Shown piece by piece: positions 1 to 64,000 of a stretch of DNA of 64,000 nt. The translations under genes were made by a program, and so were the position numbers. Under the pieces are notes generated by a model. It did not search any database and had not been told where the DNA came from. It saw nothing but the letters and a program-made list of their open reading frames with translations. This stretch comes from an uncultured Alphaproteobacteria bacterium (GTDB lineage: Bacteria; Pseudomonadota; Alphaproteobacteria; Methylaequorales; Methylaequoraceae), in the NCBI GenBank assembly GCA_902590895.1, contig CACIYM010000001.1:4477-68476 (forward strand), read 5' to 3'. The first letter of the stretch is position 1, and each line of letters begins with the position of its first letter.

Positions 1-595
1 TTTGATTTTTTTTATTTTCTTTTACCATTTTATCCAGTTCTTGATTTATTTTTGCTGAAGTCATCACGTTTGATTCTGCAATTGATTTAACAAGTTTGTT
101 GGATTCATCCTTAATTGATTTTGATAAACCACTAGAGAGATTTGATATTTCCTTGGATAGGTTAATCATAAGCGTTTTATCATTTGATTTTATGGCATCT
201 GATAAGTTATCCACAGCACTTTTTAATTCAGTATTAGCATTAACAAGATCGCTGTGCCTCGCTAAACTTGAATTCATATTTTCGACAGCTTTATTTACAT
301 TTTCAACATTTTCAGCAAATACTACGAGTGCTTCCCTACTTGTACTTGTCATGTCCTCTAACTCCGATAAAGATTTAAAATATAGAAGTCCTGTTAGTAT
401 TATTGCAATAACAGCTGTTGCAATTGAACTTGAAAAAACAATTGTAGTGTATTTATGTATTTCTTTCACTTTTTGCTCCGCTTTTATATATTCATTTTTT
501 ATCTTTTTATATTCTGATGTAACATCGGTGGCAGCATCAGCAGCATCTAAAGCAATTTTAATGCTTTCTTGCATAGCGTTTATTTGTTGGTTCAT
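1..595 (-). CDS. membrane-anchored coiled-coil protein of unknown function (partial; 3' end beyond left edge of window)
   Basis: My own minus-strand translation from the ATG at 595-593 gives MNQQINAMQESIKIALDAADAATDV...TTIVFSSSIATAVIAIILTGLLYF (one TM)...ENVENVNKAVENMNSSLARHSDLVNANTELKSAVDNLSDAIKSNDK... The frame stays open to position 1. It is absent from the ORF track because it has no stop in the window. The listed + ORF 96..623 is its antisense shadow. It has an ATGA start/stop overlap with the upstream 66-aa ORF. Confidence 0.6.
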   Translation of the reverse strand, partial: MNQQINAMQESIKIALDAADAATDVTSEYKKIKNEYIKAEQKVKEIHKYTTIVFSSSIATAVIAIILTGLLYFKSLSELEDMTSTSREALVVFAENVENVNKAVENMNSSLARHSDLVNANTELKSAVDNLSDAIKSNDKTLMINLSKEISNLSSGLSKSIKDESNKLVKSIAESNVMTSAKINQELDKMVKENKKNQ

Positions 596-792
596 GCAAG
601 CAATCCTTTTTTCTTTATGTTAACATTTTTATTCTTTTTTGAAAATAGTGCACAATTTGTGCCAGAAATTGTTCTGACCTCTAGATAAGGAATTTTTTTT
701 GATATAACGCCAAAAGCTCTGCAGCCGTATGGATAGTTTCTTTTGTGAGTTATATAAAAGTGTTGGCAGTTATTACAATAATCCCTATTCAT
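592..792 (-). CDS. small Cys-containing protein (66 aa), unknown function
   Basis: ORF track. The N-terminus has a CNNC...GC pattern (MNRDYCNNCQHFYITHKRNYPYGCRAFG) plus a later Cys. An 8-nt overlap with the upstream ORF and an ATGA overlap with the downstream gene suggest a real, co-translated gene. I recognise no family. Confidence 0.45.
   Translation of the reverse strand: MNRDYCNNCQHFYITHKRNYPYGCRAFGVISKKIPYLEVRTISGTNCALFSKKNKNVNIKKKGLLA
649..664 (-). promoter_or_regulatory. sigma54-type promoter candidate (-24/-12) in front of the coiled-coil gene
   Basis: The minus strand reads TGGCAC-AAATT-GTGCA (GG-N10-GC spacing, perfect -24 hexamer, -12 one mismatch from TTGCA). It lies 53 nt upstream of the ATG at 595, with AGGA 8 nt before the ATG. 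It sits inside the 3' part of the 66-aa ORF. Confidence 0.5.
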
Positions 793-1021
793 TGTTCTTA
801 AGTTCCTTTATCTTTGATACTAATTTTGCTATTTGAAATCTTAAACCACCGGCAAAAGATGTTACGGCACAAAACCACAAAAAATATGACAAAAGAATGT
901 TTTCATCTTTGTAAGTTTCAATGGCTTTAAAATGGCAAACAACTGCACTGTAGAAAAATGCAAAGGTAATAATTAGTTGAGATATTTTTCTACTAAACAT
1001 TTTGTTTTCCATTTTCGTCAA
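785..1021 (-). CDS. small two-TM membrane protein, unknown function
   Basis: ORF track. Two hydrophobic helices (LIITFAFFYSAVVCHF and LLSYFLWFCAVTSFAGGL). It overlaps the flhB 3' end by 29 nt from the first ATG, or by 8 nt if Met8 at 1000 is the start. It overlaps the next ORF by 8 nt. Confidence 0.5.
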   Translation of the reverse strand: MTKMENKMFSRKISQLIITFAFFYSAVVCHFKAIETYKDENILLSYFLWFCAVTSFAGGLRFQIAKLVSKIKELKNNE

Positions 1022-2141
1022 AAATTAAGTCGCTAGGTACTTCAATTTCTGGTTTTTCGATTTCCTCGCCATTATTAATTTTATATATATACGCCAATGC
1101 TATAGCTACTGCATTATACAACTTACTTACTATTTCGTCACCAATTTCTGTAGTAAAGTATAATGCCCTAGCTAATATTGGACTTTGCATATTACCGATA
1201 TTAAGTTTTTTGGCCTTCTCAATTATTAATTCAGCATTTTTTCCTTTACCCTTTGCAATAACTATCGGTGCAGCTGAATCACCAACCTCATATTTAAGGG
1301 CAATTGCAAAATGAGTTGGGTTTGTAATTATCGCGGTTGCTTCATCAAGATTTTCTATAGATGCATTTTCTTGTCTAGTTTTTCTCGCAGCATTCATTTG
1401 TAATTTTCTTATTTTTTGTTTTACCTCTGGCTGACCATCAGTGTCTTTATATTCGTCTTTGATATCCTGATGGGACATTCTCAGTGATTTTATGTAGTCA
1501 TATTTTTGATAAGTGAAGTCGATTGCCGCAATAACTGCTAAAGCCACCAACAAGCAAATAACTAAAATTGGGAAAAAAGAGACAAGCCTTGATAAAGCTG
1601 AGAATAGGTTTGCCTCACTTATATTTATAATATCTGGAAGGTAAAAAATTAATACGAAATATGAAATAATCCCTAAGAAAAAAACTTTTAAAATTGATTT
1701 TGCTAGTTCGACAAGACCTTTAATGGCAAATATTTTACCAAGTCCCTTAATAGGATTCATTTTTTCAAATTTAAACTCAATAGATTTTAGAGAAAAGTTT
1801 ATCCCCCCAACCATGAATTGAGTTAAAATACAAATAATTACAAGTGGTGTAGAAAAGATAATAACTACTTTAACAATGAAATTAATAGCAGCCTTTACTG
1901 ATTCTAATGGGGATTTACCATTGTTTAATTCTGGTCCAAAATTAAAAAAAGAGGCAGTAATTTTTAAAAAATCATCTAGCAACGGCGGCATTAAATACAT
2001 CAATAAAACACCGATTGATAGAATAGTGAAAACCTGCATCTCTCTGGATGTAACAACTTTCCCATCCTCTTTAGCTTTTTCCAATCTTCGGGAGGTGGGG
2101 TCCTGGGTTTTTTCCTGACTTTCGTCTTTATCTTCAGCCAT
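993..2141 (-). CDS. flhB: flagellar type III export switch protein FlhB
   Basis: 382 aa with four N-terminal TM segments. Has the NPTH autocleavage motif (AIITNPTHFAIALKY) and a typical N-terminus (EKTQDPTSRRLEKAKEDGKV). Confidence 0.95.
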   Translation of the reverse strand: MAEDKDESQEKTQDPTSRRLEKAKEDGKVVTSREMQVFTILSIGVLLMYLMPPLLDDFLKITASFFNFGPELNNGKSPLESVKAAINFIVKVVIIFSTPLVIICILTQFMVGGINFSLKSIEFKFEKMNPIKGLGKIFAIKGLVELAKSILKVFFLGIISYFVLIFYLPDIINISEANLFSALSRLVSFFPILVICLLVALAVIAAIDFTYQKYDYIKSLRMSHQDIKDEYKDTDGQPEVKQKIRKLQMNAARKTRQENASIENLDEATAIITNPTHFAIALKYEVGDSAAPIVIAKGKGKNAELIIEKAKKLNIGNMQSPILARALYFTTEIGDEIVSKLYNAVAIALAYIYKINNGEEIEKPEIEVPSDLIFDENGKQNV

Positions 2142-2142
2142 T

Positions 2143-2964
2143 TTATTTTGATCCTACAAATAAGATTTCAACTGATTCAAGTGCATTTTTAGTCAAATCG
2201 GAAAAAGCATTACCTATTGTTCTTGATGATAAATAAAGAACAAAAAATGCAAGAAGTAATGTAACCGGAAAAGCAAATGAAAACATATTTAATTGTGGTG
2301 AAGATCTGGTGATAACTCCGATAGCGATATTTGCCATCAACAGTGATCCAACGACTGGTAACATAATCAATCCACCTGTATAAAACATTGCGCCTGCTGC
2401 CTCAATTCCTAACCCTACAAGTGATAAAGGTGGAAGTTCTGCGCTTAAATTATAAACTTCAAAGCTTTTAAATAAAAAATCTATCGCAATGAGGTGTCCA
2501 TTTAGTGATAAAAAAACTGTGATTAAAAATAGGTCTAAAATAATACTAATTACAGGGGTTTGACCACCAGTTTCGGGATCCACCATTTGTGAAAACCCAA
2601 GTCCAGTAGATGCTGCCATTTTTTCACCAGCTAAAGTTGCTGCACTAAACCAAATACTAAGAGTTAATCCTAATGAAATCCCAATTATTGCTTCAACAAT
2701 TACAATCATTAATAAGTTATCCATAACATACTGATTGACTTCAGTTTCTGAAATATAACCAAAATAAAAAAAAGAAATTACCATCGAAAAAACTATTTTT
2801 ACATTTAATGGTATATTCTTTGAACCAAGGAATGGACTGGAAATCAGAAATGAAGACAGTCTTATTGAGGATAAAAAGAATAAAAAAAGATAATCCATTA
2901 ATTCATTTAATTCTATCCCCGGAAGTGGATCCATAGGAGAAAAAAATGGAAGAGGAATGAACAT
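2143..2964 (-). CDS. fliR: flagellar export gate protein FliR
   Basis: A 273-aa polytopic membrane protein between fliQ and flhB, with a FliR-like sequence. There is a 1-nt gap to flhB and a 1-nt overlap with fliQ. Confidence 0.9.
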   Translation of the reverse strand: MFIPLPFFSPMDPLPGIELNELMDYLFLFFLSSIRLSSFLISSPFLGSKNIPLNVKIVFSMVISFFYFGYISETEVNQYVMDNLLMIVIVEAIIGISLGLTLSIWFSAATLAGEKMAASTGLGFSQMVDPETGGQTPVISIILDLFLITVFLSLNGHLIAIDFLFKSFEVYNLSAELPPLSLVGLGIEAAGAMFYTGGLIMLPVVGSLLMANIAIGVITRSSPQLNMFSFAFPVTLLLAFFVLYLSSRTIGNAFSDLTKNALESVEILFVGSK

Positions 2965-3230
2965 TATTTTATACCTGAGACTGTTTCAAAGATAAAATGA
3001 AAATAATCATGTAAGCTTACTAATAAGAAAGGAGCTAAAAAACCCATTGCAAAAATAACTAACACCATTTTTGGTACAAAACTTAAAGTCATTTCTTGAA
3101 TAGAAGTAGCGGCTTGTAAGATGCCTATTAACAAACCAATTGCTAACGCTGCTCCTAAAAACGGTCCACTAGTTATCAATACTTGATAAAAAGCTAATCT
3201 GACCATTTCAATATTTTCATCAAATCCCAT
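2964..3230 (-). CDS. fliQ: flagellar export gate protein FliQ
   Basis: The ORF track gives 2964..3290, but that start would overlap fliP by 46 nt. Met21 (ATG at 3230-3228) gives an 88-aa two-TM protein of typical FliQ size, 14 nt downstream of the fliP stop. Confidence 0.9.
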   Translation of the reverse strand: MGFDENIEMVRLAFYQVLITSGPFLGAALAIGLLIGILQAATSIQEMTLSFVPKMVLVIFAMGFLAPFLLVSLHDYFHFIFETVSGIK

Positions 3231-3244
3231 TAATAAACTTCTTT

Positions 3245-3994
3245 CTAAGGTGAAAATGTTCCAACTAATGAACCAACTGTCATTGACCATCCATCAACCA
3301 ATACGAATAAAAGAAGTTTAAATGGAAGTGCAATTAACATTGGTGATAACATCATCATACCTAGTGACATTAAAATAGAAGCAATTACCATATCAATTAC
3401 TAGAAACGGTAAAAACAACAAGAACCCAATCTGAAATGCAGTTTTTAGCTCACTAGTCATGTAAGCCGGAAGAATTATGTAAAACGGTATCTCAGAAGTA
3501 TCAAGAAATTCACCTTTGTTTGCCATATCTGAAAACATCACAAGATCATTTTTTCTGGTGTTTTTAATCATAAAACCCTTTAGTTCGTTACCCCCACTTT
3601 CAATAGCCTCACTTAAATTCATCTCTCCAGCCTGATAAGGTCCTGAAACAGTTGAATATATTTTGTTAAAAGTTGGGGCCATTACAAAAAATGTTAGAAA
3701 AAGTGAAATAGCAATAATAATTTGATTAGGTGGAGTTTGTTGGGTACCTAGTGCTTGTCTAAGAATTGACATAACAATTACTATTCTCGTGAAAGCAGTC
3801 ATACCCAAAACAAGTGAGGGTAGGATTGTTAATGCTGTCATTAATGCTAAAATTTTTAAAGATAGCGAATATGTTTTATCTCCATTAGCTGATTCTGTAA
3901 TAGTAAGTGCTTCTAATCCTCCTGGAACTGCCTGTGAGAATGCTAAAACTGGGAATAAAAATGTTATTATAAGAAAAATACTAAATTTTTTCAT
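3245..3994 (-). CDS. fliP: flagellar export gate protein FliP
   Basis: 249 aa with an N-terminal signal peptide (MKKFSIFLIITFLFPVLAFS). Has a conserved FliP core (TALTILPSLVLGMTAFTRIVIVMSILRQALGTQQTPPNQ). Confidence 0.95.
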   Translation of the reverse strand: MKKFSIFLIITFLFPVLAFSQAVPGGLEALTITESANGDKTYSLSLKILALMTALTILPSLVLGMTAFTRIVIVMSILRQALGTQQTPPNQIIIAISLFLTFFVMAPTFNKIYSTVSGPYQAGEMNLSEAIESGGNELKGFMIKNTRKNDLVMFSDMANKGEFLDTSEIPFYIILPAYMTSELKTAFQIGFLLFLPFLVIDMVIASILMSLGMMMLSPMLIALPFKLLLFVLVDGWSMTVGSLVGTFSP

Positions 3995-4310
3995 TTAATA
4001 ACCTTTTTTCAAAAACCTTTTCAAGATGTGATGTTTTATTTTTTGAATTTGTTTTAATTTCAGTTAATAGAGCTCCTGAGTTTTTTCCAGAAATAAATAA
4101 ATATTCTTTGTCATCAAGATTTAATATTAAAGCCCTATCTCCTTGACCAAGAATGGTCACATCAGATATTTTCATCCTTTTTTTTGAATTTAATTTTTGT
4201 GATATTACATGCTTATTTTTTTTTAGATAATAAAAACCAATAAGCATTGATAGTAAAAAACCTAAAACTAACAAATAGTTTGATAAACTGGGTCCTGTAA
4301 ATTCTTGCAT
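3981..4310 (-). CDS. fliO: FliO-like flagellar biosynthesis protein
   Basis: Single TM (LSNYLLVLGFLLSMLIGFYYL) followed by a small soluble domain. It sits immediately upstream of fliP and overlaps it by 14 nt. I place the start at the ATG at 4310-4308 (MQEFTG...), which is preceded by GAGG. The track's TTG start at 4340 lies inside the -12 element of the promoter. Confidence 0.6.
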   Translation of the reverse strand: MQEFTGPSLSNYLLVLGFLLSMLIGFYYLKKNKHVISQKLNSKKRMKISDVTILGQGDRALILNLDDKEYLFISGKNSGALLTEIKTNSKNKTSHLEKVFEKRLLNEKI

Positions 4311-4335
4311 ATTACCTCGCTTTTTATACAGAGGA

Positions 4336-4351
4336 TGCAAGAACCTTGCCG
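4336..4351 (-). promoter_or_regulatory. sigma54-type promoter (-24/-12) for fliOPQR-flhB
   Basis: The minus strand reads CGGCAAG-GTTC-TTGCA (GG-N10-GC; GGCA and TTGCA match the consensus TGGCAC-N5-TTGCW). It lies 25 nt upstream of the ATG at 4310, with GAGG in the short leader. Confidence 0.6.
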
Positions 4352-4430
4352 TAAGATTGATCTTTAGTGTAAGTTACTGATTGTACTGATAAAATATTTA
4401 ATAAAAAAATTTGTTGTCAAATAAATGGCG

Positions 4431-4835
4431 CTAGAGATTTTCAATTAATTCCTCAGGATCGGCCACTTCAGTAAATCTTATTCCAAACTTCTCGCCAACC
4501 ATAACAACTTCTCCTTTAGCTATTTTTGTTCCATTTGCAAGTATATCTAACGGTTCGCCTGCTAGTCTTTCAAGTTCAACCACGGAACCTTCATTAAGCC
4601 TTAATAGGTCTTTGATTTTTATCTCCGTGTTACCAACCTCCACAGTTAATTTAACCTCTATATTCTCTAATACTCGCAGGTTATTAACGGCTGCTGTCCC
4701 TTGTTTTGCAATTTTGTCATTAGGCTCACTTTGAGCATTGACATCACCGTCAGCTTTTGTCTCTTCAGGTTTATTTTCTTTAACTTCTTCGTTCGGTGTT
4801 TCTTTTTTTTCTTCTTGAGCAGTTTCAGCGTTCAT
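4431..4835 (-). CDS. fliN: flagellar motor switch protein FliN
   Basis: Has a C-terminal SpoA/FliN domain (LLRLNEGSVVELERLAGEPLDILANGTKIAKGEVVMVGEKFGIRFTEV). Lies downstream of fliM. Confidence 0.9.
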   Translation of the reverse strand: MNAETAQEEKKETPNEEVKENKPEETKADGDVNAQSEPNDKIAKQGTAAVNNLRVLENIEVKLTVEVGNTEIKIKDLLRLNEGSVVELERLAGEPLDILANGTKIAKGEVVMVGEKFGIRFTEVADPEELIENL

Positions 4836-4846
4836 TATATATCTCC

Positions 4847-5827
4847 TTAGTTTTTTAATCTTTTAGTTAATTTTACAGAAGCATTACCTTTAACTTCTCC
4901 CATTTCAGCCTTAAAATACTTTTGATTACTAACATAAAAATCGACGGTATCATCTACATTAATATTTAAAGTATCACCTTCTTTTATTCTAAGAAGTTTT
5001 GACATTGAAACAACAGGTTCTGATAAATTACTTTGAACTTTTAAAGGCACTTCTAGTACAGCCTTTTCTAATTTATCTCTCCAAGATAGATTAGTCTCTA
5101 CAACATCGGACTGTACCCTTGATCTTAGTAACGAAGATACTGGTTTAAGAGTTTGTAATGGGTAAACTATATCAAATGACATTGAGTCAACTTTTGGGAG
5201 TTGCATTACAAAAGAACAAACAATTATAAGATCAGAAGATTCAACAAAAGCTGCAAATTGCGGATTTTGTTCTCTACTATGAAATTTGATTGTAATTGGT
5301 GTCAAGTCTTTCCAGCTTTGCTCTAAAACTTTTGCTATACCTTCATTTACTACTTCAATTATTTTTTCTTCTGTAGAAGTGAATTCTGTTCTGTTTGTCT
5401 CAGAAACTTCAAGCTTCCCTCCATATCTGCTACTCGTACAAAGGTTGACAAAATTTGGTGGTAAGACTGTAAGCATTGAACCTCTAAGCTCATCAATTCT
5501 GCTATTCGTCATACTCATGAATGCATCCAATCCAGAGCTATATTCTTCGTATGATTTTACTTCAGGAGGAAAGGAGCTAATTCTTGGTTGAACTCTGAGT
5601 AATGGTAAAAAAACACTTCTCACTGTTCGAGCGAATCTTTCATTTATCAATCTTAATGCATAATAATCTCCAAGTAATGAAAGATCATCTGAACCAAATT
5701 GGAAGGTTTTGTATTCAATTTCTTTTCCATCTTTAATAGTAGTTGAGGCACTCAAATCACCAGACTTAAGTCCTTCCATTAGAGCGTTTACTTCTTCACT
5801 AGATAACTTTCTTGATGGTTCCACCAT
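4847..5827 (-). CDS. fliM: flagellar motor switch protein FliM
   Basis: 326 aa with an N-terminal CheY-binding-like LSSEEVNALMEGL. The C-terminus has a SpoA-like domain. Lies between fliL and fliN. Confidence 0.85.
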   Translation of the reverse strand: MVEPSRKLSSEEVNALMEGLKSGDLSASTTIKDGKEIEYKTFQFGSDDLSLLGDYYALRLINERFARTVRSVFLPLLRVQPRISSFPPEVKSYEEYSSGLDAFMSMTNSRIDELRGSMLTVLPPNFVNLCTSSRYGGKLEVSETNRTEFTSTEEKIIEVVNEGIAKVLEQSWKDLTPITIKFHSREQNPQFAAFVESSDLIIVCSFVMQLPKVDSMSFDIVYPLQTLKPVSSLLRSRVQSDVVETNLSWRDKLEKAVLEVPLKVQSNLSEPVVSMSKLLRIKEGDTLNINVDDTVDFYVSNQKYFKAEMGEVKGNASVKLTKRLKN

Positions 5828-5835
5828 ATTAAACT

Positions 5836-6468
5836 CTATTGTAGTACAAAGGATGTAAAGTGAACATTTTCAACTCCACCAAATCCCTCAACCTTAACTA
5901 ATGTGTTGTTAATACCTTCTTTTAAAGAATCCGCAAGTTTTTGTTTGCCCTCTCTGCCTGCAATGTCCGCTGGGGAAAAGGTTGACATAATTGTTAGGAT
6001 CTCTGATCTAAGTGCTAATTGATGGCTATCAACATTAGCCATAACCTGCTCATCGTATTGTGTTGAAACCCCAAGTGATATTTGCAGAAATTTTTTTGAC
6101 TCTTTAAGATTGGTTGTAAAATTTCCTGGGAATTCGTAATATGTTGTTGCAAAAATTTCCTCTTCAGGTGTAATTTTTGGAATTTTTTTTGGGCCAACAG
6201 GACAATTACCTTCTTCATCTTTTTCCTCCTCAGCACACTCAGCTGCTACCTCTTCAACTTCTGCTTCAGTATCTTTTTCAGAAGCTTCTGGGTTTTCTTT
6301 TTTTTCAATAATTTGTGATATTTCGGTAGATGGATCTGATGATTCTCCACCACTCATAAGTATTCCAATTCCTAAACCTGCCCCGAGAAGTACAATACCT
6401 CCAACAATCATTAAAATTAATTTTATTGGACTTTTTTTTTCATTATCTTGGTTATTATCTTCAGCCAT
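5836..6468 (-). CDS. fliL: flagellar basal-body-associated protein FliL
   Basis: Single N-terminal TM (IKLILMIVGGIVLLGAGLGIGILM). Has a FliL-like C-terminal domain (YYEFPGNFTTNL...FLQISLGVST...LRSEILTIMS) and sits upstream of fliM. It also contains an acidic insert (see findings). Confidence 0.75.
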   Translation of the reverse strand: MAEDNNQDNEKKSPIKLILMIVGGIVLLGAGLGIGILMSGGESSDPSTEISQIIEKKENPEASEKDTEAEVEEVAAECAEEEKDEEGNCPVGPKKIPKITPEEEIFATTYYEFPGNFTTNLKESKKFLQISLGVSTQYDEQVMANVDSHQLALRSEILTIMSTFSPADIAGREGKQKLADSLKEGINNTLVKVEGFGGVENVHFTSFVLQ

Positions 6469-6496
6469 CTTTACTCCTTAATAAATAGTATTTTAT

Positions 6497-7771
6497 TTAT
6501 GCTTGCACATCAATATTATGGTTACTAATTATTGTTTTTTTATTATCAATTGATTTTCTTTTATTAACTATTTGCTGGTTATCAATAACTTTTTTTTTTT
6601 TGGGATTATTAAAATTGTTATTAGAATTACCTTCAAAAAAATTAGAAAACTTATCATTTTTACTTTCAATAAGCTCATTTAACTTTCCCAAGTTTTCATT
6701 AAGTATATTAGCTGATTCAATATTTTCGGCGTTAATTTGAATTTTTGTTGTATTATCTTTTACAGAAACATCTAAATTTATTTTACCTAGGCTTTTTGGT
6801 TTAAGTGTGATTTCAACTTTATTTAGACCGTTGGTAACAGCATTTTTAATCATTTTCGAAAACTTTTCTCCCCAACTGCTTTCCATTAAATTTAATATTT
6901 CAGGTGTTGCAAATAATTTTGTTGGTCTGGTCTTGTTTTCTAATAATTGGGTATTCTTTTCTTTTTTTAATTTTTGAATATTGTTACTGATATCAATATT
7001 TTTTTTGGAACTTGTTATTACTTGATTGAAATTTTGTTTAAGAGGATTATTGTTTTTAATGATTTGATTTTCCTCTTCATTATTTACGTTTGTAGTAAAT
7101 GATTGTTTTCTTTTTCTAATTTTTTTTTTCTCTGATACTAGTTCTGGTTGATTTGTAATTTTTTTTTTTAAATCAAACCCTTCATGATTATTTTTTTCCC
7201 CTTTTATCTCTCCTATTTTTGATTCTGTTCCTAAGTTACTAATTTTTAAATCACTGCTAGAGTTTACCTTAAAGTCTGACTTTGTATTTTTTTTTGGCGG
7301 TTTAAATGAGACAGCTACAGAAATATTTTCAGTATTAATTGTTTTCTCTGGATTATTAGATTTAATTAGATTTTGTCGATTTTCACTTGTTTTATTTGAA
7401 TCATTAGGAGTCAATATTTGATTATTTAAATTTTTAGAAAGTATATTTTTATTTTTTGAAAAATTAATGATTTCAGATTTGGGTTCATTCGTTTGAGTTA
7501 TGCCAACATCTTTATAAAAAATTTGTACTAAAGACTTTGCAAGATCTTCGGTTCTTGAATTATAATTTTGGGTGTATAAAGTGTTTTTATCACCTTCACT
7601 TTGATCAATATTGTAAATATTTGAATCATTTTCCGTATATTCTTCATTGCTTCCAGAATGCACCAAAGCGAATAGCTCAGCAAATAACAAATCTACTTCA
7701 TCAGGAGAAACATTTTGTTTGATTCCAACTAAATTTGATGCTGAATTTGTTTTATTATCTATTGAAACCAT
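6497..7771 (-). CDS. fliK: flagellar hook-length control protein FliK-like
   Basis: The C-terminal part (KVEITLKPKSLGKINLDVSVKDNTTKIQINAENIESANILNENLGKLNELI) resembles the FliK C-terminal (Flg_hook) domain. The N-terminal two thirds are N/K/S-rich low complexity. Lies between fliJ and fliL. Confidence 0.65.
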   Translation of the reverse strand: MVSIDNKTNSASNLVGIKQNVSPDEVDLLFAELFALVHSGSNEEYTENDSNIYNIDQSEGDKNTLYTQNYNSRTEDLAKSLVQIFYKDVGITQTNEPKSEIINFSKNKNILSKNLNNQILTPNDSNKTSENRQNLIKSNNPEKTINTENISVAVSFKPPKKNTKSDFKVNSSSDLKISNLGTESKIGEIKGEKNNHEGFDLKKKITNQPELVSEKKKIRKRKQSFTTNVNNEEENQIIKNNNPLKQNFNQVITSSKKNIDISNNIQKLKKEKNTQLLENKTRPTKLFATPEILNLMESSWGEKFSKMIKNAVTNGLNKVEITLKPKSLGKINLDVSVKDNTTKIQINAENIESANILNENLGKLNELIESKNDKFSNFFEGNSNNNFNNPKKKKVIDNQQIVNKRKSIDNKKTIISNHNIDVQA

Positions 7772-7796
7772 AAATTAACCTTTCACTACAACTTAG

Positions 7797-7812
7797 TGCA
7801 AATATAGTGCCA
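7797..7812 (-). promoter_or_regulatory. sigma54 promoter (-24/-12) for fliKLMN
   Basis: The minus strand reads TGGCAC-TATAT-TTGCA, a perfect match to TGGCAC-N5-TTGCA. It lies 10 nt after the fliJ stop and 25 nt upstream of the fliK ATG (7771), with AAAGG in the leader. Confidence 0.7.
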
Positions 7813-7821
7813 CGTTAATTT

Positions 7822-8229
7822 CTAAATCATTACTTTAGTTTTAAAATTTTGATCTTTTCTCAAGTCTTTTATTTTTTCGATCATTTGGGCTTCCTCTTTT
7901 ATTTTTTTATCAATTTTTTCTTTCTGTTTTTTTATTTTGTTGATTTCACCCAAATAATCGTTCATTTCCTTTTCAAGATGAATTTCTCTATTTGTTGAAA
8001 TTTCAAGTTTTTCTTGAAGATTTTCTCTAAAAGAAGAAGTTTGTCTAAGTTGAGAACTATTTAATATTTCTCCTTCATTAAATGATGATTTTTTAAGCAT
8101 TTCCTTTAAATCTTCACTAATCCTTTCTAATTTTTTTTTTTCTAAACTAAGGGTATTTAGATTTAAAGAGAGCTTATTTTTTTTGATTTTTTTTAATAAA
8201 TTAAGTAGTTGGTATTTTTTTTTTTTCAT
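7822..8229 (-). CDS. fliJ: flagellar export chaperone/stalk protein FliJ-like
   Basis: A 135-aa, entirely coiled-coil, K/E-rich protein lying directly after fliI. Size and position are typical of FliJ. Confidence 0.6.
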   Translation of the reverse strand: MKKKKYQLLNLLKKIKKNKLSLNLNTLSLEKKKLERISEDLKEMLKKSSFNEGEILNSSQLRQTSSFRENLQEKLEISTNREIHLEKEMNDYLGEINKIKKQKEKIDKKIKEEAQMIEKIKDLRKDQNFKTKVMI

Positions 8230-8233
8230 AATG

Positions 8234-9550
8234 TTAAATGTTTTTTAATAAATCCATACTTTGGTTGAAGTCTTCTTTTTTTCTGTAATCTTGCTTGATT
8301 AACTCGCAAATTTTAGGCCATAACTCAATTGCTTTGTCAATTTCTTCATTTTGACCAGTATTGTAACCACCCATTAAAACTAGATCTTTATTTTCTTGAT
8401 ATATTGAAAAATATTTTTTTATCAGCTCAGATTTTTTTCTGTGTTCGTCAGTAATTATTGAATTCATTACTCTACTTAGAGATTGATTGATATCAATTGC
8501 TGGAAAGATACCTAGCTGTGCAAAATCTCTAGACAAAACAATATGTCCGTCAAGAATTGCTCTAGCCGTATCGACCACAGGATCGTTTGTGTCATCTGAA
8601 TCAGCTAAAATTGTATAAAAGCTTGTTATTGTTCCTTCATTTTGTGAACCTGCACCCGTTCTTTCAATTAGATTCGGTATCATTGAAATTACTGATGGAG
8701 GGTATCCTTTTGATGTTGGTTGTTCCCCTAATGCGAGACCAACTTCCCTTTTGGCATGGGCAATTCTTGTTAAAGAATCCATGATTAGCAGAACATTTTT
8801 ACCTTTTGCTCTAAAATATTCGGCAATTGATGTAGCTCTTTCTGCACCTTTAATTCTAAGTAAAGGAGATTTATCTGCCGGAACTGCGATAATTGTTGTT
8901 CTTTTTTTTGTTTCGTCATTAAGTATATCTGAAACAAAATTACCAAGCTCTCTCCCTCTTTCACCTATTAATGCTACTATCACAATGTCTGCATTTGTAA
9001 ATTTTGTCATCATTCCTAAAAGCATTGATTTACCAACTCCAGAGCCAGCTATAATTCCTAATCTTTGACCTCTACCAACAGTGAACATTGTATTAATTGC
9101 CTTTATTCCTACATCCAAAGTTTCACTTATTGGTTTACGCTTCATTGGATTAATTGGTTTACCATTCAAAGGCCAATGATCATTCAAGGAAATTTTTTTA
9201 CTTTCTTCATCAATAGGGTTTCCAAATGCATCGACTACTCTTCCCAAAATTTCATCCCCAACTTCAATGTTGGTGCTGGTATCGAGTGCCTCAATTATTG
9301 AACCAGAGATGAGATTTGCATTTTGGTTGTGAACAGCAATTAAATTTTTATTCTCTCTAAAACCAATAATTTCACCAGTTACGTTATCATCATTGTTACA
9401 ATATATTTTGCAAACAGTGCCAATTGGAGAAGGAAAGGCGTCACATTCAATAATTTTTCCATCAAATTTTGTGATTCTACTTTTGTAGGAGATATTTTTG
9501 TTAATTGAAAACTTTTCTAAATTTTCATTTATTTTTTTGGCTATAATCAT
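8234..9550 (-). CDS. fliI: flagellum-specific ATPase FliI
   Basis: 438 aa. Has Walker A GSGVGKS, Walker B LLIMDSLTR, and an F1/T3SS-ATPase-like sequence throughout. Confidence 0.95.
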   Translation of the reverse strand: MIIAKKINENLEKFSINKNISYKSRITKFDGKIIECDAFPSPIGTVCKIYCNNDDNVTGEIIGFRENKNLIAVHNQNANLISGSIIEALDTSTNIEVGDEILGRVVDAFGNPIDEESKKISLNDHWPLNGKPINPMKRKPISETLDVGIKAINTMFTVGRGQRLGIIAGSGVGKSMLLGMMTKFTNADIVIVALIGERGRELGNFVSDILNDETKKRTTIIAVPADKSPLLRIKGAERATSIAEYFRAKGKNVLLIMDSLTRIAHAKREVGLALGEQPTSKGYPPSVISMIPNLIERTGAGSQNEGTITSFYTILADSDDTNDPVVDTARAILDGHIVLSRDFAQLGIFPAIDINQSLSRVMNSIITDEHRKKSELIKKYFSIYQENKDLVLMGGYNTGQNEEIDKAIELWPKICELIKQDYRKKEDFNQSMDLLKNI

Positions 9551-10470
9551 TTTTTACTAGTATCTGACACATCATTATTTTTCAAAGTTTTATTATTATT
9601 ATTATTTTCTTGATTTTGATTTGAATTACTTTCAATATTCTTCTTAAGATCTTCTAAATCTTCATTAATATTAGATGATTGAACAAATTTAGTTTTATTA
9701 GAGAGTATATTTGCTACTTCAATAGATCCCGATTTTATTTTTAAATCACCACGTTGAAGATCATTATCAATTTCAAGTTTTTGATCAATATTTATTTTGT
9801 GGTCGGTAAGATATTTTGAAACAGATTCAAAATCTTCTTTATTAAGAAAAATTTTAACTTGCTTGAGAGAATTTTCAATTAAGTTACTTAATTCAGAAAC
9901 TTTTTCAAAAAATTTTTCTGTTTTTGTATCGATTTCATACCCTAGCATTTGTCTAGAAATTTTTTTCAAATTAGTGTTGATTTGATCATTTATCTGTCTG
10001 ATAAAATCAGGGGTCACTGTAAATATATTGTCAGCAAGATTTTTAAAGTTTACAGCAAGTGCCTGTTCACCTTTTTCAAGTTCCTCTTTGACTTTTTTTA
10101 CGCCGAGGTTGTAACCTTTATTATAATATTCTTTTGCAAGTTCGTTGGCCATTTTTTTTGCTTCTGTTTCAGTAATTTTTTTTTCTTCAATAGTTTCCTC
10201 TTTTTTTTCTTCTTCAGTTTCATCTTTCTTCACTTCTTTATCAACAATCTCAGGCTGCTCAGTTTTTTTTAAATTTTGTGAGTTTGACAAAGCCATATCC
10301 TTTGGTGTTTTTTTATTAAAAAGATACGAAACGTTTTCAGTAATTTCAGATTCTTTCTTGAAGTCTTGACTTGTTTTACTTAACAAACTTAGGATTTCTT
10401 CAGTATTTAAAGCACCAGTATTTTTTTTGTCTTGATCTTTTTTTTTTTGATTTTCTTGGATCTGCATCAT
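9547..10470 (-). CDS. fliH: flagellar assembly protein FliH-like
   Basis: Lies between fliG and fliI with 4-nt overlaps on both sides. Has a central coiled-coil segment (EAKKMANELAKEYYNKGYNLGVKKVKEELEKGEQ) typical of FliH. The N- and C-termini are low complexity. Confidence 0.65.
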   Translation of the reverse strand: MMQIQENQKKKDQDKKNTGALNTEEILSLLSKTSQDFKKESEITENVSYLFNKKTPKDMALSNSQNLKKTEQPEIVDKEVKKDETEEEKKEETIEEKKITETEAKKMANELAKEYYNKGYNLGVKKVKEELEKGEQALAVNFKNLADNIFTVTPDFIRQINDQINTNLKKISRQMLGYEIDTKTEKFFEKVSELSNLIENSLKQVKIFLNKEDFESVSKYLTDHKINIDQKLEIDNDLQRGDLKIKSGSIEVANILSNKTKFVQSSNINEDLEDLKKNIESNSNQNQENNNNNKTLKNNDVSDTSKK

Positions 10471-11516
10471 ACAAAGTCATCTCCACCTCTTCCAGCTAGA
10501 ACAATAGTTCCTTCATCTGACATTGTTCTTGCAACATTTATTACAGCTTTTTGTGCTTCTTGTACTTCTGTTAATCTTACTGGTCCAAGAACTTCCATCT
10601 CATCTTTAATATTTGCTGCAGCTCTTTGTGACATACAATTAAATATTTTTTCTTTCAGTTCATCCTCTGTCCCTTTTAGAGCAATAATTAAAATCTCTTG
10701 ATCAACATTTCTTAAAAGAGTTTGCATGCTCCTGTCATCCATTAAAATTAAAGTTTCAAATGTGAACATACTTTCTTGTATTTCTTTTGCTAGGTGTCTA
10801 TCTTTTTCACCCAAGGATTTAATAACTCTTTGTTCCATATTTTGCTTAGTGAAGTTCATTATTGAAGCTGCTGCTTTTATCCCACCGACTGAAGATGCTC
10901 TAAGAGAAGTATTAGTTTTAAATTTAAGTTGCATAACTCTTTCGAGCTCAGCTAAAGCATCAGGCTGGACTGTTTCAAGTGTTGCTATTCTGTGAATTAT
11001 GTCCGACTGAATGTCTTCTGGAAGTAAAACAAGTACATCCGCAGCTACCCCTGGTTCAAGATATGAAATAATGAGAGACATAATTTGCGGATGTTCATCC
11101 GCTATTAGTTCTGCAACTGACCTAGCATCCATCCAATCAAGAATTTCAATAGGTTTATCACTTTCAGTAGGTGTAATTCTTCCAAGAACTGACTGTGCTT
11201 TATTTTCGCCTAAAGCTTTTGTCATAACATTTTTGATATAATTAGATGAGCCCATTCCAAGATCAGTTTGCGTTTTTATTATCGCAAGAAATTCATCTAA
11301 AACTTTATTTACCGTGTCTTGATCTAACCCTTGAACATTATACATCTCTTTACCAAGCTGTTGAACTTCTTTTGGCCCAAGATTTCTTAGGATTTCCGAT
11401 GCTTCATCTTCTCCCAATAACATCATTAATATTGCGCATTTTTGTGTGCTGGTCAGTTTTTCGTAAAATGAAAGTTCTTCTTCGTTTTTATTTTCTTCTG
11501 TTTGTTTTTCGGCCAT
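10467..11516 (-). CDS. fliG: flagellar motor switch protein FliG
   Basis: 349 aa with the MFTFETL motif and a typical LTSTQKCAILMMLLGEDEASEILRNL N-terminus. The charged C-terminal torque helix region is present. Confidence 0.95.
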   Translation of the reverse strand: MAEKQTEENKNEEELSFYEKLTSTQKCAILMMLLGEDEASEILRNLGPKEVQQLGKEMYNVQGLDQDTVNKVLDEFLAIIKTQTDLGMGSSNYIKNVMTKALGENKAQSVLGRITPTESDKPIEILDWMDARSVAELIADEHPQIMSLIISYLEPGVAADVLVLLPEDIQSDIIHRIATLETVQPDALAELERVMQLKFKTNTSLRASSVGGIKAAASIMNFTKQNMEQRVIKSLGEKDRHLAKEIQESMFTFETLILMDDRSMQTLLRNVDQEILIIALKGTEDELKEKIFNCMSQRAAANIKDEMEVLGPVRLTEVQEAQKAVINVARTMSDEGTIVLAGRGGDDFV

Positions 11517-11535
11517 TTAAAATTCCTTTTTATTA

Positions 11536-13254
11536 CTATGCATCTTTTTTCATTAGTTGTCTAAATACATTTGATACCTTCCCTGCTTCATCTCCCACAA
11601 TCATTCTGATTACTGCCACTTTATCGTCATATGTGTTAGCAGTATCTAGCATTTCAGCTGAAATTGCAGTTTTCTTAGGTTTTAATTTAGCTTTTATATC
11701 CTCTATTGATTCACCTTCTTGAACCTCTACCTCGGCTTCTGCTTCTTCTGGTTCAAGATCTGCTTCAGACATTCCAGCTCCAGCACCAACTCCTGCTGAT
11801 GGCACTAAAATTCTATTTAACAATGGTTTCAAAGCCCCGAATGTAACAATTGCTAAGATAAGAACGGTAGAAATTTGACCAATAAGATTTTGAAACCATG
11901 ATTCTTCATACCATTTAGTTGATATTAAATCCATCTCTTCAATGAAATCTCCACTTGTCACAACAATGCTATCGCCTCTATCACCGTTAAATCCTACTGC
12001 CTCCTTTACAAGCGAGGAGATTTTTTCTTTATCTTCTTCACTAATTGGTTCAGAAACGATACCCTCTGGTGACTCGACAGCTTTGTTTTTTACTAAAACT
12101 GCTGTTTTTACTCTTCTAATTTTACCAATTTGACCAACAGTTGTACTAAGTTTTTTACTAACTTCATAATTCTTCACATTTGATGATGATCTTTGTTTGA
12201 ATTCTGCTGGGTCACCCTCGACTGGAGTGTCAATTTGTAAATCAGCTGCAAGAGGAGCTTGATTTGCAACTGCTCCTGGAATACCTCTTGCGGGTCTATC
12301 TGTTGACTCATCCAAACTGTTTTGTTCACTTCTTGGCGCAATGGTTTCTGGGTCGAATGTCTCCTCAGTGGTTTGGGTATTTGTAAAGTCCATTTCTACA
12401 TTTACTTCAGCGGTGATGTTTCCTGCTCCAACTATTGGTGAAACCAAAGATAAAATTCTCTCTCTGTAAAGTGACTCAATCTTAATCCTGTGATTAAGCT
12501 GTTTTTCAGTTAAAGCTATATTAGGATCGTTTTCAGGCTTTGAAAGAAGTTTACCATACTGATCAACAACAGTTACATTATCAGAAGACATATTAGGAAT
12601 AGATGATGAAACAATATGGACTATGGATCTTACCTGTTCACGATTCAGAACTCTGCCGTCAGCAAGTTTCACAAAAACTGAGGCTGTTGGAGATGCAGAG
12701 TTTCTTACAAAAACAGATCTCTCTGGTATCGCCAAGTGCACTCTTGCACCTAAAATGTAAGAGATTTCATTTATTGACCTAGCTAATTCTATTTCTTGTG
12801 TTTGTTTCATCTTCATAAATTCTACTGATCGACTTGTTCCCATAGGAATTTTCTCTAAAATGTCATATCCCTGAGGTATAGAACTTGGAAGACCTTCCGC
12901 TGCAAGTTTCATTTTTGCTTCATAATATTCTGGTGATGGGACAAGTATTTCGCCGGTAGTAGAGTCAATCGAGACATCTATTCCATTAGATCTAAGTACA
13001 TCAATAACCCTTGATTTTTCATGTTCTGGTAATGATGAAAATAGTGTTGTTCTAGATGGTTCCTTGAAAGAAAGAAATAAAATCATTCCTATAAAAATTA
13101 CAAATAAAGTTATCATTACTGGAATAGATCTTTGAACAGCCGGTTCATTTGAAAGTTTTCTTAACTTTTCAAGTGAGTTCCCAATACTCGAAACAATACC
13201 TTTGTTAGCTAATTGAGCGTTTGTAATTTCAGATGTTTGTACTTGTTCAGCCAT
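11536..13254 (-). CDS. fliF: flagellar MS-ring protein FliF
   Basis: 572 aa with an N-terminal TM, a periplasmic ring-building region and a C-terminal TM. The sequence is typical of FliF (GYDILEKIPMGTSRSVEFMKMKQTQEIELARSI). Confidence 0.95.
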   Translation of the reverse strand: MAEQVQTSEITNAQLANKGIVSSIGNSLEKLRKLSNEPAVQRSIPVMITLFVIFIGMILFLSFKEPSRTTLFSSLPEHEKSRVIDVLRSNGIDVSIDSTTGEILVPSPEYYEAKMKLAAEGLPSSIPQGYDILEKIPMGTSRSVEFMKMKQTQEIELARSINEISYILGARVHLAIPERSVFVRNSASPTASVFVKLADGRVLNREQVRSIVHIVSSSIPNMSSDNVTVVDQYGKLLSKPENDPNIALTEKQLNHRIKIESLYRERILSLVSPIVGAGNITAEVNVEMDFTNTQTTEETFDPETIAPRSEQNSLDESTDRPARGIPGAVANQAPLAADLQIDTPVEGDPAEFKQRSSSNVKNYEVSKKLSTTVGQIGKIRRVKTAVLVKNKAVESPEGIVSEPISEEDKEKISSLVKEAVGFNGDRGDSIVVTSGDFIEEMDLISTKWYEESWFQNLIGQISTVLILAIVTFGALKPLLNRILVPSAGVGAGAGMSEADLEPEEAEAEVEVQEGESIEDIKAKLKPKKTAISAEMLDTANTYDDKVAVIRMIVGDEAGKVSNVFRQLMKKDA

Positions 13255-13272
13255 TTCTTACCCCTTACTGTT

Positions 13273-13617
13273 CTAAACCGGCATATTCATTATATCTTTG
13301 TATGCAGATAAAACCTTATTTCTAATATTTAACGTCATTTGAAATCCTAAACTGGCCATTTGCTGATTTATCATTACTTTGGTTAAATCATTTTCAATTC
13401 CAAGTTCATATTTTTTTGTCAGTTCAGCACTGTGAGTTTGGTTATCTGAAACTTCAGTTATTGCATTCTTTATACTTTGTAAAAAATCAAGATCCCTATT
13501 GTTTTCAATTTTTGGTGAAAGATTTGCGACACTTTCTTGAAGGTTCTTGATTTGTTCTTGGTTGTTATTAGTCTCTACTAATTGAGGTTTAAAAACAGTT
13601 GTTAAATTTGGTTTCAT
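13273..13617 (-). CDS. fliE: flagellar hook-basal body protein FliE
   Basis: 114 aa. The C-terminus NIRNKVLSAYKDIMNMPV matches the conserved FliE end (VRNK..AYQEIM.M). Confidence 0.8.
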   Translation of the reverse strand: MKPNLTTVFKPQLVETNNNQEQIKNLQESVANLSPKIENNRDLDFLQSIKNAITEVSDNQTHSAELTKKYELGIENDLTKVMINQQMASLGFQMTLNIRNKVLSAYKDIMNMPV

Positions 13618-13635
13618 TTTTATCTTTCTTAAAGT

Positions 13636-14781
13636 TTATAATGCTGCCTGCGAAATCTTTTCGTCAAAATTTTTATATAAATTGTTATTGCAACTCACAT
13701 CAACCATAATGTGACTTTCATCTATGATTTTATCATCACTTAAAACAATTGCTCTTTGCAAAACATTTTCTAGTTCTCTAACATTTCCTGGCCAACTATA
13801 ACTAGTAAGAATTTTTTTTGCTTTATCTGTTATAAAAGGAAGTTTTCCGAATTCTGTGTGTCTTTTAAGTAATGCTATACTAATAGGTATAATATCATCT
13901 GTTCTTTCAGATAAATGTAGTGTTTCAATAGGAAAAACATTTAGTCTATAGTAAAGATCCTCTCTGAATTTTTTTTCTTTGACTTCTTCAATCATGTTCC
14001 TGTTTGTTGTTGCTATCACTCTTACATCAACATCTATATCTCTTTGTCCTCCAATTGGCGTTACTTTCTTTTCTTGTAAAACCCTCAATAATTTGGCTTG
14101 AAGAGATAAAGGCATTTCTGAAATTTCGTCAAGTAATAGTGTTCCAGTATCAGCAGCTCTAAAAATACCTTTATTTGCCGACGAGGCACCTGTAAAAGCA
14201 CCTTTTTCATGTCCAAAAAGCATCGCTTCTAACATATTTTCTGGGATTGCCGCGCAATTTATTGCAACAAATGGTTTTTCAGATCTAACAGAATTTTGGT
14301 GAATATAGTTTGAAATTACCTCTTTGCCTGTCCCCGTCGGTCCATGTATAAAAACGGTAACATCTGTCTTTGCAACTTTTTCAGCCATTTTAACTAAAGA
14401 ATATGTTTTGGGATCAGAAAAACTGTATTTGTCATCAGAAAGTGACTGAAAAATGATTTCTAAAATTACGTCATTAAAATCTTTGAGTGAAATTATCACA
14501 TAAGCTCCACCTAAATCATTTTGCATTTCGTAACCTGCTTCAGATTTTTCTAAAACTAGTATATTAGTAGAACCAAAGGTTCTGGAAACTTTTAAAATCT
14601 CTGATTTTCCCCCAATTTTTTCTTGCAAATTTTTAGCGCAAATAATTGTTGATTTGTTTTTTTCAATTTTTTTAATTTCATTTAAACTTATTGTTTGTAC
14701 ATTAAGATTCTTTTTCTTTAAAAAATTTAGTACTAAATTTTTTTCTTCAAAATTTTCTTCTATAATAAATATTTCTTTCAT
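13636..14781 (-). CDS. sigma54-dependent activator with a degenerate REC-like N-domain and AAA+ core but no DNA-binding domain (FleT/FlrC-like)
   Basis: Has Walker A GPTGTGKE, the GAFTGA loop ([10 protein letters not shown]), LLLDEI and PGNVRELEN. The N-terminal ~125 aa looks REC-like but has IFIIEEN in place of the DD pocket and no acceptor Asp (STIICAKNL). The protein ends ~45 aa after the AAA+ lid with no Fis-type HTH. It is the first gene of the fliE-fliJ string (18 nt before fliE). Confidence 0.85.
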   Translation of the reverse strand: MKEIFIIEENFEEKNLVLNFLKKKNLNVQTISLNEIKKIEKNKSTIICAKNLQEKIGGKSEILKVSRTFGSTNILVLEKSEAGYEMQNDLGGAYVIISLKDFNDVILEIIFQSLSDDKYSFSDPKTYSLVKMAEKVAKTDVTVFIHGPTGTGKEVISNYIHQNSVRSEKPFVAINCAAIPENMLEAMLFGHEKGAFTGASSANKGIFRAADTGTLLLDEISEMPLSLQAKLLRVLQEKKVTPIGGQRDIDVDVRVIATTNRNMIEEVKEKKFREDLYYRLNVFPIETLHLSERTDDIIPISIALLKRHTEFGKLPFITDKAKKILTSYSWPGNVRELENVLQRAIVLSDDKIIDESHIMVDVSCNNNLYKNFDEKISQAAL

Positions 14782-14811
14782 TTGTAACCTTGATAAAGTT
14801 TCTAAGCTAAA

Positions 14812-14827
14812 AGCAAAAAACTTACCA
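14812..14827 (-). promoter_or_regulatory. sigma54-type promoter candidate for the activator-fliEFGHIJ operon
   Basis: The minus strand reads TGGTAA-GTTTT-TTGCT (GG-N10-GC; good -12, weaker -24). It lies 30 nt upstream of the ATG at 14781, with AAGG in the leader. An A19 tract starts 6 nt upstream of the -24 element. Confidence 0.4.
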
Positions 14828-14833
14828 ATTTAC

Positions 14834-14859
14834 TTTTTTTTTTTTTTTTTTTAAAAAAA
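14834..14859. repeat. T19 A7 homopolymer tract in the divergent regulator intergenic region
   Basis: Counted directly: T at 14834-14852 (19) followed by A at 14853-14859 (7). The count agrees with the FFFFFF* ending of the spurious + ORF 14654..14854. Confidence 0.9.
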
Positions 14860-14887
14860 CTGTTTAAAATCAATGACTTAAAATTTT

Positions 14888-14902
14888 TTATTATTATTAT
14901 TA
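14888..14902. repeat. (TTA)5 microsatellite
   Basis: Read directly as ttattattattatta. It lies in the same intergenic region, about 50 nt upstream of the ATG at 14953. Confidence 0.85.
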
Positions 14903-14952
14903 TTTTTTTAATATCATTATCGTCATTTTTCTGACATTATTTTAAAGTTATT

Positions 14953-16023
14953 ATGAATAACATTATTAAAGGAAACTGTGAGGCTACATCAGAGCTGAAA
15001 AAATTGGTAGAAATGGTCTCAATTTCTAATTCAACTGTATTGTTACGTGGTGAGACTGGTTGTGGAAAAGATGTTGTTGCACGAGCAATTCATCAAACTT
15101 CTAAAAGAGCAGGAGAATTGGTCAATGTAAACTGTGCAGCTATACCCTCCGAGTTATTAGAGTCAGAGCTTTTTGGTCATGAAAAAGGTGCATTTACAGG
15201 AGCAGATAACAGAAGAGAGGGAAGATTTGAGGCCTCAGACCAAGGTACACTTTTTCTTGACGAAATTGGCGATATGCCCCTTCCTCTTCAGGCAAAATTA
15301 TTAAGAGCCATTGAAACAAGAACTATACAAAGAGTAGGGGGTAAAGGTGAAATCAAACTGGATCTTAGACTTATTTGTGCAACACATCAAAATATCGAAA
15401 AGAAAATTGATGAGGGTCTCTTTAGGGCTGATTTATTTTATAGAATTAATGTGTTTCCAATTGAAATCCCCACTTTAGCTGAAAGAAAGGAAGATATTCC
15501 AATATTAGTTACGCACATTTTAAATGAAATAAGAGAAAATGGATCAAAGTCTCCTTCATTTGAGGAATCGGCTTTAACTGCCTTAAAAGAGTATGTTTGG
15601 CCTGGTAACATAAGAGAATTAAAAAATTTAATTGAAAGAGCGGCAATCATTTTTGGAGACAAAAAAATCAATGGGAAGAACATAAGAGAAAATTTACTAA
15701 AAATCAATCTTCCAGATTTCAAAGAGGAAAAGGATGTTTTATGGGATTTAACATCTGATCTTGCAGAAGTTGAAGAAAAGACAGAGCAAAATCATGACGA
15801 GAGTTCAATGCCGCATCCTAATCATTACAAAAAATGGTTTGAATATTTAGATAAAATAGATTTAAGGAGACACCTAAGCGAAATAGAGTATATTTTAATT
15901 GAAGGGGCCTTAAAAAAAAATAGTGGATCGGTAACAGCTGCTTCAAAAAGTCTTAAAATTAACAGAACCACCCTAATTGAAAAAATGAAAAAATATTCAA
16001 TTCCAAAAGCAGGAAATGATTAA
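14953..16023 (+). CDS. sigma54-dependent activator with AAA+ core plus C-terminal Fis-type HTH and no N-terminal sensor domain (FleQ/PspF-like architecture)
   Basis: Starts directly in the AAA+ module (GETGCGKD at aa 33-40). Has [25 protein letters not shown] and a C-terminal HTH ([24 protein letters not shown]). An in-frame TGA at 14932-14934 excludes an N-terminal extension. Confidence 0.9.
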
Positions 16024-16934
16024 TTCCCTAGATGAGTTATACCTTTCTTTTTTGCTAAAAAAATTTGTTTTTTCCTTTCCTCAAATCCTCTCTTTTGTTT
16101 ATTTGATGTAAGCCTTTTGCACTTAGGACAATAAACTCCCATTTTATAGCTTGATGATTTCTTTTGGATCTCATTAATTGCTGATCCACAAGCATAACAT
16201 TGATCGTACTTTCCTTTGTAAAGATTATCGTCTAATGCTACTCTTTCATCAAAAACAAAACATTCACCAATCCATTTTTTATTTTTATTTTTTGTTTCTT
16301 TGAGATAGGAGATAATTCCACCATTAAGCTGAAAAACATTATTAAAACCTTGTTGTATCAAATATGCGCTTGCTTTCTCACAACGAACACCTCCTGTACA
16401 AAACATGGCTATTTTTTTATTTTTCATCAATTCTTTGTTCTTATTAAACCACTTAGGAAACTCAGTAAAATTTTTTGTATTAGATCTTAAGGAATTTTTA
16501 AAAGTGCCAATTTCTGATTCGTATACATTTCTAGTATCTATACTTATCACCTCTGGATCACTTATAAGATCATCCCATTTTTTTGCATCAATAAAAGCAC
16601 CAGTTTTATTTACTGGGGAAATACTATTTTTACCTAATTTTATGATCTCCTCTTTAATTTTAACCTTCAATCTTAGAAAAGGATGCGAAATATGATAATG
16701 TAACTTAATTACAAATTTTTGCTTCGTGGTCTTTTCTAAAAAACTAATAAACTTCTCGCCGTTACCGATTTTACAAGAAATAGTCCCATTTAATCCTTCA
16801 CTAGCAATTATTATTGTTCCCCTAAATTTTCTTACCTCTAAAAAATTTAGTAATTTATTTTTTAGTTGTTTAGGGTTACTAAGATTTATAAATTTATAAA
16901 AGGATATTATTTCAAAACTATTTGCTTTATGCAT
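16020..16934 (-). CDS. trhO: rhodanese-domain protein of the UPF0176/YceA (TrhO, tRNA U34 hydroxylase) family
   Basis: Has the rhodanese active-site loop [16 protein letters not shown]. The N-terminal region is family-typical (IISFYKF...LNGTIS) and the tail is Cys-rich (CYACGS...CPKC). I prefer the start at Met6 (ATG 16934-16932); the track start is 16949. Confidence 0.8.
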
Positions 16935-17549
16935 GATATTTTTTTTCAAAACCTTTTCAAAGCGTTTGTGGCAATAGACCCTTTGTCATTAATCCCACTT
17001 TTTGCAGTTTTAACAGCCGATCTTGATTCAAAAAAAACTTTAAATCTATCATTTCTTGTTTTTATAATTACATCAACCGTACTAACATTTTTTTCAATCT
17101 TCGGAAATAAATTTTTATTATTTATGGGAATTTCAATTTATTCTTTCCAAATTATTGGTGGATTTTTTCTACTATTCATTTCTTATGAAATGGTTTTTGA
17201 AAAAAGACTAACAAGAAAGAAGAATGTTGCAAAAAAAATAATTGATGAAAATGAAGTTAAAAATAACGCTGTTTTTCCTGTTTCAATTCCTCTGGTTGCT
17301 GGACCATCTGCTATTACTTTATCAGTGTTAATTTCAAAAGATTTTGGCTATAATGCTTTAGATTTTTATCAAAAAATCTTCCCTATAATAATTATTTTAT
17401 TTATTACCTCTTTAATTATTTTGTTTTCAAATTATATACTAAAATTGCTAAATCAAACTTTTATAATAATATTGCAAAAAATCTTTGGTTTAATATTAGG
17501 AGCTTTATCTGTGGAATTTATAGCACTCGGGATTAAGGGCATATCATGA
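16929..17549 (+). CDS. MarC/UPF0056 family integral membrane protein
   Basis: Polytopic membrane protein with an N-terminal FVAIDPLSLIPLFAVLT motif typical of the MarC family. I prefer the start at Met22 (ATG 16929); the track start at 16866 would overlap trhO. Confidence 0.7.
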   Translation: MHDIFFQNLFKAFVAIDPLSLIPLFAVLTADLDSKKTLNLSFLVFIITSTVLTFFSIFGNKFLLFMGISIYSFQIIGGFFLLFISYEMVFEKRLTRKKNVAKKIIDENEVKNNAVFPVSIPLVAGPSAITLSVLISKDFGYNALDFYQKIFPIIIILFITSLIILFSNYILKLLNQTFIIILQKIFGLILGALSVEFIALGIKGIS

Positions 17550-17701
17550 AGGTTGAATCCCCTTGCATTAATGTATGTCAAATTGATGAAAGCAATTCTT
17601 ATTGTATTGGATGTCTGAGAACTTTAGAAGAAATTTCTAATTGGCAAAGTTATAGCGAAAAGAAAAAAAAAAATATAATTAAATTACTTCCTAATAGATG
17701 A
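17546..17701 (+). CDS. DUF1289 (YdhL-like) small Cys-rich protein, 51 aa
   Basis: Not in the ORF track because it is under 60 aa. My own translation is MKVESPCINVCQIDESNSYCIGCLRTLEEISNWQSYSEKKKKNIIKLLPNR. This matches the DUF1289 signature SPC..(V/I)C..D.....C.GC.RT..EI..W. It has ATGA overlaps with both the preceding and following genes. Confidence 0.7.
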   Translation: MKVESPCINVCQIDESNSYCIGCLRTLEEISNWQSYSEKKKKNIIKLLPNR

Positions 17702-18021
17702 TAATGAATATATTGCTGAAGTTCTTAGTTTTGTTCTTTTTCTTTAACTATGTTAATGCAAAAAATAATTGGTTAGGAGAATGGATAGCTTCTGACAAAT
17801 GGCAGTCTGAATTTTCAATTAAGATTTATGAAGATGGAAGTGCTTCATCTAATTATGGATCTGGTGAAACTGGTAGTTGGGAATTTACAGACGGAAATCT
17901 TACAATTTTTTGGAATTCAGGGAAGACTGATTATTTTTTTAATGGAGTTATGGGGTATCAAAGAATTAGAAAGAACAAAAATGAGAGCTATACATCTGGC
18001 TTGAGAAAGTCATCTAACTAA
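17698..18021 (+). CDS. small secreted protein, unknown function
   Basis: ORF track. Has a signal peptide (MIMNILLKFLVLFFFFNYVNA), then a W/G/S-rich ~85-aa domain. I recognise no family. Confidence 0.5.
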   Translation: MIMNILLKFLVLFFFFNYVNAKNNWLGEWIASDKWQSEFSIKIYEDGSASSNYGSGETGSWEFTDGNLTIFWNSGKTDYFFNGVMGYQRIRKNKNESYTSGLRKSSN

Positions 18022-18300
18022 TTTCAGATTAGGTTTTTTTAAATAACTTAACAACGGTTTTAATTTTTTAGAAGAAACAATCACACAATTTCTGGAACTC
18101 AGCATAAAATGGTTTTTTGATAACTGTTTTTTTGTAATTTGGAACAGTGGTCCCAAGCTATATGACCTATGAATTGAAAAAATGGCACAGTTAGTTTGAA
18201 AGCAAATAGAATAGTCTTTCCATTCTCCTATTGAAATTTTTTTTGAATAAATTTCCATTATTTGATTTATCTCTTCTTTTTTGAATCTAACTAAACTCAT
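18010..18300 (-). CDS. DUF2794-like conserved alphaproteobacterial protein
   Basis: 96 aa. The FKKEEINQIMEIYSKKISIGEWKDYSI...AIFSIHRSYSLGPLFQITKK pattern matches, from memory, the F.R.EL..IL..YG..V..GEWRDYAI...A.FS.FRR..E.PL..I.K pattern of DUF2794. Confidence 0.55.
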   Translation of the reverse strand: MSLVRFKKEEINQIMEIYSKKISIGEWKDYSICFQTNCAIFSIHRSYSLGPLFQITKKQLSKNHFMLSSRNCVIVSSKKLKPLLSYLKKPNLKLVR

Positions 18301-18391
18301 AATAATGAATATTAAAATTGAATTTTTTTTTAATATAATATAATAAAACAGATATTAGTTTATTAATTATTTGAAAAAAAGAAATTAAAAA

Positions 18392-19036
18392 ATGAGTGAA
18401 GAATTTATTAAAGAAGTTGACGAAGATATAAAAGAGGAAAAAAGAGTAAAATTATGGAAAAAACTTATACCTTATGTGATTAGTTTTTCTTTAACGATTA
18501 TATTACTAACATCAGGATTTGTTTTCTGGGAAAATTACACAAAAAACAGTAATCAAACTTTGGGAGACGATTTTACAGCCGCAGTGGATTTAGCTAAAGA
18601 AAATGACACGGATGCTGCACTCCTCGCTCTTGACAGAATCGTTGACAAGGGGTCAGATGGATACGCAACTATAGCAAAAATGAAAAAAGCATCATTACTG
18701 ATTGATAAAGGCTTGTTAGATGAGGGGCTGTCAATTTACCTTGATTTGGAAAGAAACGCGGTTGATCAATCTTTTAGAGATATTGCAACCATACTCTATG
18801 TTTTGAACTCGATGGATAGTAATGATCCTGAAACTTTACTAAAAAAAATTGAGCCACTGGAGAATAGCCAAGTTTGGCAATCTTCAGCTCTAGAGCTAAA
18901 AGCATTTATTTTTTTAAAAAATAATAATAAAAAATTAGCAAAAGAAGCTTTTAAATCAATTTTAAGTCTTAAAACTTCTCCATCATCTTTATCAACAAGA
19001 GCTAGGAATATGATTGAACATCTCAAGGAAGAATAA
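18392..19036 (+). CDS. YfgM-like TM-anchored TPR-like protein
   Basis: Acidic N-terminus (EEFIKEVDEDIKEEKRVKLWKK), one TM and a helical repeat domain. It lies directly upstream of bamB-der, the same order as yfgM-bamB-der. Confidence 0.6.
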   Translation: MSEEFIKEVDEDIKEEKRVKLWKKLIPYVISFSLTIILLTSGFVFWENYTKNSNQTLGDDFTAAVDLAKENDTDAALLALDRIVDKGSDGYATIAKMKKASLLIDKGLLDEGLSIYLDLERNAVDQSFRDIATILYVLNSMDSNDPETLLKKIEPLENSQVWQSSALELKAFIFLKNNNKKLAKEAFKSILSLKTSPSSLSTRARNMIEHLKEE

Positions 19037-19038
19037 AT

Positions 19039-20334
19039 TTGAAAATATATAATTTTTTCTTTGTTAACTTAGTTTTTATTTTCTTGTTATGCTCCTGCTC
19101 ATATTTTGACCAAGAGAAAGAAAATATTTTACCGGGTAAAAGAGAAAGTGTATTCATAAACGATGAAAGGATTTTAAAAAAAGCCAATAAAAAAGTAAAA
19201 ATTTCCCCTCCTGAATACATTAGTTCTTGGACACAGCAACACCAAAACAATAGAAATCATCTTTATCATTTTAAAAGTAATCCAAGTTTGAAATTGTTAA
19301 AAAGATTAAAATTAGGTGATATTAACTTTAAAAATCTTCAATACATACCTTCACCTGTCTTTTTAGAAAATGTAATATACTACTGTGACAACAAATTTAA
19401 TATTTATGCTAAATCTACAGATACAGGTAAAGTACTATGGAAAACTAAATTAACACTTGAAGATTCAGAGAACTTTTCATTTATTGGAGGTATATCTCTC
19501 TCAGGTGAAAGTGTTTTTATTACCACTGGGCTTGGAAATATATATAAAGTAAATAAAAAAAAAGGAAAAATAATTTGGTCTAAAAGATTTTTTATGCAAT
19601 TTTCTAGACCTCCTTTAATCTATAAAAATAAAATTTTTGTTATTTCAGACGATAATCAAGTTTTCGCGTTAAATATAATCTCGGGAGATACAATTTGGTC
19701 ACACGTTGGAAATATTGAGGAGGTTTCAATCTTAGGTGGCTCAAAACCTGTGATAGACGAGGAGACTTTAGTTGTAACTTACTCTTCTGGTGAAATTTTT
19801 GCCTTTAATCAAAATGACGGTTCAATCATCTGGTTTGATAATAGTAATTCAGGGAGTATTTTTTCACGTACAAATGTTAATGACATTCAATCTCCATTGA
19901 CAATTGAAAATAAAACTTTGTATGTACCAACTTTTTCTGAAAAACTTCTTGTTTACAATCTCAAAGATGGAAAAAAAAAATGGGACTTAAAATTATCATC
20001 AGTGAATCCCTTAGTTATTTCTGGTGATGTAGTATTTGTATTAGATACAACTGGAAAATTGATGTGTCTTGAAAAGTTATCAGGTAATTTAACATGGGCA
20101 GTTCAATTAAAAATGAAAAAAAAAAATAAGGATATAGTTTGGTTCGGGCCATTGTTATCAACAAATAAATTGATTTTAGTTTCATCGGACGGATTAGTTT
20201 TGTCCTTGTCACCATTTAGTGGTAAAATTTTAAGTAAGATTCAATTTGACGAAAGTTTTTTAAATAATCCAATACAAGTAAAAGAAAATATTTATCTAAT
20301 TTCTAAGCAAGGAACATTATTTATTTTAGGTTAG
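19039..20334 (+). CDS. bamB: outer membrane assembly lipoprotein BamB (PQQ-like beta-propeller)
   Basis: Has a lipobox (FLLCSCS). Repeated W-containing propeller blades are present (GKVLWKTKL, GKIIWSKRF, GDTIWSHVG, GSIIWFD, GKKKWDLKL, GNLTWAVQL). Lies upstream of der. Confidence 0.8.
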   Translation: MKIYNFFFVNLVFIFLLCSCSYFDQEKENILPGKRESVFINDERILKKANKKVKISPPEYISSWTQQHQNNRNHLYHFKSNPSLKLLKRLKLGDINFKNLQYIPSPVFLENVIYYCDNKFNIYAKSTDTGKVLWKTKLTLEDSENFSFIGGISLSGESVFITTGLGNIYKVNKKKGKIIWSKRFFMQFSRPPLIYKNKIFVISDDNQVFALNIISGDTIWSHVGNIEEVSILGGSKPVIDEETLVVTYSSGEIFAFNQNDGSIIWFDNSNSGSIFSRTNVNDIQSPLTIENKTLYVPTFSEKLLVYNLKDGKKKWDLKLSSVNPLVISGDVVFVLDTTGKLMCLEKLSGNLTWAVQLKMKKKNKDIVWFGPLLSTNKLILVSSDGLVLSLSPFSGKILSKIQFDESFLNNPIQVKENIYLISKQGTLFILG

Positions 20335-20336
20335 AA

Positions 20337-21656
20337 ATGACTAACAATATCATTATATTGGGCAAACCTAACGCTGGAAAATCTTCCTTATTTAACGCAC
20401 TACTAGGAAAGCAAATAGCTGTAGTTAATGATTTTGAGGGGCTTACTAGGGATTTAAAAGAAATTGAAATAAATATTAATGAGAAAGTTTGTAGTGTCAT
20501 TGATTCACCCGGAATAACAGGTGGTAAAAGTTTAATTGAAAAGGAAATAAAAAAAAAAACAATCTTATCAATAGAGAAATGTGATTTAATATTTTTAGTC
20601 ATTGATGGAAAAAAAAATTTGACTAGTGAGGACTTTGAGATTTTTAATATAGTAAGAAAATCCCAAAAAAAAACTTTATTAATAATAAACAAAACTGAAG
20701 GACAAATAAATGAAGCTTTAATTGATGAGTGCAATAATTTAGGTTTTGGTTTACCTATAAAAATTTCTACAGCACATATGCAAGGAATTGATCATCTAAA
20801 ATATTTAGTCACAGAAATTTTTCATAATGAAACTTATGGAAAACCTCCTAATGAGGTTAAAGAATTGTCTATTGCAATTGTAGGTAAAACAAACTCCGGT
20901 AAATCAACACTGTTAAACACTCTTAAGGGTGAAAATTTATCAATTACAGGTGATTTACCTCATTTGACTAGGGATGCAGTTGAAACAACAATTAAAAATA
21001 ACTTATTTGAATCAAAGATAATCGATACTGCTGGCTTTAGTAAATCTAAAAGTGATGAAGATAAGATTAATTACTTATTTACTGATCAAACAAAAAAAAA
21101 GATCAGGTTATCTAAAATTATAATCATTCTAATGGATATTGATGACTATTTTGAAAGAATTCATTCAAAAATTTTAAAATTCGTTTATGAAGAGAATAGG
21201 TGTATGATTCTGGCAGTAAATAAAATTGATGAAAAAAAAAAAATTCTAGAAAATGAAATAAAAAAAAAAATATATAACTTAACACCACAAATTAGAGGTT
21301 TGCCAGTTTATTTTATCTCGGCAAAGGAAAATATTGGTCTTAAAGAAATGATTCATGGTATAAAAAAACAGTATGATATATGGAATAAAAGAATTTCAAC
21401 TGGAAGATTAAATTCTTGGTTACAAGACATAACAAAAAAAAATCCACCGCCTCTTCATAATAAAAAGATAGTAAAGTTTAAATACATTGTACAAGTTTCG
21501 ACAAGTCCTCCAAAGTTCAATGTTTTTTTGAATTTAAATGATGTTTTAAAAAACCCATATAAAAGATTTATAGAAAATAAACTTAAAACGCATTTTGAAA
21601 TGAATGGTCTTCCGCTTAAGATAATATATAAGAAAACAGCAAATCCCTATGAATAA
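20337..21656 (+). CDS. der: ribosome-associated GTPase Der/EngA
   Basis: Has two tandem GTPase domains (GKPNAGKSSLFN, DSPG; GKTNSGKSTLLN, DTAG, NKID) plus a KH-like C-terminus. Confidence 0.95.
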   Translation: MTNNIIILGKPNAGKSSLFNALLGKQIAVVNDFEGLTRDLKEIEININEKVCSVIDSPGITGGKSLIEKEIKKKTILSIEKCDLIFLVIDGKKNLTSEDFEIFNIVRKSQKKTLLIINKTEGQINEALIDECNNLGFGLPIKISTAHMQGIDHLKYLVTEIFHNETYGKPPNEVKELSIAIVGKTNSGKSTLLNTLKGENLSITGDLPHLTRDAVETTIKNNLFESKIIDTAGFSKSKSDEDKINYLFTDQTKKKIRLSKIIIILMDIDDYFERIHSKILKFVYEENRCMILAVNKIDEKKKILENEIKKKIYNLTPQIRGLPVYFISAKENIGLKEMIHGIKKQYDIWNKRISTGRLNSWLQDITKKNPPPLHNKKIVKFKYIVQVSTSPPKFNVFLNLNDVLKNPYKRFIENKLKTHFEMNGLPLKIIYKKTANPYE

Positions 21657-21933
21657 AAATTTATTATTCCTAACCCTTTTAATTTTTTTTAGAATATCTG
21701 ATGCTAATGATATAAAAACATTTACAATTATACAAAATTGTAATGTTTGTCATACTGAAAAATATAAAAAATCAAGTAGTATTAAATCACTAAAAACACT
21801 TGAAAAAGAATATTTTTTAACAAAAATGTATGAGTATAAAAAAGAAAATAAAAACGGTGTTATGAACAGAATTTTAGATCCAATTAATGTCTTAGATATA
21901 ATTGAAATGGCTGATTATCTTTATGGAGAATAA
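21649..21933 (+). CDS. monohaem c-type cytochrome (flavocytochrome c cytochrome subunit-like)
   Basis: Has a signal peptide (MNKNLLFLTLLIFFRISDA), a single CxxCH motif (CNVCH) and a distal Met candidate (GVMNRI). It overlaps the following flavoprotein gene by 11 nt. Confidence 0.7.
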   Translation: MNKNLLFLTLLIFFRISDANDIKTFTIIQNCNVCHTEKYKKSSSIKSLKTLEKEYFLTKMYEYKKENKNGVMNRILDPINVLDIIEMADYLYGE

Positions 21934-23206
21934 TATAAATACAAGAAGAGTGTTCCTTAATAATATAAAAAATTTTTTTTTATATAGTTTTCTAAGCCAA
22001 TTTTTTTTTGTTAAAAACCTAAAAGCAAAAAATGTCAAACCCAAAGTAGTAGTAGTAGGTTCAGGTTTTGGTGGCGGAACCTGTATAAAATATTTGTCTA
22101 AATATTCTAAAATTTTGGATTTACAAGTAATTGATAAATACACTCAAATTCAAACATGTCCTTTTTCAAACCTTGTTATAGGTAATGTTATGGATTACAA
22201 AGACATCACCTTTGACATAAATAAAAATTTAGAAGCAAAGTTTCACACTGGACAAATAAAATATATTAATCCAGAAAAAAAACAAATCTACTTTTCTGAC
22301 GATTTATCGATGAATTATGATTTCTTGATATTATCACCAGGCATTGGTTTTAAGAAAAATCAAATTGATGGGTATTCAATAGAGGATGAAAGTTTTGTTC
22401 CGCATTGTTGGACAGGAAATAAAAAAATTTTAGAATTCAAAAAAAGACTAAATAGCTTAGATGATGGATGTAGTTTAGTTATTTCTGCTCCAGAGTATCC
22501 GTATAGATGTCCCCCAGCGCCATATGAAAGGGCTTCAATGATTGCTAACTACCTAATGAAAAAAAAAAAACAATTTAAAATTTTCATTTTAGACTCCAAA
22601 AATTCTTTTACAAAAAAAGAAATATTTTTTAATGAATGGAAAAAAAAATATAATGATTCAATTGAATGGATTAGTAAAAAAGATGGTGGAAAAATTATAA
22701 ATGTAAATGACGGAGTTGTTACCACTGAAGGTGGACTAAAATTTTCATCTGATTTTTTGCATATAATTCCGAATCAGCAGGCCTCTGAAATATTCCATAA
22801 TTCTGGTTTAACTTCTGATGACTGGTGTTCGATTAATCCGATAAATTTTGAAGTAACCGGATCCAAAGATATTTATGCTCTTGGAGATTCAATAGACGCC
22901 GGTGATATGCCAAAATCAAGCTTTTCTGCTAATAGCCAAGCAAAGATGTTATCAATGAATTTAGTAAATAAGATTTTGGAGAAAGATTATGTTGAACCTG
23001 TTTTTTTAAATACATGTTACAGTTTCTCTTCAAATGATAGAGCCTTTTCTATCACTTCATGGTATAGGTTAAATAGTCAAAAAAATAGGATTGTTTCTCT
23101 TGGCAGCAAAGAAAGTAATGTTGATGCAAGTGATCTCGATAGATTAAGAGAATCAAAAGAAGCACATGATTGGTATGAAAATATTACACAAATGATTTAC
23201 AGTTAA
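21923..23206 (+). CDS. fccB: flavocytochrome c sulfide dehydrogenase flavoprotein subunit-like FAD oxidoreductase, Tat-exported
   Basis: Has a twin-arginine signal (NTRRVFLNNIKNFF...NLKA) and an FAD fold (VVVVGSGFGGGT). Its ~430-aa length is typical of FccB/SoxF, and it is coupled to the upstream cytochrome c gene. I prefer the start at Met8 (ATG 21923); the track start is 21902. Confidence 0.7.
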   Translation: MENNINTRRVFLNNIKNFFLYSFLSQFFFVKNLKAKNVKPKVVVVGSGFGGGTCIKYLSKYSKILDLQVIDKYTQIQTCPFSNLVIGNVMDYKDITFDINKNLEAKFHTGQIKYINPEKKQIYFSDDLSMNYDFLILSPGIGFKKNQIDGYSIEDESFVPHCWTGNKKILEFKKRLNSLDDGCSLVISAPEYPYRCPPAPYERASMIANYLMKKKKQFKIFILDSKNSFTKKEIFFNEWKKKYNDSIEWISKKDGGKIINVNDGVVTTEGGLKFSSDFLHIIPNQQASEIFHNSGLTSDDWCSINPINFEVTGSKDIYALGDSIDAGDMPKSSFSANSQAKMLSMNLVNKILEKDYVEPVFLNTCYSFSSNDRAFSITSWYRLNSQKNRIVSLGSKESNVDASDLDRLRESKEAHDWYENITQMIYS

Positions 23207-23895
23207 TCCAGATTTGCAAATAGTTTATTATTTTTATCATCAAATGCATTAACTATAACTTTTTCTATAATCGTATCATGGTTTTCTTTGTTTTCTTTTT
23301 TTGTATACATCTTCGAAGTAATACCATTATTAAGTAAAGGAATTTTAATTATTTTTGTTAAAATTTTTAATCGTTTATTCTCTTCATAAAAAATCTCTCC
23401 AATAACTTTTTTCATAACTTGTGAAATATTAAAAAAATTTTGATAAGGTTTTCCTATTAATGAGTCATCATTTATTACAAAAATTACTCTTGGATTTGTT
23501 GACCTTTTTAATAACGGTTCAAGTTCTTTTAAAATTTTCCAAAAAGAATTTACATTTATTTCAACCATTTCCTCCCACTCATCATTGGTTAGATTTGTTA
23601 GAGGGGAAAGCCTCTCAAACTTTCCAACAAAATTCATTAAAAAATCGAGATAATCAAACCTTGAATTAATAATTCTAAATAAATTAGAAAAAAAATTTTT
23701 GTCTGTTAGATCACCTTGAAGAAGAGTTTGTCTTAAATTAAATTTTTCTTTTAAATCATCATCTAACTTCTCTAATTTTTTTTTTGATTTACCATGTAAA
23801 ATTAATTTCATTCCTTTTTTTGTCATTTTGTGAGCAACTTGAGACCCAATGAAACCTGTTGCACCAAATATAATACCCTTACCATTTTCAGACAT
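23203..23895 (-). CDS. short-chain dehydrogenase/reductase-like NAD(P)-binding protein
   Basis: Has an N-terminal Rossmann motif (IIFGATGFIGSQVA). At 230 aa its specificity is not assignable. Confidence 0.65.
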   Translation of the reverse strand: MSENGKGIIFGATGFIGSQVAHKMTKKGMKLILHGKSKKKLEKLDDDLKEKFNLRQTLLQGDLTDKNFFSNLFRIINSRFDYLDFLMNFVGKFERLSPLTNLTNDEWEEMVEINVNSFWKILKELEPLLKRSTNPRVIFVINDDSLIGKPYQNFFNISQVMKKVIGEIFYEENKRLKILTKIIKIPLLNNGITSKMYTKKENKENHDTIIEKVIVNAFDDKNNKLFANLD

Positions 23896-23898
23896 AAT

Positions 23899-25377
23899 CT
23901 ATTTCTTTGCTTCAATTAGAAGTGAAAGCTGTGATGGAAGGGAACCTAACTTTTGATCAACCAGTTCAACAGGATAATCACCACTGAAGTAGTGATCAGT
24001 AAATTCTGGTTTACCATTATCTCTTCCTTTTTTATGACCCAGAGCCTTATAAACTCCGTCTAATGAAATGAAACTTAAACTATCAACTCCAATATATTTT
24101 TGAATTTCTTTAATAGAGAATTTTGAGGCTAACAATTCTTTTTTTGTAGGTGTATCAATTCCATAAAAACAAGGAAATTTTACCGGAGGACTTGCTATCC
24201 TCATATGAATTTTCTTTACTCCGCAATTTCTCAGCATTTCAACAATTTTTATTGACGTAGTCCCCCTAACAATTGAATCATCAATCAATGCTATATTTTT
24301 ATTTTTTAGTGAAAAAAGATTAGGGTTATGTTTTAGTTTAACAGATAAGTGTCTAATAGATGTTGATTCTTGAATGAAGGTTCGACCAGTGTAGTGGTTT
24401 CTTATTATACCAAATTCAAATGGTTTCTTAATTTTCTCAGAGTATCCTAAAGCAGAAGCATTTCCAGAGTCGGGAATTGGTATAACTACATCAATTTTAT
24501 CTTTGTCACCTTTATTTTCATCTGCCAATTCAATTCCAATTTTTTTTCTTACATCATAAACATTTCTTCCCTCGAAAATACTATCTGGTCTAGAAAAATA
24601 TATATATTCAAATAAACAAGGTCTAAGGTTTGTTTTTTTAAATGGTTTAATCGACTCTAATTTGTTTTCTTTAATCACAACTATTTCACCAGGTTCTATA
24701 TCTCTTATAAGTTCTGCGCCAATAATATCTAAACCACAGCTTTCAGAACTTAAAATATAAGAATTTTTATATTTTCCCAATACTAACGGTCTTATGCCAA
24801 AAGGATCTCTCACACCAATTAATTTAGTGTTAGTCATTATTAAAAGTGAGTATGCTCCACTAATTGAGTTTAAAGCATAGGTTAGTCTCTCTAACAATGT
24901 TCCAGACGCTGTTGATAATAAGTGAAGTATTACCTCGGTATCAGATGTTGATTGAAAAATTGAACCTGACTTAATCAATTTTTCCTTAAGTTGATGGGTA
25001 TTGGTAAGATTACCATTATGTGCTATCGCAACCCCCCCCACACTTAATTCAGAGAAAAGAGGTTGAACATTTTTTAATGCAGACTCTCCGGTAGTACCAT
25101 ATCTATTATGTCCTATTGACATTGAACCCTGAAGAGTGTTGAGAAGCTCAGAGTTTGAAAAGACTTCAGAAACTTGCCCCATACCTCTATGAGCATAAAA
25201 ATTATTTTTATCACTAGTAACTATACCTGTAGAGTCTTGGCCCCTGTGCTGAAGAGCATGAAGACCTAAAGCCACAAGATTCGCAGCGTTTTGATCATTT
25301 GATATGCCAAAAATGCCACATTCATCTTTAGGTTTATTATCCAAAAAAAAATATTTTGTTTTATTCTGAATTTTCAA
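23899..25377 (-). CDS. purF: amidophosphoribosyltransferase PurF
   Basis: Has the Ntn-glutaminase N-terminus CGIFGI, preceded by ~20 aa (a propeptide or an upstream start). The PRTase motif is IALIDDSIVRGTT. Shows cvpA-purF synteny. Confidence 0.95.
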   Translation of the reverse strand: MKIQNKTKYFFLDNKPKDECGIFGISNDQNAANLVALGLHALQHRGQDSTGIVTSDKNNFYAHRGMGQVSEVFSNSELLNTLQGSMSIGHNRYGTTGESALKNVQPLFSELSVGGVAIAHNGNLTNTHQLKEKLIKSGSIFQSTSDTEVILHLLSTASGTLLERLTYALNSISGAYSLLIMTNTKLIGVRDPFGIRPLVLGKYKNSYILSSESCGLDIIGAELIRDIEPGEIVVIKENKLESIKPFKKTNLRPCLFEYIYFSRPDSIFEGRNVYDVRKKIGIELADENKGDKDKIDVVIPIPDSGNASALGYSEKIKKPFEFGIIRNHYTGRTFIQESTSIRHLSVKLKHNPNLFSLKNKNIALIDDSIVRGTTSIKIVEMLRNCGVKKIHMRIASPPVKFPCFYGIDTPTKKELLASKFSIKEIQKYIGVDSLSFISLDGVYKALGHKKGRDNGKPEFTDHYFSGDYPVELVDQKLGSLPSQLSLLIEAKK

Positions 25378-26008
25378 TTAGATACTCCAAACTTTTCTTA
25401 TCCATATCATTATAAATCTTTTTTTCCTCATCCATAAACTTTTTAAGCTTTATTTGAGAATCTATACTTTTTTCAAATAAAGTACTTGATTTTTTTTCAA
25501 TTTCTTTTCTTAATTTTTTGGAAAACTCATTTTCATCATTAAAAAAATTAACAATCTTTTCATTGGATACCAAAGTCATGAAATTAAATTTTGACCTTTC
25601 AATCCAAATTATTTTATCCCCATTGTAAAAATAATGAAAAGTAAAAAAACATAAACTGACTATTAAGTACCCTCTCAATAATCCAAAAAGAAAACCTCCA
25701 GTTCTATCAACCATTCCTACATAACTTTTTTTGATGAGACTGGAAAACCTTTTAGTTACAAACGATAAAAGTATCATAATTAAAAAAAAAATTACTGTGT
25801 ATGATGCAATGTTAGAAATAACAATATTGTCAATTATTTTGTTAAAAAAATTTACAAAATTGTCTCCATATTTATACGAACCAAGAAATGAAACAATCCA
25901 AGTGAAAAGTGATAAGAATTCTTGAGAAAACCCTCTCATAAAAGAAAAAAAAGCTGATAAAACAACAAAAAATAAAATTGAAATATCTAGAATTAAATAA
26001 CTTTCCAA
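25361..26008 (-). CDS. cvpA: CvpA-family membrane protein with C-terminal charged extension
   Basis: Has a four-TM N-terminal CvpA-like part and sits immediately upstream of purF (17-nt overlap). The C-terminal ~70 aa are K/E-rich. Confidence 0.7.
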   Translation of the reverse strand: MESYLILDISILFFVVLSAFFSFMRGFSQEFLSLFTWIVSFLGSYKYGDNFVNFFNKIIDNIVISNIASYTVIFFLIMILLSFVTKRFSSLIKKSYVGMVDRTGGFLFGLLRGYLIVSLCFFTFHYFYNGDKIIWIERSKFNFMTLVSNEKIVNFFNDENEFSKKLRKEIEKKSSTLFEKSIDSQIKLKKFMDEEKKIYNDMDKKSLEYLIENSE

Positions 26009-26016
26009 ATTTTCTC

Positions 26017-26727
26017 CTAATAAAGTCCATTAATAAAATTCAATAGCGACTTATTACCCTTCTTTTTTATCTCATTTGATTTTCCGTACCAAGAAATAGA
26101 TCCTTTTTTAATAAAAGCCGTGTAATCAGAGAATTCATAAACACTTTGCATGTCGTGAGTAACAGTAATGGTGGTGATTTTTTTTTCTTTAACTAATTTT
26201 TTAATTAAAGAATTAATTTGTTTACCAATGATTGGGTCAAGACCAGTAGTTGGTTCATCTAAAATTAGAATTTCCGGACTTTTGAGAATTGCCCTAGCCA
26301 GTCCAATTCTTTTTTGGACACCTATCGAGAGGTTATTAGGATATTCATTTAATAAACTTTCAGGAAGGGCTACATCATTTAAAATTTTTTTAAAATTATC
26401 CTTCTTACAAAACTTTAAATTTTCCTCAACTGTTAAACTATCCAAAAGAGCAGCATTCTGAAATAGAATTCCAAACTTCCCTAAATACTCATTCTTTTTT
26501 TGTGTATTTAAATTTCTGATATTATCAATGTTTTCGTAAGAAATAATTCCTGAGTCATAATCTTCTAACCCGTCAATACATTTTGTTAAAACTGATTTTC
26601 CAGTTCCAGATTCTCCTATAATGGCAAGAGATTCAGATTCGTAAATATCTAGATTAAGATTTTTAAGAACTACCTTATCTCCAAAATTTTTCGATAAATT
26701 TTTAATTCTTATTTTTACTTTTCTCAT
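26017..26727 (-). CDS. mlaF: ABC transporter ATP-binding protein, MlaF-like
   Basis: Has Walker A GESGTGKS, signature LSIGVQKR and Walker B ILILDEP. It overlaps the MlaE-like permease by 4 nt. Confidence 0.8.
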   Translation of the reverse strand: MRKVKIRIKNLSKNFGDKVVLKNLNLDIYESESLAIIGESGTGKSVLTKCIDGLEDYDSGIISYENIDNIRNLNTQKKNEYLGKFGILFQNAALLDSLTVEENLKFCKKDNFKKILNDVALPESLLNEYPNNLSIGVQKRIGLARAILKSPEILILDEPTTGLDPIIGKQINSLIKKLVKEKKITTITVTHDMQSVYEFSDYTAFIKKGSISWYGKSNEIKKKGNKSLLNFINGLY

Positions 26728-27521
26728 AAATTAAAAAATAACGAAGTGAGTATATAATTCATTAGGAGTATTAATATAGATGAACTTACTACTGAATAGG
26801 TAGTAGACATTCCAACGCCTTGAGCTCCACCCTTTGCATTAAAACCATAATAACATCCCATAAATGTTATAATAAAACCAAAAACAAAAGCTTTCACTAA
26901 ACCTGAAAATACATCTAAAAACTGAACAAAATTGTAAGTATTTTGAAGATACACAACAGGGTTGAAATTTAACACTTGAGTGCAAATCAAATAACCTCCC
27001 AATACACCAATTATATCTCCTATAAAAACCAGAATTGGTAAAGAGATTACACCAGCAAAAACTCTAGGAATTACCAAATAATTATAAGGGTTCGTTGATA
27101 ATGTTTTTAAAGCATCTATTTGCTCTGTAACTTTCATTGTACCAATCTCTGCAGCAATTGCTGCTCCAGAGCGTCCGGCAACCATTAATCCAGCCAAAAC
27201 AGGTGCTAACTCTCTTGTTATTGATAAAACCACTACATTGGGAATAGCACTTTCTGCTGAAAATCTTGAAAACCCCGTATATGATTGAAGTGCTAAAACC
27301 ATTCCAGTAAATATAGATGTTAGACCTACAACCGGTAATGAATTATAACCAATTTTTATCAGCTGAAGAAAAAAAATTTTGGTATAAAACTGACCAGTGA
27401 ACAGATACCTGACTGAATTGAAGAAGAATAAAACAATTTCTCCAATTGAGCTAAAGATCTCGAAAAAAACGCTTCCAATTTTTTTTAAAAAAAAAAAGAA
27501 TTTTTTTATCAAGTTATTCAT
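26724..27521 (-). CDS. mlaE: ABC transporter permease, MlaE-like
   Basis: 265 aa. The MlaE/Ttg2B-type sequence includes ITRELAPVLAGLMVAGRSGAAIAAEIGTMKVTEQIDAL. Confidence 0.85.
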   Translation of the reverse strand: MNNLIKKFFFFLKKIGSVFFEIFSSIGEIVLFFFNSVRYLFTGQFYTKIFFLQLIKIGYNSLPVVGLTSIFTGMVLALQSYTGFSRFSAESAIPNVVVLSITRELAPVLAGLMVAGRSGAAIAAEIGTMKVTEQIDALKTLSTNPYNYLVIPRVFAGVISLPILVFIGDIIGVLGGYLICTQVLNFNPVVYLQNTYNFVQFLDVFSGLVKAFVFGFIITFMGCYYGFNAKGGAQGVGMSTTYSVVSSSILILLMNYILTSLFFNL

Positions 27522-27524
27522 TAC

Positions 27525-28628
27525 TCAGTCAATATATGACTTTTTTACTCTATTACCAACACTATTTAAAATTTCGTAAGATATAGTCCCGGCTCTCGAA
27601 GACACTTCTTCAAGAGAAATATTATTCCCAATAAGCTCGACCCAGTCACCAACTTTTAGTTCATTATTATTCAAACTAGATATATCTATTATTGTATAGT
27701 CCATAGATATTGAACCAATAATAGGTAATTTTTTTTTTTTGAAAAAAGCATTTGAATTATTACTCAGGATTCTCGGTAGACCATCAGCATAACCTACACC
27801 CAATATAGCAATATTTTTTCTTTGATAAGATTGAAATGTAGCGTTATATCCAAAGCCTTCGTGATCCTTATCTAATGTTCTTATCTGTAACACTCTTCCA
27901 AAAAACTCAATTACATTTTTTATTTTTAGATGATTAGTTGTTCCGAAAATACATCCCCCTGATCTTACAAGACTATAATTAAATTGTTTAAAATTCAAAA
28001 TTGCATTTGAGTTTGACAAACTGTGAAGGGATTCTGGAAAAAATTTAATAATTTCTTCGAACTTTGTTTTTTGAATCATGTTGTATTTGCTTTCAATTTC
28101 ATCAGATGAAATTAGATGTGACATTACACAAAATATATTTATTTTTTTTTTCTTACAAAAATTGATAACTTCTTTTTTTTCATGTTGACCTATTCCAATT
28201 CTGTTTATACCAGTGTCAAAGTGCAATGTAATTTTCTGGTTAATATTAAACTTTTTAGAAAATTCATAAAACTTTTTAAGTTCATTAAAAGAATTTATTA
28301 CAGGAATAATTTTACTTTTAAAAATATCGTAAATTTCTTTTTCAGATTGACCAATAATTCCATTCAATAAAATAACATTACCTTTTGATGTTATTTTTTT
28401 TAGAGCGAATGCCTCTTCGAAACTGGTCAAAAAAAAATCTTTACAACCAAGACCTAAAAGTTTCTTAGCAACTTTTTCAAGCCCAAGTCCATAACAGTTA
28501 GATTTTAGAACAGATGCAACTCTTGATGGTTTAACAAATTTACTTAAAAAAATGTAATTGTCCGAAAGGTTGCTTAAGTTAATTCTTAATAAACCATTAT
28601 TGTTAATAATGTGTTCTACAGTTTTCAT
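27525..28628 (-). CDS. alr: alanine racemase
   Basis: 367 aa with a PLP-lysine motif (ASVLKSNCYGLG). Overall the sequence is Alr-like, and it is adjacent to dnaB. Confidence 0.9.
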   Translation of the reverse strand: MKTVEHIINNNGLLRINLSNLSDNYIFLSKFVKPSRVASVLKSNCYGLGLEKVAKKLLGLGCKDFFLTSFEEAFALKKITSKGNVILLNGIIGQSEKEIYDIFKSKIIPVINSFNELKKFYEFSKKFNINQKITLHFDTGINRIGIGQHEKKEVINFCKKKKINIFCVMSHLISSDEIESKYNMIQKTKFEEIIKFFPESLHSLSNSNAILNFKQFNYSLVRSGGCIFGTTNHLKIKNVIEFFGRVLQIRTLDKDHEGFGYNATFQSYQRKNIAILGVGYADGLPRILSNNSNAFFKKKKLPIIGSISMDYTIIDISSLNNNELKVGDWVELIGNNISLEEVSSRAGTISYEILNSVGNRVKKSYID

Positions 28629-28636
28629 TATTTTAA

Positions 28637-30100
28637 TTATTCAGCAGATGGTGAATCAGCTAAATCTGAAAACTTTGTATTAGTTGCATTAAAGTGTAGT
28701 TTAACTCTAGAAATAGGACCATGTCTATGTTTTGCAACAATAGCTTCTGCAATATTATGAACTTTGTCCATTTTACTTGTCCACATTGCATGTTTTTCTG
28801 TACCTTCGGGTGGCTCAGTCCTTGCTAAATAATATTCTTCACGATATAAAAAAACTACCAGATCAGCATCTTGTTCTATTGAACCAGATTCTCTTAAATC
28901 TGCAAGTTGCGGCCTTTTTTCCTCTCTCTCTTCTACTTTTCTAGATAGTTGAGATAGAGCTACAACAGGTATATTTAATTCTTTGGCTATTGCTTTAAGT
29001 CCTCTGGTAATGTCAGATATCTCTTTAACTCTATTGTCATTTGAGTTTCTTGATTCTCCGTTTATTAATTGAAGATAATCAATTATAATTAAGTCAAGTC
29101 CAAATTTTCTTTTTAACCTTCTAGACCTAGTTCTAATTGATGAAATTGTTAAAGCAGGTGAGTCATCAATAAAAAGTGACAAATTTTTAAGTTGTTCGCT
29201 AGCTTTAATTATTTTTTCAAAATCTGTTTTTGACAAGTTTCCAGTTCTTATTCCTTCAGAAGAAATTTGAGATAATTCAGATAAAACTCTTGTAGCTAAT
29301 TGCTCTGAGGACATTTCTAGTGAAAAAAATAAAACATTAGTTTTATTATCATTATTTTTTCTATTGCAAATATTTGAAGCAATATTTGTTGCAAAAGCTG
29401 TTTTACCCATAGATGGTCTCCCAGCAATAATAATTAAATCTGATTTGTGAAGACCACCAATTTTTTTATCAAAATCATTAAGTCCTGTTTTTAATCCAAC
29501 AACATCAGAGCTTTTTTTATATGCTTTCTCAGCATAATCAATTGTCACAGATAAAATATCATCAAATTGCTTAGGTCCTTTTTGGGTATCTCCGTCGTTA
29601 GTTAGGTTGTAAAGATTAGATTCAGTATTTTCTATAATTATGTTGGAATTTTGATCTTCAAAATTATCGTATGAATCATTTATTAAATTCGTACCTAGAT
29701 TAATTAACTTTCTTCTTATAAACAAATCATGTATCAGTTCACCGTATTGTTTAGAATTAATAATACTTATTGAATTTTCAGAAATCTTTAACAGATAAGA
29801 AATCCCTCCATTAGATATAAAATCCTGATCATTTTCTAAAAAAACTTTTAGAGTATTCAAATCAGCTACCTGATCATTTGATATTAATTTTTTTAATGTT
29901 TTAAAAATTAGAGCGTTAATTTTACTTGAAAAATGCTCTGGCTCTAGAAAGTTTTCAACCTTTTCTAGGGCTAAATTGTTTGATATTATAGCACCTAACA
30001 GAGCTTGTTCAGCTCCAATGTTCATAGGGGCTTCTCTGGAGATTTTTGTTACTTCTTTTGATAATAAGTTGGTTAAGTTATTTGATTGATCTGAGGACAT
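28637..30100 (-). CDS. dnaB: replicative DNA helicase DnaB
   Basis: 487 aa with Walker A GRPSMGKTAFA. The N- and C-domains are DnaB-typical (NIGAEQALLGAII; IIIDYLQLI; SQLSR). Confidence 0.95.
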   Translation of the reverse strand: MSSDQSNNLTNLLSKEVTKISREAPMNIGAEQALLGAIISNNLALEKVENFLEPEHFSSKINALIFKTLKKLISNDQVADLNTLKVFLENDQDFISNGGISYLLKISENSISIINSKQYGELIHDLFIRRKLINLGTNLINDSYDNFEDQNSNIIIENTESNLYNLTNDGDTQKGPKQFDDILSVTIDYAEKAYKKSSDVVGLKTGLNDFDKKIGGLHKSDLIIIAGRPSMGKTAFATNIASNICNRKNNDNKTNVLFFSLEMSSEQLATRVLSELSQISSEGIRTGNLSKTDFEKIIKASEQLKNLSLFIDDSPALTISSIRTRSRRLKRKFGLDLIIIDYLQLINGESRNSNDNRVKEISDITRGLKAIAKELNIPVVALSQLSRKVEEREEKRPQLADLRESGSIEQDADLVVFLYREEYYLARTEPPEGTEKHAMWTSKMDKVHNIAEAIVAKHRHGPISRVKLHFNATNTKFSDLADSPSAE

Positions 30101-30175
30101 TAAACAATAATAGCAAAATTAAATCTTAAAGCACCAATTTTCTGGCTGTGAATTAAGTGGAAAACGTGTAAAACC

Positions 30176-31144
30176 CTAAAAATTTGAGCTATAAAGATTG
30201 TATAAGTAGCCAAGGTACAAAAACATTAAAATATAAGAATAATTTCTTTGAAACTTGAAATTTTTAATTAAAAGAATGGTAAGTGATAGAATACAAACAA
30301 CTAAAAAGAAAACTTCTGATATTAAAAAGTTTTTGTTATAACTAAAATTTTCAAACAGGGAAGATATTCCTAGAATCAATAATAAATTGTAAATATTTGA
30401 TCCTACTATATTACCAATTATTATATCTGATTTTTTTTTTTTTGCAGCTCTGATTGAAGTTGCAATCTCAGGTAAGGATGTACCTATTGCTATTATTGAA
30501 AGTCCTAAAAAGGAGTCAGCTATATTTAAAATATAGGAAATATTTAAAGCTGAACTTACAGTAATTTTTGCACCTAATAAAGTGATAATAATTGAAACAA
30601 AAATTATTGGAACACCGAATTTAATTGGGTTTCCATATGATAACTTAGAGAGTTTATCTTTTTCTAATTCAATATTACTAACTTCGTTTGAAGAAGAGTC
30701 TTTTATACTTTTTAATACGTAAAACAAAAAAGTTAAAATGAATATAACCCCAAAAACCATGTTTAAAGTATAAAAAAAAAAAACTGTAATAAAAACTATG
30801 TGAATTAAGAGGTGAAAATAAATATCAAATTTTTTTATGTTTTTAAACTGCAAATTGGTAATTGATAATGCAAAACCTAAAACCAAAATTACATTCGAAA
30901 TATTCGATCCTATAATATTACCAATGGATAAATCAGGAGAATTTTCTAGAACGGCTTTCAAAGATACTAGTAGTTCTGATAATGAAGTCCCAAAACCTAT
31001 AACAATTAATCCTATAAAAAAATCTGAAACTTTTAATTTTTTTCCAATTGAAATTGCGCTTGATAACAAAATGTCTGCACCTTTTATCACCAAAAAGAGT
31101 CCCAAGCAAAGGGTAAGAAACTGATTGGCGATACTCAGACTCAT
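30176..31144 (-). CDS. Ca2+/cation antiporter (CaCA/YrbG family)
   Basis: 322-aa polytopic protein with two alpha-repeats (GTSLSELLVS and GTSLPEIATS). Confidence 0.8.
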   Translation of the reverse strand: MSLSIANQFLTLCLGLFLVIKGADILLSSAISIGKKLKVSDFFIGLIVIGFGTSLSELLVSLKAVLENSPDLSIGNIIGSNISNVILVLGFALSITNLQFKNIKKFDIYFHLLIHIVFITVFFFYTLNMVFGVIFILTFLFYVLKSIKDSSSNEVSNIELEKDKLSKLSYGNPIKFGVPIIFVSIIITLLGAKITVSSALNISYILNIADSFLGLSIIAIGTSLPEIATSIRAAKKKKSDIIIGNIVGSNIYNLLLILGISSLFENFSYNKNFLISEVFFLVVCILSLTILLIKNFKFQRNYSYILMFLYLGYLYNLYSSNF

Positions 31145-31167
31145 AAAGTTTTAAATTTGTTAATCTT

Positions 31168-31968
31168 TTATTTTTCTTTTTTTTCGCTTTTATCTTGAGA
31201 TTTAAGTTCTTCTTTTTTAATTAGACTCTCAGACTTTTTTATAGTCTCAGTATTTGAATCTGGTTTGTTTTTATTTTTGGTTTTGATTTCTTCATCTTTA
31301 TCACTTTTTACTTCAACTGTAGTCTTTTCATTTTTTGTTAACACTTCTGATTCTGTGTTGGCTATTTTCTTATCATCTGAACTTTTTTTGGGGTTACTTT
31401 TGGTAACTTTTTTTTCTGAATTATTTATTTCGTCATCTATAGAAACTTTATTTTCTTTGTCATTAATATCTTCATTAGATTTGTTAGATTTATTTAACTC
31501 ATTCTTCTGTTCATTAGCATTTTCTGGTGATGTAGCAACATTTATTTTAAGGTCGCATGTAACTTCAGCATGTAACTTAATGTTTATACTGTAAATGCCA
31601 ACCTTCTTAATAGCAGAATGTAGATTGATATTGGATGGTTTGATGTCAATTTCTTTTTGGTTAAAATAGCTAGAAATATCTTTTGGTGATACTGAACCAT
31701 ATAGTTGTCCATTATCACTTGCATTTCTTATAAAAATTATCTCTTCGCCCAAAATTTTTTTTAAGCTTTCTTTAGCTTCTTCAATTACTTTGTTATTTTT
31801 TTCAATCAATTCATTCTTGATCGTTGTAAAATGTTCTTTATTAACTTTGTTTGCTCTCAAAGCTTTTTTTTGAGGTATAAGATAATTTCTTGCAAAACCA
31901 TCTTTAACATTTACTATATCACCAATTTTTCCTAGCTTGTTAAAACTTTCCAATAAAATAACTTCCAT
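31168..31968 (-). CDS. rplI: 50S ribosomal protein L9 with ~110-aa low-complexity C-terminal extension
   Basis: The N-terminus MEVILLESFNKLGKIGDIVNVKDGFARNYLIPQKKA is canonical L9. The L9 body ends near aa ~155 and is followed by a K/E/S/N-rich tail. Lies in the rpsF-rpsR context. Confidence 0.9.
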   Translation of the reverse strand: MEVILLESFNKLGKIGDIVNVKDGFARNYLIPQKKALRANKVNKEHFTTIKNELIEKNNKVIEEAKESLKKILGEEIIFIRNASDNGQLYGSVSPKDISSYFNQKEIDIKPSNINLHSAIKKVGIYSINIKLHAEVTCDLKINVATSPENANEQKNELNKSNKSNEDINDKENKVSIDDEINNSEKKVTKSNPKKSSDDKKIANTESEVLTKNEKTTVEVKSDKDEEIKTKNKNKPDSNTETIKKSESLIKKEELKSQDKSEKKEK

Positions 31969-31975
31969 AGATACC

Positions 31976-32920
31976 TCAGGTATTAAACAATCCTTTTATT
32001 ATTTTTTTTAAGTTTATAAAAAAACCTAATAAAAATAATATTAAAAATAGAAGATAACCTAAAAAAATAAAAAGTAAAAAGATTATTATAATTTTTAAAA
32101 AATTCTGAATTTCTAATCCTTTTAAAGAGTTAAAAAAAGATACAAATCCCTCATAAAAAATTAAAAAACTAATAGCTATAGTAAGATTTAAAAATAAATA
32201 ATTGATACCGCTTGGTAAAATTGTGCTTAAAATAAAAAAAATATTGAATGATAAAAAAATAATTTTTGGAATCTCAAATTCAAAAAAATCAAAACTATAC
32301 CTCATTTGAAAGTTCAATTTATTAACAAAAAATTTAGTCACATAATAATTAAATAAAAAAATTAATAAAAATGAAAAAATATTTATCGATGGCATGACTT
32401 TAACTACAGTTTCAATTAAAGAAGAGGTTTCTATGTTATTTGGAATATCTTTAAGTTTTAAAAACTCCTCTGTAAATCTATTTAAATATTGTCTTAGCTG
32501 ATTTTGTTCATTTTCTGAAAAAAAAAAAAAAGACAATAATCCCACGATTAATAAAGAGAAAAGAGTCAAATAAACAATTACTCTGTCATTTCTTATTTTT
32601 TTTTTGTTTTTTTCGTTCAATAAAATACTAAAAAAAAACACAATTAAAGAGATTGTAAGAAAATTTAAAACTAGTTTTAAAGAAATTACTTCACTGTAAA
32701 AGTTACTTATGAATAAAAAAAGAAAAAAAGCAAATGAAATAATTAAAGTAAATAGAAATAATTCGATTCTAAGAATTTGAGACAGAAAAAGTAATGGCAG
32801 GGTATTTACAACTGTATATATCCTAGGTATCAACATTAAGAACAACAGTTCTAAAGAAATAATAAGTATTGAGCTGTAAGCTATTGAGATTAAGTTTGCT
32901 CTACCAAAGTTATACATCAA
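31976..32920 (-). CDS. polytopic membrane protein (DUF2232-like by position between rpsR and rplI)
   Basis: A 314-aa, very hydrophobic protein. It has a 4-nt overlap with rpsR. From memory, a membrane protein at this position is common in Alphaproteobacteria. Confidence 0.5.
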
Positions 32921-33186
32921 TTAGAGACATAGGGTAAAAGTGCTAAAAACCTTGCTCTTTTTACAGCCTGCGATAATGCCTTTTGCTTCTTTGTTGAAAC
33001 CTGAGTAACCCTGCTTGGAAGTATTTTTCCTTTTTCGGTTGTGTATTTTTTTAAAAGATTGATATTTTTATAATCTACTTTTGGCGCGTCTTTTCCAGAA
33101 AGAGGGCAGCTTTTATTAAGGAGTGCTTTGGAAGTATTATCGAAAGCTTTATTTTTCATACATTTTCTCCTTTGATTTAGTTTCAT
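32917..33186 (-). CDS. rpsR: 30S ribosomal protein S18
   Basis: The conserved core [48 protein letters not shown] is present. The start is uncertain: the track start overlaps rpsF by 38 nt, and Met9 overlaps by 14 nt. Confidence 0.9.
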
Positions 33187-33493
33187 CTAGAAATGAAGCT
33201 TCTTTATCTACTTCTTTGATTTTAATATTTAGGAACCTAAGAAAATCGTCATCTTGTTTTATTTTTTGATCAAATTTGCTAAGTGCTTCATAACTACTTT
33301 CTGAATTTATCATAAAGTAATAACCCTTTGAATTTTTCTTTATTTTATATGCAAGTGTTCTCAACCCCCACTTTTCTTTTTTTAAGATTTTTCCTCCAGC
33401 TTGATTTATTTGCTCAATAGTTTCTTTAAACTTATCTTCAGCCAATTTTGGTGATAATTGACCACTAAAAACAAACACGCTTTCGTATAACAT
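33149..33493 (-). CDS. rpsF: 30S ribosomal protein S6
   Basis: The sequence [14 protein letters not shown]...[23 protein letters not shown] is typical S6. It is the first gene of the rpsF-rpsR-rplI string. Confidence 0.9.
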
Positions 33494-33510
33494 ACGTACT
33501 CCTTTTGGGT

Positions 33511-33546
33511 AAATTTATTTAAATAAATTTAGCTAATTTAATTAGC
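33511..33546 (-). promoter_or_regulatory. two adjacent palindromes in the rpsF 5' leader / rpsF-fabD divergent region
   Basis: A perfect 20-bp palindrome aaatttatttaaataaattt lies at 33511-33530. A 7-bp-arm hairpin gctaatt-t-aattagc lies at 33532-33546. They sit 18-53 nt upstream of the rpsF ATG, just before the AAGGAG SD. Confidence 0.35.
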
Positions 33547-33610
33547 AAGGTTTATTTATTGGTCTTATAACATTATAAATGTATATTTTAAAGACACTTT
33601 ATAAATTTAT

Positions 33611-34573
33611 ATGAAAAAAATAGCACTAGTTTTTCCAGGTCAAGGTTCTCAAAAAATTGGGATGGGAGAAGATTTATACCTCAATCACAAAATTGGTAAA
33701 AAAGTTTTTAATGAGATTGATCAATGCCTTGATGAAGATCTTTCTAAATTAATTTTTAATGGAAATGAGAAAGAATTACAGTTAACGAGAAATACCCAAC
33801 CAGCATTACTGGCTGTTAGTATGGCAATTATAAAAATCATCGAATTTGAATTAAAAAAAAAAACCGAGGATTTTGTTGAAGTTGTATTAGGTCACTCTCT
33901 TGGGGAATATTCAGCGCTTTGCAGCATTGATTGTATTAGCTTGTGTGAGAGTGCCAAAATTTTAAGAAAAAGGGGAGATGCCATGCAAAATGCAGTCAGA
34001 AATATAGAAACTAGTATGGTGGCAGTAATAGGTATGGAGTTGGATATAATTGAAAAAGAAATAAATCGTTTAAATAACAAAAAAAATGAGATTTGTGAAA
34101 TAGCAAACGATAATTGTCCTGGACAGGTGATATTATCTGGAACCAAAAACTCAGTTGACTTTATTTCACAAAAACTTAAATCGTTAGGTGCAAGGTCTGT
34201 CATTGAACTAAATGTAAGTGCTCCCTTTCACTGCAGTTTGATGAAAAATGCGAGATTGAAAATGCAAGATGCTTTAAGTGAAGTTGTTATTGAAAAACCA
34301 AAAATAAAATTTATTAACAATGTAAACGCAAATTTTGTTTATAACCCCGAAGAAATAAAAAAGCTTTTGGTTGAGCAAGTGCAATCTCGTGTGCGTTGGA
34401 GAGAAAGTATTAGTGAGGCATCCAGCTTAAATTTAGATTTTATAATAGAAATTGGACCAGGCAGGGTTCTAACTGGATTGAATAAAAGAATGAAGATTGA
34501 CGCAGGATATTTTAACATATCAACATTAGAAGATATTAATAATTTTCTAAGAAAATACGGAGATGATTTATGA
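33611..34573 (+). CDS. fabD: malonyl-CoA:ACP transacylase FabD
   Basis: Has FPGQGSQ and the active-site GHSLGEYSA. Lies in the fab operon context. Confidence 0.95.
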   Translation: MKKIALVFPGQGSQKIGMGEDLYLNHKIGKKVFNEIDQCLDEDLSKLIFNGNEKELQLTRNTQPALLAVSMAIIKIIEFELKKKTEDFVEVVLGHSLGEYSALCSIDCISLCESAKILRKRGDAMQNAVRNIETSMVAVIGMELDIIEKEINRLNNKKNEICEIANDNCPGQVILSGTKNSVDFISQKLKSLGARSVIELNVSAPFHCSLMKNARLKMQDALSEVVIEKPKIKFINNVNANFVYNPEEIKKLLVEQVQSRVRWRESISEASSLNLDFIIEIGPGRVLTGLNKRMKIDAGYFNISTLEDINNFLRKYGDDL

Positions 34574-35292
34574 AAAAAAATGCCCTAATTACAGGTGCCA
34601 CAGGAGGTATTGGAATGGCAATAGTGGATATACTGTCAAAAAAATTTAATTTAATTTTAGTAGCAAGAAACGAAGAAAAACTTGAAAAACTGTCATCAAA
34701 AAATAATTCTGTCCTTCAGTACATAAAATGTGATTTATCAAATCCAAATGAAATAAAAAGATTGATAGAAAAAATTAATGTGGATACTTTAGGTATCGAT
34801 GTTTTGGTGAATAACGCTGGTATAACTGATGATTCACTTTTTTTGAGAATGAACACAGAAAAATGGGAAAATGTTATAAATACAAATTTATCATCCAACT
34901 TCCATCTAACAAGCCACATTTCTAAAATAATGATAAAAAAAAAATGGGGTAGGATAATAAATATTACTTCAGTCGTTGGTCATACAGGAAATTTGGGTCA
35001 GGCAAATTACTGTGCTTCAAAAGCAGGTATTATAGGAATGTCTAAATCTATAGCACTTGAGCTTGCGAAAAGAAATGTAACAGTAAACTGTATTTCACCG
35101 GGTTTTATTGAAAGTAACATGACTGATCTATTAACAGATAATCAAAAAGAAATAATTCTAAAAAAAATACCACTTCAAACCATTGGATCTCCGTACGATG
35201 TAGCCCACTGCGTAAATTTTTTAGCCTCTGACGAATCAAGATATATTACTGGAGAAACAATTCATATAAATGGAGGTTTGGCAATGTTATAA
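34570..35292 (+). CDS. fabG: 3-oxoacyl-ACP reductase FabG
   Basis: Has the SDR motifs TGATGGIG, NNAG and YCASKAG. Lies between fabD and acpP. Confidence 0.9.
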   Translation: MKKNALITGATGGIGMAIVDILSKKFNLILVARNEEKLEKLSSKNNSVLQYIKCDLSNPNEIKRLIEKINVDTLGIDVLVNNAGITDDSLFLRMNTEKWENVINTNLSSNFHLTSHISKIMIKKKWGRIINITSVVGHTGNLGQANYCASKAGIIGMSKSIALELAKRNVTVNCISPGFIESNMTDLLTDNQKEIILKKIPLQTIGSPYDVAHCVNFLASDESRYITGETIHINGGLAML

Positions 35293-35360
35293 TTATAGTT
35301 TGATTTAAAACAAAAAATAATTATTAATATAAACTTAACTATAAAAATAAGGAAAATATT

Positions 35361-35597
35361 ATGAGCGACATTGCAGATAGAGTAAAAAAAATTGTAATTG
35401 AACATCTAGGTGTTGAAGAAGATAAAGTTATTGATTCCGCAAGTTTCGTAGATGACCTAGGTGCTGATAGTTTAGATACAGTAGAGTTAGTTATGGCTTT
35501 CGAAGAAGAATTTAGTATAGAAATACCAGATGATGTGGCTGAAAAAATAACAACAATTAAAGATGCAATTGGTCATATAGAGAAATCACAAAACTAA
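35361..35597 (+). CDS. acpP: acyl carrier protein
   Basis: 78 aa with the phosphopantetheine site [12 protein letters not shown]. Confidence 0.95.
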
Positions 35598-35601
35598 TAA
35601 C

Positions 35602-36855
35602 ATGAGAAGAGTGGTAGTTACAGGTATAGGTATGTGCAGTCCACTCGGCTACGGGGTCAAGCATTCCTGGTCTCAACTAATAAACTCAAAGTCAGGTATA
35701 AGACAACTTACTGGCTTTGACATAACCGGCTTGACATCTCAGGTAGGCGGCCAAATTCCCAAGGATGGTAACTCAGAATTTTTTCCAGATAAGGTAATAG
35801 AAGCAAAAGAAGAAAAGAAAATGGAGCCTTTTATCCAGTTTGCTCTTATCGCGGCAAAAGAGGCTATACAAGATTCAGGATGGAAACCAGAAAATGAAAT
35901 TGATTCCGAACGAACTGGTGTTATGATTGGCTCTGGAATTGGCGGTTTAGATGGTATAAAAAAAAGCGCTGAAAATCTTGAAAGAAGCCCTAGAAAAATC
36001 TCCCCTTTTTTCATACCCTCCTGCTTAATTAACTTAGCAGCTGGACACATATCAATTAAACATAATTTCAAAGGTCCTAACCACTCAGTTGTTACAGCAT
36101 GCGCGTCTGGTGCACATGCCATCGGTGATTCGTACAGAATGATATCCTATGGTGATGCCGATGTTATGGTTGCTGGTGGAACAGAATCCGCTTGCACAAG
36201 ATTTGGTATTGCAGGATTTTGTGCAATGAGAGCATTATCTACAAAATTTAATGGAACACCTGATAAAGCATCAAGACCTTGGGATAGAGATAGAGATGGA
36301 TTTGTTTTATCCGAGGGTTCTGGAATTCTTGTTTTGGAGGAGTATGAACATGCGGTAAAGAGGTCTGCAAAAATTTACGCTGAGGTCGTCGGTTATGGCT
36401 TAACTGGAGATGCATACCATCCCACCGCTCCCTCTGAGGACGGTAGTGGAGGTTTTAGAGCAATGAAAATGGCTCTTAAAAATGCTAGAATAAATCCTGA
36501 CTCAATTGACTATATCAACGCACATGGTACATCAACACCACTTGGTGATGAGATAGAATATAATGCAGTAAAAAAACTTTTTGAAAAAAATTTAGATAAA
36601 ATCTATATGTCTTCTACCAAATCTTCAACTGGACATTTATTGGGTGCATCAGGTGCGATTGAAGCAATTTTTTCAATAATTTCTCTTAAAGAAAGTGTTT
36701 TACCTCCAACCCTAAATCTTGACAGTCCATCAGATGATTGTATGGATATTAATCTAATACCGCATCAAAGTATAGATTATAAAAGCTCATTTATCTTATC
36801 AAACTCATTTGGCTTTGGTGGAACAAATGTATCTCTTATATTTAAGAATGTTTAG
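35602..36855 (+). CDS. fabF: 3-oxoacyl-ACP synthase II FabF
   Basis: Has the active-site Cys (VVTACASGAHAIG), HGTSTPLGD and GHLLGASG. Confidence 0.95.
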   Translation: MRRVVVTGIGMCSPLGYGVKHSWSQLINSKSGIRQLTGFDITGLTSQVGGQIPKDGNSEFFPDKVIEAKEEKKMEPFIQFALIAAKEAIQDSGWKPENEIDSERTGVMIGSGIGGLDGIKKSAENLERSPRKISPFFIPSCLINLAAGHISIKHNFKGPNHSVVTACASGAHAIGDSYRMISYGDADVMVAGGTESACTRFGIAGFCAMRALSTKFNGTPDKASRPWDRDRDGFVLSEGSGILVLEEYEHAVKRSAKIYAEVVGYGLTGDAYHPTAPSEDGSGGFRAMKMALKNARINPDSIDYINAHGTSTPLGDEIEYNAVKKLFEKNLDKIYMSSTKSSTGHLLGASGAIEAIFSIISLKESVLPPTLNLDSPSDDCMDINLIPHQSIDYKSSFILSNSFGFGGTNVSLIFKNV

Positions 36856-36860
36856 ATAAG

Positions 36861-37802
36861 GTGACTAAAAGCTTTAGTTTCTTATTGTTAATCACTCTTT
36901 TTAATTTTTTCTATTCTTTATTTTTTTCTTACAATAAAGAAATTTCTAATACTACCATCGTAATACAAAAAGGTATGAAAATAAATGAGATTTCAAATAT
37001 GTTATATGAAAAAAAAATTATTAGAAATAAATCTGCATTTAATTTGTGGATAAAATTTAATTTTCTCGAAAAAAAAATTAAATTTGGGGAATTTCAACTA
37101 AGCGGTAAAAATTCAATTTATAATATTACTAAAAAGCTTCTATCAGGAACTTTTGTTTATAGAAAATTCACTCTGGTTGAGGGTATGTATAAATATGAAC
37201 TGTTAAGAATTTTGAAGGAAATAGATCCAAATTCAGTCATTAGTATATATGATATACCAGACAATATTATTGCTGACACCTACAGTTATCTTGCTACGGA
37301 TACGGCAGAGAGAATTTTAGAAAATATAATAAATTATAGTCAGAGATTTTCTGAGGATATTTGGAAAAAAAGAGATAAAAATATTCCATTAAAAAATATT
37401 GATGAGCTTTACATTCTAGCCTCAATAGTAGAAAAAGAAACGGCGATAAAGAGCGAAAAAGGAAAAATAGCTGGTGTTTTTTTTAATAGGATGAGCATTG
37501 GTATGAGACTTCAATCAGACCCTACTGTTGAGTTTTCAATTACAAAAGGGGTAAAAAAACTTGGTCGAAAGCTTTTAAGAAAAGACTTAAAATTTGATTC
37601 TGAGTATAATACTTACATGAACAAAGGGTTACCCCCATCAATCATTTGTTACCCTGGGAAAGAGTCACTTATTGCAGTGTCCAGACCATACAATAGTAAT
37701 TATTTGTTTTTTGTTGCAAAAAAAAAAAATGGACAACACTATTTTTCAGTTAACTATAAAGAGCACTTAGAGAGAATCAGGTCAATCAAAAATGCAAAAT
37801 AA
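36861..37802 (+). CDS. mltG: endolytic murein transglycosylase MltG (YceG-like)
   Basis: Has an N-terminal TM and the motifs LASIVEKE and GLPPSIICYPG. Lies after fabF. Confidence 0.85.
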   Translation: MTKSFSFLLLITLFNFFYSLFFSYNKEISNTTIVIQKGMKINEISNMLYEKKIIRNKSAFNLWIKFNFLEKKIKFGEFQLSGKNSIYNITKKLLSGTFVYRKFTLVEGMYKYELLRILKEIDPNSVISIYDIPDNIIADTYSYLATDTAERILENIINYSQRFSEDIWKKRDKNIPLKNIDELYILASIVEKETAIKSEKGKIAGVFFNRMSIGMRLQSDPTVEFSITKGVKKLGRKLLRKDLKFDSEYNTYMNKGLPPSIICYPGKESLIAVSRPYNSNYLFFVAKKKNGQHYFSVNYKEHLERIRSIKNAK

Positions 37803-38418
37803 TCAAAGAAAAGGAATAATGCTTATATTATCATCACCTTCAGGTGCAGGTAAAACTTCAATATGTAAAAAAGTTCTAGAAACAGAAAAAAATTTAGTAA
37901 TGTCAGTTTCTTATACGACAAGACCCAAAAGAAAAAGTGAAAAAGAGGGTAGAGATTATATTTTTGTAAAAAAAAAAAAATTTGACTACTTACTGTCGAA
38001 AAACTTCTTTGTTGAAAGTGCTCTTGTTTTTGATCATTTCTATGGAACTCCAAAAAACTTTATTGAAAAAAATATTAACAAAGGAAAAGACATTTTATTT
38101 GATATTGACTGGCAAGGTGCACAGAAATTGGTAGATTATTCAAAAAATGATGTTGTTTCTATTTTCGTATTACCGCCAAGTAATAAGATTTTGTTAGAAA
38201 GATTAAAAAAAAGGAATGAAGACACTGAAGAGATTGTTAAAAAAAGAATGAGTAAAGCCAAATCAGAAATTAGCCATTGGATTGAGTATGATTATATAAT
38301 AATAAATCATGATATTAAAAAAAGTGCTAAAGAGGTAAAAACCATTTTAGATTCAGAGAGAAAAAAAAGAATTAGACAAAAATTTATTTTTGATTTCATC
38401 GATAAACTAACAAAATAA
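37792..38418 (+). CDS. gmk: guanylate kinase
   Basis: Has the P-loop SSPSGAGKTS and TTRPKRKSEKEGRDYIFV. Confidence 0.9.
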   Translation: MQNNQRKGIMLILSSPSGAGKTSICKKVLETEKNLVMSVSYTTRPKRKSEKEGRDYIFVKKKKFDYLLSKNFFVESALVFDHFYGTPKNFIEKNINKGKDILFDIDWQGAQKLVDYSKNDVVSIFVLPPSNKILLERLKKRNEDTEEIVKKRMSKAKSEISHWIEYDYIIINHDIKKSAKEVKTILDSERKKRIRQKFIFDFIDKLTK

Positions 38419-39180
38419 TATTTTGCTAAGTTTTATGTAATCATCTGGTGATAAATCCTGTGGTCTTGAAGATAAATTTATTCCGTTTTCTTTAATTTTT
38501 TTTTTTTCTTCAATACTTAAATTTTTTAAATTATTTTTAAGTATTTTTCTTCTATGCAGAAAGGATACTTTTAAAATTTTATCAAGATTTTGATAGTTAA
38601 AGTTTTTTTCCCCAGGTATGATTTCAATTACAGATGAATTGACTTTCGGTTGTGGAAAAAAATTATTAGCGCTCACTTCAAACTTTTCCTCTACAGAAGC
38701 ATTTGCTTGAACAAGAACTGACGTTCTACTGTAAAACTTTGTTCCAGCTTTTGCATATAATCTTTGGGCAACTTCTTTTTGAACCATTACGACCAAAGCT
38801 TTAAAAATTTTATAATTTCTCATCCAGTCAATTATTAGAGTTGTTGCAATATTGTAGGGTAGGTTTCCAATTAGAATTATTTTTTTTTTTGTTAAAGTAG
38901 AGAAATCAAATGTTAAAGCATCGTTAAATATAAGATTAAAATTTTTGGGATACCTTTCTTTAAATTTGCTTAAGTTTGGTTTTAAATCTTCATCTTTTTC
39001 AATAACAGTAAGATTTTTTGGATTTTCTCTTAATATAAATTCAGTGAGTGAACCACTACCAGGACCTATCTCAATAACGTATTCGTTAAATAGTTTTTTT
39101 ATTTTACTAATTTTTTCTAGAAGTTTTCTGTTATGAAGAAAGTTTTGACCTAGCGATTTTTTGTGATAAAAGTTTGGCAT
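38407..39180 (-). CDS. rsmA: 16S rRNA (adenine1518/1519-N6)-dimethyltransferase RsmA/KsgA
   Basis: Has KSLGQNFL, EIGPGSGSLT and NLPYNI. Shows pdxA-ksgA synteny. Confidence 0.9.
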   Translation of the reverse strand: MPNFYHKKSLGQNFLHNRKLLEKISKIKKLFNEYVIEIGPGSGSLTEFILRENPKNLTVIEKDEDLKPNLSKFKERYPKNFNLIFNDALTFDFSTLTKKKIILIGNLPYNIATTLIIDWMRNYKIFKALVVMVQKEVAQRLYAKAGTKFYSRTSVLVQANASVEEKFEVSANNFFPQPKVNSSVIEIIPGEKNFNYQNLDKILKVSFLHRRKILKNNLKNLSIEEKKKIKENGINLSSRPQDLSPDDYIKLSKILFC

Positions 39181-40199
39181 TATCCATGTCTCTCTAAAAA
39201 TTTAATAGATGATATAACGCTATTTATTTTTGCTGATTTTAACTTTGCTATATCAAATGCAGGTCCATGATCAGGGGATACTCTAATTATAGGAAGTCCA
39301 GCAGTAACATTTATTGAATTAAAAAAATCAAGTGTTTTTACTGGTGAGAGTGCTTGGTCATGATAAAGGCACAAAATTCCATCATATTTTTCTCTTATAT
39401 TCTTAAAAAAACAGGTATCACTACTAAGTGGACCAGACACATGTATCCCTTTGGTTTTTAATTTTTTTATTATTGGTTCAATAATTTTTTTTTCCTCATC
39501 GCCAATTAGTCCCTCTTCTCCTGAATGCGGGTTTAAACCTGTAATTCCAATTCGCGGTTGTTTTATCTTCCAAATTTTTTTTAAAGAATTTCTAAAAATC
39601 AGAAGTTTTTCTTCAATTTCTTTTTTTTTTAAAAAATTAAAAATTCTTTTTAGTGGGATATGGGTGGTAACCAAACCTACTATTAAATTTTTTCCTTTGT
39701 CTGTTGGTTTTGTGGTGGATAATATCATTATTTCTTTATTTTTGTGATGAAATTTTTTTTTGGAAAGATCACCAATAAACTCAGTCTGTCCATTAAATTT
39801 AAATCCTGAACTTTTTAATGTTCTTTTACACACTGGTAAGGTTAATAACCCAAGTGCTTTTTTTTGTGCTACAAAATCGAACGATATTCTTAAGGACCTA
39901 AGAATTATTTTTGTATTTTTTTTATTTGGTTTACCAAGTTTAAAATCAACTTTTTCATTAATATTAAAAATTGGAAGTTTATATTTAAAAAAATCGTTTG
40001 TTTCAAAGGGATCATTTATGATCTGAGTTTCAATTTTCAAATCTAAATAATCAATCATTTTTTTTATTTTTTGAATATTATCAACAATAAAAAATGGATA
40101 AAGTTTATACTTATTTCTGTATTTCCACGATTTTAAAATTATTTCAGAGGATATACCTGATGGCTCACCCATTGAAACAACTATTGGTTTTTTTTTCAT
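39180..40199 (-). CDS. pdxA: 4-hydroxythreonine-4-phosphate dehydrogenase PdxA
   Basis: Has GEPSGI, GLNPHSGE and SPDHGPAFDIA. Shows surA-pdxA-ksgA synteny. Confidence 0.9.
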   Translation of the reverse strand: MKKKPIVVSMGEPSGISSEIILKSWKYRNKYKLYPFFIVDNIQKIKKMIDYLDLKIETQIINDPFETNDFFKYKLPIFNINEKVDFKLGKPNKKNTKIILRSLRISFDFVAQKKALGLLTLPVCKRTLKSSGFKFNGQTEFIGDLSKKKFHHKNKEIMILSTTKPTDKGKNLIVGLVTTHIPLKRIFNFLKKKEIEEKLLIFRNSLKKIWKIKQPRIGITGLNPHSGEEGLIGDEEKKIIEPIIKKLKTKGIHVSGPLSSDTCFFKNIREKYDGILCLYHDQALSPVKTLDFFNSINVTAGLPIIRVSPDHGPAFDIAKLKSAKINSVISSIKFLERHG

Positions 40200-40205
40200 T
40201 GCTTA

Positions 40206-41447
40206 TTATTTGTTGAAGTATTTTATATTTGCATTTTTTCTAAGATTTGCAATAAAAGTACTAGCTAGTTGGTTAAATTTTTTTGCGTATAAATTATTTT
40301 GAATTTTGTTTCTTTTTTCTACTTGATTAAGTTCATTTTTTTTATCACATAACTTTAAAACACTGAACTGATTATCATGACTTATAACAGTTGAAAATTC
40401 TCCAATTTCAAGTTTTTCAAGCTTTTCTAAATAAACACTTATCATTTCATTGGCAATTACATCTGTTAACTTTATAGCAGAAATATTACTATCTATGTTA
40501 AATTTATCGTTTGAGCAACTAATTGATGAAAATTTTGAAAAATCTAAATTTTCAATCTCAAAGGATGATACTTTAATAAAGGAATATTTAAGCATTTGAT
40601 ATCCAAAAATCCTTTTTTTATTCAATTTAATGATTTTATAACCATCATTTACTTTTATTTCCCTAGAAATGTCTCCTTCTTTCATTTCTGTTAAGATTTT
40701 TTTTAATTTGGTATCTAAATTTTCTTCAATGGTCCAGTTTAACTCAGAATCTTGATTTTCTTTTCCAAATCCATACTTATCAGCAAGATTATTGAATGAA
40801 ATTCCCTGATCTAACAATGAAACAAAATTTTTTAATTTTTTTTTTGATTCTGACCAATCATTGCTGGTTTTATTTTCAAAAAAAACTTCTGTAAAATTAT
40901 ATTCGTATTTACCTTGTTTTTTTTTTTCATCTTCTAGTATTTTTTCAATTTCTTGCTGACTTATTATTACTTTAGAGGAGAATTTTTTTTGTAATAATTT
41001 TTTCCACATCAATTCAGCGGATAATTGATCCATAAGAATGTCAATATCGATACCATTTTCTTTATTGATGAATACTTTAAAATCCTCGAATCTCTCTCTT
41101 GGAAAATTATACAGCATCGAGGCAAAGTCAATTAGTTCATCTTCTGTGTGATTAACATTTTCTTTTATAGCTTCTGATTTCTTAATTTTTTCAATTATTA
41201 ACAATTCCAGTACTTTTTCGCGAACGTTATCTCTGTTGGAAATATTATCCTCAAGATCCAATGATCTTAATGCAAGCTTTATTCTTTCTGAGAGATCATA
41301 AGTTGTGAGAACATTTGAGTTAACGCTTACAATAAGTCCTTCAAATTTTTCAATAGATTTAGTTTGAAAGTTGAAAAAACCATAATGATAAAAAGTGAAA
41401 ATAAAAAAAATAAATTTTAAAAACATAACAATTTTTCTAAAAATCAC
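40206..41447 (-). CDS. surA: periplasmic chaperone SurA-like (single parvulin-like domain)
   Basis: Has a signal/anchor sequence and an N-terminal SurA-like chaperone region. The parvulin-like end is EMKEGDISREIKVNDGYKIIKL. Lies between lptD and pdxA. Confidence 0.7.
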   Translation of the reverse strand: MIFRKIVMFLKFIFFIFTFYHYGFFNFQTKSIEKFEGLIVSVNSNVLTTYDLSERIKLALRSLDLEDNISNRDNVREKVLELLIIEKIKKSEAIKENVNHTEDELIDFASMLYNFPRERFEDFKVFINKENGIDIDILMDQLSAELMWKKLLQKKFSSKVIISQQEIEKILEDEKKKQGKYEYNFTEVFFENKTSNDWSESKKKLKNFVSLLDQGISFNNLADKYGFGKENQDSELNWTIEENLDTKLKKILTEMKEGDISREIKVNDGYKIIKLNKKRIFGYQMLKYSFIKVSSFEIENLDFSKFSSISCSNDKFNIDSNISAIKLTDVIANEMISVYLEKLEKLEIGEFSTVISHDNQFSVLKLCDKKNELNQVEKRNKIQNNLYAKKFNQLASTFIANLRKNANIKYFNK

Positions 41448-43611
41448 TTTCCATTATCTCCTTTATACTGAATAGAAAGGCAAAGTTATTTGATGTTGGA
41501 TCCTCAGGATTATGAGTGAACTGTCTTGTCCACAAAAAAGAAACTCCAAAACACTCATCTTCATATTTAAGTTTTGCTCCAAAATTGTACATTTTAATTT
41601 CATTTTTTTTATCAAATGTTGTAAAGCTAGTAAAGTTCCAATAATCATCTATTTGTTGGGTATATCTTACAGAAAATTGATTTTTACCATCTATTTCGTT
41701 TTCTCCATTTATATTAACGACAGGTGCAGATTTTATATTACTTATAGAAAGTAATGAATTTTTTTGATGAATTAAGAAATCAGAATATGCTGTTTTAATG
41801 GTTGAGTCTTTTTTATCAATTTTTAGGTATGAATTTATCTTAATACTTTCTTGAGGAATAAGTCTCAAATTAATTACTATGTCTGAGAATTTATCATTTA
41901 TACCAGAATTATTTTCAAGATATTTATTTCGTCCAAGTTGATAACTCTGTCCGACTTCTAAAAGCGTAATATTGTCATCTTTATAAATCTTCTTTTTTAA
42001 AAAAGATAATCCATAATCTATTCTTGAGGTAGAATCAAACCTGTCGTTTCCTGAAATTCGATTAACATTAAACAAATCGATGAAATCAAAATCGAAATTA
42101 TTGATATCACTTTCATCTGGTATTGCTCTAAAAAAAGCATTTTTATTTGATTTAATTGCTAATATTTTTGGAGTGACAATAGTTATATAATCATTGTTTT
42201 TCTTGTAATAAGGTTTGCTAAATTCCATGAATAATTGCGGAAAAAAATTTGATCTATATTTATTATATTCAAATTTATCGTTTTTAGGATTTTGAAATTT
42301 TTCAATATTATAAACACCACCGTTAAAATGAACTCCAGGTTTGACAAAAGTACCATCATCAAAAAGTTTTGGAAATTCAAACTTTTGTTGAAAAAATAAT
42401 TTTTTTGTTTCATTTCCATTGGTTCTTATAATATTTGAGAATTCAATATTTGTGTTGTAATTAAAGCTATTATTTTTAGAATCAGAATTTAACTCAATTA
42501 AAATTCTTGGTAATACTTTAGGTGTTTCCTTTCTGTCAAATTGTTGTCTTAAATCCTGGAACAAATAAGATTGAAAGCTATAGAAATTATTTGATCTTAA
42601 ACTCTCAATTTTAATATTTGATTCTAAGGTATCTTTATAGTTATATTTGTATGTATTAAGATAATTTCTATCAGTTGTTTTGTGAATTTTAAAATCAAGA
42701 TAAGAGTTTGACGATAAGTCAAAAGAGCCAACCGTCTTAATGTGGCCTCTTTTTTTATTTTCTTTCAATTCATTCACTTCTTGGTTTTCAATAGTTGCAC
42801 TAAACTCAGTCTTTAGCTCTCCATTAAAAAAATTTTTTCTGTGTTCAAAGAATAAGGCAGGATTTTTTTTTTGTGAGAACTTAGGTGTTATTGTAATATC
42901 ATGATAATCATTTATTGAATAATAATAAGGAACATTACTTCCAAAACCAAAAAAGTGTGTTTGAAAAAAACTTGGAGCTAAAAAACCAGATTTTCTTTTT
43001 ACTAATGGTGAGGGATGAGAGAAATAAGGAAGATAAAAAATACTTTTACCTTTGAAATCAAAAAAAGCATCATAGTACTTTACATCTAATTCTTTTTTGT
43101 CATGAATTATTTTCTTTGCCTTTAATTGAATAAGTGGCGGATCGAATTTTTTCTTTTCTTCATTATAGCATAATCTACAGGCAGTAAATTTTCCAAACTC
43201 CATTTTTTCCCAAGTTTTGTTCCTCCTTTCTACTTTTTTAGCTGCAATTCTTAGAAAATTTTCTTCTTCATTAAATTTTTTACCAGGAATATATAAGTAA
43301 TTATTTAAAATTAATGCATTATTTAGATTTTGATCTGCAACAATTTTTTCTGCTTTAAGTATTGTTCCATCAATATTAAAAACTTTAACATTTTCCCTCG
43401 CAGAAATCACTCTTGAAGAATTATTCACAAAAACCTTTTCAGCAAATAGCTTAAATTCAGAATCTAATATCTCAACATTTCCAGTAGCGTAGATTCTTGT
43501 ATTGTCTTTGTCATAAGTAAACTGATCAGCATTTATTTCGATTTTATCATTTGAAAAGGAAGAAAAATTTACAAGAATTAAAAATATGATGAAAAATTTA
43601 ACCATCTTCAA
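41437..43611 (-). CDS. lptD: LPS assembly outer membrane protein LptD
   Basis: 724 aa with a signal peptide, an N-terminal OstA-like region (INADQFTYDKDNTRIYATGNVEI) and a large beta-barrel. Shows synteny with surA and lptFG. Confidence 0.85.
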   Translation of the reverse strand: MKMVKFFIIFLILVNFSSFSNDKIEINADQFTYDKDNTRIYATGNVEILDSEFKLFAEKVFVNNSSRVISARENVKVFNIDGTILKAEKIVADQNLNNALILNNYLYIPGKKFNEEENFLRIAAKKVERRNKTWEKMEFGKFTACRLCYNEEKKKFDPPLIQLKAKKIIHDKKELDVKYYDAFFDFKGKSIFYLPYFSHPSPLVKRKSGFLAPSFFQTHFFGFGSNVPYYYSINDYHDITITPKFSQKKNPALFFEHRKNFFNGELKTEFSATIENQEVNELKENKKRGHIKTVGSFDLSSNSYLDFKIHKTTDRNYLNTYKYNYKDTLESNIKIESLRSNNFYSFQSYLFQDLRQQFDRKETPKVLPRILIELNSDSKNNSFNYNTNIEFSNIIRTNGNETKKLFFQQKFEFPKLFDDGTFVKPGVHFNGGVYNIEKFQNPKNDKFEYNKYRSNFFPQLFMEFSKPYYKKNNDYITIVTPKILAIKSNKNAFFRAIPDESDINNFDFDFIDLFNVNRISGNDRFDSTSRIDYGLSFLKKKIYKDDNITLLEVGQSYQLGRNKYLENNSGINDKFSDIVINLRLIPQESIKINSYLKIDKKDSTIKTAYSDFLIHQKNSLLSISNIKSAPVVNINGENEIDGKNQFSVRYTQQIDDYWNFTSFTTFDKKNEIKMYNFGAKLKYEDECFGVSFLWTRQFTHNPEDPTSNNFAFLFSIKEIMESDF

Positions 43612-44692
43612 GATGAATCAATGTACTAATTAAAACTAAGTTAAAAATAATTGGAATTGACCAGACCGAAAGAAAAATATTTAGTGCTCCTGTTTGTCCA
43701 AAAGTTTTGACAATATCAGAAAGAAAATGAAAGATAACTCCTATAATTATTCCGTATATTATTTTAACCAAGTTTTTTTTTATTCTGTCCTTTTTAATCG
43801 ATAAAATACAACCTAAGAGAACCATCGAAATAAGAATAAGTGGATAGGAATATAAATAATTTTTATATACTTCATGTTTTTTTACAGAAAATCCAGAATT
43901 TTCAAGATTTTTTATGTAGTCATTAAGACTCCAAAAACTGATGGTTTCAGGAGGTCTAAAGTTTTTTTCAATTTTGTTAGCATCTAAATTTATTTCTAAG
44001 TATGTTTTTTGAAATGATTCAGGATTTTCATTGATTTTTAACCTAAAACCATTCTCAAGTTGCCAAAGTTGGTCATTTTCCATTTTAACATTTTCAACAT
44101 CAATTCTTTCTAGAAATTCGTTATTTAAATCAAATTTAAAAATTTTTACATTTTTTAATGTTTTATTTTCAAAAGAATAATGCTGAGAATTAATTACATA
44201 CTCAAAATTATCATTTTTTTCTCTAAGCCAGAGACCGGTCTCAGAAATTGCAAACAAACCAGCGTTACCCTTAAAAAAAATACTTTCATAGTTTTTAAAT
44301 TTTATACTCATAAAAGCAAAAATTGGATTAAAAACTAGTAAATATAAAAAGCTTATAATAACCACGTTAAAAATTGACGGAAAAATAAGTGACCATATTG
44401 AAAAACCTGATGCTCTTAAAACTGTAAGCTCGTTATTTTTATTGAGTTTCATATAAGTGTGCATAGAACTTAAAAGAAAAACTGTTGGAAGAATTAGAGG
44501 AAACAAAGTTGGAATGTGAAAAATTGCCATTTTTAATAAAATTAAAAAATCTATTTCTTTACTAGAACTTCTTCTAATCAACTCAATAAGATCAATTGAA
44601 ATAAATAACAAACAAGAAAATGAGAAAATGAGTAGAAATGAATAAATATTTTCTTTTATGAGATATCTTAGAATAATTGGATTTTTAATCAT
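43598..44692 (-). CDS. lptG: LPS export ABC permease LptG (YjgP/YjgQ family)
   Basis: 364 aa with six TM segments and a periplasmic beta-jellyroll insert. It is the second of two tandem paralogues and overlaps lptF by 8 nt. Confidence 0.8.
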   Translation of the reverse strand: MIKNPIILRYLIKENIYSFLLIFSFSCLLFISIDLIELIRRSSSKEIDFLILLKMAIFHIPTLFPLILPTVFLLSSMHTYMKLNKNNELTVLRASGFSIWSLIFPSIFNVVIISFLYLLVFNPIFAFMSIKFKNYESIFFKGNAGLFAISETGLWLREKNDNFEYVINSQHYSFENKTLKNVKIFKFDLNNEFLERIDVENVKMENDQLWQLENGFRLKINENPESFQKTYLEINLDANKIEKNFRPPETISFWSLNDYIKNLENSGFSVKKHEVYKNYLYSYPLILISMVLLGCILSIKKDRIKKNLVKIIYGIIIGVIFHFLSDIVKTFGQTGALNIFLSVWSIPIIFNLVLISTLIHLEDG

Positions 44693-45779
44693 AAATAAGT
44701 TTCCTGGATTTTGATAGAAAAAAAATTGAAAAAATTATTGAGAAAACTGAAGGAAAGAAGTTTACATAATGCATATTTTCAAATTTAATTGAAAGATTTG
44801 ATGAAAAAATTGATAAAATTTGCAAAAAAACTATCAATGAGAGAATTTTTACTGTTCTTGAAATATTTTCAACTCTATCGAATTTTAGATTTAAAATAAA
44901 ACCTAAGAGGAACACACTGAATGATAACACATTAATGGGCATTGCAAATCTTAATGTTATTTCGGCTTTAAATGCTTGAAGGTTTTTAATGTCGTCTAGA
45001 GAGTTTTTATCAGGAAACATTAATTCATCTAGTGTGCGTTCAGAGGGTGACTTCCACCTAGTTAGGAAATTATCATTACTTTCTTGATTAATGTTGAGTA
45101 AATATTCATCAAAGTAAAGAATTGATAATTTTTTGTCTTTGGACTGAAACTGTTGTGAACCTTGTCTTAAAAAAATTTTTGTTGCCAAATCAGTATTTAT
45201 AATTTTTCCTTTTTTTGCAATAAGTGTTGTAGGCTTATTTGCGTCGCGAGTATCATGTATAAAAATATTATGGAGGCCATCTTTATTATTCTGTTTTATA
45301 AAAATTGTAAAATCTTTGCCAATTGTATTAAACATTCCCTCTTGAAGAAGTGTAGAAGAATAGTCGTTTTTAATAGTGTACAAAAGTATCTTAAAATTTT
45401 TATTAGAAAGTGGAGCTTGGTAAATTGTAAAAAAAAAACTTAGTATAGTTAAGATTGTTCCAAAAAGAAAGACAGGTTTTACCAATTCAACGTTTGAGAA
45501 ACCGGATGATTGTAGGATAACCATTTCTCTATCTGTTTGCATTCTAGAATATACAAAAAATATAGAAAGACTTGTAATTATAGGTAATAGAGTAGGGATG
45601 ATTTGTGGAAGAGAATTAAAAATCAACTTAAAAAATACTGAGGCTGGTAAACCTCTGCTCACCATTAATTCGATAAGTTGGACACTTTTACCAAGACAAA
45701 AAACCGAAGTGATAAGCACTAGTATCAAAAGAGAATTGTTTAAAAGTTGCTTAAAAATATACTTATCAACTAAATTCAT
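44685..45779 (-). CDS. lptF: LPS export ABC permease LptF (YjgP/YjgQ family)
   Basis: 364 aa. It is the first of the tandem pair and is divergent from pepA-holC, the same arrangement as in E. coli. Confidence 0.8.
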   Translation of the reverse strand: MNLVDKYIFKQLLNNSLLILVLITSVFCLGKSVQLIELMVSRGLPASVFFKLIFNSLPQIIPTLLPIITSLSIFFVYSRMQTDREMVILQSSGFSNVELVKPVFLFGTILTILSFFFTIYQAPLSNKNFKILLYTIKNDYSSTLLQEGMFNTIGKDFTIFIKQNNKDGLHNIFIHDTRDANKPTTLIAKKGKIINTDLATKIFLRQGSQQFQSKDKKLSILYFDEYLLNINQESNDNFLTRWKSPSERTLDELMFPDKNSLDDIKNLQAFKAEITLRFAMPINVLSFSVFLLGFILNLKFDRVENISRTVKILSLIVFLQILSIFSSNLSIKFENMHYVNFFPSVFSIIFSIFFLSKSRKLIYD

Positions 45780-45848
45780 TGTATTTTAAAAAAAAACAAT
45801 ATAAATATACATTACTTACTATAAATATTACTACAAATAAAAACCAAA

Positions 45849-47321
45849 ATGAAAATAAGTTTTACAAATAAAATATCAGAAACAGACCATCCAGTGTTAA
45901 TTGTTTCGGAAAAAATTCAAAAAACTACCTTCTCATTAAGTCATTTTAATAAAGATATGACAAATGTTTTTCAGTATTATATCAAAGATAAAAAAAATTC
46001 TTCTTCTACATTTAAAACACTATCTTACCGAAACCAAAATAAAGTTTCTTACTTTACGATAGCAAAATGTAAAGTAAAAATTGACACATCTTCAAAACTT
46101 CATTTTTCAGGTCAATTGTTTTCATATCTTGAGAAACAAAAAATCGATAATGTTTTAATTTTTTTATGTGAAGATAAAGACTTCGAACTAGACGACTATA
46201 TTAATGACATAGTTTGCGGTTTTTCTTTAAAAGATTACAGATTTGAAAAATATAAGACTATATCAAACAAAGATCATAAAATCTCTAGTTTAAAAATAGC
46301 TAATAAAGTAAATCCTTCACAAAAAAAAAATTTAGAAAATAAAATTAATTCATTAGAGGGTGTTTTCCTTACTAGAGACCTTGTTTCAGAGCCAGCAAAT
46401 GTACTTTATCCAGAGAAATTTGTTGATTATTGCAACAAGTTAAAAAAAGTAGGTGTGAAAATCGAAGTTTTTGACGAAAAAAAATTAAAAGCAATTGGCA
46501 TGAACGCCCTACTGGGCGTGGCTCAAGGGTCCGTAAGGCCAGCAAGAGTGATGATTTTTAAATGGACCGGTGATAAAGCATCTAAGACTCAACCTCTCGC
46601 TTTCATCGGAAAAGGCGTAACTTTTGATACCGGTGGAATTTCAATTAAACCTTCCGGAGGCATGGAAGATATGAAATGGGATATGGGAGGTGCAGGTGTT
46701 GTTGCTGGTTTAATGTATACACTTGGTCTGAGAAAGGCTAAGGTAAATGTTGTAGGAGCAGTAGGTTTGGTTGAAAATATGCCTGACGGGAACGCGCAAC
46801 GCCCTGGCGACATTGTAAAATCTCTTTCTGGTCAGACAATCGAAGTTTTAAATACTGATGCCGAGGGTAGGTTGGTACTTGCAGACGTGTTATGGTACAT
46901 AAAAGAAAAATTTAACCCGAGATTTATGATTGATTTAGCAACTTTAACTGGTGCAATCATTGTTGCTCTAGGTGACAGATATGGCGGATTATTTTCTAAC
47001 GATGATGATCTAGCTGAAAAGTTATATGAATCATCAAAAAAAACAAAGGAACTACTTTGGAGACTCCCAATAGATGAAGATTTTGATAAACTTTTAAACT
47101 GTTCAGTTGCTGACATGAAAAACATCACTGGTACAAGAGGGGCAGGTAGTATCACTGCTGCTCAATTTCTAAAAAGGTTTGTTGGAGACACTAGCTGGGC
47201 GCATCTAGACATAGCTGGAGTAACGTGGTCAAAAAAAGGCACAAGTTTTGCTCGCCCTGGCGGAACAGGTTTTGGTGTGAGACTATTAGATGAATTTATA
47301 AAAAATTATTATGAAAGATAA
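45849..47321 (+). CDS. pepA: leucyl aminopeptidase (M17)
   Basis: Has the NTDAEGRLVLAD signature, VTFDTGGISIKP and HLDIAG. Confidence 0.95.
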   Translation: MKISFTNKISETDHPVLIVSEKIQKTTFSLSHFNKDMTNVFQYYIKDKKNSSSTFKTLSYRNQNKVSYFTIAKCKVKIDTSSKLHFSGQLFSYLEKQKIDNVLIFLCEDKDFELDDYINDIVCGFSLKDYRFEKYKTISNKDHKISSLKIANKVNPSQKKNLENKINSLEGVFLTRDLVSEPANVLYPEKFVDYCNKLKKVGVKIEVFDEKKLKAIGMNALLGVAQGSVRPARVMIFKWTGDKASKTQPLAFIGKGVTFDTGGISIKPSGGMEDMKWDMGGAGVVAGLMYTLGLRKAKVNVVGAVGLVENMPDGNAQRPGDIVKSLSGQTIEVLNTDAEGRLVLADVLWYIKEKFNPRFMIDLATLTGAIIVALGDRYGGLFSNDDDLAEKLYESSKKTKELLWRLPIDEDFDKLLNCSVADMKNITGTRGAGSITAAQFLKRFVGDTSWAHLDIAGVTWSKKGTSFARPGGTGFGVRLLDEFIKNYYER

Positions 47322-47784
47322 ATTTCAAACAAAACCAGAGGTTTTTTTGTATTTCATCAAATCAGATTTTAAAGAAATTTTATTGAGATTGTGTAATAAG
47401 ATTCTAGAGGAGTGTGAAAATTGTTTAATTAATTTAGAAAGTGACTCAGATTTAACTGAAGTTGATAAATATTTATGGGTTAAGGATAGGGATAACTTTG
47501 TACCACATAAAATTTTTGATGAGAATATGAGCGAGTTAGATAATCTAGTTTTGTTTAAAGGGTCTTATGAGAAGATGAGAAGTTTTGGAAAATTTAAAAA
47601 ATTAATAGTTGCTCCAAAAGTAAAAATAACAAAATTTAAATTTTTTAGTAGATTCATGTTGTTCTCAGATACAACTCTAACAAAAGATATTTTAAAAAAT
47701 CTCAAAGAAAAATTAACTAAATATGAAATAAAATACAAAATTTTTTATGAGTACGGTAATTTTAAATGGAAATTAGTTAATTAA
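47311..47784 (+). CDS. holC: DNA polymerase III chi subunit
   Basis: 157 aa directly after pepA (11-nt overlap). The N-terminal half is chi-like (VFLYFIKSD...DKYLWV...FVPHKIF). Confidence 0.7.
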   Translation: MKDKFQTKPEVFLYFIKSDFKEILLRLCNKILEECENCLINLESDSDLTEVDKYLWVKDRDNFVPHKIFDENMSELDNLVLFKGSYEKMRSFGKFKKLIVAPKVKITKFKFFSRFMLFSDTTLTKDILKNLKEKLTKYEIKYKIFYEYGNFKWKLVN

Positions 47785-47798
47785 AAAAGGAGTCAAAT

Positions 47799-48218
47799 AT
47801 GGATCTCACATTATCAATAATTAAACCAGATGCAGTTAAAAGAAACATAACAGGAGAAATAAATTCATTGATAGAAAAGAATGACATGAAAATAGTCGCT
47901 CAAAAAATGATTCATCTTTCCATTGATGATGCAAAAAGATTTTACGGAGTTCACAAAGATAGAGCTTTTTTCAATGATTTATGCGAATACATGATCTCTT
48001 ATCCAATAGTTGTTCAAGTTTTAATGGGTAAAGATGTTGTATCTAGATACAGAAAATTGATGGGCGCAACTAACCCTGCTAATGCAGATGATAACACAAT
48101 TAGGAAGCTATACGGGTTAAGCGTTGAAGAAAACTCTGTGCATGGGTCTGATAGTAGTGAAAATGCTGAAATAGAAATAAATTTTTTCTTTGCTGAAAGA
48201 GAAGTATATAAATCCTAA
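47799..48218 (+). CDS. ndk: nucleoside diphosphate kinase
   Basis: Has LSIIKPDAV and the active-site NSVHGSDS. Confidence 0.95.
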   Translation: MDLTLSIIKPDAVKRNITGEINSLIEKNDMKIVAQKMIHLSIDDAKRFYGVHKDRAFFNDLCEYMISYPIVVQVLMGKDVVSRYRKLMGATNPANADDNTIRKLYGLSVEENSVHGSDSSENAEIEINFFFAEREVYKS

Positions 48219-48328
48219 CCTACCTTATCAAAAAAAACCATAAAACTGCTAAAAGTACTGTTACTATCACACATGACCAAATAGTGAACTTGATAAACCT
48301 AGCGAAAAAATTTTCGTGAGATTTTGAG

Positions 48329-48916
48329 TTATGTTTTTCCATTAAAACATTTCCTTTCGAATTCTTTTATGACTTTTATATACAACCCATGCTCTTTTTT
48401 CAATATCTTTTTTCCCAGAGTTTCTTCATTATCATTACTCAAAACTGGTACTCTTTCCTGACTAATTATTTCTCCAGTATCTATACCTTCGTCAACAAAA
48501 TGAACTGAACAACCTGCAGTTTTTACCTTATTTTCTAAAGCCTGTTTTACAGCATTTTTCCCTCTAAAACTGGGAAGTAAGGATGGATGAATATTTATTA
48601 CCTTTTTGTTCCAATCCTTTAAAAAATTTTTACTTAGTATACTCATGAAACCTGCTAAACACACAAGTTCTACGTCTTCATTTTTTAGAGTATTCGAAAG
48701 AGCATTTTCAAAATCTTTTTTTGATTCGTACTCTTTTTGGTTTATGATTTTTGTTTTGATATTTTTTCTTTTAGCTTTATCAATTCCATTAGAGTTTTTA
48801 TTATTTGAAATAACAATTTTTATCTTAGAGTTGATAAGTCCTCTTTGAGAGGCGTTAACTAAATTTAGCATATTAGAACCTCTTCCTGATATTAAAATTC
48901 CTAAATTAAGTCCCAT
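48329..48916 (-). CDS. purN: phosphoribosylglycinamide formyltransferase PurN
   Basis: Has ISGRGSN and NIHPSLLPSFRG plus a DEGIDTG region. Overlaps purM by 16 nt. Confidence 0.9.
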   Translation of the reverse strand: MGLNLGILISGRGSNMLNLVNASQRGLINSKIKIVISNNKNSNGIDKAKRKNIKTKIINQKEYESKKDFENALSNTLKNEDVELVCLAGFMSILSKNFLKDWNKKVINIHPSLLPSFRGKNAVKQALENKVKTAGCSVHFVDEGIDTGEIISQERVPVLSNDNEETLGKKILKKEHGLYIKVIKEFERKCFNGKT

Positions 48917-49962
48917 TGTCCAAATTTTTTTATGAAAACTGTTTGTTGTTTCTTTTTCTTTTTTGAAATTTTACCAATGATATACGAATTGATACCTTTT
49001 TTTTTAAAAAAATCCATGATTTTTTTTGATTCATTTGTATCTATAGCTAAGATTAATCCAATTCCACAATTAAAAGTTTTAAGCATTTCGATTGAATTAA
49101 TTTGTCCAACTTCTTTTAACCACAAAAATTTTTCAGGAATAGAAAATCTTTCAGTATTAATCTCAGCAAAAAAATTTTTAGGTACAATTCTTTCTAAATT
49201 TTCAAAAATCCCTCCTCCTGTAATATGTGCAATAGCTGAAATTTTTTTCTTTTTTATTAGAGGTAAAACATATCTTACGTATATTTTTGTTGGCTCGATC
49301 AAATCTTCACCCAAATTATGTTTTGAGGATTTATAAGGTGTTTTAGTTTTTAATGAAACTTTTTTTTCTTTTATAATTTTTCTGATTAAGGAGTAACCGT
49401 TAGAGTGAAAACCATTGGATTCTAGCCCTATAAGAATAGAATTTTCTTTAACATTTTCTTTTTTTAAAATATTTTTTCTTTCGACGACACCCACTGAGAA
49501 ACCGGCTAAATCAAATTCATCTTTTCTATATAACCCTGGCATTTCAGCGGTTTCTCCACCTACAAGAGAGCAACCAGCTTCTTTGCAAGCTAAATTAATG
49601 CTGGTAATTAATTGTAAGAATTGATTTTTTTTAATTTTTGAGGAAGCAATGTAGTCCAAAAAAAAAAGTGGTTCTCCTCCGTTAGCAAGAAGATCATTTA
49701 CACACATAGCTACTAAATCAAAACCGAGAAAATTTAGATCTTTTTGATCAATTGCAAGTTTAAGTTTTGTACCCACACCATCTGTGCAACTTAATAGAAT
49801 TGGGTCAATATAATTTAATTTTTTTAAATCAAACATTGATGAAAAGCCACCTGGATTTTTAATAATTTCTTTCCTTGTATTTTTTCTTGTAATTGACTCT
49901 AATTTTTTTACTAAAAGGGAAGTTTTTTTTGTATCTACGCCTGATGATTTATAAGTTGAAAT
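48901..49962 (-). CDS. purM: phosphoribosylformylglycinamidine cyclo-ligase PurM (5' end extended beyond the track's ATG; probable non-canonical start)
   Basis: The track ORF starts at 49836 (MFDLKK...DGVGTKLKLA). The same frame stays open upstream and encodes the conserved PurM N-terminus (STYKSSGVDTKKTSLLVKKLESITRKNTRKEIIKNPGGFSS). No ATG, GTG or TTG occurs before the in-frame TAA at 50014-50016. ATT codons at 49962-49960 and 49965-49963 follow a GGAG. The gene call is firm; the start is uncertain. Confidence 0.85.
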   Translation of the reverse strand: MSTYKSSGVDTKKTSLLVKKLESITRKNTRKEIIKNPGGFSSMFDLKKLNYIDPILLSCTDGVGTKLKLAIDQKDLNFLGFDLVAMCVNDLLANGGEPLFFLDYIASSKIKKNQFLQLITSINLACKEAGCSLVGGETAEMPGLYRKDEFDLAGFSVGVVERKNILKKENVKENSILIGLESNGFHSNGYSLIRKIIKEKKVSLKTKTPYKSSKHNLGEDLIEPTKIYVRYVLPLIKKKKISAIAHITGGGIFENLERIVPKNFFAEINTERFSIPEKFLWLKEVGQINSIEMLKTFNCGIGLILAIDTNESKKIMDFFKKKGINSYIIGKISKKKKKQQTVFIKKFGQWDLI

Positions 49963-50040
49963 AATTCGTCTCCATTTTGTTTGATGTTTTTTAAAAATTA
50001 ATGATATAAACTTTTAGTGTTAATAAAATAAAATAATACC

Positions 50041-51135
50041 TTGTTTAAATTTATAATTATCATATTCACTATTTTTACTAATACTGCAAATTCTTTTGCT
50101 AGTGATAATATTTATCTTATAGAAGATAACGAAATATATCTTGAAAACAATGGAAATGTATTGGAACTCAGAGAGAATGCTAAAGAAATATCATTTCAAA
50201 ATGCATTTAATATTTTATCTAGAAAGATTTTAGATCCTAGTGATATTTTACAATTTGAACAACTTCAAGATATTGAAGTCTCAAATTTAGTAAAAGATTA
50301 TCAGATTCAATCTGAGAAGATTAACGACGTTAAATATTTTGCTAATATATCGGTAAATTTTAACAAGAAAAAAGTAAAAGATTTTTTTTTAAATAATAAC
50401 ATTATAATTAATGTTTTGATCTCTGAGGAGTATCTCGTTTTTCCTCTTTTTAATAAATTTCATACCTTCTATTTATGGGAGAAAGATAATTTTTGGTATG
50501 ACAGTCTCATCCAAGAATATGATGAGCAAAGTTTATTAAAACTATTTTTCCCCGAAAAAAGTCACTTAAATAAATTTAAAATTACACCAGTGGATTTGGT
50601 TGGAGAGAATTATTCTAAAATTCAACAATTTTTGGATTTTTATAAAAAAAAAAAAGCTTTAATTCTCTACCTTAAAGAAGATTTTGATGGTGACAATAAT
50701 AAATTTAAATTAAATTTTGTTGCTAAATTATTTTTTAATTCTTCTTTTAAAGAAATAGATTTATTAAAAAATGAAATAACTTATGATAATTCTGATTATT
50801 CGCGTGTAGAACTAATCGCAAAAGAAGTTGTGACAGAATTGGAGAATTGGTGGAAAAATAAAATTGATGATTTTGAAATTACGACAGATAACAAATTTGA
50901 GTTTGATATTCTCATAAAAACTGATGATCTCAAGAAAGTATTGTATATTGAAAAAACTTTAAAAAATATTTTAAATGAAAATGATTTGAATATTAAAGAA
51001 ATTAATAAAGACTACGTAATTTATAATAGTTTTAGTAGCTTCAGTGTTGAAAGATTAAATTTAGCTTTGGAATCGAAAAATTTAAAATTAACAAAAAGTA
51101 ATGATGAAAATATCTTTATAATAAACTATTATTAA
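50041..51135 (+). CDS. secreted protein of unknown function (possibly DUF2066-like by position between purM and hda)
   Basis: TTG start. Has a signal peptide (FKFIIIIFTIFTNTANSFA) and is 364 aa long. Its stop overlaps the hda ATG (TAATG). Confidence 0.5.
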   Translation: MFKFIIIIFTIFTNTANSFASDNIYLIEDNEIYLENNGNVLELRENAKEISFQNAFNILSRKILDPSDILQFEQLQDIEVSNLVKDYQIQSEKINDVKYFANISVNFNKKKVKDFFLNNNIIINVLISEEYLVFPLFNKFHTFYLWEKDNFWYDSLIQEYDEQSLLKLFFPEKSHLNKFKITPVDLVGENYSKIQQFLDFYKKKKALILYLKEDFDGDNNKFKLNFVAKLFFNSSFKEIDLLKNEITYDNSDYSRVELIAKEVVTELENWWKNKIDDFEITTDNKFEFDILIKTDDLKKVLYIEKTLKNILNENDLNIKEINKDYVIYNSFSSFSVERLNLALESKNLKLTKSNDENIFIINYY

Positions 51136-51800
51136 TGAAGCAGAATATTCTTAATTTTAAATTTTCACAAAATAGAGATTTTTTTATTTCGCCAAAGAAT
51201 GAAATTGCATTTAATATGGTCCAAAAGTGGCCCAATTGGAACTCTCAGTTAATTTACATTTACGGTCCAGATAAATGTGGAAAAACGTTGATTAGTAGTC
51301 TTTGGAAAAAAAAATCTAAAGCAATTCTTTTGGATGACATTAAATTAAACGGATTTATAAAAAATAACATAGACATCGAAGATATAAAAAACCAAAACTG
51401 GATTATTGATGATATTGAATATTTTATAAAAAAAGGATATGACGAAAAAATACTAAATCTTATAAATATTACACTTTCTGTAAAAGATTCATTTATATTA
51501 ATAACCTCAAAAATCCCTCCTAAATTTTTGTGCACTCAAATTGCCGACCTATTGTCGCGATTATCAAGCTCTTTAGTGATAGAAGTTTTTCAACCAGATA
51601 ACGAACTTTTGTCTAGAATAATTAAAAAATACTTGAATGAAAGATCAATTTCAATTAATAAAAAAAGTCTAGATTATATAATATTACGTATTGAACGTTC
51701 CTACGAAAAAGCGTTAGAAGTAGCAAAAAAAATTGATAAGCAATCACTTGAATCACATGCTAAAATAAATTATAAATTCCTAAAAAAATTAATTGATTAA
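51135..51800 (+). CDS. hda: DnaA-related regulatory inactivator Hda/HdaA
   Basis: 221 aa with Walker A IYGPDKCGKTLIS. The DnaA domain III-like end is LLSRLSSSLVIEVFQPDNELLSRIIKK...SLDYIILRIERSYE. Confidence 0.8.
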   Translation: MKQNILNFKFSQNRDFFISPKNEIAFNMVQKWPNWNSQLIYIYGPDKCGKTLISSLWKKKSKAILLDDIKLNGFIKNNIDIEDIKNQNWIIDDIEYFIKKGYDEKILNLINITLSVKDSFILITSKIPPKFLCTQIADLLSRLSSSLVIEVFQPDNELLSRIIKKYLNERSISINKKSLDYIILRIERSYEKALEVAKKIDKQSLESHAKINYKFLKKLID

Positions 51801-52616
51801 AATTTTTGTTAATTCTTTTTTAAAAGAATAAAATTCAACGCTTTCTAAAATTAACTTTTTATCTTTTGTATCTACCTTTTTTTTACAAAGTAATTTAACA
51901 TTTTGGTCAGTCATAATTTTTTTTACAGGTTTGTCTTTTTCTTTTGCTAATTCTTCCCTAATAAAACAAACTTGTTTTAATTTGTTGATTTCATAATTTT
52001 TTATTTCATTAATTTTTAATTTTTTCCAAGCATTTTTTGGCTTTTTTTTGTAAATTTCTTCATCAAGAAGTTTTTTATGACTTCTCATTATATTAATATT
52101 TTCTGTGATATTAATTTTTTCTGAAATTTTTAAAAATAATTTGGGCAAATATTTTACATCATTAATTGCATACAAAATTTTTTCTTTTTCTAATGGTCGT
52201 TTTCTCCAATCAATAAATTGATTTGTTTTATCAACTTTAATATTCAATAAATTTTTGCAAGCGTCAGCATAACCAAGAGATTCTGAAAATCCAATTTCTG
52301 ACAGACAAAGCTGAATATCAATTATATTTTCTGGAATTTTTCCAAATAAATTAAATAAAATTTCAATATCTTGATATGCAGCATGAAAAACTTTTAAGAT
52401 ATCTTTATTAAAAAATATTTTTTTTACCAGAGAAAAGTCGATTTTTTTGCTTAATGGATCTATGATGATTGCACTATTCTTATTAGATAATTGTATTAAG
52501 CACAATTTTGGATAATAAGTACTAACTCTGTAAAACTCTGTATCTATTCCTATTATTTTATCCTTTTGACTTTTTAAAAAGAATTGTTTTAATTGATCAT
52601 AATTATAAACTAGCAC
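51789..52616 (-). CDS. rnd: ribonuclease D-like 3'-5' exonuclease (short form)
   Basis: Has DEDDy motifs (IGIDTEF, HAAYQDIE, YAINDVKYL). At 275 aa there is room for at most one HRDC-like region. Confidence 0.75.
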   Translation of the reverse strand: MLVYNYDQLKQFFLKSQKDKIIGIDTEFYRVSTYYPKLCLIQLSNKNSAIIIDPLSKKIDFSLVKKIFFNKDILKVFHAAYQDIEILFNLFGKIPENIIDIQLCLSEIGFSESLGYADACKNLLNIKVDKTNQFIDWRKRPLEKEKILYAINDVKYLPKLFLKISEKINITENINIMRSHKKLLDEEIYKKKPKNAWKKLKINEIKNYEINKLKQVCFIREELAKEKDKPVKKIMTDQNVKLLCKKKVDTKDKKLILESVEFYSFKKELTKILIN

Positions 52617-52655
52617 TTTTAATAAGTATCATTAAAATAATTTAACATCAATGTC

Positions 52656-54440
52656 ATGAATTTATACAGGTCTCATAATTGCGGTGAATTAAATGTAAAC
52701 CATATTGATAAAGATGTATATATTTCTGGTTGGGTGAATAAAAAAAGAGACCATGGTGGTCTCTTGTTTATTGATTTAAGAGATGAATATGGAATAACTC
52801 AATGTGTTGTAAATTCTGATAATTCAAAATTTAAAATTTTAGAAACTCTCAAACTCGAAAGCGTAATTAAAATCTCGGGTAAGGTCATAAGAAGATCAGA
52901 TGATACTATTAACAAAAGTTTACCAACTGGTGAGATTGAAGTTTTGTCTGCGAATATCGAAATATTAAGTGAATCTGATCAAATACCATTTCAGGTTGCA
53001 GTTCACGACGATTCTCCAGAAGATTTGAGACTTAAATACAGATATCTTGATTTAAGAAGAGAAAAAAATCATAAAAATATAATTCTTAGATCAAAGATAA
53101 TTAACAGTATAAGACAAAAAATGATAAATAGAGGTTTTCTTGAAATCCAAACCCCTATACTTACAGCATCTTCTCCTGAAGGAGCAAGAGATTATTTAGT
53201 TCCGAGTAGGTTACACAAAGGAAAGTTTTATGCCCTACCTCAAGCACCTCAAATTTTTAAACAATTATTGATGATAGCTAACTTCGATAAATATTTTCAA
53301 ATAGCTCCCTGTTTCCGTGATGAAGATGCTAGAGCTGATAGATCACCTGGAGAGTTTTATCAGCTAGATTTTGAAATGGCTTTTGTTGAACAAAATGATA
53401 TTTTCCAAACAATTGAACCTGTTTTATTTGAAATTTTCTCAGAAAATTCAAAAAGTTTAGTATCAAAACCACCTTTTAAGATTATTAAATATAAAGATTC
53501 AATTAGTTTGTATGGAACAGATAAGCCTGATTTAAGGAACCCTTTAATTATAATTGACGCAACAAAATGTTTTACAAAATCAGGTTTTAAAATTTTTGAA
53601 GAAAATATTGAGAAGGGCTTTGTTGTAAAAGCAATTAAAACCCAGGGTTCAAGCACGAAGCCTAGAGGCTGGTTTGACAAGTTAAACAACTGGGCTAGAG
53701 ATGAAGGACAGAAAGGTTTGGGCTACATAATTTTTGAAAATAATGAGTTCAAGGGACCGATTGCAAATAATTTGAAAGAAGACAATTTGAAAACCCTTAA
53801 GGATTTGTTAGACTTAGAAAATGGAGATTCAATCTTCTTCATTTGTGATGAAGAAAATAATGCTTCTAAATTTGCATCAATTGCAAGAACAAAACTGTGT
53901 AATGAGTTAGATCTTTTAGAAAAAAATATATTCAAATTTTGTTGGATTGTTGATTTTCCAATGTTTGAATTAGATCCACAAACTAAAAAAATAGATTTTA
54001 GTCATAACCCCTTCTCAATGCCTCAAGGAGGTATGGACTCTTTGGTTAACAAAGATCCACTAGAGATTTTAGCATGGCAATTTGACATAGTATGTAATGG
54101 TGTAGAATTGTCGTCGGGTGCTATAAGAAACCATAAGTTGGATATAATGATTAAAGCATTTGAGATTGCAGGTTATTCTAAAGATGATTTAAGAGAACGG
54201 TTTGGTTCCTTATCTGAAGCTTTTAAGTTTGGGGCACCACCTCATGGTGGCTCGGCGCCAGGTATAGATAGAATTATAATGTTAATAGCGGAAGAGGAAA
54301 ATCTAAGAGAGGTAGTTGCTTTCCCGATGAATCAACAAGCAGAGGATTTGATGATGAGATCCCCAAACTTTGTTTCTGAGAACTCTCTTGATGAATTGGG
54401 TATAAATTTAAAGCCTGATAAAAAGAAAAAGCTTACTTAA
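52656..54440 (+). CDS. aspS: aspartyl-tRNA synthetase
   Basis: 594 aa. Has an OB-fold N-terminus ([19 protein letters not shown]) and class II motifs ([19 protein letters not shown]). Confidence 0.95.
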
Positions 54441-54600
54441 TTTTTTGCTCTTTAAAAACTACGTGCTTTCTTACCTTTGGGTCATATTTTTTAAGCTCGA
54501 GTTTTTCAGACTTGGATTTAGGATTTTTATTTTTGACATAAAAAAAACCTGTGTTAGCTGAACTGACAAGTTTAATTTGAATTGTGTTAGATTTAGCCAT
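54433..54600 (-). CDS. rpmG: 50S ribosomal protein L33
   Basis: Not in the ORF track (55 aa). My own translation from the ATG at 54600 is [55 protein letters not shown], which matches the L33 pattern. It overlaps the aspS 3' end convergently by 8 nt. Confidence 0.9.
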
Positions 54601-54636
54601 TATTTTGTTATAATAAATATCAAAAGACTGTCAAGT

Positions 54637-55002
54637 CTAACTTTTTTTATCATTTAAAAAAATTTGTACTGCAATAAAAGCACCCTTGACTTTAGGTAGA
54701 AGCCAGAGAGAAGCAACTACTGTTAAAATAGGCCAAAATATCATTTGAAAAATAATTGAAGGACTGAAATTTTTTTCAACAATTAGAATTAATGGAATTA
54801 ATAAATGTCCAACAAGAAAAATTGTACAATATGCTGGACCATCATCCGATTTATAATTGGAAAACTTTAAACCACATGTACTACAATTTTCAAAAGTCTT
54901 TATATAACTTAGAAAAATTGGAGATTTTCCACAGTTGGGACATTTTTTTGAAAAACCTCTTTTTAATTGATTGAATTTAGAATTTTTCATTTTTTTCAAC
55001 AA
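54637..55002 (-). CDS. DUF983-family zinc-ribbon membrane protein
   Basis: Has CPNCG...CSTCG followed by two TM helices. Its position between rnr and rpmG is typical of Alphaproteobacteria. Confidence 0.7.
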   Translation of the reverse strand: MLKKMKNSKFNQLKRGFSKKCPNCGKSPIFLSYIKTFENCSTCGLKFSNYKSDDGPAYCTIFLVGHLLIPLILIVEKNFSPSIIFQMIFWPILTVVASLWLLPKVKGAFIAVQIFLNDKKS

Positions 55003-56449
55003 GTTTTATCTTTTCAAGGAGTATTTTGCCATTATGAATATTGTTTCTTTTAATTTTAAATTTTACAATTTGACCAACTTTGAAAATATTATCACCAGAT
55101 TTTACTTTTGATTTAAAATTAAAACTTTTTAATCTAGCCAAACCAGAAAATGGATAATCAATCGCTTTTATAAAAATTCCAAAACTCTCCACAGCATCAA
55201 CAAAACCATAAAACTCATATCTAGTTTTTTTTCTTAAATATATACTACATGCTCTTTCCATAATTCTCCTTTCCATATAATCAGCCTTTTTTTCTTGAAG
55301 GTTAAGGTGATCTGAGATCATCAATTTTTTTTTTTTTTGGTTACTAAAATAAGCACCTATTAAATTTCGATGAACAACAAGATCTGAGTATCTTCTTATA
55401 GGTGAGGTAAAGTGAACATAATCATTTATGGACAAACCAAAATGACCTTTATTTTTTTCGTTATAATATGCTTTGGATTGTGATTTAAGTAATATTTCAT
55501 TAAAAAAAAAAAGATTTTTTTTTTTTTTTATTTTTTTTAAAAGATCATTAAAATCTTTTTGATTTTGAAAATTACTTGAAAAATCAATATTATTTTCGTT
55601 AATAATTTTCTTCAAATTAAATATCTTTTCCTTAGATGGCTTTTCATGATTTCTAAATAATGATGTAATTTTATTTGTTTTTAGAAAATTACCAATTACA
55701 GAGTTTGCAAGAACCATAAACTCCTCTATCAATTTATAAGATTGATAACTAACTTTTTTTTTTAAATCAAAATCTTCGTTCGAAGTTAAAATAATTTTAT
55801 ATTCCTCAGAAAAAAAAAAGATTTTTCCTCTCTCCTCTGCCTTTTTTTTTAACATAAAATATGTCTCATATAAATTTGAGATCAAATTAAAATGTTTATT
55901 TCTGATACTTTTTGTTGTGTAAATTTCTTCTACTTCTTTATAAGTAAGTCTAGCGACTGATCTAATAATCGCTCTGTGGATTTTAAAATCTTTAAAATTG
56001 TCGTTTTGAAAATTAACCTCTATTATAATACATTTTCTTTTTTTTTTAGGAACCAATGAGCAAATATCATTCGAAATCTCAGATGGAAACATAGGTATAA
56101 CTCTGTCAGGAAAATAGAAAGAGTTCCCTCTTTTTTTTGCCTCCAAGTCTAAAGGATCGTTTTCTGACACAAAATGACTTACATCTGATATTGCTATCAT
56201 TATTTTTGTTTTTTCTTTTTCATAATTTGCCCATACGGCATCATCAAAATCTTTACTATCTTCGCCATCAATTGTCACAAAAGGTATATCTGTGAAATCC
56301 TTATGTTCGTTAGTTTTTTTTTTTATTATTTTTTTTGTGTACTTAATAAGATTTTTTGAAAACCCCTGTCTTATTGAATTTTGTTTTATTTCTTCTTCAA
56401 TAATATTAAGTAAATTAATTTCTCTTTTTTTTAGTACTTTTTTTTTCAT
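54977..56449 (-). CDS. rnr: RNase R/RNase II-family exoribonuclease, short form (RNB + S1 only)
   Basis: The RNB start motif FVTIDGEDSKDFDDAVWA lies at aa ~57. Has HFTSPIRRYSDLVVHR and a C-terminal S1-like domain (YEFYGFVDAVESFGIFIKA). There is no room for N-terminal cold-shock domains. It overlaps the topA 3' end by 35 nt. Confidence 0.85.
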   Translation of the reverse strand: MKKKVLKKREINLLNIIEEEIKQNSIRQGFSKNLIKYTKKIIKKKTNEHKDFTDIPFVTIDGEDSKDFDDAVWANYEKEKTKIMIAISDVSHFVSENDPLDLEAKKRGNSFYFPDRVIPMFPSEISNDICSLVPKKKRKCIIIEVNFQNDNFKDFKIHRAIIRSVARLTYKEVEEIYTTKSIRNKHFNLISNLYETYFMLKKKAEERGKIFFFSEEYKIILTSNEDFDLKKKVSYQSYKLIEEFMVLANSVIGNFLKTNKITSLFRNHEKPSKEKIFNLKKIINENNIDFSSNFQNQKDFNDLLKKIKKKKNLFFFNEILLKSQSKAYYNEKNKGHFGLSINDYVHFTSPIRRYSDLVVHRNLIGAYFSNQKKKKLMISDHLNLQEKKADYMERRIMERACSIYLRKKTRYEFYGFVDAVESFGIFIKAIDYPFSGLARLKSFNFKSKVKSGDNIFKVGQIVKFKIKRNNIHNGKILLEKIKLVEKNEKF

Positions 56450-58865
56450 TTATGATTTTTATTGCATCCTCAACTGATATAGTTTTACCTTCAAATCCTT
56501 TGGGTAAAGGATAATTTTTTTTATTGTGCGATATATAATCCGATCGTCCCTTAATACCTTTTTTCTTTATTATTTTATTTTTTGTTTCCGGATGAACACC
56601 TATTAGTTCTTCTTTTGTCTCCGAAATCTTTTTATCAATAAGTTCAACAGCTCTATTTATACCAACCTCAGTAACATCATCTTCCTTTAAAGAAATAAAT
56701 TTATTATCATGTTTCAAATATGGACCATATGGACCTATCGATGCAATAATTTCCTTTTTAGTTTCTGGGTGTGTGCCCACAGTTCTGGGTAGAGTTAAAA
56801 AATCAATTGATTTTTCCAGGTTTAGTTCATCATTTGAAACATTTTTTGGAATACTTGAGCGTTTAGTTTTACCTTCAAGTGTTTCAGTTTCTAAATACCT
56901 TCCGTATCTTCCTACCTTTAAATAAATATCTTTATTTGTGACTGGATGAATACCAATATTTTTACCTTCTCCTGATAATTCTTTATTATCTTCATCATCA
57001 CCAATAGCATGACTGTATTTGCATCCATTACCATCTTTTTGATATTTTGTACACCCAATAAAAGGCCCACTGAATGCAAATTTAATTGTAAGTTCTCCAT
57101 CTGAACATTTTGGACATTTTTTTTCTTTAAGAATTTCTGGAGAATATTCGTTAACTTTATTAATTACTTCTGTGATGCTCTTATCCTCAACCTCTTTAAG
57201 AGTTTTATTAAGAATATTTAGGAAATCTCTTAAAATATCTTTCCACTGTAATTTAGATTCAGTAATTTTATCTAATTGTTCTTCAAGCCCTGCTGTAAAT
57301 GCATAGTCTACAAACTGATTAAAAAATCCATCAAGAAATTTTGATAAAATTTTTCCACTGGATGTTGGTATTAATGCTTTATTTTTAATTTGAACATATT
57401 TTCTGTCTTCCAGTTTTGTGAATATCGAAACATAAGTTGATGGTCTTCCTATACCGAGTTCTTCTAATTTTTTAATCAGTCCGGCCTCTGAATATCTATT
57501 TGGTGGTTTTGTAAAATTTTGTTTAATTTCAATCTTTGATTGATTTAATTTATCTTTTAAATTCAATTCTGGGAGTGTTTGTTGATCATCATTCCTATCT
57601 TGATAGTTATAAACAGATTTAAAGCCTTTAAACTTTTCAATAGATCCATTGGCCTTTAATAATACTTCATCACCTTTTATATAATATGTAGTTTCTAAGT
57701 TTATACTAGGTTGCATTTGAGATGCTATTGTTCTTTTCCATATCAAATCGTAAAGTTTATATTGATTGTCACTTAAATATTTTTTTATCTGATCTGGTCT
57801 TTTTTCAAAACTAGTTGGTGTTACTGCTTCATGACCTTGTTGAACAAATTTAGATTTTTCTTTATATACAATTTCTTTTTTTGAAATAAATTCTTCTCCA
57901 AAATTTTTATTTATAAATTTTCTTAGTTTTCTTATTTCACTACTTTTCATTTTATTTGAGTCCGTTCTATGATACGTAATTAGCGCACCCATTGATCCAA
58001 TCCCATCTTTTAATTCTTGTGCAATTGCATTTGTTTGTTTGGGGCTAAATCCTAGTTTTGAGGAAGCGTCTTGGAGAAGTAGAGAATTTGAAAATGGAGA
58101 ATAAGGATTCCTTTTTTTTTCTCTTTTATTAATATTTTCCACAAAAAAGTTTTGATTAGAAATTTTATTTTTTAGATTTTCGGCGATTTTTTTATTGTTT
58201 ATGGAAAGTTTGTCAAACCTTTTTTCTTCATTTGTAACAATTGAACATTTAATTTTATTTTTTTTTATATCTTCTAGTACAATATCAAAATCCCAATACT
58301 CTTGCGGTTTGAAAATATCGATTTCTCTTTCCTTTTCGCATAAGATTTTTAAAGTTGGTGATTGAACCCTTCCAGCAGAGGAACCAAAAATTGTTCTTCT
58401 TTTTGTAATTGGAGAAATTTTGTAGCCAAAAAATCTATCTAAAAACCTTCTCGTGATTGCAGCATTAACCAAATTTTGATTTATTGTTCTTGGGTTTTTA
58501 ATAGCATTTAAAATATCTTCTTTTCTTACAGCAGAAAATTCTATACGTTTAAATTGTTTACCATCAAAAATTTTTTTTTCTTTGCATACCTCAACCAAAT
58601 GCCAAGCTATTAGCTCTCCTTCTCTATCAGGATCTAGCGCCAAAAAAATTTCATCTGATTTTTTTATAGATTTTAAAATGGGATCAACTTTTTTTTTATC
58701 AATTTCCCACTTGCTTACAAAAAAATCATTTTCTTCTTCTATGCCAATGCCACTTCTTGGCAAATCCCTAAAATGACCAATGCTTGCCACAACTTCAAAA
58801 TTATTATCTAAGTAGGCTTTAATAGTATTGGCTTTTGCAGGTGATTCTACAACAAGTAATTTCAT
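56415..58865 (-). CDS. topA: DNA topoisomerase I
   Basis: Has a Toprim N-terminus (MKLLVVESPAKA), the active-site region ITYHRTDS and C-terminal Zn-ribbon/repeat domains (CPKCSDGEL...). I prefer the start at the ATG at 58865; the track uses a TTG at 58895. Confidence 0.95.
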   Translation of the reverse strand: MKLLVVESPAKANTIKAYLDNNFEVVASIGHFRDLPRSGIGIEEENDFFVSKWEIDKKKVDPILKSIKKSDEIFLALDPDREGELIAWHLVEVCKEKKIFDGKQFKRIEFSAVRKEDILNAIKNPRTINQNLVNAAITRRFLDRFFGYKISPITKRRTIFGSSAGRVQSPTLKILCEKEREIDIFKPQEYWDFDIVLEDIKKNKIKCSIVTNEEKRFDKLSINNKKIAENLKNKISNQNFFVENINKREKKRNPYSPFSNSLLLQDASSKLGFSPKQTNAIAQELKDGIGSMGALITYHRTDSNKMKSSEIRKLRKFINKNFGEEFISKKEIVYKEKSKFVQQGHEAVTPTSFEKRPDQIKKYLSDNQYKLYDLIWKRTIASQMQPSINLETTYYIKGDEVLLKANGSIEKFKGFKSVYNYQDRNDDQQTLPELNLKDKLNQSKIEIKQNFTKPPNRYSEAGLIKKLEELGIGRPSTYVSIFTKLEDRKYVQIKNKALIPTSSGKILSKFLDGFFNQFVDYAFTAGLEEQLDKITESKLQWKDILRDFLNILNKTLKEVEDKSITEVINKVNEYSPEILKEKKCPKCSDGELTIKFAFSGPFIGCTKYQKDGNGCKYSHAIGDDEDNKELSGEGKNIGIHPVTNKDIYLKVGRYGRYLETETLEGKTKRSSIPKNVSNDELNLEKSIDFLTLPRTVGTHPETKKEIIASIGPYGPYLKHDNKFISLKEDDVTEVGINRAVELIDKKISETKEELIGVHPETKNKIIKKKGIKGRSDYISHNKKNYPLPKGFEGKTISVEDAIKIINEKKSTKKKRN

Positions 58866-58905
58866 AATGAAAATACCTATATTTTTAAAAAACAAATGTC
58901 AAAAT

Positions 58906-59502
58906 TTAATTTTTTTTTTTCAAATTTATTTTTGATTCTTCACCTTTAAATAGTCTTTGAATGTTCTCTTTGTGTTTATATGTTATGAGAAGAGTTATAA
59001 TTACGAATACAATTTTTTGTTCGTAAAAACCTATGACTAAAATAATATTTATAAGTAAAGCCGTTAAAGCAGATAAAGATGAGTATTTAAATAATATTGA
59101 GACTAATATCCATGTTATTGAAAAACAAAAAAATAAAAAAAGATCATAACCTAGAAGAATTCCTATAAGCGCTGCAACTCCTTTTCCACCCCTAAACTTC
59201 AGCCATACAGGATATAGATGCCCAAAAATCACTCCGAAAATTGCAAAAACTATAATCTCTTGTTGATTAAAAATTAAAAGCAATTTTATTGGAATAAACC
59301 CTTTTGTGATATCAAATACTAAAGTAATAAATCCAATTTTCCATCCACCGATTCTTAACATATTGGTTGCACCAATATTTTTCGATCCAAAATGTCTTGG
59401 ATCATTTTTTTTTGTTATTTTAGATATTAGAAGTCCAAATGGAATTGAGCCAATAAAATAACAAATAATTAAAATAAAAAAAGAATTATAATCTGTAAAC
59501 AA
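58906..59502 (-). CDS. plsY: glycerol-3-phosphate acyltransferase PlsY
   Basis: 198-aa polytopic protein with GSIPFGLL, GSKNIGATN and FRGGKGVA. Confidence 0.9.
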   Translation of the reverse strand: MFTDYNSFFILIICYFIGSIPFGLLISKITKKNDPRHFGSKNIGATNMLRIGGWKIGFITLVFDITKGFIPIKLLLIFNQQEIIVFAIFGVIFGHLYPVWLKFRGGKGVAALIGILLGYDLFLFFCFSITWILVSILFKYSSLSALTALLINIILVIGFYEQKIVFVIITLLITYKHKENIQRLFKGEESKINLKKKN

Positions 59503-60811
59503 GTCTACCCCTTACAAATGTCATTATGTTTTTTCCTTCAACAAGCATTCCGTCGAAAGGTGTATTTTTTGACTTTCCAAAAAATGATTCTGGATTAATT
59601 TTCCAGGGTTTAGATAAATCAAATACTGATATATCTGCCTCTGATTTTTCATTTATTATCCCATAATCTAGATTTAAAATTTTTGCTGGATTTACCGTTA
59701 GAAGTTTCAATAATTTTTCAACGCTAATATACTTATTTTTTACAAGATTTAAAGAAAGTGATAACAATGTTTCCAAACCAACTCCACCGAATTCTGCTTG
59801 ATTAAACGGTAATCTCTTTGCATCTTGGTCTTGCGGTGTGTGATCAGATGAAATGGCATCAATAGTTCCATCGCATATACCTTCAATTATTGATAATCTA
59901 TCTTCTTCACCTCTCAGTGGAGGGTTTAATTTTGAAAATGTTCTGTAATCTTCAAGGCTTAATTCGTTGAGTGTGAAGTATGGCGGAGAAGTATCACAGG
60001 TAACTGGTAAACCAAGTTTTTTTGCTTTTCTTATTATTTCAACTGTTTCCTTTGTTGAAATATGGTTTACATGATATCTACATTTAGTTTCTTTCACTAA
60101 CCATAAGTCTCTCTCTACTATCATAGGTTCTGCATAGCTAGGGATTCCCTTTAAACCCATTCTAGTTGCTGTCTCAGATTCATTAACAACACCATTAGCA
60201 CTAAGATTGTGTTCCTCTGCATGTTGAATAATTAGTCCGTCAAAAGATTTTGCATAATTCAATGCTCTTCTCATTACCCTAGTATTTTCTATTGACTTTA
60301 TTCCATCAGTAAAACCTACAGCACCAGATTGCTTCATTAGATGCAACTCACAAATTTCTTCGCCTTTAAAGTTTCTTGTAATGCAACCGGTACAAAAAAC
60401 TTTACTTAACGCAACTTCGCGAGCCTTTCTCTGAATGCTATGGATTATTGCTGGTTGATCTATTGGAGGTATTGTATTAGGCATACATATCAAAGAAGTA
60501 ATTCCACCGCTAGCCGCAGACATAGATGCGCTTTTTATTGTTTCCTTATGTTCGTGACCAGGTTCAGAAATATTAACTCTCATATCAATTAATCCAGGTG
60601 ATATGAAAAGATTTTTGCAATCAATTATTTCAGTATCTTCATCAACGATTTTTGAGAGGTTTTTTCCAATTTTTTCAACAACTTTATTTTTAATGTATAA
60701 ATCTTCTTTAATAATTCTGTTTTTAATTACGTCTATTATTGAGCCATTTTTAAGTAAATATTTTTTTGATATTTTTTTATCACTATTGAAAGGATTATCT
60801 TTTTTAATCAT
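59486..60811 (-). CDS. pyrC: dihydroorotase-like protein lacking the HxH metal site (PyrC'-type, probably non-catalytic ATCase partner)
   Basis: Type I DHOase fold ([18 protein letters not shown]...[30 protein letters not shown]). The canonical D-x-H-x-H reads D-M-R-V-N. It overlaps pyrB by 8 nt. Confidence 0.8.
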
Positions 60812-61766
60812 TTGCTTTCAATTTGTGATCTATTATGGCTTTTAAACATGCCATTCTCACAGCAACACCCATTTGAACTTGTTCAAATATTGCTGATCTA
60901 TCAATATCATCCGCTAACTCTGAATCTATTTCTACACCTCTATTCATTGGACCTGGGTGAAGAATCAGTGCATCAGGGTTTGCAAAATTAAGCTTTTCTC
61001 TATCTAATCCATAAAACCTAAAGTATTCTCTAATGGATGGAACAAAAGAACCTGACATTCTTTCAAGTTGTAGTCTTAACATAATAATTATATCAACATC
61101 TTTTAAACCACTTTTCATATCGTAAAATATGTTTACACCCAGAGATTCTATACCTTTTGGAATTAATGTTGCTGGTGCTATTACCCTAACTTCTGCCCCA
61201 AGAGTATTTAACAAGTGAATATTAGATCTAGCAACTCTACTGTGCATAATATCACCGCAAATAGCTATTTTGAGCCCCGAGATTTTTTTCTTTCTTTTTA
61301 AAATTGTTAATGCATCTAATAGTGCTTGAGTTGGGTGTTCGTGTGGTCCATCTCCAGCATTAATAACTCCACAGTTCACTTTTTCAGACAGAAGTTTTAC
61401 CGCACCTGCATCATGGTGTCTAACAACAAGGATGTCAGGTTGCATAGCATTTAACGTCATTGCTGTATCTATTAAAGTTTCACCTTTTTTTATCGAACTT
61501 GTTCCTACAGAAATGTTTAACATATCAGCTCCAAGCTTCTTTCCTGCAAGCTCGAAGGATGTTCTAGTTCTAGTAGAATTTTCAAAAAAGAGATTGATAC
61601 AAATCTTATTTTTAAGAATATCTAATTTTCCATTTTTTTTATTATTTAGGTAATCGACATAATTATTGGACGATTTAAGTAAAAAGTTAATGGAAGTTGG
61701 GAGAAGCCCCTCAATGCCGAGTAGATGCTTGTGAGGATAGCTATTGATTAATTCGTCCTCTGTCAT
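60804..61766 (-). CDS. pyrB: aspartate carbamoyltransferase catalytic subunit
   Basis: Has [19 protein letters not shown] and LHPGPMNRG. Confidence 0.95.
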
Positions 61767-61812
61767 TAAAACTGAATACTACACTTTTAAAAATAATCTT
61801 CAACCTACTTCT

Positions 61813-63036
61813 TCAAATTATCTTATTCAATTTTAATTTTTTTAAACCTTCTGCACTAATTTTTAGAAATTTCTTTAAAAATAATTCTGTATCCTCACCT
61901 AAAACGGGAGGAGCTTTTTTATATTTTATATTTGACACTGAAAATTTAATTGGATTAGCAATAAGATCAATCAATTGCTTTGATTTTTTATGTTTCATCT
62001 TTATTTTCATTTTCCTGGATTTGACTTGGGGGTCGTCAAACACTTGACTAATATCGTTTATTGGACCGCAAGGCACATTCACATTCGTTAAGCCGTCTAC
62101 CCAATACTCAATATTTTTTTGTTTAATTATTTTATTAATTATTTTGTTAAGACTTTTTCTATTTTTTACTCTAAGTGAGTTGTTTTTATATTTTGGATCA
62201 TTATGAAGATCATCTAATTTGGAAAATTTACAAAAGTTCTTAAATTGTCTGTCATTTGCTATGGCTAGTACCATTAATCCATTTTTTGCCTTAACAGTTT
62301 GATAAGGAACAATTGAAGGATGGTCATTTCCAATTCTTTTTGGAGTAATTCCGGATGTTAAATAACCTTGCGCAACATAACTTAACCAAGATACTTGTGA
62401 GTCCATTAAAGAAATGTCTATGTGTTGACCTTTAGAGGTAATATCTCTGTATTTTAAAGCTGATAAAATCGAAATACATGCATACAAACCCGTAATAATA
62501 TCCGAAACACCAACACCAATTTTAGTAGGTTGTCCTTTTCGCTCCCCCGTAATACTCATTATTCCACCCATTGCTTGGACTAAGTAATCATATCCACCTC
62601 TTTTTGAATATGGACCAGTTTGACCAAATCCAGTAATTGAACAGTAGATTATTTTTGGATTTATTTTTTTTATACTTTTATAATCTAGCCCATATTGTTT
62701 TAAATTTCCCGCTCTAAAGTTTTCTACTAAAACGTCACACTTTTTTATAATTTTTTTAGCAAGTTTTTGTCCTTCCTGTTTTGTTAAATCAATTGTGACA
62801 GAATTCTTATTTCTATTTACACTCAGAAAATACGAACTTTCTTGTGGAGATTTTGAAGAACTATCTAAGTAAGGTGGTCCAAGATTTCTTGAATCGTCAC
62901 CTGAATTTGGCCTTTCAACTTTAATTATGTTTGCCCCGAGATCTCCAAGTATTTGAGTTGATGTGGGCCCAGCTAAAACCCGTGTGAGATCAAAAACATT
63001 AATGCCATGAAGAGGTTCAGTAATTTTTTTTTTCAT
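61813..63036 (-). CDS. family III CoA-transferase (CaiB/BaiF/Frc-like)
   Basis: 407 aa. The N-terminus is LHGINVFDLTRVLAGPTSTQILGDLGANIIKVERP... Also has GYDYLVQAMGGIMSITG and VGVSDIITGLYA. The substrate is not assignable. Confidence 0.8.
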   Translation of the reverse strand: MKKKITEPLHGINVFDLTRVLAGPTSTQILGDLGANIIKVERPNSGDDSRNLGPPYLDSSSKSPQESSYFLSVNRNKNSVTIDLTKQEGQKLAKKIIKKCDVLVENFRAGNLKQYGLDYKSIKKINPKIIYCSITGFGQTGPYSKRGGYDYLVQAMGGIMSITGERKGQPTKIGVGVSDIITGLYACISILSALKYRDITSKGQHIDISLMDSQVSWLSYVAQGYLTSGITPKRIGNDHPSIVPYQTVKAKNGLMVLAIANDRQFKNFCKFSKLDDLHNDPKYKNNSLRVKNRKSLNKIINKIIKQKNIEYWVDGLTNVNVPCGPINDISQVFDDPQVKSRKMKIKMKHKKSKQLIDLIANPIKFSVSNIKYKKAPPVLGEDTELFLKKFLKISAEGLKKLKLNKII

Positions 63037-63496
63037 TTAAATTTTCGTTAAAAAAATCATCCAGTATTAACTTTGCCGCAAACTTATCTATATGTCTATT
63101 TTGTTCTTTTGAATTTTTAAAAAAATCTTTTGTTATATCTTCGGCTTCAAAACTAGTATAACTTTCATCCCAAAAAAAAATAGGTATATCATTATTATTT
63201 TCTAATAAAAATTTATCAATATTTTTCCCAACATCCCTAATCATTTGGCACATTTTATTTTTGTCACTGTTAGTGATTGGTAATCCAATTAAAATACCTC
63301 CAATGTTAAAGTCAGTTATAATCAACAGAAGATTATCTAAGTAATTTTTATCTTTTTTTAAAACATCCAGAGGATTGACTATTTTATGATTGGGATCGGA
63401 TATAGCTAAACCAATTTTTTTTTTCCCCATATCCAAAGCTAAGATTTTTCTAGTTTTAGTTTTTTCTAAAAACTCTTTTATATTGCGAATTAACAT
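63017..63496 (-). CDS. ruvX: Holliday-junction-resolvase-like nuclease YqgF/RuvX
   Basis: Has ILALDMGKKKIGLAISD, GLP and WDESYTSFEAE. Confidence 0.85.
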   Translation of the reverse strand: MLIRNIKEFLEKTKTRKILALDMGKKKIGLAISDPNHKIVNPLDVLKKDKNYLDNLLLIITDFNIGGILIGLPITNSDKNKMCQMIRDVGKNIDKFLLENNNDIPIFFWDESYTSFEAEDITKDFFKNSKEQNRHIDKFAAKLILDDFFNENLNEKKNY

Positions 63497-63544
63497 ACCT
63501 AGTGTTATTTATACATAAAGTTTATTAAAGAAAAATCATTATTT

Positions 63545-63832
63545 ATGTCTATTGATAATTCTATTGTTAGAAAAGTTGGAAAGCTCGCTAAAATAAAGAT
63601 TAAAGAATCTGAGGAAAATAAGCTTCTTGATGAGCTCAATAATATACTTGGATGGGTGGATGAGTTAAAAAAAGTTGATACTGAAGGAGTTGAACCAATG
63701 CTTTCAGTTTTTAATGAGTCTATGAATATGAGAGAGGATAAATCAGACTCAAAATTTTCAAATAATTTGATAACTAAAAATTCTCCTGAAAAAAAAGCTG
63801 GTTTCTTTGTTGTTCCGAAGGTAGTTGAGTGA
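63545..63832 (+). CDS. gatC: Asp/Glu-tRNA amidotransferase subunit C
   Basis: 95 aa with LAKIKIKESEENKL..ELNNILGWVDELKKVDT and a FFVVPKVVE end. Followed by gatA. Confidence 0.9.
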   Translation: MSIDNSIVRKVGKLAKIKIKESEENKLLDELNNILGWVDELKKVDTEGVEPMLSVFNESMNMREDKSDSKFSNNLITKNSPEKKAGFFVVPKVVE

Positions 63833-64000
63833 CAGATTTTTCAGCTATAGATATTACTGAAGCCAAAAAGCTTCTATCTCAAAAACAAATTACCGCGACT
63901 GAATTGACTGAATTCTTTATTAAACAGATCGAAGAAAAAAAGGAGTTGAATTGTTTTATTACAAATACCTTTGATATTGCCTTAAAAATGGCAAAAGAAT
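63829..64000 (+). CDS. gatA: Asp/Glu-tRNA amidotransferase subunit A (partial, 5' end only)
   Basis: My own translation from the GTG at 63829 (GTGA overlap with the gatC stop) is VTDFSAIDITEAKKLLSQKQITATELTEFFIKQIEEKKELNCFITNTFDIALKMAKE. This is a typical GatA N-terminus. The frame runs off the right edge. Confidence 0.85.
   Translation, partial: MTDFSAIDITEAKKLLSQKQITATELTEFFIKQIEEKKELNCFITNTFDIALKMAKE

Follow-up and report, generated by a model that had tools for sequence, protein, structure and literature searches.

How is a flagellar gene cluster regulated when two sigma54 activators stand at its head, one without a DNA-binding domain and the other without an N-terminal domain, and no kinase gene accompanies them? 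This question is raised by the window analysed here, a 64-kb stretch of DNA from an abundant, streamlined and uncultured marine alphaproteobacterial lineage with an AT-rich genome (GC content 29%) and long homopolymer tracts. The two genes are divergent, with an ORF of 381 aa on the minus strand (13636..14781) and one of 356 aa on the plus strand (14953..16023), and are separated by 171 bp containing conserved regulatory elements. The 381-aa gene heads a minus-strand run made of fliE, fliF, fliG, fliH, fliI and a 135-aa ORF at the fliJ position (7822..13617), which continues with fliK, fliL, fliM, fliN, fliO, fliP, (fliQ), fliR and flhB. The Pfam scan covered fliE, fliF and fliH (matches to FliE, YscJ_FliF and FliH); fliG, fliI and fliJ were assigned from ORF translations and gene order, the 135-aa ORF having no Pfam match and being called fliJ by position only. 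All genes from the 381-aa gene to fliJ share one strand, and the gaps that were checked measure 18-20 nt, a layout that suggests an operon. Across the 64-kb window, neither a histidine kinase nor rpoN was found among the scanned ORFs of at least 110 aa.

The 381-aa protein is a FleT-type sigma54 activator composed of a pseudo-receiver, an AAA+ core and a lid, without a DNA-binding domain. Pfam searches matched residues 123-286 to Sigma54_activat (PF00158, E 4e-70; 13924..14415, minus strand) and residues 292-362 to AAA_lid_14; HTH_8, Response_reg and the FleQ domain had no Pfam match, even at E<=1. The translated core contains the Walker A motif GPTGTGKE, the GAFTGA loop, the Walker B motif LLLDEI and PGNVRELEN. 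The protein ends 42 aa past PGNVRELEN and 19 aa past the Pfam lid match, the former count being the one that the '~45 aa' after the AAA+ lid in the original prediction measures. The place where an HTH would be is taken by a short C-terminal tail (residues 363-381, ...SQAAL; 13639..13695, minus strand) with pLDDT values below 50 at residues 364-372 and 378-381 of the AF2 model; the tails tabulated for the FleT-type family end in non-polar, Ala-rich residues. In a PDB sequence search, V. cholerae FlrC was the best match (275 bits), followed by FlrA (230) and FleQ (215). The FlrC AAA+ domain was also the top Foldseek match of the AF2 model, which has a mean pLDDT of 85 (TM 0.94, rmsd 1.3-1.7 A, 55% identity). 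NCBIfam scores for FlgR (271 bits) and FlbD (302 bits) remained below the cut-off of 750 set for each. Judged by sequence and predicted fold, the 381-aa protein belongs to the FlrC/FleR lineage, with a degenerate receiver and with loss of both kinase and HTH. JGI pipelines label it 'two-component system response regulator FlrC'.

The N-terminal pseudo-receiver (residues 1-118; 14428..14781, minus strand) was characterised by alignments, profile searches and AF2 modelling. It has a REC-like alpha/beta fold with neither a phospho-acceptor Asp nor a conserved acidic pocket. In an alignment with FlrC-like proteins that carry a REC, their 'VVEDD' corresponds to 'IIEEN' and their 'VSDVNM' to 'CAKNL'. 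The acceptor column holds A in the window protein and S, A, C or G in the family, never a conserved Asp (21-member profile), and E8-E9 of the window protein, found at the acidic-pocket position, form a pair that is not conserved even inside the clade. A PDB search with the N-domain family profile returned receiver domains as its seven best matches (E 0.017-0.38), all aligned from the first residue. Pfam matches to the N-domain were missing in 21/21 family members, with Response_reg absent even at E<=10. The pLDDT of the N-domain was 84-92 per block, and the REC+AAA+ structures NtrC1, NtrC4 and LuxO aligned with the 381-aa AF2 model over ~390 columns; in a first model built from a shallow MSA, the N-domain matched the PmrA REC with a TM of 0.64. 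The N-domain had dN/dS values of 0.03-0.38, compared with 0.03-0.06 in the AAA+ module.

The 356-aa protein is a FleQ-type sigma54 activator composed of an AAA+ core, a lid and a Fis-type HTH, without an N-terminal domain. Pfam matches were Sigma54_activat at residues 6-171 (profile positions 2-168), the lid at residues 177-250 and HTH_8 at residues 308-348 (PF02954, E 1.2e-9; 15874..15996, plus strand). The HTH is near-identical to the helices of FleQ, in which the counterpart stretch is IRRTTLVEKMRKY (alignment to 8p53_C). The best PDB match was P. aeruginosa FleQ, aligned over its residues 149-486 with the HTH included (286 bits), ahead of FlrA (261) and FlrC (209). The FleQ N-domain is absent: the protein starts at Sigma54_activat profile position 2, and an in-frame TGA (14932-14934) precedes the ATG by 18 nt. 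The same N-less full-length form is conserved in relatives and in HTCC2083. These sequence comparisons place the 356-aa protein within the FleQ lineage, minus the FleQ N-domain.

The original prediction of a kinase-less activator pair at the head of the flagellar cluster was borne out by the ORFs, the Pfam matches and the window-wide kinase scan. Its description of the 381-aa protein as a complete sigma54 AAA+ module without HTH agreed with the profile search and the motifs in the translation, and the degenerate REC-like N-domain that it proposed was recovered in the alignment with FlrC-like RECs and in the 21-member profile. Likewise, the 356-aa protein starts in the AAA+ module behind a genuine stop codon and ends in HTH_8, and the suggested profile searches with Sigma54_activat, HTH_8, Response_reg and FleQ returned the domain sets as claimed.

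This organisation is conserved. Among the 120 close homologues of the 381-aa protein listed, 120/120 cover 100% of the query and 119 are exactly 381 aa long. Both lengths, 381 and 356 aa, and the domain sets recur in metagenomic copies numbering in the hundreds and in 20 species-level genomes; in these genomes, all from the window's clade, the pair keeps its divergent arrangement intact down to 59% identity. Together with fliE-fliF, the pair was found in the 20 clade genomes and in four Rhodobacteraceae loci, L038, L039 (Thalassobacter), L040 (HTCC2083) and L043 (Planktotalea), so that cultured Roseobacter-group bacteria (HTCC2083, Thalassobacter and Planktotalea) share both the architecture and the divergent arrangement. 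Rhodobacterales FleT homologues are the next-closest genomic matches after the window's own clade. In Gammaproteobacteria such as Photobacterium, flrA is followed by a gap of ~1.8 kb where flrB is expected, then by flrC and fliF; this gap is absent in the window's clade, and the kinase gene at the flrB position is missing from the family across two orders.

An alignment of the intergenic region from 13 species contained two invariant blocks only, a FleQ-box-like palindrome, TGTCAGAAAAATGACA, and a sigma54 promoter 108-111 bp apart, the rest of the AT-rich spacer being 63% identical. The palindrome (14921..14936), identified by intergenic alignment and consensus match, is a candidate FleQ box (enhancer) that occupies nucleotides 17-32 ahead of the 356-aa ATG and precedes the sigma54 -24 element by 108 bp. 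Its variation is limited to 1-3 central spacer bases, and it was found in 21/22 related loci with a promoter spacing of 108-111 bp. It matches the consensus published for P. aeruginosa FleQ, GTCaNTAAAtTGAC (PMC6120874), at 12/13 specified positions; a FleQ consensus was not recoverable by ChIP-seq in P. fluorescens (PMC6120874). Within the flagellar part of the window, an exact GTCA-N6-TGAC occurs at this site only. When one mismatch was allowed, 15 sites were found in the window against 12 expected, a count no higher than chance would give; the case for a FleQ box therefore relies on conservation and position rather than on enrichment.

Pattern searches predicted a sigma54 -24/-12 promoter for the fleT-like/fliEFGHIJ operon, TGGTAAGTTTTTTGCT (14812..14827, minus strand), which ends 31 nt before the 381-aa ATG. 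Its TTGG..A..TT.TTGCTT signature is invariant in the 13 species and occurs at the same position in related loci. Between the palindrome and this promoter lies a T19A7 homopolymer tract (14834..14859), possibly an intrinsic bend; A/T tracts are present at this position in all relatives of the 13-species alignment. A perfect sigma54 promoter, TGGCACTATATTTGCA (7797..7812, minus strand), precedes fliK and is a candidate class III promoter. Its TGGCA(C/T)-N5-TTGCA motif is invariant in 12 species, and neither a FleQ box nor an enhancer-like or other conserved upstream element was found in its vicinity in the window or in the 12-species comparison. The fliN/fliO interval (4336..4429, minus strand) contains a weaker sigma54-like sequence, CGGCAAGGTTCTTGCA (4351->4336), and a degenerate FleQ-box-like sequence, GTCAAATAAATGGC (4416-4429); in several relatives, the corresponding interval contains an exact box together with TGGCA.G...CTTGC. 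Judging from the conserved -24/-12 promoters, the genome probably encodes a dedicated RpoN.

The closest described counterpart is the Fla1 FleQ/FleT system of Cereibacter (Rhodobacter) sphaeroides. The fleT gene of strain WS8N (P0294) is annotated as encoding 378 aa and is located immediately upstream of fliE-F-G-H-I-J-K-L-M-N, in an order from fleT to fliJ (locus L082) identical to that of the window. P0294 and the 381-aa protein are 50% identical over residues 44-361 (E 1e-120), and their homologous N-domains have F11, R67 and ELGG in common. In both organisms, an HTH-less AAA+ activator is encoded first in the fliEFGHIJ operon behind a sigma54 promoter, and the system is kinase-less; C. sphaeroides and further Rhodobacterales have a counterpart of this promoter before fleT. 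Upstream of C. sphaeroides fleT, GTCAATATCCCGAC is followed 109 bp on by TGGCACGATCCCTGC, a distance between FleQ-box-like site and -24 element close to the 108-111 bp seen here, and the promoter lies ~40-55 nt upstream of the 378-aa ORF. The partner in both cases combines AAA+ and HTH; C. sphaeroides FleQ is described in the literature as having no N-terminal regulatory domain (PMC9542535). This published architecture, together with Rhodobacteraceae homologues sharing 42-48% identity, suggests that the 356-aa protein is orthologous to C. sphaeroides FleQ. The arrangement is not identical: the FleQ-type gene of the window is the direct, divergent neighbour of the 381-aa gene, whereas in C. sphaeroides the upstream neighbour of fleT is a che operon and fleQ is >10 kb away, and the host here is an uncultured marine alphaproteobacterium with 29% GC. 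Since the architecture is the same, the window pair equals the system already described, and the locus is probably an orthologue of the C. sphaeroides Fla1 FleQ/FleT module, proposed mechanism included. R. sphaeroides FleQ/FleT had been named as the comparison to make, and fleT orthology and synteny agreed with that choice; the further claim that the pair 'goes further than the described cases' did not hold, because WS8N fleT has an N-domain too and C. sphaeroides FleQ is also N-less.

Compared with the FleQ-FleS/FleR cascade of Pseudomonas and the FlrA-FlrB/FlrC cascade of Vibrio, the window also has two sigma54 activators immediately upstream of fliE-fliF. Their closest solved AAA+ domains are those of FlrC (381-aa protein) and FleQ (356-aa protein), and the palindrome resembles the Pseudomonas FleQ box. 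In contrast to these cascades, the FleS/FlrB kinase is missing from the window and the genes are divergent rather than co-directional; the 381-aa protein has neither the acceptor Asp nor the HTH of FleR/FlrC, and the 356-aa protein lacks the N-domain of FleQ/FlrA. The FleQ/FleT module is probably a kinase-less reduction of this gammaproteobacterial cascade. The alphaproteobacterium Caulobacter also has a flagellar sigma54 activator, FlbD (with FliX), whose receiver is atypical and for which no kinase is known. FlbD is part of the alpha-type flagellar system and has an HTH, unlike the 381-aa protein, whose NCBIfam FlbD score is below the cut-off.

The two activators could also work in sequence and independently, without a mixed ring: the FleQ-type protein would switch on fleT-fliE, and the 381-aa protein would then act alone from solution on later sigma54 promoters, nothing but its concentration or a pseudo-receiver-binding partner determining its activity. 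In favour of this scheme, the 381-aa protein retains a complete AAA+ module in which the GAFTGA loop, the Walker A/B motifs and the arginine fingers are all intact, and neither a FleQ box nor any further conserved element was seen upstream of the fliK promoter. HTH-less REC-AAA+ activators have been described (PMC3162934): like the 381-aa protein, Helicobacter pylori FlgR, also flagellar, and Chlamydia CtcC join a receiver fold to a sigma54 AAA+ module without HTH. However, FlgR and CtcC act alone from solution with functional receivers phosphorylated by their cognate kinases FlgS and CtcB, whereas the receiver of the 381-aa protein is dead and a kinase is absent from the window. We consider this scheme unlikely. 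Activators can also share a ring, as in Pseudomonas syringae, where the paralogous sigma54 activators HrpR and HrpS form a hetero-hexamer without sensory domains (PMC10084136, PMC9542535). The window pair resembles them in comprising two sigma54 activators that would likewise work as a mixed ring without sensory domains; unlike the window proteins, which derive from the distinct FleQ and FleR lineages, HrpR and HrpS are tandem paralogues, both with HTH, that serve type III secretion.

Control of the 381-aa protein by an orphan FleS/FlrB-like kinase encoded elsewhere, through a non-canonical acceptor, seems very improbable. The FlrC/FleR lineage of the protein and its FlrC name in the JGI pipelines speak for it, as do E8-E9 at the acidic-pocket position and the confinement of the kinase search to the 64-kb window. 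The end of strand 3, however, carries S, A, C or G in place of Asp in every family member, E8-E9 are not conserved in the clade, and Response_reg is absent in 21/21 at E<=10. The kinase is missing from the 64 kb and from the flrB position across two orders; within 10 kb of C. sphaeroides fleT, no FleS/FlrB-like sensor kinase was found, the sole kinase being of the CheA type (HATPase_c + CheW) and located in the upstream che operon. The remaining reading explains the truncations as artefacts or as decay, whether through wrongly called starts or stops, through frameshifts or through pseudogene formation in a reduced genome; it is given next to no weight. A 29% GC genome with long homopolymer tracts and the split matches at the related locus L026 could suggest it, but both lengths and domain sets are kept by 20 species-level genomes as well as by hundreds of metagenomic copies, dN/dS is low (0.03-0.38 for the N-domain, 0.03-0.06 for AAA+), and the genes are just 171 bp apart, with conserved elements in between and an in-frame stop before the 356-aa ATG. 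The check for truncation artefacts called for by the original prediction pointed the same way, the lengths and divergent layout recurring in >20 related genomes; artefact or decay is effectively refuted by the conservation of length, domains and dN/dS.

In C. sphaeroides, PfleT is activated by FleQ alone, FleT has no DNA-binding domain and is inactive alone, and FleQ-FleT hetero-oligomers activate class III promoters (PMC11999139, PMC7277832, PMC10084136). From these experiments and from homology with P. aeruginosa FleQ, we infer that the 356-aa protein binds DNA and that hetero-oligomers and a two-step hierarchy operate in the window lineage. In this orthologous FleQ/FleT module, the FleQ-type protein (AAA+ + HTH) would bind the palindrome in the divergent intergenic region and, acting over ~108 bp of A/T-tract spacer, would activate RNA polymerase-sigma54 at the operon promoter, leading to joint transcription of the 381-aa FleT-type gene and fliEFGHIJ. 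The FleT-type protein, without DNA binding or phosphorylation, would then enter mixed AAA+ rings with the FleQ-type protein and shift activation to later sigma54 promoters, for example the perfect one before fliK. Its pseudo-receiver, seen as a conserved vestige of the FleR/FlrC receiver that is under constraint, may govern oligomerisation or the choice of partner. It is conceivable, although doubtful, that this dead receiver of ~120 aa, FleR/FlrC-derived, conserved and under purifying selection in the FleT family including C. sphaeroides FleT, is the functional handle of the system. It could prevent FleT from forming homo-hexamers, leaving mixed FleQ/FleT rings as the only assembly, it could dock a checkpoint protein of flagellar assembly or, with the Ala-rich C-terminal tail, it could time FleT turnover.

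Reviews present FleT as the only bEBP with neither a regulatory nor a DNA-binding domain (PMC7175178, PMC3162934, PMC10084136), whereas the 378-aa annotation and the window family both include a pseudo-receiver. That FleT-type proteins, the studied C. sphaeroides one included, carry an overlooked dead receiver-like domain is only mildly new; it nevertheless corrects the literature by adding a cryptic receiver-fold N-domain, which bears on models of mixed AAA+ ring assembly. The locus also provides a compact, footprinted layout consisting of a FleQ-box-like palindrome, a ~108-111 bp A/T-tract spacer and a sigma54 promoter. Collectively, the kinase-less FleQ/FleT module, known from one model organism, extends to an abundant marine lineage and many Rhodobacterales, and is therefore a widespread solution rather than an oddity of C. 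sphaeroides.

Translation of the open reading frames gave a 381-aa protein (13636..14781, minus strand) and a divergently encoded 356-aa protein (14953..16023, plus strand), and every motif cited in the original prediction was found in these translations. Pfam searches placed Sigma54_activat at residues 123-286 of the 381-aa protein (E 4e-70) and AAA_lid_14 at 292-362; residues 1-120 had no Pfam match, and HTH_8 was absent even at E<=1, bearing out the claim that this protein lacks a Fis-type HTH. The 356-aa protein was confirmed to start in the AAA+ module and to end in a Fis-type HTH, with Sigma54_activat matched from residue 6 (profile position 2), followed by the lid and HTH_8 at 308-348 (E 1e-9). 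Upstream of its gene, the in-frame stop codon cited in the original prediction (TGA, 14932-14934) was confirmed. None of the NCBIfam equivalog models (NifA, FlbD, FlgR and others) reached its cut-off for either protein. Behind the 381-aa gene, on the same minus strand, follow fliE, fliF, fliG, fliH, fliI, a 135-aa ORF in the fliJ position, fliK, fliL, fliM, fliN, fliO, fliP, fliR and flhB. The other ~48 kb of the window, which has a GC content of ~29%, consist of housekeeping genes. At 21649-23206, a small cytochrome-c-like ORF precedes a gene for the flavoprotein of flavocytochrome c sulfide dehydrogenase (FCSD_central and FCSD-flav_bind domains), in what is a flagellated, 29% GC marine alphaproteobacterium with relatives labelled Pelagibacteraceae or Rickettsiales.

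Full-length phmmer searches aligned REC-bearing FlrC-like proteins to the 381-aa protein from residue 2, with 'VVEDD' replaced by 'IIEEN' and the acceptor stretch 'VSDVNM' by 'CAKNL'. Across 21 N-domains from two orders, the acceptor column contained S, A or C, so that the predicted degeneracy of the phosphorylation chemistry was upheld. No member of this family matched the Pfam Response_reg or FleQ domains, even at E<=10. When a profile of the 21 N-domains was compared with the PDB, the best 7 matches were all receiver domains, comprising six PmrA receiver entries (E 0.017-0.065), whose printed alignments begin at the first residue, and one 135-aa transcriptional regulator (E 0.38). A profile built from the N-domain alignment retrieved no more than 22 short fragments, too little for a census of the family.

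With a shallow alignment, AF2 modelled the N-domain well and the AAA+ part poorly (pLDDT 55); this model, which a PmrA receiver matched at a TM of 0.64, was superseded by a rerun using 71 sequences. AF2 folded the N-domain as beta-alpha-beta-alpha-beta-alpha-beta-(beta)-beta-alpha (pLDDT per block 84-92), with a strand in place of the usual helix 4. Foldseek aligned the REC+AAA+ structures of NtrC1, NtrC4 and LuxO with the 381-aa model over ~390 columns. The conserved positions of the N-domain are F11, R67 and the ELGG motif (G91-G92), none of which is part of the phosphorylation chemistry. By both alignment and model, the N-domain is a dead receiver.

Comparison with solved structures placed the two proteins in different lineages. 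The 381-aa protein scored higher against V. cholerae FlrC (275 bits) than against FlrA (230) or FleQ (215), and its deep-alignment model (pLDDT 85) superimposed on the FlrC AAA+ domain with a TM of 0.94. The 356-aa protein was closest to P. aeruginosa FleQ (residues 149-486, 286 bits), followed by FlrA (261) and FlrC (209); the HTH lies inside the FleQ alignment and is nearly identical to its P. aeruginosa counterpart, IRRTTLVEKMRKY. In Photobacterium and other gammaproteobacterial loci from the same tblastn scan, the order is flrA, a gap of ~1.8 kb, flrC and fliF, which identifies the slot directly upstream of fliE as that of FleR/FlrC. The 381-aa gene occupies this position. The N-terminus of the 356-aa protein (14953-14970) begins after the LFRS motif of P. 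aeruginosa FleQ, and the region after Walker A (15040-15070) has ARAIH where FleQ has ARNLH. Both are c-di-GMP contact sites in the FleQ/c-di-GMP structure, so that c-di-GMP control of the 356-aa protein may be absent.

Related arrangements were seen in other genomes. Five loci from Steroidobacteraceae and other gammaproteobacterial MAGs (L067, L070, L075, L078 and L079) carry a FleQ-type gene followed directly by a REC-less FleR-type gene, encoding a product of 322-362 aa that keeps its HTH, and there is no space for a kinase between the two. These loci are a second, distinct kinase-less reduction of the FleQ-FleSR cascade. A 717-aa representative-library match, P0121, joins two AAA+ modules in one polypeptide: one, with intact GAFTGA, comes with a FleQ-type N-domain and lacks an HTH, and the second, with degenerate GAFTGA, carries a FlrC-type HTH. 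Either FleQ and FleR are naturally fused in this protein, or it reflects a wrong gene call or a frameshift; a true fusion would hint that the FleQ and FleR lineages associate physically. Further tandem double-AAA+ activators are P0123, P0125, P0127 and P0130.

The 171-bp intergenic region was aligned across 13 species and showed 63% identity overall with two invariant blocks: a palindrome, TGTCAGAAAAATGACA, at 14921-14936, and a -24/-12 sigma54 element, TTGG(T/C)AA..TT(T/C)TTGCTT, at 14827->14812 on the minus strand, 31 nt upstream of the start codon of the 381-aa gene. Both blocks were found in 21 of 22 related loci, 108-111 bp apart. The palindrome agrees at 12 of 13 specified positions with the consensus put forward for P. 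aeruginosa FleQ, GTCaNTAAAtTGAC (PMC6120874), and no other exact GTCA-N6-TGAC occurs in the flagellar part of the window. Versions with one mismatch were not enriched in the window, and enrichment was therefore not used as evidence. The palindrome is a candidate FleQ box. Its position 17 nt ahead of the ATG of the 356-aa gene makes autoregulation of this gene possible as well. The spacer between the blocks is mostly composed of A/T tracts; the one in the window, T19A7 at 14834-14859, may form an intrinsic bend replacing IHF or may be slippage-prone. Such tracts hold the same spacer position in all relatives, and the box-to-promoter distance differs by 2 nt between the window and a 98%-identical genome (L001).

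Other putative promoters were found in the window. A perfect sigma54 promoter, TGGCACTATATTTGCA, precedes fliK (7812->7797, minus strand) and is invariant in 12 species. Neither a FleQ box nor a conserved enhancer was found near it, the only conservation being a codon pattern within fliJ; these features are consistent with a class III promoter activated by a mixed FleQ/FleT complex. Between fliN and fliO (4336-4429) is a weaker sigma54-like element accompanied by a degenerate box, and several relatives have exact versions of both at that place. Another sigma54-like element, TGGCACAAATTGTGCA (664->649, minus strand), was located at the 3' end of a small Cys-rich ORF (MNRDYCNNCQHF..., region 594-800). 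It stands just ahead of a coiled-coil/transmembrane ORF (ATG 594) running off the left end of the window, and may be a further promoter of the flagellar regulon.

In C. sphaeroides, FleQ and RpoN2 activate the operon containing fleT and fliEFGHIJ, and class III promoters are activated by FleQ/FleT hetero-oligomers (PMC7277832; PMC11999139). Reviews describe FleT as devoid of both regulatory and DNA-binding domains (PMC7175178; PMC3162934; PMC10084136), and FleQ and FleT have both been described as lacking an N-terminal regulatory domain (PMC9542535). Among genomes outside its own clade, the 381-aa protein has its closest relatives in Rhodobacterales; these proteins are 373-395 aa long, share the N-domain and are each encoded directly upstream of fliE-fliF. 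A search seeded with one of them retrieved P0294 from C. sphaeroides WS8N, a 378-aa protein that includes the N-domain and is 50% identical to the 381-aa protein. Its gene lies immediately upstream of fliE-F-G-H-I-J-K-L-M-N and is therefore fleT. A sigma54 promoter, TGGCACGATCCCTGC, is found 55 nt (start to start) before the ATG of this long ORF, and GTCAATATCCCGAC lies 109 bp upstream of the fleT sigma54 element, as compared with 108-111 bp in the window and its relatives; similar boxes occur at 83-311 bp in other Rhodobacterales. The dN/dS of the Cereibacter N-domain (0.17) argues for the 378-aa form as the parsimonious FleT product of C. sphaeroides.

A 259-aa AAA-only FleT in C. johrii (L046, contig positions 1-861) had suggested that Cereibacter FleT lacks the N-domain. 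This inference was withdrawn after translation of the contig start: the reported ORF begins at an internal ATG, the reading frame continues without a stop as far as the contig end and its upstream translation is homologous, so that the short ORF is a contig-end artefact. ORFs near contig ends can thus mimic truncated proteins. A divergent FleQ-type gene without an N-domain is also found beside the FleT-type gene in HTCC2083, Thalassobacter, Planktotalea and an uncultured Rhodobacteraceae genome.

Nearly all HTH-less FleT-type proteins end in a short, Ala-rich, non-polar tail (13639-13695 in the 381-aa gene; ORFs in loci L001-L048), terminating in ..SQAAL in the 381-aa protein, ..KQAVI or ..KLMQA in its relatives, ..AAQAA or ..AARAA in Rhodobacterales and ..LHLAAV in C. 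sphaeroides FleT. These ends resemble ssrA-like C-terminal ClpXP degrons, and FleT could be a timed, unstable subunit.

That the truncations of the two proteins reflect an assembly artefact, a frameshift or gene decay is extremely improbable. Among 120 listed close homologues of the 381-aa protein (88-100% identity), drawn from marine metagenomes (ENA, Tara, JGI) with some contigs of up to 479 kb, all covered the query fully and 119 were exactly 381 aa long. When one genome per species was scanned, the protein turned up in SAGs and MAGs of uncultured marine Alphaproteobacteria, including AG-901-J22 (98% identity) and others labelled Pelagibacteraceae TMED13 or Rickettsiales. By tblastn, the divergent pair followed by fliE-fliF, with both proteins at full length, recurs in 20 of these genomes down to 59% identity, and dN/dS ranged from 0.03 to 0.38 in the N-domain and from 0.03 to 0.06 in the AAA+ part.

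The best reading of the pair, and a probable one, is a two-step cascade of the FleQ/FleT type, whose architecture, lineage, orthology, synteny and conserved sites were observed here, together with the absence of a histidine kinase from the ORFs scanned across the window. No rpoN was present among those ORFs either. By analogy with homologues, which are the source for DNA binding, ring mixing and hierarchy, the HTH-bearing FleQ-type protein would bind the palindrome and switch on the fleT-fliE operon from its sigma54 promoter; the FleT-type protein would then enter mixed rings with it and act on later promoters. It is rather unlikely that the 381-aa protein acts independently from solution, like FlgR; C. 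sphaeroides FleT, which has no DNA-binding domain, is inactive alone (PMC7277832; PMC11999139). Cryptic phosphorylation of the 381-aa protein by an orphan kinase is highly doubtful.

The architecture of the pair matches the C. sphaeroides FleQ/FleT system, with FleQ of that species compared by description. The original prediction that the pair goes further than the described cases did not hold, since the C. sphaeroides fleT product is 378 aa long with the same N-domain. We therefore regard the finding as real and ordinary for the field: judged by sequence, the pair appears to be the known FleQ/FleT system with nothing architectural beyond the described case, and its new element is a new, ecologically abundant host. 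A mild surprise came only from the family as a whole: FleT proteins have a conserved pseudo-receiver, which reviews had said to be absent.
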